Numbered from the stretch's first letter, positions 1 through 32,000 are shown. The stretch is DNA of 32,000 bases from Saccharolobus solfataricus (GCF_900079115.1 NZ_LT549890.1:1200001-1232000), one strand, 5' to 3'. Notes: generated by a model from the sequence alone, not told the origin. Numbers and translations are program-made.

Positions 1-1020
1 TGCTTCAGAATTGTACAAAAAGTTTATAAATTATTCGTTTAAGTATTACCTATGGAAAAGAGTAAGTACAAGAGGGACTGGAGCAAGTACGACGAGAACG
101 TCATTACTAGATATAAGTTGATGTTCCCCTTCTACGTATTCGAACATTGGTGGGACTTATTAGCAGAGGAGAACAGGAACGCTAGGACAAAGTATAAAGC
201 TCCGAAGGAGTTCGACGAATTCCTAGCCTTCCTCCACATCTTCCTACCTTACAGAGCAATAGAAGGAGTATTAAGAGCCTTAGAACAATTGAAGATCATC
301 CCCACAAGCCTCGATTACTCAACAATATGGAAGAGAGTGAGGAACATGAAAATAACCTTCCCCGAGGCAAGTGACGAACTTGAAGTAATTGCAGACGCTA
401 CAGGCATTAGCACAAACACGGGAGGACAATACATTGTTGCCAAGTGGGGTAAGACTAGGGATTCAAAATTCCTCAAGATCGAGATAGTAATGGACAATAA
501 CGAATTCAACGTGATAAACGCTGAGGTCACTAGCAACGAGGTTGAAAGCGCTGTAAAAACAGTTAAGGATCTTCAAGATAAGGGAAAGAAGGTCAAGAAG
601 TTTTATGGAGATAAGACATATGACGCCAATGAGGTTTACAAGACCGGAGTTGAGGTTGTAGTTCCTCCCAAGAAGAACGCTTCTACTAAAAGGGGCCATC
701 TTGCTAGACGTAAGGCTGTGCGGGAGTTTAGGAAGTTGGGTTATGATCGTTGGAGGGAGGAGAAGGGTTATGGCGTTAGGTGGAGGGTCGAGTCCTTGTT
801 CTCTGCGGTGAAGCGTACTTTTGGGGAATCGGTTAGGGCAACAAGTTTTGCTGGACAAGTAGTTGAGGCTAAGCTCAAGTTCTGGGCTTACGCGTGGATG
901 GTTCACTTGGCGAATTCTGTAGTCGGTAGGGCTCCGGGCATTAGGGTGTAAGCTTGAGAGGAACGTTGAAATAAATATTAATTACTGAAAAATTAGTGTT
1001 ATACAATATCGTTTTAATGA
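1..1020 (+). mobile_element. IS5-family insertion sequence, ISC1058-like. Termini are unresolved: the left end is at or beyond the window edge and the right end is approximate.
   Basis: One transposase ORF fills the segment. The palindromic core ttgtacaa at 11-18 recurs at 24791-24798, at the end of another IS5-like element. The family name is from memory of Sulfolobus IS nomenclature and is not verified. Confidence 0.55.
52..951 (+). CDS. IS5-family DDE transposase (ISC1058-type)
   Basis: 299-aa ORF with DDE-type motifs FYGDKTYDA and GVRWRVESLFSAVKRTFG (RW.VE..F...K signature of IS4/IS5 transposases). Confidence 0.85.
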   Translation: MEKSKYKRDWSKYDENVITRYKLMFPFYVFEHWWDLLAEENRNARTKYKAPKEFDEFLAFLHIFLPYRAIEGVLRALEQLKIIPTSLDYSTIWKRVRNMKITFPEASDELEVIADATGISTNTGGQYIVAKWGKTRDSKFLKIEIVMDNNEFNVINAEVTSNEVESAVKTVKDLQDKGKKVKKFYGDKTYDANEVYKTGVEVVVPPKKNASTKRGHLARRKAVREFRKLGYDRWREEKGYGVRWRVESLFSAVKRTFGESVRATSFAGQVVEAKLKFWAYAWMVHLANSVVGRAPGIRV

Positions 1021-1502
1021 GACAAATTGAACAAATCAACAAAGTAGGTAGGAGGTTCAAAAATAAATTAGATGTTATAAGAGGTTTGGGATATAACTGG
1101 AGTGATATGAAAATTGCGTATTCCCAACATTCAATTCCATATAAGATTTTTGTCAATGCCCCTTCCTTTGTACTCGCCAAACTTATGGGAATTTATAGAA
1201 ACTATAAGGAATATAATAACGGAGTTGGTACAATATTATCAGCTCTTGATAGAATGATTGATCTTAAGGAGATAGGAATTAATGATAAGTACTTCTTATT
1301 TGGTGGGTATTGGGGTTTCTTCAGTGCGTATAATTTGGATAAGATTATTGATGAAAAGCTACCAAGTAAAGTAGGGAGAGTAAGAAAGCTCATATGCAAT
1401 GATGATGGGCTACGATATATCAAAACCTTAGATGGATTTGACATAATTAAGCTTGCATCTTTTTTAAAAGACAAGCTTGAATGTAAGGAGTTCAACCTTT
1501 AG
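996..1502 (+). CDS. Hypothetical protein; no recognisable family. The start is more likely the in-frame ATG at 1017.
   Basis: 168-aa ORF with AT-rich codon usage like the neighbouring host genes. Its 3' end overlaps the convergent permease gene by 11 nt. No motif recognised. Confidence 0.35.
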   Translation: MLYNIVLMRQIEQINKVGRRFKNKLDVIRGLGYNWSDMKIAYSQHSIPYKIFVNAPSFVLAKLMGIYRNYKEYNNGVGTILSALDRMIDLKEIGINDKYFLFGGYWGFFSAYNLDKIIDEKLPSKVGRVRKLICNDDGLRYIKTLDGFDIIKLASFLKDKLECKEFNL

Positions 1503-2832
1503 AATTCTCACTCTCACTTGATTGCCTGCTTATCTCCAATGCCTCAGCGTAAATGAAACCTAGTATTATCCAACCAAAGAACAAGTACACAATGTACTTG
1601 TTAAACGTTGGTAAAGAGTAGAGAAATACTGAAATACTGACTAATGATGCAAATATCCCGATAAATACTTCGTGAAGGTGCTTTAAGGCTCTCTTTGATG
1701 CAATCCTAACCAGTGATGAATTGGCTGAAATATGAATAAATAGGTTATTTAAGCCAGCCAGGGCTCCAAGTATTGTAAAAACATTGTATAGTCCAAAGGT
1801 GTAGGTCATTGCAGTTAGCGAAGTTATAAAGACTAATCCTACAAGTAGTTCAGAGTATTTCACCTTAGAGAGACCACTTGGCATTATTTTATCCTCAGCC
1901 ATTGCTTTCAATGTTCTAGAGTTAGCTAAAATATACGTCATTCCTCCTAATGTCCCATCGCTTAATGCGATGAGGGCTATTACTAATGTCCCTATTAAGC
2001 CAAATCTGAACAGTAAGTAGTCTATTAAGTTTCCAGTGAAGTTCATGGCTGCTAAGGAGTAAAAGAAAAACGTTGCTATTAAACCTCCAAATAATAAGAC
2101 TGAAATTGCAGCCTTACCTATGGTCTTAGGATTAGTTTCCCCACCTAAGGGAGCTATTGAGCCATAACCAGTTGGTATTCCTAATCCGAATACTACAGCT
2201 GATATTAAGGTAGGTGTAATTGAACTCGGTATTGGATTGTAAAAATTCCATCTAGAATCGTAAAGAAATAATAAGGAAAGTAGGGAAATTATTAAGATTT
2301 CCACTATTGACGCTCCAATAGCGTATTTAGCTGACACTTGTACTCCAGCAAGCACTATTGAAGTTGCAATTATTCCAATAATTAGTGCGTAAAACCACTG
2401 ATCATAAAATATTGAAGGCAGCATTGTAGAAGGTATGTACGTTGAAATAATAGTATAAAGTACGTAAGCGCCACCTGTGAGTAGCGTTCCACCATAAGCC
2501 AACCCATAAAGTAAATAGTTCCAACCCGTATTCAATCCTAACCTAGAGGTTAAGGAGTAAAATGCGTATGTGTAATACCCCCCACCCCTCTTAAATCGCC
2601 CAGATAAGGAATAAATAACCAGACCATTAAATAGGACCACGAGAGTTGCGATCAACATTGCAAATGGTGCTTGCGTTCCGACTTTTCCTATCATTACAGT
2701 ACCGAAGGTTAGTAAGGAGATAAAGGGCGCTTGCCCACCAAATGAGATAAAGAATACGTCTTTAAATGTTAGCTTTTTACTCGTCTTCATTTCCTCCTTT
2801 TTGTCAATCTCTTCCTTCATACAGTAAAACAT
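1492..2832 (-). CDS. APC-superfamily amino acid/polyamine permease
   Basis: 446-aa ORF, hydrophobic throughout with roughly 12 predicted TM segments. G/A/L/I-rich helices are typical of amino-acid permeases. The true start is probably an internal Met (MKEEIDKK or MKTSKK). Confidence 0.7.
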   Translation of the reverse strand: MFYCMKEEIDKKEEMKTSKKLTFKDVFFISFGGQAPFISLLTFGTVMIGKVGTQAPFAMLIATLVVLFNGLVIYSLSGRFKRGGGYYTYAFYSLTSRLGLNTGWNYLLYGLAYGGTLLTGGAYVLYTIISTYIPSTMLPSIFYDQWFYALIIGIIATSIVLAGVQVSAKYAIGASIVEILIISLLSLLFLYDSRWNFYNPIPSSITPTLISAVVFGLGIPTGYGSIAPLGGETNPKTIGKAAISVLLFGGLIATFFFYSLAAMNFTGNLIDYLLFRFGLIGTLVIALIALSDGTLGGMTYILANSRTLKAMAEDKIMPSGLSKVKYSELLVGLVFITSLTAMTYTFGLYNVFTILGALAGLNNLFIHISANSSLVRIASKRALKHLHEVFIGIFASLVSISVFLYSLPTFNKYIVYLFFGWIILGFIYAEALEISRQSSESENSKG

Positions 2833-2870
2833 AGTGATACATTACAAATAAACGTTTCCGTATGTAACTA

Positions 2871-2912
2871 GACTGTGGACAACAATTTCATTCATTTGAG
2901 ACTTAGTTTAAG
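2871..2912. repeat. Solo terminus of a MITE family (same terminus as at 26045 and 26916)
   Basis: gactgtggacaacaatttcattcatttgagacttagtttaag closely matches 26045-26084 (agtgtggacaataacttcgttcattcgaaacttagtttaa) and the inverted copy at 26895-26916. Confidence 0.45.
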
Positions 2913-2930
2913 TTCCCTTAATATCGCTTT

Positions 2931-3077
2931 GGGCGATTCAGTTATTATTTTAAAGATTGCTACAATTTGACTGAATGAAGGGCGACTAACTGGCAGAGAT
3001 ACATGATTACCAATGTTAACATTTTTATAAGCACATTATTTACAAATTACAATTCGCAAAGGAGACCTGAATCGCCC
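2931..3077. repeat. Possible 147-bp MITE-like unit bounded by an 11-bp perfect inverted repeat
   Basis: gggcgattcag (2931-2941) against ctgaatcgccc (3067-3077). The repeat does not extend, and an 11-mer match at this spacing is only weakly significant. Confidence 0.3.
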
Positions 3078-3095
3078 ATTTTCCCTTCTAACACC

Positions 3096-3671
3096 TCATA
3101 ACTTCTCTAAAAGCTTTTCAAACCCCTTAATTTCTCTAAGTGGTAATCCCATACTTCCTCTTGTCACAGCTAAAACTTCAGCAACAATTGAAAACGCGAT
3201 CTCCTTCTCGTTTTTAGCACCAATATCTAAACCAGCTGGTATTCTCAATTTCTTTAATTTCTCTTTATCAATTCCAGCTTGGATAAGCCTCTTCAATATT
3301 ACCTCAGCCCTTTTTAAGCTCATTATTACAGCAATCTCCTTAGCTCCACCGTAAATTGACTTCATAATAGCCCAAGTATCGTATACGTGTCTAGTTGCGA
3401 CTATTACGTAATTGTCCTTTACAACGTCATCTGGAATTTGGAAAGTAGTACCTTTAATCACCTCATCAGCCTCATAATAACTTTCCTCAGCAAAAGGATC
3501 TACTACTAAAACGTGGAAGCCCAAATCTTTTAAATATCTCGCTATAAATGGCGCAACGTTAATTCCCTTCCCAGTACACTTACTGGCATCAACTTTGACG
3601 GTGTCCCTATCGCAAAATACTGGTTCCTCCATATCCGCTTCCCTACTTGAAGCAAATATAACGACTTTCAT
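3096..3671 (-). CDS. XdhC/CoxI-family accessory protein, Rossmann-like C-terminal domain only
   Basis: 191 aa. The segment RIPAGLDIGAKNEKEIAFSIVAEVLAV matches the conserved XdhC C-terminal motif (P.GLdiGa.tpeEIA.SI.AEi). No N-terminal XdhC_CoxI domain is present. Confidence 0.7.
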   Translation of the reverse strand: MKVVIFASSREADMEEPVFCDRDTVKVDASKCTGKGINVAPFIARYLKDLGFHVLVVDPFAEESYYEADEVIKGTTFQIPDDVVKDNYVIVATRHVYDTWAIMKSIYGGAKEIAVIMSLKRAEVILKRLIQAGIDKEKLKKLRIPAGLDIGAKNEKEIAFSIVAEVLAVTRGSMGLPLREIKGFEKLLEKL

Positions 3672-3718
3672 AAATTAACATACTAACTAAACGCTTATAT
3701 GTATTCATTAAAACCGAG

Positions 3719-5091
3719 TTAAGGTAGTTTCAAGTAAAGTGAACTACCAAGCTTTAATTGTAGATCCATAAAGTTTTAACAAAAAATAATACTAACAAGC
3801 TAATATCTGGTTAACAGAAGATAATGGAGTAAATTACAATATTAAGAAGTTAAGAAGTTGAAAAAGATTTAAGGTGAGGAAAACCATATATTACTAAGGA
3901 TGAATTCGAATGATAACACTAGATTTTCCTCACCGAAATGATGTTGAGCAGATAGGGCATAAATTACTTTCCATGATAGACTTCAAGGGAAGTAAGGTAG
4001 AAGAAGTCGCCAAGGTCCTCGTCTCAGCAGCCCTATTGAATGACTCGATTGAGAACAAGCTAAAGATGTTTGGGATCTCAGACCAAACGGTAAGTAATTA
4101 CGCCGAGAAAGAAGAAGTTGCCGAGAGAACTCGAAAGAGTAAAGCAATTATTGCATGATATGTTAAAAGGAGGTAAACATATTTATCGATTGGATTACAA
4201 TGAGACGGTAGGCCAGTCGAGGGGTTAGGTAGCTCAGACGAAGGATACTCATGGAACTACGTCACTACAACGACAAAACCCAATGAGAAAGTACTTGTAC
4301 TCGCATTCATAGAACAAGAGAACGGGGTGACTAAGGACATAGTGAAAATATTCGTAGAACAAGTATCAGGGAATTTCAATATCTCGATAACACTTGACGC
4401 TGGATTTAACTCAATAGACGTACTGAACTTCATCTTACAATTCAAGTACATAATCGCAGTACCAGTTGGGGACGTCAAAATTTATGAGTTGATGGGGAAT
4501 ACAAGACGAACATTAAGAGGTACAAGAAGGATGAACAAGTGACGTTCAGATTATTCGTTTATAGAAGAGGGAGGAAGAAGGAAAAAGATTGAGTATTTCG
4601 CAAGGTCACTAACCTTGCCCAAGGATCAAGTGCTCAAGTTTTACAACAAGGTGAGGAACCCTATAGAGACTTCCTATAAGAACATCAAGTCATTTCTCCC
4701 GTTCATAAGCTTAATCAAGTTCGCTAGTATTTTGGAAAAGTTCTTAGACTATGATCTAGTGGTATATCCTTTGCCTAAAGCTATAAACTTTCTGAAAGCA
4801 CTAGCGTTCCGTAAGCTAATCTTCATGATAGCTCTCTACCCCCTCCTATGGTTGCAGAAAATCACTGCCACGGTCCACTTTGTTAGAGGCGAGGCATGTG
4901 GTGCCTCTTCACAATATTCAAGGAAGTGAAGAAGGAAGACTTTTACTAATCCTTTTATTCATAACATTAGTTCTCGGAGATAATCCTAAAAATAGATAAA
5001 ACGCTTAACAATACTACGAATTTATTTTCAAGAGGGGTGTGATTTTTGATCTACTGTAAAGGGAGAAGTTTATCCTCTTCTTCCTAGGTTA
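3719..5091 (+). mobile_element. Decayed DDE-type IS, copy 1 (about 1.37 kb, long imperfect terminal inverted repeats); family not assigned
   Basis: Homologous end to end with 10530-11738. Inner ends are gtagatccataaag (left) and gatttttgatctactg (right). The outer right end ...cttcctaggtta is homologous to 11690-11738 and inverted relative to 26081-26129. Confidence 0.7.
3910..4929 (+). pseudogene. Frameshifted DDE transposase of the decayed IS (three ORF fragments: 3910-4158, 4327-4542, 4615-4929)
   Basis: The fragments lie in different frames. They carry LDAGFNSIDVLNF (second Asp region) and NPIETSYKNIKSF (Glu region) and are collinear with the fragments of copy 2. Confidence 0.65.
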
Positions 5092-5455
5092 TACCAAATA
5101 ATATAGTCCACTCATTTGCTAACACGAATTATCATTCTATGTTAAGAAATTCTTTGCTTTTTAAACGGAAAGATCTCTATATTATATTATAGTATAACTT
5201 ATTCTTTTAGTATCCTAAATAACTCATTATGAACTTCCTTAGTTGATGGTAAATCGGGAGTAGAAGTATTCCTACAAGGGAGAAAATTGGATACAGCTAT
5301 TGTGTTCACTATTCCTTCATTTGTGATCAAAGGATTCTAAATAACGCCGTAATACTTTCCTTCTTTATTAGTTCTTCATTAAAATTTATCAAAAACTAGA
5401 AGATATCTACAGAAACTATCACAATAGGTATGAAAGAAAAGTCTTGTTATGAGTA

Positions 5456-5467
5456 AATTTTATTTTC
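5456..5467 (+). promoter_or_regulatory. Candidate TATA box for the ParA-like gene (leaderless transcript model)
   Basis: aaattttatttt is centred about 27 nt upstream of GTG 5489. This spacing is typical of Sulfolobales leaderless mRNAs. Prediction only. Confidence 0.3.
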
Positions 5468-5488
5468 TCATTTTGCCATTTATCTATA

Positions 5489-6232
5489 GTGAAGATTAGG
5501 GTTGATATTATAGGTTTAAAAGGTGGTGTCGGGAAGACAACAATAGCGTTGAATACTGCATTATATCTTTCCAAGAGATATAAGGTTTTATATATTGATA
5601 AGGATCTGCTTTCAATGGGGTCTTTAATTTTAGGATTTAATGGCCTTGGTTTTAATAAAGCAATAGTAGAAGGTTTAGGCAATGAACAATATGAGTATAA
5701 GGTTAATAATAACTTAACGTTATTCAAGTTATATAGTGATCCAGTAAACGAGAGAGAGTTACAGCATAAGGTTAAAGGCATGGGTGAAAAAGCTGAAAGA
5801 GCCTACGTTGATGTTGTATCGAAGGGCTATGATGTTATCATAGTAGATTACGGTAGGATTTTCAGAACTAATGATCCATTAGTGTATGACGAATATGAAA
5901 TGTTTAAGAAAAATTTCCCTGACTATACGATAGCTGCAGCAGGAATTACTGACGCCATTAGAAATGATGTTACAGATGTTGTAAAATATTTTCTAGATAC
6001 AATAAATAGAATTAAAGCCAAACCCCTCGCTTTCGTAATTAACATGGTACCTCAAATAGGTGATATTCAGAAAGAAATTAATCAAATAGTTAGAGAAATT
6101 AGTGAAGTTGTAAAATGTGATATACTTACTATTCCCTTTAACGAGAAGTTAGTACAATATGCCAATATGGGAGAAGTAGAAGAAATGCAAAAAGTGGGAA
6201 AGTTAATAGAGCGAATTTTATCTAATGGGTAA
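5489..6232 (+). CDS. Orphan ParA/MinD-family (SIMIBI class) P-loop ATPase
   Basis: 247 aa. Deviant Walker A GLKGGVGKTT with the signature lysine, and Walker B-like VIIVDYG. No ParB-like or small DNA-binding ORF is adjacent. Confidence 0.8.
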   Translation: MKIRVDIIGLKGGVGKTTIALNTALYLSKRYKVLYIDKDLLSMGSLILGFNGLGFNKAIVEGLGNEQYEYKVNNNLTLFKLYSDPVNERELQHKVKGMGEKAERAYVDVVSKGYDVIIVDYGRIFRTNDPLVYDEYEMFKKNFPDYTIAAAGITDAIRNDVTDVVKYFLDTINRIKAKPLAFVINMVPQIGDIQKEINQIVREISEVVKCDILTIPFNEKLVQYANMGEVEEMQKVGKLIERILSNG

Positions 6233-6458
6233 TAGATCTTTTTAAGCTAGTTTACAAGTTTTTTACAAGAGAACGTCTATCCTTTTGATGCTGAATACTC
6301 TAAGCATAAGTGGTTTTTTCCAAATATTTACTTATACAATACATAAAAGTTGCATAAAAACTATTTTAGTTAAACTATCCGCATCCTCTACTAGAAAACG
6401 TTCATCGGGATATAAGAAAAAAATTGTTTATATGTATTTTAAAAAAAAAGAACATACT

Positions 6459-8537
6459 TTACTCTTTAGCCGTATTTTTCTTAACTGTAGGGATAATAGA
6501 TATTAATATAATAATTAGTATGAATGCTATTACAATAGCAGGTATTCCGTACACTTGGTATAACGTATATTTTCCCACGTAATTAACTAGGTAGTTAACT
6601 ACAGTTTCCCCTGGTGTTAATTTGACGTAATTTAATGGTATTGTGATGTTTTTGACGTATGTCTGATTACTATAGTAATAGAACATTGATATCTGAAATA
6701 CAGTATTCTTTGTGACATGTATGGTAAAAGGCATTGCTATGGTTTCGTTTGGTAGTATTTGTGAGATTACGTAGAATGGTGGTGTTATTGCAGTACCGTT
6801 GGGTTTTATAAGGATGTATATATTGTTGGCGTTTTGGTTTCCGGTGTTTTGTATGTATAGTATTAGTGTGGCTGTATATGTTCCAGTTGTTGATCTAGTT
6901 ATATTGATGAATTGGTATGTTGCATTCAACCTGACTGATATAGGTAACACTGATTTAGTATAATTTAATGGTATTGTGATGTTGCTAGTATATGATTGGT
7001 TACTATAGTAATAGAACATGGTTATTTGAACCAGTGCGCTATTTGGTGTGCGTAAAGTGAATGGGATTGCTATGGTTTCGTTTGGTAGTATTTGTGAGAT
7101 TACGTAGAATGGTGGTGTTATTGCAGTACCGTTGGGTTTTATAAGGATGTATATATTGTTGGCGTTTTGGTTTCCGGTGTTTTGTATGTATAGTATTAGT
7201 GTGGCTGTATATGTTCCAGTTGTTGATCTAGTTATATTGATGAATTGGTATGTTGCATTCAACCTGACGAATGGGACTTCGTAAACTTTCTGCCAGTAAG
7301 AAAACACGCTATTGCCAGAATAAAAGGTAATGTGAACAAGGTTAGGTTTTATAGTGGCAGGATACAAGACATTTCCTTTAGGAGATAGTTTTAGTATCTT
7401 TACAGCGTCTTGTCCAAACTGAACTGTTATATTATATAGCGTTATGTTATCACGATTAGATATGTTAATGTTACCGTTATTCCACGCTACACTTATTGGA
7501 TATACTATAGGAAAATAATAACTGCCTAAAGTTACGTTCTTAAGACCTAATGGTGTGTAGAAGAAAGCATAAATCTTGAGTGAAACATTTGAATTGGCAT
7601 AGAAGGATAATATGAAATTTACAGCACTATTTGAAGCTAAATGTGGAATAGTTAACATCTTCATAGTATTATTATAGTTGGCAATTATGGTGAGGTTGCT
7701 TATTGGAAGGGTGTCTTTATTTACTATTGAGACATTAAAGTTATTATAACCCGGATAAACGACTCCATTAGGAGTTCGAACATTTGCATATAGTGTTGAT
7801 ATTGAAGTATTTACGTTAGTTTCTAAAACGAGTTGCCTAACATAGTAGAGGTTATAGGGTGTTAAAAACCGTATAGTTAATGGAATATTTAAATGATAAA
7901 TCGGAATATCTTCAAATGGGACAAATAGCTCCACTGATATGTCCTTACTCCCGTTAACGTAAGACAAACTAACGTTTTTCATAAAATATGGGGATAAGAT
8001 AGAGCCATTGTAGAGTGGAGATGGTGTGTTAATTCGAAAGATAACTTCTTGGAAACCTTGTATTAAGCTTGAATTTAATAGTTTAATACTAAAGTTATAA
8101 ATACCATAGTAAGGCAAAGTAAATGAGGTATTATAAGATACATTACCCCCATTTTCAGTGATTAATGACAACATTACTGGGAAATCTAACTGATTAGGAA
8201 GACTCGAGCTAACTATAGTAATGTTAAATTGTATGTTATATTGTTGCACTTGAGAGGATAAGGGTAAAATGTCTTCTACATAATGTCCTTCGGTAGCGTT
8301 TAGAATTCCTTGAGGTAAAAGTATCTTTGCAATTAGGGCATAAGCGTTTATCTTAGTAGAATTTAAAAACGTAATCAAGTTTACATTTATCGTTGTAAGA
8401 TTATCCAAGGTGGGGATTGTCTTCCAGTTAGCTGTAATGAAGTATGAAAAAGGTGGTGTTGTAGATGAGGAATTTGAGACTCCAGATAACATTAGTGGGA
8501 AGAGCACTAGAAGTATTAAGACAATTGATTTATACAT
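6459..8537 (-). CDS. Secreted, heavily N-glycosylation-sequon-rich surface protein with a C-terminal TM anchor and an internal 111-aa tandem duplication
   Basis: 692 aa. N-terminal signal-like MYKSIVLILLVLFPLMLSG. C-terminal IPAIVIAFILIIILISIIP followed by KKNTAKE. I counted about 34 N-x-S/T sequons by eye. ATG 8537 is preceded by AGGTGA (Shine-Dalgarno-like). Confidence 0.8.
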   Translation of the reverse strand: MYKSIVLILLVLFPLMLSGVSNSSSTTPPFSYFITANWKTIPTLDNLTTINVNLITFLNSTKINAYALIAKILLPQGILNATEGHYVEDILPLSSQVQQYNIQFNITIVSSSLPNQLDFPVMLSLITENGGNVSYNTSFTLPYYGIYNFSIKLLNSSLIQGFQEVIFRINTPSPLYNGSILSPYFMKNVSLSYVNGSKDISVELFVPFEDIPIYHLNIPLTIRFLTPYNLYYVRQLVLETNVNTSISTLYANVRTPNGVVYPGYNNFNVSIVNKDTLPISNLTIIANYNNTMKMLTIPHLASNSAVNFILSFYANSNVSLKIYAFFYTPLGLKNVTLGSYYFPIVYPISVAWNNGNINISNRDNITLYNITVQFGQDAVKILKLSPKGNVLYPATIKPNLVHITFYSGNSVFSYWQKVYEVPFVRLNATYQFINITRSTTGTYTATLILYIQNTGNQNANNIYILIKPNGTAITPPFYVISQILPNETIAIPFTLRTPNSALVQITMFYYYSNQSYTSNITIPLNYTKSVLPISVRLNATYQFINITRSTTGTYTATLILYIQNTGNQNANNIYILIKPNGTAITPPFYVISQILPNETIAMPFTIHVTKNTVFQISMFYYYSNQTYVKNITIPLNYVKLTPGETVVNYLVNYVGKYTLYQVYGIPAIVIAFILIIILISIIPTVKKNTAKE
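6603..7268 (-). repeat. Two tandem 333-bp (111-codon) units inside the surface-protein gene, with a 203-bp perfectly identical core
   Basis: 6733-6935 is identical to 7066-7268 (offset exactly 333). The remaining 130 bp of each unit is clearly diverged (PFTLRTPNSALVQITMFYYYSNQSYTSNITIPLNY versus PFTIHVTKNTVFQISMFYYYSNQTYVKNITIPLNY). Confidence 0.95.
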
Positions 8538-8547
8538 CTCATATCAC

Positions 8548-9003
8548 CTACTCCTCAAAATCCTTCAATATCCATCCTTGATATCCATGAATTTCTAGTT
8601 CTTTACAAGCTGAGACAGATTTCGCTTCACCTATAGTAATGGAAACATTAGGGATAGTCTTATTTTCACACAGATTCACTACTCCATTGAGATCGAGCTG
8701 CGAAATATCATTAATTAGAAGGATGATTTTCACATCCTTTCTTCTTAGTTCCTTTATCTTTTTAATATTCTCTATATGAAAATTAAGGTATGTTAGAGTT
8801 GATTCTTCGTAAATAAATATCAATCTTATTTCTCTCTCTAGATCCAAGTAAAACGGAATTTTAATTCCGTTAATTTCCACATTTTTCCTTGCACTAATCA
8901 CTATCTGATCTAATTTTTTAACCATTTCCATTAAATAATCATTAATTAAATCATCTTCTATTAACTCATTTTTTGAAACTAAGATTTTATCCATTTTTCC
9001 CAC
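8548..9003 (-). CDS. Hypothetical soluble protein, middle gene of the glycosyltransferase operon. The likely start is ATG 8994.
   Basis: About 148-151 aa with no hydrophobic segment. The upstream gene's stop TAG (9006-9004) is immediately followed by GTG. ATG 8994 is preceded by GGTGG at a 6-nt spacing. No family recognised. Confidence 0.6.
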   Translation of the reverse strand: MGKMDKILVSKNELIEDDLINDYLMEMVKKLDQIVISARKNVEINGIKIPFYLDLEREIRLIFIYEESTLTYLNFHIENIKKIKELRRKDVKIILLINDISQLDLNGVVNLCENKTIPNVSITIGEAKSVSACKELEIHGYQGWILKDFEE

Positions 9004-10272
<1,269 letters not shown>

Positions 10273-10453
10273 AAGCTTATAAATCCTTATGTTTTTTTCA
10301 TCAAAATTAGATATATAATAACTATGAATTATACACAGTTCACAACTTAGAAAAATAATAATATTTAAATAAATAACATTTATTCTTAACCAACAAAGTT
10401 AACTACACGATATCTTTATTGGTATATAAGATTTTTATTTATCTCACGGAGCG

Positions 10454-10534
10454 TTCAGTAATAAATCTCGTGGTTGAATTTTAAGCATAGTGTAAGCTAA
10501 TATTACCACGCAGATCTCCTTTCAATCCGCGTGA
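10454..10534. repeat. About 80-nt repeat unit homologous to the sequence flanking the IS110-type transposase 3' end (solo copy)
   Basis: ttcagtaataaatctcgtggttgaattttaagcatagt...ccacgcaga...tccgcgtg aligns with 15701-15779. A truncated third copy lies at 26014-26046. Confidence 0.6.
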
Positions 10535-11738
10535 TTACGGAAGACCCAAAATCTTTTTACAAAAAAAAAAAAAAACAATATTAGTTAATTAATATCCAGC
10601 TTATAAAGGATAATAGAGTAAATTATAGTGTTAAGAATTCAACAAATTGAAAGGAAAAATTTTAGGTGAGGAGATCTGTATTACCAAGAGTGAATTCCAA
10701 ATAATAATACTTAACTTTCCCCACCCAAATTCAGCAAATAGGGTATAAATTACTTTCCATGATAGACTTTAAGGGAAGAAAGGGAAAAGAACAAGCGAAA
10801 CCCTCGTCACAGCCGTGGAACGACTCAATCGAGAACAAGTCAAAGATGTTCAAGACCTCAAGCCAAACAGTGAGAAACTACGCCGAGAAAGAAGAAGTAG
10901 CCGAGAAATTACCCAAACGAGTGAAACAACTATCCCTTGAAATGCTAAAAGCAGTGAAGAAAGTAAACATATCAATAGATTGGACCACGATAAAGTACCA
11001 GACCAATAGAGAGGTTAGGTAGCTCAGAAGATGGATACTCATGGAACTACGCAACTGCAACGACAAAACACAACGGGAAAATACTAGCATTCATTGAACA
11101 AGAGAAAGGGATGACAAAAGACGACACAGTCAAGCTACTTATTGAATAGATCTCACCAATGGGTCTAAAAGTAAACTTGATAACACTTAACGCGGGATTC
11201 TACTCAGCAGACGTGTTGAACTTCATCTCCAAGTTCAAGTTGCAGTCCCAGTAGGTACCTTGAAAATCCACAACGATTTCGATGAAGGTGAAGAATAGCA
11301 AGAGACATAGGAGGTAAAAGCAGGTGAAGTTCAAGTCAATTGTTCAAGGTAGGGATTAGGAGGAAGAATTGAGTACTTCGCTAGGGCGACAAACCTAGAT
11401 CTACCTAAGGATGTGGTGTTTAGGCTTTACAACAAGGTGAATCCAATAGAGACTTCCTATAGGAATATCAAGTCGTTTCTCCCGGTCATAAGCTCAACCA
11501 GGTTAGCGTTTCGTAAGCTGATGTTCATGATAGCTCTCTACTTCCTCCTCACCATATTCAAGGATGTGAAGAGGGAAGACTTTTACTCATCCTTTTATTC
11601 ATAACAGTAATATCAAGGATAATTTTATTAAAATAGAGAAAACGCTTAATGATACTATAGATTTATTTTCAAGTGGGCGATTTTGGGTCTACCGTCACGG
11701 AAGGGGACTTTCGCCTCCTTAATCCCCATCAAGGTTAA
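10530..11738 (+). mobile_element. Decayed DDE-type IS, copy 2 (same family as 3719-5091, with internal deletions); the left junction is ambiguous
   Basis: Inner inverted repeats are gacccaaaatc (10543-10553) and gattttgggtc near 11670. It is collinear with copy 1 but lacks two internal blocks present at about 4725-4800 and 4845-4900. The right end ...ccccatcaaggttaa stops 1 nt from the adh stop codon. Confidence 0.7.
10759..11604 (+). pseudogene. Fragmented transposase of decayed IS copy 2
   Basis: ORF fragments 10759-11022 and 11413-11604 are homologous to the copy 1 fragments (MIDFKG..., NPIETSYRNIKSFLP) and are interrupted by stops and frameshifts. Confidence 0.6.
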
Positions 11739-11739
11739 A

Positions 11740-12789
11740 TTATGGTGTTATTACTTGTCTTCCGTCTACTCTTCCCTCATCCAAGTTAGTGAATGCTTTG
11801 TTAATATCATCTAAAGGTACCTTAATAATATATGGCTTAATTTTTCCACTTTCACTAAGCCTTACTACATCTTCTAAATCGTTTAGCGAACCGTAATTTG
11901 AACCCAGAAGCTTCTTATTCCACACCGCAGTATCAAAGGCTTCTAAACTTACTCTCTTCCCCTCCATTCCTACCAGTATTATTGCACCTTCTTGTGCTAA
12001 TAATTTTCCTAAATTATAAGTAGTTTCCTCAGTCCCCACCAGATCTATTGCAATACTAGCACCTAAACCATCTGTGAGTTTGTTTATTAGACTCTCAGCG
12101 TCTTTCATTTCCGACACATAGTCTGCTCCTAACTCTAACGCGAAATCCCTATGCTTCTTACTCCTAGAAATTCCAACTATAGTTATATTCTTCATTAACG
12201 CTTTTAATATTTGGATAGTGTAAACGGCTAACCCTCCAATACCGTTAACTATAACAACTGGTTCAGCGAATTTACTTATGAACGGCAAGGCTTGCCTTAT
12301 AGCCCCCATAGAGGTCGTACCGGCATCCGCTAAGGGTGCTGCTTCAACTGGGCTTAGGCTGTTTAATTTTACCAGCCATCTGGAGCTTTTAACCAACATG
12401 TACTCTGAGAAACCACCATTTGTTGTTTGCCCGGGGATTATTTGATTTTTACAAATGTTGAACTTCCCCTCTCTGCAATATCTGCAAGTTAGGTCACCCC
12501 ATGTTGCGTAAACTACTACGTTGTCTCCCTTCTTTACCTTTGCTAACTCTCCGACTTCCACTATTGTCCCAGCGTTTTCGTGACCTAGTATTATTGGTAA
12601 TCTAAAGCCTTGCTTCGCTTCAACTCCCTTCCATACTCTTAAATCTGTTCTACAGACTCCAGCTCCTCCTATCCTTATTAACACCTCTTCCCCTTGGGGT
12701 TCTGGAATGTTAACGTCTTCTATTGATAATGGTTCAGAGAACTTCTTTAGAAGGGCTGCTTTTGATTTAACCATATTTACATTTTCCAT
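11740..12789 (-). CDS. adh: Zinc-dependent medium-chain alcohol dehydrogenase
   Basis: 349 aa. Catalytic Zn motifs GVCRTDL and GHENAG, structural Zn cluster CRYCREGKFNIC, and a nucleotide-binding loop VNGIGGLAVY. Confidence 0.9.
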   Translation of the reverse strand: MENVNMVKSKAALLKKFSEPLSIEDVNIPEPQGEEVLIRIGGAGVCRTDLRVWKGVEAKQGFRLPIILGHENAGTIVEVGELAKVKKGDNVVVYATWGDLTCRYCREGKFNICKNQIIPGQTTNGGFSEYMLVKSSRWLVKLNSLSPVEAAPLADAGTTSMGAIRQALPFISKFAEPVVIVNGIGGLAVYTIQILKALMKNITIVGISRSKKHRDFALELGADYVSEMKDAESLINKLTDGLGASIAIDLVGTEETTYNLGKLLAQEGAIILVGMEGKRVSLEAFDTAVWNKKLLGSNYGSLNDLEDVVRLSESGKIKPYIIKVPLDDINKAFTNLDEGRVDGRQVITP

Positions 12790-12901
12790 AAAGCTGAATA
12801 AAAGGTGATTCCAAACATGTTAGGATTGGTATTCATCACTAAAGTTAATTATACTTGCTTATAGTCTGAAGGGCAACAACATTTCTAAAACTACACAAGA
12901 C

Positions 12902-14334
12902 CAGTGGTGTTTCACCAAATTATTTCATTTGAAAGATATAATATTAGTCCTTTCAGAAAGAGATTGATATAGAGAAAAACAATAAAATTATTATGAAACA
13001 TAACATGTTAAGATAATTTGCAAAAAATATAGCGTACAATTCTAATAAAAAAGGAGAATTTTGAATTTTTCTCACGTGGTGAAAAAGACGTGCATAGTCT
13101 CCTCTGAACACCGAGAAAGTTAGAGAAGCTTGACGAATGAATCGAAGTACAAAACCTTCTTACACGTGGACTTGAAGTTAAAGAGAAGATGATTCACTAG
13201 ATTCCACGCAGAATCCAGAACCGTATAATAGAGGAACAAGAAGATCTTGTTACTCAACTTCCTAACATACCTTATCCTTGCCTTCCTAACCTTGAAACCC
13301 TCCTCAACCTGCCACCTCAACCTATAGAGTTCAGCCAGTTCATAGGGATCTCCCTCGAAGTTCGTCACGAAGATGAAGTGCCTCGGCTTCCCCTTAACGT
13401 AAACCACATCGTAATAATAAAGCCCTTCAAATTCCAAGACCCTATACGCAACGTAAACCTTGTCCTTAACCTCATATCTCTTCTCAACTAATGGAACGTT
13501 AGATAGTTCCTTGGATCCCTTCAAGTTTGACTTTCCTCTCACAATGGTCTTCACGGGCATTTCCTTGATGACCCCTAGGTTCAAGAATCCGGCGTCAGCT
13601 ACAACGTAATCTATTTCCATGTATTGGCTTACTTCCCTCACGCTCCTAAGTAGGAACTGTGATGGACTGTCGCTTCTCAAATCTGCTATCTCCACTAGGA
13701 GGGGTAACCTTAAGGGATATACGAGGTCCAAGGATCTCATCTTTACTCCTTTTCTCTTCCAGTTGTAGAGTAGAAAGCCCTCTGCTTTTTCTTGTTCCTT
13801 TTCTCCCACGGTTAATCCGGTCTCATCTACACTACGTTGATCTCTCCCTTTACTTCTCTGTAGATTGGGTAGAACTTGAAGGTTCTCTGACCTTTGCTAA
13901 TTACTTTCTCGCCTTGTCTTACTACCTTCAAGTAGTATTTTCCTCTGTTTCCGGTTAGCAAGGATGGTGCTGCTTTCACTATTTCCGGGTCTAGATCTTG
14001 GGAGATAAGGTTAATATTGATTGTTGCTAAATTTATAGCGAGGGACTTCAGCTCCGTTATGGATACTTGTATGGTTTGCATAACGGAGTTATGGAGTCCC
14101 TCGCTTTAACCTTTTCTTGTTCATCTCGTCCTTCCACCTACTTTCCTCTATTGATAATACTAGACAAATGGTATTACTCTTTATATATAAACTCGTTTTC
14201 TGTTAGTTTCTTCAACAAATATGAAATTTTTTGCTTCTTGTATTGAAATAAGTCGATTTTTCTAACTCCGCTCTGATATTTTTCTCTTCCATAGAAATTG
14301 TATCATTTTGAGTAAAATTGGTGAAACACCACTG
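12902..14334 (-). mobile_element. Complete-looking 1,433-bp IS (ISC1439-like by size) with a 17-bp perfect terminal inverted repeat and a 9-bp target-site duplication
   Basis: The left end cagtggtgtttcaccaa is the reverse complement of the right end ttggtgaaacaccactg. The direct repeat acacaagac sits at 12893-12901 and 14335-14343. Confidence 0.85.
13120..14081 (-). pseudogene. DDE transposase of the ISC1439-like element, split into two ORFs (13827-14081 and 13120-13809)
   Basis: The C-terminal ORF carries YVVADAGFLN and LYRLRWQVEEGFKVRK. The N-terminal 84-aa ORF ends 18 nt upstream. This is either a frameshift/stop lesion or a natural two-ORF arrangement. Confidence 0.65.
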
Positions 14335-14445
14335 ACACAAGACCTTTCCGTATGATAGGAATAGAGTCTTGCCCTTTAAAGTCTCAGAAAGTATAAATAT
14401 AAGCTTTATGTGATTCTCGTACTTATCCACACAAGTTAGGGTTAA

Positions 14446-15597
14446 TTGATAAAAGGATGCTCAGACAAATGTTATAGTATGACTGCAAAAATTGATAAGA
14501 TATACGTAGTTACTACGGAAAGAATTTCAAGGCAGAATTTTCCTTACGTTAAACCGACTGATTATTACAGAGAATATTTGGGATCTTTATCGCCATTTCA
14601 ATCAGCGTTCATGGATAAGGTTTGCTTTATAAGAATGGATCTAGACGATAACGTCACTTATTCCATTCTTGAAACCTCTGAGTCTGTGTGTAATTTCGTA
14701 ATGTCAAATTTAGCTGATCTGGTTAGGGGTTTACCCGTTTCTAGGATAAACATGGTGTGGGATTTGTTATATAGATATACCTTGCCAATTGGCAGGAGTG
14801 GGATAGCAATTCATGCAATAAGTGTTATTAATCTTTTAATGTACGATGCATATGCCAAGTTGCTGGGAGTTCCAGTTTACGAACTATTAGGAGGAAAAGC
14901 TAGGGATAAGATAAGGGCTTACGCTAGTCATCTACATCCCACAAGTAAGGATGAGTTAGAGAAGGAGGCTAGGAGTTATGTAGAGGAAGGATACGCTGCA
15001 ATGAAGATGAGGTTCTGCTGTGGCCCCTCTGATCCTCTAGGTGTTGATAAGAACGTTGAATTGGTAAAAGTTATAAGGGATAGTGTTGGATATTCAGTGG
15101 ATTTGGCTGGGGATGCGTGGATGTCTTGGAATTTGAATTTCGCGTTAAAGATGGCTAGGAGATTGGAGAAATATGAGTTAAGTTGGATTGAGGAACCTTT
15201 ATTACCGGATGACTTTGAGTCTTATAGTTACTTAAGTAAGAGAACAGATATTCCAATAGCTACTGGTGAGCATCACTATCACGTTTACGATTTCAAGAGG
15301 CTTTTGAATTCTGGAGTAAGAATATTACAGCCTGATAGCATATGGGTTGGGGGAATAACTCCAATGAAGAGAATTGCTGGATTAGCTGAAGCTTATGGCG
15401 CTGTTGTAATCCCTCACACCTCTAACATATACAATTTACACTTTATAATATCCGAACCAGAAAGTATTGCACCAATGGCTGAGCACCTAACTAAATATAA
15501 ATGGCTGGAGGATAGGGTTTTGAATCCTCCTAAGCCAATAAAGGGATATTTCGAGTTGGGCGAAGAAAAAGGTTTTGGCTTAAAGTATAGCCTTTAG
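14446..15597 (+). CDS. Enolase-superfamily (mandelate racemase/muconate lactonizing enzyme family) acid-sugar dehydratase
   Basis: 383 aa. Metal-ligand contexts VDLAGDAW, LSWIEEPL and IATGEH, then ILQPD and IPHT. The likely start is ATG 14478 (MTAKIDKIYVV). Confidence 0.85.
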   Translation: MIKGCSDKCYSMTAKIDKIYVVTTERISRQNFPYVKPTDYYREYLGSLSPFQSAFMDKVCFIRMDLDDNVTYSILETSESVCNFVMSNLADLVRGLPVSRINMVWDLLYRYTLPIGRSGIAIHAISVINLLMYDAYAKLLGVPVYELLGGKARDKIRAYASHLHPTSKDELEKEARSYVEEGYAAMKMRFCCGPSDPLGVDKNVELVKVIRDSVGYSVDLAGDAWMSWNLNFALKMARRLEKYELSWIEEPLLPDDFESYSYLSKRTDIPIATGEHHYHVYDFKRLLNSGVRILQPDSIWVGGITPMKRIAGLAEAYGAVVIPHTSNIYNLHFIISEPESIAPMAEHLTKYKWLEDRVLNPPKPIKGYFELGEEKGFGLKYSL

Positions 15598-15700
15598 CTG
15601 AGGGTTCATTTACTGCTAGGAAACTTTGTATCTGATTCTTTTGCTTTAGATACTGGAATCGTTCCTCCGTAAAATTCCTTTATTACCTCCTCTAAGGGCA

Positions 15701-16905
15701 TTCAGTAATAAATCTTTCGGTCGAATTTTGAGCATAGTATCAGCTACTATTGCCACGCGGACTCTTTCAATCCGCGTGGCGATTAGGGGAGGGTCACTTC
15801 ACCTCATAAGGTTTATTATTATACCAAACACTCCACACTATCCTAGCCAACTTCCTAGCTAAGGCAGTGTACAGTTTCCTACCCTTCAGTTTATCCTTGT
15901 GGGTTTCGTAGAACTTAAGGAGAGTAGGGTTACGCGAATATTGAGTCTCGGCGAGGAAATAAAACAAGCTACGCAAATACTTGTTACCCCTCTTGGAGAT
16001 ACCCTTTCTAACCTCAATCCTACCACTCCTCTCAACCACCGGGTCTAAACCGCAATAAGCAACGAAGGATTCAGGTCTTGGGAAGCGCTTAATATCACCC
16101 ACAATCCCAATTATAATCCCAGCTGCCAGTTTCCCTATTCCGGGAATCGTGAGTAACACGTGGTCTTGAGGCACATTACCCTCTATCATTTTCCTCACCT
16201 CCTTCAACTCTTCTCGCGTTTGAAGTAGTGTTCTCGCTAGGACTTAAATCTCACGTAGTACTGTACCAGTGTATTCCAGTTGATACAGTTTTACGTCAGA
16301 GAAGTCTCCCTTAGAGAACTTCTCCAACCTCTCCTCGCTCAACTTCTCCTCGTCGCTCACGAGGAAGAGAACTCTCCTTAACCTGTTCTCTTGTTTCGTT
16401 TGCACATCCTTCATGAAGAGGTAGAGTGATACTAATTCTTTTAAGGGGTTGTTAACGTATTCTCTAGCCTTATTTACCATGTTTTCAAGTTTTTCTGCGT
16501 CGTAAAAATCTGTTTTCTTTCCCCTTACGTCCTTTTCTTTCCATAACAAGGCTGACTAGTAGGACTTTCACTCCTCTTTCTTTGAAGTATTGGCAAGGTC
16601 TTGTTGAGTATACTCCGGTGGGTTCTATTACGATGATGTTTGGCTTCATGGTTAGTATTTCTTCGTAGCCCTTCTCGTTGTTTGTGAATTTCCTCACCCT
16701 CCCCTTACTTGTTACCAAGTGTTCTTTTGATACGTCTATTCCAATTACCCCTACCCTTGTGTCACACCTATATTCGTGAATATTTTCACAATGTTCAGTC
16801 CGACGGTAGGGGCTCGTCACGCCCTTGCCCGAAGACTTTGCTTCAATTCCCATCTCGACCATTTTTCCCAGCTGAGGAGTATTACTCTCCCCAGCTAATT
16901 AACCT
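15701..16905 (-). mobile_element. Decayed IS110-family element (about 1.2 kb; boundaries approximate)
   Basis: Contains three collinear transposase fragments. The downstream end carries the hairpin ccacgcgga/tccgcgtgg at 15753-15779. Confidence 0.65.
15794..16862 (-). pseudogene. IS110-family transposase broken into three ORFs (16485-16862, 16244-16549, 15794-16207)
   Basis: N-terminal GVIGIDVSKEHLV (DEDD domain). The middle fragment GKKTDFYDAEKL parallels GKKSDKNDAKKL of the intact copy. C-terminal LTIPGIGKLAAGIIIG...FVAYCGLDPVVERSG. The frames overlap or are interrupted. Confidence 0.75.
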
Positions 16906-16928
16906 ATATATAGGTTACGAGATTTTTT

Positions 16929-17357
16929 GTGAGGGTTACCAGGATGAACCTCGTAACCCTCGCACAATTAATACTTATGATTCTAAGAAATTTAAATCTT
17001 AAGCCGAGAAAGTACGAGCTAAAGGATATTGCATTAGCAGCCTACTCCTTGGGAGTTCAAATCACGAAAACGGGAATCCCACCATCAACCCTATACTACT
17101 ATTTGAGGAAAGTAGGGATAAGGAGAAGAGAGAGCAGACCAACATGCCCATCATGTAACTCTAACAGAGTAGTAAAGAACGGTTCATCTAAAGGGAAAGC
17201 AAAATACAAGTGTAAAGCGTGTGGAAGGACGTTTTACGACGCGTTAAGGCACAGAATGGATAGGGAACAGAGGGAGAGAATCTTAAAGGAGTACTTGAAC
17301 AGGATGAGCATGAGGGCAATATCAAGAGTTGAAGGTAAACCATTGACTACAGCCTAG
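16929..17357 (+). CDS. IS1-family InsA-like protein (zinc finger plus HTH)
   Basis: CPSCNSNRVVKNG...YKCKACGRTF zinc-finger pattern, followed by LNRMSMRAISRV (HTH-like). Positioned directly upstream of an InsB-like ORF. Confidence 0.65.
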   Translation: MRVTRMNLVTLAQLILMILRNLNLKPRKYELKDIALAAYSLGVQITKTGIPPSTLYYYLRKVGIRRRESRPTCPSCNSNRVVKNGSSKGKAKYKCKACGRTFYDALRHRMDREQRERILKEYLNRMSMRAISRVEGKPLTTA

Positions 17358-17860
17358 TGAGGAGGGTTGGGATAAGGGCCTTCACGTATCTAACGATCTT
17401 GAAGGGTGAGCTCAAGAATTTCACAGCTAAGTCTACGGTGTTTGACGAGTTCTGGACTTATTTCCGTGTTAGGCATGGGGTGATGAGGGAGGATTTGTGG
17501 ATTTGGACTACTGATGGTGTGCCTTTCTATGAGTTTGGGGATAGGAGTTACGGGACTTTTCGTTTGGGTTGGTTACCTAGGAGTGAGGTAAACTATACTG
17601 ATTATTACTGTGTTTATCAAGTTCTCGATAATCGTGTAGCGGGTAAGAAGTATACTTATCTTGTGGAGAGTCATAATTCTTGCTGTAGGTTAGTGAGGCT
17701 GGTTAGGGATACTAAAGCTGTTAATAGGAGTATAAGAATGGCGGAGTACAGTTTGGCCTTGTTGAATGTAATGTACCCTCACGTATTCTCAAGGGAGAGA
17801 ACTCCCTTAAATGAGGCTTACTTGAAGGGAGTACAGTATATTAGAGAAAACTTGATATAA
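17357..17860 (+). CDS. IS1-family InsB-like transposase catalytic part (in the -1 frame relative to the InsA-like ORF)
   Basis: FDEFWTY..., WIWTT and YTYLVESHN motifs resemble IS1 InsB. The ORF overlaps the upstream stop by 1 nt (ccTAGTGagg). Confidence 0.65.
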   Translation: MRRVGIRAFTYLTILKGELKNFTAKSTVFDEFWTYFRVRHGVMREDLWIWTTDGVPFYEFGDRSYGTFRLGWLPRSEVNYTDYYCVYQVLDNRVAGKKYTYLVESHNSCCRLVRLVRDTKAVNRSIRMAEYSLALLNVMYPHVFSRERTPLNEAYLKGVQYIRENLI

Positions 17861-17954
17861 TTTTACTATATGATATCGAATAAGATGACTGCATGAGAAC
17901 ACTCCATACAAGTATGGATATATTAATAATAGTTTCTTACAATAATTTATTAAT

Positions 17955-19271
17955 ATGTCCGAACCTTCTAATCCTAAAACTCAATCCAACTCTAATAAAT
18001 CTTCTAGATCCAGACGGTATATTATATATCTAACAATAATAGCATTAGCTGGATGGACTATGGCCTCATTCGATTTTAATCTATATACATTAACTCTTCC
18101 ACTTACATCTAAGGCATTACATTTTACTGTAGCTGAGGCTGGGATTCTTTCTGGAATCATATATCTAGGACAATTTATATCAGTTCTAATATTTGGACCT
18201 CTAATGGATAGATTAGGTAGAAAGGTAATGTTCCAGCTAACTCTACTAGTTTCTGCAATATTTACTGGTTTTACTGCATTTGTACAGAATTTTATACAAT
18301 TTGTTACCTTAAGATTTATATCTGATGGTAGTGCATTTGCAGAATTACCTACTGGACTAACACTTATAACAGAAGAATCAAAACCAAAATTAAGAGGAGT
18401 CTTATATGGATTTGTTCAAGGAGGTTGGCCTTTAGGAGTTTTCTTAGCCTCTGCTATATACTTAATTCTGGTATCATCTATTGGTTGGAGAGGATTATAT
18501 CTAGTGGGACTACTTCCACTTGTCCTTATCCTAATAGGTAGAAAATGGGTAAAAGAAACGGATAGATTCATTGATTTAAAAAAGACGTTAGAAGGTAAAC
18601 AACAAACTACAAGATTTAAGGCTGATCTTCAAAAGGCTAGAGAGTTTCCATTTAAGCAATTATTTACTGATAAAAGTATTAGAAGACAGCTTATTGCAGT
18701 TAATTCTGCGTGGATGTTATATACATTTTCTTTCGTTACTACCAATGTAGTGATAACGTTAATTTTTACTACTTACTATTACCTTACTGCGTCTCAAGCA
18801 GCTTCAATTTTATTGCTTTCTTCTGGTATAGGGTATTTTGCGTATCCTATAGCAGGTTGGTACGGACAGAAAATAGGTAGAAGAAATGCATGGGCAATAA
18901 GTAGCGTAATTATGCCCATATTAGCAGCAATCTTTCTATTTACCGCAAGACCTGGTAACTATCTATCAGTGCTTATGCCATATATTCCATTATATTTCTT
19001 CAGTAATGGCACATTTGCGTCACCAGGCTTTATGTATGTATCTGAAAGTTTTCCTACCAGAGTAAGAGGTACTGCAACTGGATTTACAATGGCATTAATA
19101 GCAGCTTCGTATGCCATAGGCGGATTTTTATTTTACAGTGTTCTTACTTTAACTCACAGCATATACCTAACATGGATAGCATTAGCAATCATATTACCTT
19201 TAGGTTCATTAAGCATATTGATAGGGAAAAATATACCACCTAATGCAGAACTAGAAGAAATATCGTGGTAA
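17955..19271 (+). CDS. Major facilitator superfamily transporter
   Basis: 438 aa with about 12 TM segments. MFS motif A is present: GPLMDRLGRK. Confidence 0.85.
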   Translation: MSEPSNPKTQSNSNKSSRSRRYIIYLTIIALAGWTMASFDFNLYTLTLPLTSKALHFTVAEAGILSGIIYLGQFISVLIFGPLMDRLGRKVMFQLTLLVSAIFTGFTAFVQNFIQFVTLRFISDGSAFAELPTGLTLITEESKPKLRGVLYGFVQGGWPLGVFLASAIYLILVSSIGWRGLYLVGLLPLVLILIGRKWVKETDRFIDLKKTLEGKQQTTRFKADLQKAREFPFKQLFTDKSIRRQLIAVNSAWMLYTFSFVTTNVVITLIFTTYYYLTASQAASILLLSSGIGYFAYPIAGWYGQKIGRRNAWAISSVIMPILAAIFLFTARPGNYLSVLMPYIPLYFFSNGTFASPGFMYVSESFPTRVRGTATGFTMALIAASYAIGGFLFYSVLTLTHSIYLTWIALAIILPLGSLSILIGKNIPPNAELEEISW

Positions 19272-19984
19272 AAATGTCTTTTAGGGAATTTTTGCAAAAT
19301 ACTTCCGATAAAATTAAAATTTTTGATTTGACCCATTTGATGTACCATAATATGCCAGTATATCCAACGTCTCCTATTATTTCTATAAATCAAATAAACA
19401 ATGTTGCTAGAGATAAATTTTCTTCTAGAGAGATTAAAATGATTACACATCACGGTACTCATTTTGATGCTCCTGCTCATATGTTAGATCAAGGAGAAAG
19501 TATTGATAGAATAAGTCCAAAAACGTTTATTCAAAAGGCTGTAATACTAAATTTAAGTTTTCTTAAACCTAAAGAGGAAATTACTTCTAAACATCTCTTA
19601 CGATTTAAAGATGTTATAAGTAGAAATAATGCAATTTTACTCTATACTGGATGGAGTAAAAAAAGAGGATTAAATTCAGAATATCTATTTCAATGGCCAT
19701 ATCTAGATATAGAAGGTGCAACATATCTAACGTCCTTTAAAGACATTAAGATAGTAGGAACTGACGGATTAAGTATTGCAGGATATGGAAATAATGTAAA
19801 TGTATTTGATACACATAAGATATTATTGGAAAAAGGTATTCTAATAATAGAGGAATTGAATTTTAATAATATTTCAGTAGTCCTTGATTCAGTAAATTAC
19901 TTAGAAGGAGTCTTTATAGGATTACCTATGCTAATTAAAGAAGGAGACGGTGCTCCAGCTAGAGTCTTATTTATATTAGGATAA
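19265..19984 (+). CDS. Putative cyclase / kynurenine-formamidase-like metal hydrolase
   Basis: 239 aa with HHGTHFDAPAH (HxGTHxDxPxH signature). Overlaps the MFS gene by 7 nt, suggesting co-transcription. Confidence 0.8.
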   Translation: MVKMSFREFLQNTSDKIKIFDLTHLMYHNMPVYPTSPIISINQINNVARDKFSSREIKMITHHGTHFDAPAHMLDQGESIDRISPKTFIQKAVILNLSFLKPKEEITSKHLLRFKDVISRNNAILLYTGWSKKRGLNSEYLFQWPYLDIEGATYLTSFKDIKIVGTDGLSIAGYGNNVNVFDTHKILLEKGILIIEELNFNNISVVLDSVNYLEGVFIGLPMLIKEGDGAPARVLFILG

Positions 19985-19989
19985 TTTTT

Positions 19990-20172
19990 CTATAACTTTT
20001 CTCCGTATTTAACAATATTTTCTGGATCATAAGCCGGTATAACTATCTTACATTCTTCTTGAAGGTAATCGTAGGCTCTTATACATTCATAAATATCTTC
20101 CGCTATCCCTATAGGCGTCCTAGTTTCCAGATTAGCATTTATCGGAAAATCCTGGCAGTTCAAGAGGCCCAT
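19990..20172 (-). CDS. Small hypothetical ORF (60 aa); doubtful
   Basis: ORF only, with no motif. Bounded by the convergent cyclase gene and an IS110 end. Confidence 0.2.
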   Translation of the reverse strand: MGLLNCQDFPINANLETRTPIGIAEDIYECIRAYDYLQEECKIVIPAYDPENIVKYGEKL

Positions 20173-20303
20173 AAAAACTTTTTAAAATTAGAGCCTTTAA
20201 TTTTGGTATGACCAAAGAATTGACGAGGGAGCTTCCGGTATAAAAACCTTTCCGTGAAAATCGAGCATAGTGCACACTACTTATTCAAGTGATGTCACCT
20301 GCT

Positions 20304-21254
20304 TTACTCGCTAGCATCAAAGGGCTTATTATAATACAGCACAGCCCAAGTAATAACAGCAAGCTTCCTGGCACAAGCAGTAATCAACTTCTTACCCTTC
20401 AAATTCCCCTTGTGCTCCTCATAAAACCGCTTAATAATAGGATTAACCTTGATAGCAGTTAAAGCTGCAAGATAGAAAGCCCTCCTCAAAACAGCATCAC
20501 CCCTCCTAGATATGCCTCTCGATACAACACTCTTCCCACTGGATTCAACAAGAGGATCGAGACCACAGTAAGCGACAAACCTCTTCTTGTCACCAAAACG
20601 CTTAACATCACCAACCCTTGCTAAAATTATACAACCCAACGTTCTTCCAATACCCGGAATCGTGAAGATCAAACTATCCTTAGGAACAAGATCCTCAAGC
20701 TCTTCCTCAATCTCCCTCTTCCTAACCTCAAGCCTCTCCAACTCGTCCAAGAGGAACCTAACCTCAGATAATACTATATTATCCTCCCCCCTCAATACCT
20801 CATTCAAGTTCTTCTTGGACAAACTGTCCTTATAGCCTAGAAGTATTAAATCCCTCCTTAGCCTAGTCTTAACCCTAACAATGCTCCTTGTGATAAAATC
20901 CCATTGACTTGTTAACTCCTTAGCCTCACTCGTTGTAAACTCACTGCCCATACTTATAACTAGTTCAGCGAGCTTTTTAGCGTCATTCTTATCACTCTTC
21001 TTACCCCTAATGTCCTTGAACTTCTTGAGTACGAGGGGATTAATAATCCTCACGTCGTACTCCTTACCCAAGTACTTAGCCAAGTTGATGTGGTAAACTC
21101 CAGTACTTTCTATAGCCACTTTACAACCCTTTGGCAAGACTTGCTTTACTCCTTCAAAACCTTGCTTATTATTTTGAAATTCATAGTATTTACCTTGGAA
21201 GTACACTACTAATTTATCTTTTGAAACATCTATTCCGGCGACTGGGGCCTCCAT
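20304..21254 (-). CDS. IS110-family (DEDD/RuvC-like) transposase, intact
   Basis: 316 aa. N-terminal VAGIDVSKDKLVV...AIESTGVYH. C-terminal FTIPGIGRTLGCIILARVGD...FVAYCGLDPLVESSGK. Confidence 0.9.
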   Translation of the reverse strand: MEAPVAGIDVSKDKLVVYFQGKYYEFQNNKQGFEGVKQVLPKGCKVAIESTGVYHINLAKYLGKEYDVRIINPLVLKKFKDIRGKKSDKNDAKKLAELVISMGSEFTTSEAKELTSQWDFITRSIVRVKTRLRRDLILLGYKDSLSKKNLNEVLRGEDNIVLSEVRFLLDELERLEVRKREIEEELEDLVPKDSLIFTIPGIGRTLGCIILARVGDVKRFGDKKRFVAYCGLDPLVESSGKSVVSRGISRRGDAVLRRAFYLAALTAIKVNPIIKRFYEEHKGNLKGKKLITACARKLAVITWAVLYYNKPFDASE

Positions 21255-21400
21255 GTATACTCACCCTTATGTTTTATTCGGGCTTCAAGCCCAACTTCCG
21301 GTCCGAATTGGAGGAGGCCAAGCTCCCTCTCGAGCTCTAAGCCCAAGGAGAGCAACGGCCTCAACCCCAGTCAGATCTGTAATACGCAGATCTGACTAAT
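21255..21400 (-). ncRNA. Candidate IS110 5' non-coding (bridge-RNA-type) region; speculative
   Basis: G+C-rich untranslated stretch upstream of the transposase, with an 11-bp perfect hairpin (agtcagatctg, 7-nt loop, cagatctgact; 21369-21397) and smaller stems. Based on analogy to bacterial IS110 only. Confidence 0.25.
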
Positions 21401-21429
21401 ATGTTTTATATAAGGAGTACTATAAGGCA

Positions 21430-22455
21430 TTGGAAAAGGCAGTTAACGAGGTCATACTATCCATGACTGGAACGAGGAAGGATGTTGCCAAGAGGCTCGT
21501 CCTGGGGGCGGTTGTGGGAAGAAATGCTACCGAGATAGCTCAAGAGGCCGAGATGGACTACGAGACCGTACTGAATAACTTGGACAAGGCAGCTCAAGCC
21601 AAACTAATCGAGGTCGTGAAGAAGTTAGTCGGGGATCATCCTGTCCTTCTCATAATAGACGACACCCACGACCACAAGCTCTACGCTAGGGCCATGCCGG
21701 TCTCCAGAAACGGGGCACAGATCTTCTACTGTAGGGCGCACAAGAGGTTCGAGCCCGCGATCCAACTCCTTGTGATTGGCGTCAAGGATCTGGTGAACAA
21801 CCAGATCTACGTGATCCACATAATTGCCTACATACCCCGAAAGGTGGAGGAGGAGCTCAAGCGTAGGGGAGAGGAGGTGAAGTTCAAGACCAAGATAGAT
21901 GCCCTCTTGGAGTTTCTCTCCTCCCTCTCAGGTTTGAATGTGAAATCCAAGGTCTTCGACTCGTGGTACGTGAACTCGAGGACTCTCCAAGGGAATACTG
22001 TGGGGGAACTCAAGGCCAACGCGCGGGTCGTCGAGGGTGGCAGATCCGTGCCCGTTGGCGAGTTCCCCCAAGGGGAGTACCTGGTAGAGTACTTGGGTAC
22101 TCCCATAAAGTTACTTGTTATAGATGACTATAAGGGTTACGGGAGGAGGTATTTCTTCTCCACCGACCTTAACGACACGGCTGAAGATATCATAACAACT
22201 TGGGAGAACCGTTGGGACATCGAGGTCTTGATCAGGGAGCTCAAGGCCTTGGGACTCGAGGGTGGGTCCTTCTTGACCTGGGTTAGGAACTCAGGCTTCG
22301 TGGCCTTGAAGGCTCTCTCCCTCCTCGTTGTCCAATACTTCAAGTACTCCACGGGTCTGGTGCTCGGGGCCAAAAGGTTGGCCAGATTGATAAAAAGCAT
22401 TTACCGTGAGGCGGGTGGAATCAAAAAACTGTTCAAGAGGAGGAGAAAACCGTAA
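21430..22455 (+). CDS. IS4/IS701-like DDE transposase
   Basis: 341 aa (TTG start). LLIIDDTHDHK, KVFDSWYV and TWENRWDIEVLIRELK. Visibly more G+C-rich than the host genes. Confidence 0.75.
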   Translation: MEKAVNEVILSMTGTRKDVAKRLVLGAVVGRNATEIAQEAEMDYETVLNNLDKAAQAKLIEVVKKLVGDHPVLLIIDDTHDHKLYARAMPVSRNGAQIFYCRAHKRFEPAIQLLVIGVKDLVNNQIYVIHIIAYIPRKVEEELKRRGEEVKFKTKIDALLEFLSSLSGLNVKSKVFDSWYVNSRTLQGNTVGELKANARVVEGGRSVPVGEFPQGEYLVEYLGTPIKLLVIDDYKGYGRRYFFSTDLNDTAEDIITTWENRWDIEVLIRELKALGLEGGSFLTWVRNSGFVALKALSLLVVQYFKYSTGLVLGAKRLARLIKSIYREAGGIKKLFKRRRKP

Positions 22456-22599
22456 AGTGCTAATAGATAAATCCTTCCCTTGGGAAACGTTTAGGAGTAA
22501 GCTTAAGTCCCTTTACTCCAAGAAGCCCAAGTGGGACGTCATCTTACTCCTCAAAGTCCTCCTAATCAAGTTCGTTTTCGACATCTCTTGGAATAACTT

Positions 22600-23958
22600 C
22601 AGTATGGGAATCTCATTTTTCTGATATAAATGATAATATATGTAAGATTGAACCGCACCAGTTTTATTCAAATATAACTGCATATATTTTATGAAAATGA
22701 CAGTTAATAAGTCAGTTTTCAATAGCAGAATATAAATATATGGAATTAATTTCACGTAGCTGGAAGGAGGTGCATAGGGTTAGCTGGAGTCTAGGGGAAT
22801 GGCGTCTTCACTTCACGGAACGCGCGTCCTTGTTCCACTCTTACCTCCCGATCGAGGAGATTCGAGAGGGAGACCGAGAACTCCCACAACTTTACCTTCC
22901 TCCAAGAGCGGATCAAGAACCAGACATTCAAGAGAAGATAGGAAAGCAGAACGAGAACCAGTTCCTTCCTCACGTCACAAGTCCTAGTCCTGATCCTGAA
23001 CTCCTCAAGAGAGCGAAAAGCATTCTCAATCCCCCACCTCTCCCTATACATCTCGGCAAGGAGTATGGCATCATAAAGATCCATCTCCTTCCTCACGAGG
23101 AAGGCAATAATCTTGTCGTCTTCCTTCCTCAGAATAATGAGATAAGCTCCACTCCCATGTCTCACGCAGAGAAATCCAGTATATCTAACTCCGCCAAAAC
23201 TCACATCCACATCTTGCAACATCCCCTTGTACTTCTTGTACATCTGGGCCTTGGCAGATATGACGAAGTCCAAGCCCAACTCCAAGAGGTATCTAATCAC
23301 TTCGTTCACCGCGAACTCCCTGTCCGCGAAGACCATGACGAGCCTCAGCTTGTCCTCCTCCAACTCCTTCACGATTACCTCCATCACCGCCTTGAAACCT
23401 TCAGCTACGTTCTTCACGGTCACTGGGATCACGTCCAAGAAGCTCCTCTTCCTCCCCAGGAGGAAGATCGCAGCTTGAACCAGTCCCCACGATGTCCCCT
23501 TAGTTGGCTTTATCCTACTCAAGAAACTCTTGTCAGCGTGGTATTGAGGTATGGCATGGAAGTCCACCGCTACCCTCCTGTCCCTGACTCCCCTTAACGT
23601 CATCCTCCCCATCTTCCTCAACGCATCCCTCACGTCCTCAACTTGAACCGCGTTCAACTTTCTCAACGCTCTTCTCCCATCTTTCCCCAATCTGCTCAAG
23701 TAGCTCCCACTCGCCTTAAGCAAGGCACTGAGGAGTTCCTCAGGGAAAAGTATTTTAGTGAGGACCGAGTAAATTATCTTGAGGGCGGACCTGGCGAAGT
23801 CCCGGTTGAACTTCGCCGGTTTAGTTGTATTCTCATGTTTCATATATTCAGGTTCGCCCTCGTATATACAAACTTTTCTCCAGAAATTCTCATCCTCTCA
23901 ACTTTTTCTGTATTTCATTCATCTCGTTTTTTACGCAAAAAATGAGATTCCCATACTG
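22600..23958 (-). mobile_element. ISC1359 (exactly 1,359 bp) with a 21-bp perfect terminal inverted repeat and a 4-bp target duplication
   Basis: cagtatgggaatctcattttt (22600-22620) is the reverse complement of aaaaatgagattcccatactg (23938-23958). actt is duplicated at 22596-22599 and 23959-23962. Confidence 0.9.
22791..23843 (-). CDS. ISC1359 DDE transposase
   Basis: 350 aa with VMVFADREFA and MYRERWGIENAFRSLEEF motifs. Confidence 0.85.
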   Translation of the reverse strand: MKHENTTKPAKFNRDFARSALKIIYSVLTKILFPEELLSALLKASGSYLSRLGKDGRRALRKLNAVQVEDVRDALRKMGRMTLRGVRDRRVAVDFHAIPQYHADKSFLSRIKPTKGTSWGLVQAAIFLLGRKRSFLDVIPVTVKNVAEGFKAVMEVIVKELEEDKLRLVMVFADREFAVNEVIRYLLELGLDFVISAKAQMYKKYKGMLQDVDVSFGGVRYTGFLCVRHGSGAYLIILRKEDDKIIAFLVRKEMDLYDAILLAEMYRERWGIENAFRSLEEFRIRTRTCDVRKELVLVLLSYLLLNVWFLIRSWRKVKLWEFSVSLSNLLDREVRVEQGRAFREVKTPFP

Positions 23959-25060
23959 ACTTGGAGGGAGAAATTAGGGACAGTAAGAGTTTTATGGACT
24001 TCTTGGGCGGGAAAGTTCCACCAAAGAGCACAGTATTCTTCTTCTACAAGAAACTACAACAAACAGTTATTCAAGAGGGCGAGACGATGAGAACAACACT
24101 GATGGATGAGTTAAACAAGGCTTTGGACAAGGTGATCAGCGAGTATAGGGAAAAGGGCTTTGAACTTGAAGTTGGGAGAGAAAAAACGATAGGTTCGAGG
24201 ACTACCACATAATTGACACATTCTTCCGTGAGGCCTACCCCGGAAAGAGGAGTCTTCAAAACGGTCTTGAGAAGGTCTTACTTGACCTTAAGGAGATGGG
24301 GTTCAATGACGTTTTTCTCCTCATGGGTTATACTACTTCCAAGCTCAAGAACTTCACGGCCTTTAGGAAGTATAAGGGTAGTTGGGGTAGGAAGCACGGT
24401 AAGTCCTACTTCGGGTTTAAGGTCTGTAATCTTGTGGAAAGGAGGACTAATTTCGTTAGGGGCTTCAAGGTTGGATTGGCTAATTTGAGTGATCTAGCCT
24501 TTTCATTTGATAACGTTAAGTTAATGGCTGATAGGGCTTGGATTTTTAGGGAGGACGTCTTAGTTAAGGGTGTTGGTAGTGCTAGGCTTCCGGTTGAGGG
24601 TAGTGGTGTTGAGATTAGGGAAGGTAAGGCTTCGTCTACAACCTTAAGGGGAGTGGTTATGGAGGTATTCTTCCTTAACTTCTATCGTGATCTCGAAATT
24701 CTTTCGACGAGGATTAGGACGAAGGTACTCGTTAATTAACGAGGTTCGTTTACGTGTTTACTTGTTGTTATGGCAAATTTTATTGCAAAATTGTACAATT
24801 ATCTGTATTTCCCCTTATTAATACATATTATATTATTTTTTATACTTAAATATAATGAAGAATAGTATAATCTGAAATGCTGTAATTATAATGGTTTTCA
24901 ATTTTGCTCAAATCGGACAACGTCTCATCAAGTGCTTTTAGAGAATCTGAGGGTTCATCCATATGGGTATTTATGTAACATATAATTTATAAGTAAGGAT
25001 TCATACTTGTATGGAGATATGCACTTTATCCGAAAATTTTCAAAACAGAATATCTATAAC

Positions 25061-25765
25061 TTAATAATCTGAAGACTTGTAGAGTAGATCTTGTTGGTAG
25101 AACTCCCTAAATATTTTAGACATAATCTTCTTTTCGGCTTTCCTTAAATACTCCTCCAACGTGGGTTTTGATATTCCCATGATCTTTCCTAATTCCTCTA
25201 GGTTTATTCTTCTAGGATATTCATAATACCCTAGTCTTATGGCTTTAAGTACTGCATTCCTTTCTTGCTCAGAAAGATCGAAGAATGTGGGTACGAAGTC
25301 ATTAAAGTTTACAAGTTTAGCATTAAAGTAATGGATCTTCCCTATCGATTCCAAATCCCTCTTCAGTGTTGTAACGTCGCTTGAAGGCATAATTAGTAAT
25401 AATCTTTCATTACCTTCTTTTATTAAATCTTTTATATAGAGCGTCATATAATTTTCTATGATACTCATGATCATGTTCTCATACCTTTCTTTAAACAATA
25501 TTCTATAAATCCCCCTCCTACTGTCCAACTCTAAGATTTGTATAATCTCGTAAATGCTCTTCTCTTTCTTGAACGATTTTAAAAAATCCTTAAATACTCT
25601 TCTGTTATATGTTTTAACTTCGTCCATTCCTAAAATGTAGTCTTTTCCCTTACTCGGTTTTGCAAAAATCGTCTTTACTTGTACAGGAAAACTTGACGTG
25701 AGTTTACTCCAACAATCCTCGTGATCTATTTCAAAAGTCACTAGTGACAAGTTAAATAGTGACAC
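25061..25765 (-). CDS. HTH_10 (bacterio-opsin-activator-type HTH) transcriptional regulator
   Basis: 234 aa. C-terminal LSEQERNAVLKAIRLGYYEYPRRINLEELGKIMGISKPTLEEYLRKAEKKI matches the archaeal HTH_10 domain pattern. Confidence 0.75.
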   Translation of the reverse strand: MSLFNLSLVTFEIDHEDCWSKLTSSFPVQVKTIFAKPSKGKDYILGMDEVKTYNRRVFKDFLKSFKKEKSIYEIIQILELDSRRGIYRILFKERYENMIMSIIENYMTLYIKDLIKEGNERLLLIMPSSDVTTLKRDLESIGKIHYFNAKLVNFNDFVPTFFDLSEQERNAVLKAIRLGYYEYPRRINLEELGKIMGISKPTLEEYLRKAEKKIMSKIFREFYQQDLLYKSSDY

Positions 25766-26080
25766 AATTAAAAGTATATTATTTTTAAAAATATATAATA
25801 GTTTAGGACATTTAATTACGTTAGACTTGAGTATAGTTTTTGGTAACTTACCATAAACGATCGAATAGTTGTAATGTGAATTTCATCTATCAACTAAATA
25901 TTTTTATTTTACATAATGAATATTATAAAAGATTTGTATTCGTCAAAGAAGCTGATACTTTTTCCTTTAACATAATGAAAATCTTATAAAGACAGAATTG
26001 CAAAAATGGGGCGTTCAGTAGTAAATCTTACGGTCAAATTTCAGAGTGTGGACAATAACTTCGTTCATTCGAAACTTAGT

Positions 26081-26760
26081 TTAACCTTGATGGGGGTTAA
26101 AGGGGCGTAATTCCCCTTCTGTGAGGTAGGGGATGGATAGCTCTGGAAAAGTTTATTACCAAGAAGTAATAAAAACGAATCTGACCTTGGCTGAGAGAGC
26201 TGGGTCGTACCTATGGGACTGGGGGATCTTAAGTCTGTGGAGAGCAAACCCTCCGTAACCTCTATTCCATATCGGGCATTGCAGAACGGTTTGATGGAAC
26301 CTCCGCTATGGGGATCGAGGTTAATCTGAGAAGCAGGAAATCCTCATCGCGAGGTGAGGATGCTCCGTCTGTGACGGTAGACTCAAAATCGTATTATCAA
26401 AAATAATAGCTTTCCGTTAATAACCAATTATCGTGCATTACATGATTATTTTACTCAATTATACCAAAATTTATGGAAAATTCTAGTCCTATAGTAATAT
26501 TTTTTATAATAGTTAATATAAAAAATGTTAATTGAGTATGAACATATATTAAAAATGACATTAAATTCAAAGAAATCCAATTTTATTTATATTATCAGAT
26601 ACATATAATTAAATTTTAGATTATTAATAATAAGAAAACAGAAAAAATTTTCTTATATTTGAAGAAATAATGTGAGAATCCTATCTGAATTTATATTTGT
26701 AAGATGATTTTGGATCTACTGGTGAGGGCGGGGTAGTTCACATTCTCCATAATACCACTT
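26081..26760. mobile_element. Non-autonomous derivative of the decayed DDE IS family (long ends conserved, AT-rich interior, no transposase); right boundary approximate
   Basis: 26081-26129 is the inverted homologue of 11690-11738. The inner ends gacggtagactcaaaatc (26373-26390) and gattttggatctactgg (26706-) match the IS inner repeats. The subterminal interior resembles the IS subterminal sequences. Confidence 0.5.
26130..26368. other. 239-nt G+C-rich island without a convincing ORF inserted in the left end of the nested element; candidate structured RNA or unknown insertion
   Basis: Flanked by the direct repeat ctgtgaggtag (26119-26129) / ctgtgacggtag (26369-26380). Contains hairpins tttattac/gtaataaa (26152-26173) and atcctca/tgaggat (26340-26361). 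Confidence 0.3.
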
Positions 26761-27179
26761 TCGCCAAATACTTCAATTGGGTAATAAAATTTTTGGAAGA
26801 AGATTTAAAAGTTGCGATATCTTCTCTTTTTCCAACATTCGGATCTTACGGTGAATTGAAAATAACTGAATACTTTATGTGATTTATACTAAATTAACAA
26901 AATTGTTGTCCACACTTAAGGGTGAGAGGGTAATATTTCTTTTAAAAAAGAACAAAGAACGAACCAGTTTCACTACTAGCGAGTCACTAATTCATGTTTA
27001 CCTTTTGCTAGAAGAGTTTGGATGGATTCCAAAACAAGGAGATTCTAAAGTCTTAAAGGTTAAGAGAAAGATTTGTTATAACTTGAGGTTTATTGGATAA
27101 AATTACCAATAATATAGATTTTTATACTCTCTAGAAAGTTCCTATTAACTTAAAATAGGTATATATTTAGGGTTAAAAT

Positions 27180-27917
27180 ATGAAGTGCCAGATACAATAC
27201 GTTGAGTTACCGAATACTTTCCCTAAATCTGATGTAGATGTTTATAGGGTGTTGGAAGAGGATGGTAAATATTACATTAGACTTGAGCTTAATGGCAAAC
27301 CAATGTATTTTACCTTTAGTACCAGCGAAATAGTTTTGCACTCGAAGGAACTATACGAACTGGTCTCAAGGGAGGAGATTGACGATTGTTCCCCATTGGG
27401 AATTTTAGACGAAATCTTCTATGTAATATTATATCAATTGGGTACTAAGAGAACTCAACTCTTCTTAGAATTCGATAACCTTTTCGATCTCATAACGTCT
27501 GGAAAGGTAAAAGATTCAAAACGCATAATATTGTTAAGGAAGATGATATTAACGAATTATTCAGATTCAACAGTAATATACTACGTTAGTAGAAGGTTGA
27601 GCAAATTCCTCACAGCTGAGAGTGTAGAGGACGTTAAGTTCAATTATGAAAGAGCTGAATTGCTAGTTACTAGATCTGGTGATCTGTACAACATCTATCT
27701 CACAGAAGTCCAAAACGAGTTAAATGAGATAATCAAAAAGCTTACCTCGATATCGTTTATATTTATGCCCATAACTGCAGTTGCCAGCATATACGCGGTT
27801 GACTTCACAAATGTATATAGTACACTTATAAACTGGCAGAGCTTAATCTTCTTATCTCCCGTTTTAATATTAACAATCCTTCTGGTAATTTACCTAAGGA
27901 AAATAAGGTGGTTATAA
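27180..27917 (+). CDS. Short CorA-superfamily membrane protein with the GMN motif replaced (AVD)
   Basis: 245 aa. The C-terminus NEIIKKLTSISFIFMPITAVASIYAVDF...TM2...YLRKIRWL parallels CorA ...LT.....iF.P.T.iaGiYGMNF...RRK.WL. Confidence 0.7.
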   Translation: MKCQIQYVELPNTFPKSDVDVYRVLEEDGKYYIRLELNGKPMYFTFSTSEIVLHSKELYELVSREEIDDCSPLGILDEIFYVILYQLGTKRTQLFLEFDNLFDLITSGKVKDSKRIILLRKMILTNYSDSTVIYYVSRRLSKFLTAESVEDVKFNYERAELLVTRSGDLYNIYLTEVQNELNEIIKKLTSISFIFMPITAVASIYAVDFTNVYSTLINWQSLIFLSPVLILTILLVIYLRKIRWL

Positions 27918-28124
27918 AATCCTCTGGTAAAGTAATCGTTACATACTTACAGCTGATAACCTTTGATGGAGATATTGAACTTTTGCAAATTTATCCTTAA
28001 AAAAAGATGTAAAATTTATAATGTGCCATAAAAACTATTCCCTCTTACTTAAATATTTACGTAAAATATAATTCATTTAAGAGTAAAGTGTTTATGTAGA
28101 TACCCTTTTAAAAGCTTAAAATGT

Positions 28125-29474
28125 TTGTATTACATATCTCTAAATGTGAAAAGAAGAAAGCTCAATAAGGATAATAATTACAATGAATTTCTGACGGATC
28201 CAATATATTCTAGATTAATAGAAAATGTTGAAAAACTTAAGGATAAAGTATTTCATTTGAGCAAGATTGTGAACTTACAAGCCTATATGGAGGGTTTCAC
28301 TTTCTACACTTCGTCAAATTACAGAAGCACACCAATTGATGTTATACCTAGAATTATTACATCTGAACTCTTCTTCAAAATTTCAAATTATTTAGTAGCT
28401 AGAAGTTATGTGCTTAACAAGTTCATAAGGGAAGTATACCAAGAGGGTTCAAACCCAATTCCCGACTGGATAGTGAAAACGACTCCATACTTTAGGCCAG
28501 AAATGATGGGATTCTCACCACCAAAGGATATATACATTCACGTTTACGGTGCCGATATAGTTAGGGTTAACGGTGTGCCATTTATTTTAGAGGACAACCT
28601 GAGAATTCCATCTGGAATATCATACTCGTATAAGGCCTTTGAATATGTTGATAGGTTTCTGCCAGAGTTAAAAGAAGGTTATGATAATAGGGTGCTTCAA
28701 ATTAACGGGTTGGACTACCTTTATGACATTCTACGTTACGTGAGCGGTAACAAAGATCCCATCATAGTTATCTTAACTGATGGTAATTATAATTCAGCAT
28801 ATTTCGAACACAAGTTCATTTCCGAAAAATTAGGAATAATATTGGCTGAGCCAAACGATATTTACGTAAAGGATAAGGAGGTAGTAGTGAGGACCGTAGA
28901 TGAGGGCGAAGTCCATGTAGACGTAATTTACAGAAGAATTGAAGATTTGGACTATTTAACCCCGGGATTGATGAAAGCCTATTTGAGGGGTTGGGTAACA
29001 TTAGCTAACGCGCCGGGAACTGGGGTAGCTGATGATAAGGCAACGTTTGTATGGATACCATATTTGGCTGAAAAGTATGGAATTAAACTAGAAAACGTTA
29101 TACAACCATATACCATTTGTCTTTACGAAAAGGAGAATCTAGAGAAAGTTATTACCCAGCCTACGAGATATGTTATAAAGAAAAGGGAGGGTTACGGGGG
29201 TATTGGTTTGGCAATAGTTAAGGACGATAACATAAATGTTTTAAAGGAGATATATAAGGAGTATGAGAACTTTATAGCGCAAGAAGTTCTGGACTTTGAC
29301 ACAGTTATTTCTGTGGTTAACGATTCCTTTTACGAGACCTATGCTGATATGAGAATCTTCACTTACTACGATAAGGTTGCCAGTGCAGTTTTAAGTAGAG
29401 TGGGAATAATGGGAAGTAGGATAACAAATAACTCGTCTGGAGGGATGGTGAAGCCTCTATGGATTATAAAGTAG
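28125..29474 (+). CDS. Circularly permuted type-2 ATP-grasp protein (COG2308-like). The start is uncertain: TTG 28125 or GTG 28146.
   Basis: 449 aa. FILEDNLRIPSGISYS, NSAYFEHKFISEKLG, VDVIYRRIEDLDYL and LANAPGTGVADDKATFVWIP match the family's conserved blocks. Confidence 0.85.
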   Translation: MYYISLNVKRRKLNKDNNYNEFLTDPIYSRLIENVEKLKDKVFHLSKIVNLQAYMEGFTFYTSSNYRSTPIDVIPRIITSELFFKISNYLVARSYVLNKFIREVYQEGSNPIPDWIVKTTPYFRPEMMGFSPPKDIYIHVYGADIVRVNGVPFILEDNLRIPSGISYSYKAFEYVDRFLPELKEGYDNRVLQINGLDYLYDILRYVSGNKDPIIVILTDGNYNSAYFEHKFISEKLGIILAEPNDIYVKDKEVVVRTVDEGEVHVDVIYRRIEDLDYLTPGLMKAYLRGWVTLANAPGTGVADDKATFVWIPYLAEKYGIKLENVIQPYTICLYEKENLEKVITQPTRYVIKKREGYGGIGLAIVKDDNINVLKEIYKEYENFIAQEVLDFDTVISVVNDSFYETYADMRIFTYYDKVASAVLSRVGIMGSRITNNSSGGMVKPLWIIK

Positions 29475-30259
29475 AGTATATTAGCATTTACGAATACGAG
29501 GCTGATGTGATATCAAACGAGAATACGCTGAAGATTGTACCATATAACGGGGATAATCAAGTGCTAATATCACACGAGGTTGGAACTATACCTAATGGTT
29601 ACAAAACGTCTTATGTAGATATATTTGGAAACATTGTGTATAAGATAAAGGTTCAAGAATTACATAGAAGGTTGGAAATTTATTCCAAAAGTGTAGTGAC
29701 ACTGGATAAAAAAGTAATAAAGACAGATTATGAGTTCCCGTACAATTACGGCTTCAATGAGTTCCTTTTACCAACAAGATTAGTTGATCCAGAACAATTC
29801 CAGAAAATAGCTAAGGAGCTAACAAAGAGTTTAAAGACACTTGGAGAAGTAATAGAAACAATAGTTAATTTCGTGAGAAAGAAGATTATATATAAGCCCG
29901 GAATAACCAACATCAATACTACGGCATTTGAAGCGTATAGTTTGGGTTATGGAGTTTGTCAAGATTATACTCACATCACGTTAGGATTACTTAGAGCTCT
30001 AGGTATTCCAGCTAGATATGTAATGGGAGTAGTTAATGATAATCCAAGAGCAACTCACGCTTGGGTTGAAGTGTTAACTCCAGATGGTACGTACATAGAT
30101 GTTGATCCTACTAGAGGTAGGTTTTACAATTTAGATTATATAAAGTTCGCAGTTGGTAGGGACTTCAATGATGTAAGTCCAGTGATAGGGTTTTTCGTTA
30201 GTTCTGGAAGGGGATGGCTTAAGGAAGTAAGAATAAAGGTGGAGAAAAGTGCTTCCTAA
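29459..30259 (+). CDS. Transglutaminase-like cysteine peptidase/transamidase family protein (Bact_transglu_N plus Transglut_core architecture)
   Basis: 266 aa. GVCQDYTHITLGLLRALGIPARYV (Cys), THAWVEV (His) and IDVDPT (Asp). Overlaps the upstream gene by 16 nt. GGTGAAG lies 6 nt upstream of the ATG. Confidence 0.85.
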   Translation: MDYKVEYISIYEYEADVISNENTLKIVPYNGDNQVLISHEVGTIPNGYKTSYVDIFGNIVYKIKVQELHRRLEIYSKSVVTLDKKVIKTDYEFPYNYGFNEFLLPTRLVDPEQFQKIAKELTKSLKTLGEVIETIVNFVRKKIIYKPGITNINTTAFEAYSLGYGVCQDYTHITLGLLRALGIPARYVMGVVNDNPRATHAWVEVLTPDGTYIDVDPTRGRFYNLDYIKFAVGRDFNDVSPVIGFFVSSGRGWLKEVRIKVEKSAS

Positions 30260-30650
30260 AAGTATTGCGTATAAGATTTACTGGGCTGGAAGGTATTTGG
30301 AAAGAATAGAGAACATATGTAGGATGTCGTTACTAGCCATTAATAACGGGTTAAATATTAACACTGTAGCTAAACAACTTGGATTTGATAACGAGTATGA
30401 ATTGATAAATTATGTTAAAACTTCTTTCCAGTACTTAAGGGAGAACGTTAGAAGTTTTGCGGATGAGAAGGTAATTATTCAAGTGAATACACTTGAGTTT
30501 CTGATAGACTCTGACAAATCCGATTTACAAAGTTACTTTACGCAACTACTTAATGGAGTATATAACGTTGGAAATAGCTTTGAGAAGTTCTTTGTAGAGG
30601 TTAGGAGCGAGATGAGGATTAGACCACAGCAGGAAAATCAGCCAGAATAA
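30249..30650 (+). CDS. Truncated alpha-E domain protein (N-terminal part only, 133 aa)
   Basis: N-terminus LPKSIAYKIYWAGRYLERIENICRM matches the alpha-E consensus (LsRvA..lyWmGRYlERaEn.aR). GTG start, 11-nt overlap with the upstream gene, and GGTGGAG upstream. Confidence 0.6.
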   Translation: MLPKSIAYKIYWAGRYLERIENICRMSLLAINNGLNINTVAKQLGFDNEYELINYVKTSFQYLRENVRSFADEKVIIQVNTLEFLIDSDKSDLQSYFTQLLNGVYNVGNSFEKFFVEVRSEMRIRPQQENQPE

Positions 30651-30802
30651 CGTCGGTATGTGGATTTCTTTTATCTTAAGATGAACTGGAGAATACTGAG
30701 ATAATATTAAAATAATAGTAAATATTAACTTTAATAATTACAATCTAAAATTACCAATTGTATCAAATCTGGAATATAAAAATCTTATGAGGTTAGGAAG
30801 TT

Positions 30803-31606
30803 TCACTTCCCTTTAAAATTAGGTCTTCTTTTCTCGAAGAAAGCTCTAGCGCCTTCCTTAGCATCCTCTGAAGCCAGAGCTTGATTCTGCATTTCTCTCT
30901 CCAGAGCAAAAGCATTATACAACGGCAAATCCATTCCTTCATTAACTGCTAATTTTGCAAATCCCACTGCTAATGATGGACCTCTAGATATTTGCCTAGC
31001 AAACTCTAATGACTCTTCAAATAGTTTTTCTGGCTCTACTAACTTGTCTAGGATACCTAAATCATAAGCCTCTTTAGGAGAAAGTGTCTTGCCGGTTATC
31101 ATTAGATATATAGCCTTCGATCTTCCAACTAATCTAGCTAAAAACTGAGTTCCTCCCTCACCTGGGATTAAAGCTAAATTGGCTACTTCTGGCATTCCAA
31201 ATTTAATATTCTCATCATTGGCACCGAACCTCAAATCACAAGCAAGTGCCAGTTCTAAGCCCCCACCCATACAATGGCCATTTATGCTGGCTATTATCAA
31301 TTTCTTTGTTGACATCATTCTTAACATGACCTCTTTGCTAAACTGACTTGAGAGCCCTATGTATTCTGGTGATTTATCCTTTATTTCATTTATATCAAAT
31401 CCTGCAGAGAAAAATCTGGGAATTGCGCTAGTTATAATTAACGCTTTTACATTTTCATCAAAACGTGACTCCACAATAATGTTATCCAATTCTCTTAACA
31501 TTTCCAGATTATGTGCATTAGCTGGTGGTCTATTTAATCTTATTATCCCCACTCCATCTTCGACTTCTATTTTGAAATATTTTGGAGTCAATTCAGTTAA
31601 ACCCAT
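30803..31606 (-). CDS. Enoyl-CoA hydratase/isomerase (crotonase) family protein
   Basis: 267 aa. FFSAGFDI, GHCMGGGLELALACDLR and PEVANLALIPGEGGTQFLARLVG motifs. Confidence 0.9.
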   Translation of the reverse strand: MGLTELTPKYFKIEVEDGVGIIRLNRPPANAHNLEMLRELDNIIVESRFDENVKALIITSAIPRFFSAGFDINEIKDKSPEYIGLSSQFSKEVMLRMMSTKKLIIASINGHCMGGGLELALACDLRFGANDENIKFGMPEVANLALIPGEGGTQFLARLVGRSKAIYLMITGKTLSPKEAYDLGILDKLVEPEKLFEESLEFARQISRGPSLAVGFAKLAVNEGMDLPLYNAFALEREMQNQALASEDAKEGARAFFEKRRPNFKGK

Positions 31607-31616
31607 GAACTATCAC

Positions 31617-32000
31617 CTAAAATATTCTTCTATTCCTATTCACATCTGGTAACTCTAAACCTAAGGGTGCGATTAATTCTGCGACATCTTTTATGTATAA
31701 TTGCCTCATTTCATCATTCCTCATTCTCTTTATCCCATACTTATAAGCTAAGTCTATAGTATATGACTTAGAGTGTCCAAACATATCTAAACCTCTAGGG
31801 AACCATTTATTTATTAATGCTTGTGCTAAATCCCTTTTTCCCTCTTCAACTAGTCTCTTTATGCCAGTATATCCAAAATTAATGTGAAATTCCTCTTCCA
31901 TTAGCATTGTAGGAATTATTCTTGAAAGTGGACCAAAACTGGAATCCTCGAAGGCTAGTAGTTGATATAAACCTACCCTGTCTATTAAAAACGTAAAACC
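31617..32000 (-). CDS. C-terminal part of a ferritin-like di-iron oxygenase of the phenylacetyl-CoA epoxidase PaaA/PaaC/BoxB type; the gene continues past the window end
   Basis: The reading frame stays open from 31907 to 32000 (…GFTFLIDRVGLYQLLAFEDSSFGPLSRIIPTMLMEEEFH…). An ExxH motif (EEEFH) is present. Adjacent to a crotonase gene, as in paa clusters. Confidence 0.5.
   Translation of the reverse strand, partial: GFTFLIDRVGLYQLLAFEDSSFGPLSRIIPTMLMEEEFHINFGYTGIKRLVEEGKRDLAQALINKWFPRGLDMFGHSKSYTIDLAYKYGIKRMRNDEMRQLYIKDVAELIAPLGLELPDVNRNRRIF

Follow-up and report, generated by a model that had tools for sequence, protein, structure and literature searches.

An overlapping three-gene locus encoding an ATP-grasp ligase, a transglutaminase-like enzyme and a single-repeat Alpha-E protein in Saccharolobus solfataricus

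The locus

Three ORFs lie one after another on the + strand in a 32,000-nucleotide stretch of Saccharolobus solfataricus DNA (GCF_900079115.1 NZ_LT549890.1:1200001-1232000), hereafter the window, in which positions are counted from the first letter. ORF1 and ORF2 overlap by 16 nt, and ORF2 and ORF3 overlap by 11 nt. The features of the locus are as follows.

27180-27917, + strand: CorA-like ORF, ending 207 nt before ORF1 and matching CorA in its C-terminal membrane part only
28105-28112, + strand: TATA-box-like element (CTTTTAAA), candidate promoter of the cassette by motif match
28125-29474, + strand: ORF1, circularly permuted type-2 ATP-grasp ligase (Pfam CP_ATPgrasp_2, PDB 3n6x)
29447-29451, + strand: GGTGA, Shine-Dalgarno-type motif for ORF2, within the 3′ end of ORF1 and 7 nt before ATG 29459
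29459-30259, + strand: ORF2, transglutaminase-like Cys-His-Asp enzyme with a Bact_transglu_N domain, 266 aa (Pfam, PDB 3isr)
29957-29959, 30056-30058 and 30104-30106, + strand: catalytic codons of ORF2 for Cys167, His200 and Asp216, respectively (homolog alignment)
30238-30242, + strand: GGTGG, Shine-Dalgarno-type motif for ORF3, within the 3′ end of ORF2 and 6 nt before GTG 30249
30249-30650, + strand: ORF3, mini (single-repeat) Alpha-E protein, 133 aa (Pfam Alpha-E, orthologs, AF2 model)
30279-30311, + strand: ER motif of ORF3, YWAGRYLERIE (translation)
30609-30647, + strand: region encoding the ORF3 tail, residues 121-133 (...EMRIRPQQENQPE), conserved and of low confidence in the model
30665-30677, + strand: T-rich tract (TTTCTTTTATCTT), candidate archaeal terminator by sequence reading, 15 nt past the ORF3 stop codon

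The three same-strand ORFs, their overlaps, a GGTGA/GGTGG motif before each internal start and several peptide blocks had been described in an earlier note on this DNA. The coordinates agree with that description, both motifs are present, every quoted peptide block was found in the translations, and the gene order is ATP-grasp, transglutaminase, Alpha-E, the non-bacterial order that had been claimed. Within the cassette, the + strand has no other GGTGR match, and the two motifs lie just 5′ of the internal starts. Thus, a placement by chance is unlikely. The overlapping junctions are kept in six other loci, and five orthologous loci have overlaps of 13/8, 16/11, 16/14, 13/11, and 16/11 nt. In the other archaeal loci compared, the three-gene unit is kept together while the flanking genes differ. 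All three genes are intact, and their dN/dS ratios indicate purifying selection on each of them.

ORF1 may be read as 449 aa from TTG 28125 or as 442 aa from GTG 28146. The TATA-like box precedes the GTG by about 34 nt and the TTG by just 13 nt, a spacing that would favour the GTG, and the ortholog in another Saccharolobus genome (locus L016) is called at 442 aa. Thus, GTG 28146 is the more likely start. The box is the single match to YTTTTAAA near the cassette, and there is none within 28125-30650. Since the whole window contains 18 matches against 13.5 expected, which is no enrichment, the support for this candidate promoter is weak and positional. On the other side of the cassette, a convergent enoyl-CoA hydratase gene terminates at 30803 and leaves a spacer of 152 nt after ORF3, so that the transcription unit must stop within this spacer. 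The T-rich tract may act there as a terminator; like the promoter, it is a motif-based candidate.

No Rfam or tRNA match was found in the window, PADLOC gave no meaningful match to a defence system, and no copies of viral or plasmid origin were found in IMG/VR contigs or PLSDB plasmids.

The ligase and the transglutaminase-like enzyme

All four Pfam families named in the earlier note (CP_ATPgrasp_2, Bact_transglu_N, Transglut_core, and Alpha-E) were matched by the three proteins. When ORF1 was compared with the circularly permuted type-2 ATP-grasp families (PF14403 and PF04174), it matched CP_ATPgrasp_2 at profile positions 1-373 of 374 (2.2e-87, 293.9 bits, cut-off 32) and CP_ATPgrasp_1 with 199.5 bits. 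The alignment with PDB 3n6x runs end to end (4.4e-62). Among 11 archaeal and bacterial sequences, 64 columns are invariant, including K345/R347, D401/R403, N428, G432-G433, and K436. The full-length match and these invariant columns confirm the assignment that had been made from peptide blocks. The dN/dS of ORF1 is 0.046-0.066, and at least 7,700 homologs were found at E<=1e-40. As secondary matches, glutathione-synthetase-type ATP-grasp models were also hit weakly. A Yersinia homolog has been reported to release phosphate from ATP (PMC6376114).

ORF2 matched both Bact_transglu_N (PF08379; 4.9e-14, 53.2 bits, cut-off 27) and Transglut_core (PF01841; 2.1e-21, 76.6 bits, cut-off 23), and its dN/dS is 0.057. 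The Cys-His-Asp triad context that had been proposed holds: C167, H200, and D216 are invariant in 10 of 10 archaeal and bacterial homologs and align with the Cys, His, and Asp of PDB 3isr (6e-16). Both 3n6x, deposited as a 'putative glutathionylspermidine synthase', and 3isr, a 'transglutaminase-like enzyme, putative cysteine protease', are bacterial proteins and direct sequence homologs of ORF1 and ORF2, respectively, with their catalytic motifs aligned.

ORF3 is a single-repeat Alpha-E protein

ORF3 matched Alpha-E (PF04168) with 1.1e-5 and 25.7 bits (cut-off 20.8), the match being limited to residues 6-36 against profile positions 5-35 of 294. Some orthologs lie at or under this cut-off (P0007, 20.6 bits against 20.8). 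The ER motif (W-x-G-R-Y-x-E-R), located at the start of the helical domain, is present in ORF3 as YWAGRYLERIE, which is invariant in the Sulfolobales family and aligns with both copies of the motif in the bacterial Alpha-E. Orthologs of 129-139 aa were found in at least six Sulfolobales lineages, with identity down to 40-51%. The dN/dS of ORF3 is 0.034-0.075, an approximate value because dS is 1.5-2.0, near saturation. In the AF2 model, ORF3 is a compact helical bundle (pLDDT 91.3), and the protein aligns nearly end to end with archaeal Alpha-E forms of 161 aa.

What, then, is the relationship of this protein to the canonical Alpha-E? The canonical form has two tandem repeats in about 300 aa with an ER motif in each, and ORF3 lacks this architecture; its 133 aa correspond to one repeat. 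In hhalign comparisons with shallow Alpha-E profiles (Neff of about 2-4), the N-half of the canonical Alpha-E matched the C-half with 97.3% probability (E=2.3e-11), while the short family matched the canonical N-repeat with 93.9% probability and the C-repeat motif with E=1.9e-4. Both canonical halves retain G-x-[YF]-x-E-R. The significant match of the short family to the canonical Alpha-E covers only the first 60 or so columns, and no canonical Alpha-E proteins were retrieved at E<=1e-3 when the short-family profile was searched exhaustively. These profile comparisons indicate that the canonical Alpha-E is a tandem duplication of the unit that ORF3 carries once. The building unit of the Alpha-E is thus about 130-160 aa long, and bacteria have two of these units in tandem. 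The half-size Alpha-E signature had been recognized correctly in the earlier note, but its label 'truncated' is misleading, because ORF3 is a complete, conserved, and selected single-repeat unit.

No Alpha-E structure was found by sequence search of the PDB. A Foldseek search of the PDB with the models of both mini Alpha-E forms (see below) gave nothing at E<=0.001; the best matches (E 0.18 and 0.24) were generic four-helix bundles.

Distribution in archaea and comparison with the bacterial operon

The association of the circularly permuted ATP-grasp, the transglutaminase-like enzyme with a Bact_transglu_N domain, and the Alpha-E was found in the window and in 11 other archaeal loci. A second clade of mini Alpha-E proteins, 154-173 aa in length, is present with different gene orders in Nitrosopumilus and in Desulfurococcales-type archaea (loci L014, L015, L018, L019, and L020). 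Thus, the mini Alpha-E is not peculiar to Sulfolobales. These loci share with the window the three families, a single-repeat Alpha-E, and the lack of Anbu, and their Alpha-E proteins have the same predicted helical-bundle architecture and likewise a conserved Gln-rich C-terminal tail. In contrast to ORF3, they have one more short helix, a Pro-rich linker, and an invariant HQQQ C-terminus. Their Alpha-E gene is directly upstream of the ATP-grasp gene, while ORF3 comes last here; the transglutaminase gene is upstream on the same strand or divergent, and the junctions do not overlap. RefSeq labels these mini forms only as 'alpha-E domain-containing protein'. In L015, a 128-aa ORF overlapping the end of the ATP-grasp gene was considered as a second half-Alpha-E and rejected, as it has no ER motif and no resemblance.

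The ATP-grasp/Alpha-E/transglutaminase(/Anbu) system is widespread. It was through comparative genomics that the bacterial operon was defined (Iyer, Abhiman, Burroughs & Aravind 2009, as cited in PMC5666114 and PMC6376114). I compared the operons of Bauldia (L008), Pseudomonadota (L005 and L006), and Halalkalibacter (L003) with the archaeal loci. They have the same three protein families, tight gene clustering, and the ER motif of Alpha-E; the ATP-grasp proteins are 36-41% identical to ORF1 over the full length, and the Cys-His-Asp triad and the Bact_transglu_N domain are conserved. In contrast, the bacterial order is ATP-grasp, Alpha-E, transglutaminase, Anbu (PMC6376114), while the transglutaminase gene precedes the Alpha-E gene here, and the tandem-repeat bacterial Alpha-E of about 315 aa stands against the single repeat of 129-139 aa in Sulfolobales. 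Anbu was recognized by its MTYCVGI...ADTRTN N-terminus in L005 and L006. No Anbu gene flanks the cassette in the window or lies beside any archaeal locus examined. In pull-downs, the bacterial operon proteins formed no stable complexes with Anbu (PMC6376114).

The literature search agrees with the statement of the earlier note that the substrate and product lack experimental determination: it returned no substrate or product for the system and nothing on the archaeal genes. Rv2569c has been reported to be a broad in-vitro protease insensitive to Cys-protease inhibitors, by which its native role is not defined.

The conserved C-terminal tail

In the tail of ORF3, Q127, E129, N130, P132, and E133 are invariant in 8 of 8 sequences at >=51% identity, and the tail ranks among the most conserved segments of the protein. 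In the model, its pLDDT drops to 58 and then to 49. The codons vary synonymously while the residues are fixed, a pattern indicating conservation at the protein level. Both mini Alpha-E clades have such a conserved Gln/Glu-rich tail, in the form of R-x-Q-[QE]-E-N-x-P-E, KQEE..., or an invariant PP..P...Q..HQQQ-COOH, and in the 154-173-aa clade the tail is preceded by the Pro-rich linker. The terminal residue varies among the Sulfolobales forms (E, F, K, Q, or V). In contrast, the six bacterial full-length Alpha-E proteins examined end with ...SEQYLT or ...FFQEEFVEA and lack the Gln/Glu tail, having neither a Pro linker nor an extended C-terminus.

Interpretation

RefSeq (NCBI) already gives the three genes correct family names, and thus spotting the system at this locus is not new. 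The single-repeat nature of the archaeal Alpha-E, the second mini clade, and the conserved tails go beyond the earlier note; the system itself was already known. With a probability of roughly 60%, I regard the locus as a self-contained, translationally coupled three-gene operon that is the Sulfolobales version of the ATP-grasp/transglutaminase-like/Alpha-E amidoligase system. The archaeal form is the system cut down to three small thermophile proteins without Anbu, and the trio is a simpler target for structural and biochemical work.

How might the three proteins act together? The ATP-grasp enzyme would activate a carboxylate with ATP as an acyl-phosphate and join it to an amine, yielding an amide or isopeptide bond; the carboxylate would most likely be of the Glu type or C-terminal, on a peptide or protein. 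The transglutaminase-like enzyme would hydrolyse or transfer the same type of bond, be it a peptide bond or an amide of the Gln or gamma-glutamyl kind. Since both would act on one bond type, the pair would install a single modification and remove (or mature) it. The mini Alpha-E may be the non-catalytic helical-bundle partner. It probably homodimerises, recreating the two-ER-motif pseudo-dimer of the bacterial Alpha-E. As an adaptor or regulator, it probably inserts its flexible Gln/Glu-rich tail into one of the two enzymes. Peptides of the tail are testable candidates that may bind to the ligase or the thiol enzyme or serve either one as a substrate. Should the tail be the reactive group, the trio would represent a new pathway of protein modification; otherwise, the locus still helps to define the Alpha-E domain, and how it evolved, more cleanly.

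It is also conceivable, if unlikely, that the system acts on a small nitrogen-containing metabolite and not on proteins, for example in storing or scavenging a gamma-glutamyl amide, a polyamine, or a short peptide. The compound would be formed by the ligase and broken down by the transglutaminase-like amidase, freeing an amine or ammonia, with the Alpha-E as a regulatory subunit. The weak secondary glutathione-synthetase-type matches of ORF1 and the name under which 3n6x was deposited are consistent with this reading. The Burkholderia operon belongs to the NtrC/sigma-54 nitrogen-limitation regulon (PMC5491218), Anbu is up under nitrogen limitation in Pseudomonas putida (PMC5666114), and in marine metagenomes the domains vary together with those of urea metabolism (PMC3597751). 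The trio also occurs in Nitrosopumilus, an ammonia oxidiser. However, the conserved peptide-like tail of the Alpha-E and the peptidase fold of its partner are no less compatible with a substrate that is a peptide or protein. Rv2411c and Rv2567 of Mycobacterium tuberculosis are presumably members of the system's families. In a 2026 preprint, both were negative as candidates for GABA-trehalose synthesis. Since only that synthesis was concerned, the result is uninformative for a small-metabolite role.

Could the mini Alpha-E, instead of being an adaptor, be what the two enzymes act on, as a substrate or a carrier? In this reading, the transglutaminase-like enzyme would deamidate the tail (Gln to Glu) or form a thioester with it, and the ATP-grasp enzyme would then ligate it as the activated carboxylate, much as with a Pup tag or a LysW carrier. 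Enzymes of the transglutaminase fold target Gln side chains, ATP-grasp enzymes target carboxylates, and both mini clades end in Gln/Glu-rich tails conserved at the protein level, modelled at lower confidence than the bundle and, in the 160-aa clade, set off by the Pro-rich linker. There are precedents in the GGQ end of Pup with Dop and PafA, the C-terminal Glu of LysW with the ATP-grasp enzyme LysX, and ribosomal protein S6 with RimK. Pup and LysW are served by a carboxylate-amine ligase and an amidase or deamidase and carry a flexible reactive C-terminal Gln/Glu, which the mini Alpha-E tail may recall by functional analogy only. They have no sequence or fold relationship to the trio: PafA and Dop are glutamine-synthetase-like, in contrast to the circularly permuted ATP-grasp and transglutaminase folds here, and neither the disordered Pup nor the zinc-ribbon protein LysW is a helical bundle. 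Moreover, the terminal residue is not fixed in the Sulfolobales forms, a helical bundle of 130-170 aa is large for a tag, and the tail is missing in the six bacterial proteins, so that a tag role would not extend to the bacterial system. On balance, I find a tag or carrier role quite improbable. If true, it would amount to a minimal, previously unrecognised tagging or carrier system in Thermoproteota, resembling pupylation or LysW, and the role of the long-unsolved ligase system of the bacterial Anbu operon would be revealed.

The trio is read here as self-contained, and the upstream CorA-like gene is not counted in it. This ORF matched CorA only at profile positions 198-292 of 292 (2.7e-12, 47 bits) and scored 43.6 against TIGR00383, far under the cut-off of 200.75. 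The GMN motif (YGMNF), in the loop after the first membrane helix, is typical of CorA; the CorA-like ORF lacks it and reads ...ASIYAVDFTN... at this position. The earlier note had placed the gene 207 bp upstream on the same strand, which is right, and had counted it with the system, which did not hold up, as the linkage is kept only within Saccharolobus. An ion-coupled or membrane-associated modification in partnership with the CorA-like protein is very improbable: the same strand, the 207-nt gap, and a CorA-like gene upstream in L016 speak for it, but the gap is about 1 kb in L016, the TATA-like box sits between the CorA-like gene and ORF1, and among the 11 other archaeal neighbourhoods compared the linkage is not conserved past Saccharolobus. 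The gene is absent upstream in Sulfolobus sp. E5-1-F, S. tengchongensis, Sulfurisphaera javensis, and Acidianus hospitalis, as well as in the L013 metagenome locus and in 5 of 5 loci of the 160-aa clade.

A frameshift remnant of a longer gene, continuing out of frame after 30650, had been raised in the earlier note, and no such Alpha-E sequence was found there: three-frame translation of 30601-30810 contained no further Alpha-E sequence, and tblastn with six bacterial and two archaeal Alpha-E queries hit nothing else in the whole window. That ORF3 is a decaying, functionless fragment of a once full-length Alpha-E gene, left by frameshift or deletion, is scarcely credible; although just 31 residues match the 294-position Pfam model and the protein is under half the canonical length, the 152-nt spacer is stop-ridden in all frames and adjoins the convergent gene, and ORF3 has kept its length and sequence in at least six Sulfolobales lineages, down to 40-51% identity, with an approximate dN/dS of 0.03-0.08, a confident compact fold, and nearly end-to-end homology with the 161-aa archaeal forms.

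Layout of the cassette and gene starts

The earlier note on this DNA had described three overlapping ORFs on one strand, with a GGTGA/GGTGG-type motif before each of the two internal starts. Both were found exactly so, with overlaps of 16 and 11 nt, and all of the peptide blocks quoted in that note are present in the translations.

Features of the cassette and its upstream region (window positions)
27180-27917, +, CorA-like ORF, 245 aa, ending 207 nt upstream of ORF1
28105-28112, TATA-like box CTTTTAAA, consensus-type, the only such box found
28125-29474, +, ORF1, ATP-grasp, 449 aa
29447-29451, +, GGTGA, 7 nt upstream of the ORF2 start codon
29459-30259, +, ORF2, transglutaminase-like, 266 aa
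30238-30242, +, GGTGG, 6 nt upstream of the ORF3 start codon
30249-30650, +, ORF3, mini Alpha-E, 133 aa

Since GGTGR occurs nowhere else on the + strand of the cassette, and about 90 times on both strands of the 32-kb window, a chance placement of these two motifs is very unlikely. The three genes are co-inherited and translationally coupled. The start of ORF1 is ambiguous; the protein has 449 aa if read from TTG at 28125 and 442 aa if read from the in-frame GTG at 28146, and gene callers gave its ortholog 442 aa in another Saccharolobus (L016) and 449 aa in Sulfolobus sp. E5-1-F (L017). The GTG is probably the true start, because the L016 ortholog was called at 442 aa and the TATA-like box lies too close to the TTG. 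Such a start would make the mRNA nearly leaderless.

The system and the family assignments are already known and annotated. ORF2 and ORF3 are identical to Saccharolobus solfataricus AAK41545/WP_010923302 ('transglutaminase family protein' at NCBI) and AAK41546/WP_010923303 ('alpha-E domain-containing protein'), respectively, while ORF1 orthologs are named 'circularly permuted type 2 ATP-grasp protein'. The families of ORF1 and ORF2 were borne out by Pfam. ORF1 covers the full CP_ATPgrasp_2 model (2.2e-87). Its alignment with 3n6x, a structural-genomics protein, runs end to end (4.4e-62), and 64 of its positions are invariant among archaeal and bacterial homologs. ORF2 has the Bact_transglu_N and Transglut_core domains; ten homologs all keep its Cys167, His200, and Asp216, and these residues line up with 3isr, another structural-genomics entry. 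The ligase and the Cys-His-Asp enzyme are both intact. In Sulfolobus sp. E5-1-F (CP045687), the transglutaminase-like gene (L017 3212-3829) carries a frameshift shortly ahead of the catalytic His (...NDNPRLLTHGLKY*, 205 aa), beside intact ATP-grasp and mini Alpha-E genes. This could be a strain pseudogene or a sequencing error.

ORF3 is a complete single-repeat Alpha-E

ORF3 is a real gene and not a remnant. ORF3-like proteins of 129-139 aa that share its architecture were found in Saccharolobus spp., Sulfolobus sp. E5-1-F, S. tengchongensis, Sulfurisphaera javensis, Sulfuracidifex metallicus, Acidianus hospitalis, and one metagenomic lineage, with identities reaching down to 40-51%. The dN/dS values, which are approximate because of high dS, were 0.034 and 0.075 for ORF3 against two close orthologs, comparable to those of ORF1 (0.046 and 0.066) and ORF2 (0.057). 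The AlphaFold2 model is a confident compact helical bundle (pLDDT 91.3, pTM 0.82) with predicted helices at residues 6-32, 37-43, 49-67, 73-86, and 93-129. A tblastn search of the window with eight Alpha-E proteins detected no Alpha-E-like sequence besides ORF3, and the 152-nt spacer between ORF3 and the convergent enoyl-CoA hydratase gene is filled with stop codons. The earlier note had considered that the 133-aa ORF might be a frameshift remnant; this is effectively excluded by the length kept across lineages, the low dN/dS, the tblastn result, and the confident fold.

How does such a small protein relate to the canonical Alpha-E of about 300 aa? The Pfam Alpha-E match of ORF3 covers only the region of the ER motif, the conserved N-terminal signature (residues 6-36 against profile positions 5-35 of 294). 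It was found that G-x-[YF]-x-E-R occurs twice in bacterial Alpha-E, near residues 14 and 167 (six loci, L003-L008), so that both halves carry an ER motif, as G-R-Y-x-E-R and G-x-[YF]-x-E-R. The N-half and the C-half also align with each other (97.3% probability, E=2.3e-11, 90 columns). The canonical Alpha-E is thus a tandemly duplicated protein. The best alignment of the short family is to the N-terminal repeat (93.9%, E=1.6e-7), and it aligns more weakly with the motif of the C-terminal repeat (E=1.9e-4), so ORF3 is one repeat unit; against the full canonical protein, columns 10-69 of the short family align with 9-99, interrupted by a gap of some 31 residues, repeat boundaries being approximate because the profiles are shallow. 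When 1.84 billion representatives were searched exhaustively with the profile of the short family, only 14 matches were obtained at E<=1e-3, among which the genuine ones were all short (102-166 aa), and the canonical 300-aa Alpha-E was not retrieved at that threshold. The earlier note was right about the Alpha-E signature at the start of ORF3 and about its half size, while 'truncated' should be replaced by a complete single-repeat unit. Since both halves keep the ER motif, the 294-position Pfam model spans two homologous repeats, and single-repeat archaeal proteins therefore have scores at or below the cut-off and inconsistent annotation.

Two archaeal clades and a conserved tail

In the ATP-grasp search, a Sulfolobales clade was separated by a score gap from every other homolog. 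Neighbourhood profiling across Sulfolobales, which the earlier note had proposed, revealed the same gene order in six loci.

Mini Alpha-E proteins and gene order in archaeal loci
Sulfolobales (window, L002, L009, L011, L013, L016): 129-139 aa; ATP-grasp, transglutaminase, Alpha-E, with overlapping junctions
Nitrosopumilus (L014, L019): 164-169 aa; transglutaminase, Alpha-E, ATP-grasp
Desulfurococcales MAG and related contigs (L015, L018, L020): 158-161 aa; transglutaminase divergent, Alpha-E just upstream of ATP-grasp

Searching with the longer mini forms (the 160-aa clade) gave 33 proteins, whose source names are all archaeal; the complete ones are all 154-173 aa. The L015 protein matches ORF3 over nearly the whole length (E=2e-7), and the model of this clade is the ORF3 bundle plus a short additional helix (pLDDT 89.7). 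The flanking genes differ in each archaeal lineage, and Anbu, the proteasome beta-like protein of the bacterial operon, is absent from all archaeal loci examined. Two features were each seen at a single locus: a Prok-JAB (deubiquitinase-like) gene two genes from the transglutaminase (L020 2376-2783), and a 128-aa ORF without a family match overlapping the 3′ end of the ATP-grasp gene (L015 6395-6781).

Both archaeal clades have a C-terminal tail; no comparable linker and tail are present in the six bacterial Alpha-E proteins. In Sulfolobales, it reads R-x-Q-[QE]-E-N-x-P-E or KQEE... (Acidianus type), is invariant or nearly so, and has low confidence in the AlphaFold2 model (pLDDT 58, then 49). 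In the 160-aa clade, a Pro-rich linker is followed by '...Q..HQQQ' as the protein end in 18 of 21 aligned sequences; P153, Q163, H166, Q167, and Q168 never vary at an overall identity of 37-57%. The tails rank among the best-conserved windows in both families (equally conserved windows: 8/159 in the 160-aa clade and 17/126 in the Sulfolobales clade). Since the tail codons differ synonymously with the residues fixed and the DNA downstream is unrelated among loci, the tail is constrained at the protein level.

Possible role of the system

The bacterial system is an operon of unknown function, and hypotheses on it are 'not experimentally confirmed' (PMC6376114; PMC5666114). The Yersinia ATP-grasp hydrolyses ATP, and stable complexes with Anbu were not detected (PMC6376114). 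The operon proteins other than Anbu have been described as 'sparsely distributed among archaea' (PMC5666114); a literature search on the archaeal genes found nothing. As far as established, what is new here is the archaeal Alpha-E as a complete single-repeat unit where bacteria carry a tandem duplication, the two archaeal mini clades differing in gene order, and the conserved Gln/Glu-rich tail.

The mini Alpha-E is a conserved helical partner co-inherited with both enzymes. The ATP-grasp probably builds an amide bond via an acyl-phosphate intermediate, and the transglutaminase-fold enzyme would act on a Gln, gamma-glutamyl, or peptide amide by cleavage or transfer. The mini Alpha-E probably homodimerises, mimicking the bacterial pseudo-dimer, and its tail probably engages one of the two enzymes. 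Nitrogen limitation induces the system in bacteria (PMC5491218; PMC5666114), and in marine metagenomes its domains co-vary with those of urea metabolism (PMC3597751); a small nitrogen metabolite as the target is nevertheless rather unlikely. Still less probable is that the tail itself would be the substrate, by analogy with Pup or LysW. The locus offers a somewhat more tractable way into the question of the system's role.

Surroundings of the cassette

The earlier note had listed a CorA-like gene 207 bp upstream among the departures from the usual bacterial layout. The position is correct, while a role in the system is effectively excluded because flanks vary by lineage and the gene is upstream only in Saccharolobus loci, at about 1 kb from the cassette in L016 (likewise 245 aa). 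The protein matches CorA only in the C-terminal membrane part (profile positions 198-292/292), reads YAVDF at the YGMNF signature of the CorA channel, and has no family match in its N-terminal 150 residues. It may not be a Mg2+ channel. About 2.4 kb upstream, the strand opposite to the cassette encodes an HTH_10 (bacterio-opsin-activator-type) DNA-binding protein (25061-25765, -); other genomes showed no link between the two.

No Rfam or tRNA features were found in the window. Five transposase ORFs (three DDE_Tnp_1, one IS110 family, and one ISC1217) lie amid unrelated metabolic and transport genes, an IS-rich setting typical for S. solfataricus.

Transposase ORFs
52-951
13120-13809
20304-21254
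21430-22455
22791-23843

G+C-richer patches (0.47-0.48 at 21-24 kb) overlap IS elements. A family-2 glycosyltransferase gene (9004-10272, -) lies upstream of, and co-directional with, a 151-aa ORF without matches (8548-9003, -) and a 692-aa ORF (6459-8537, -) with no significant Pfam family and only a sub-threshold HHH_7 match. These three genes (6459-10272, -) may form an uncharacterised operon.
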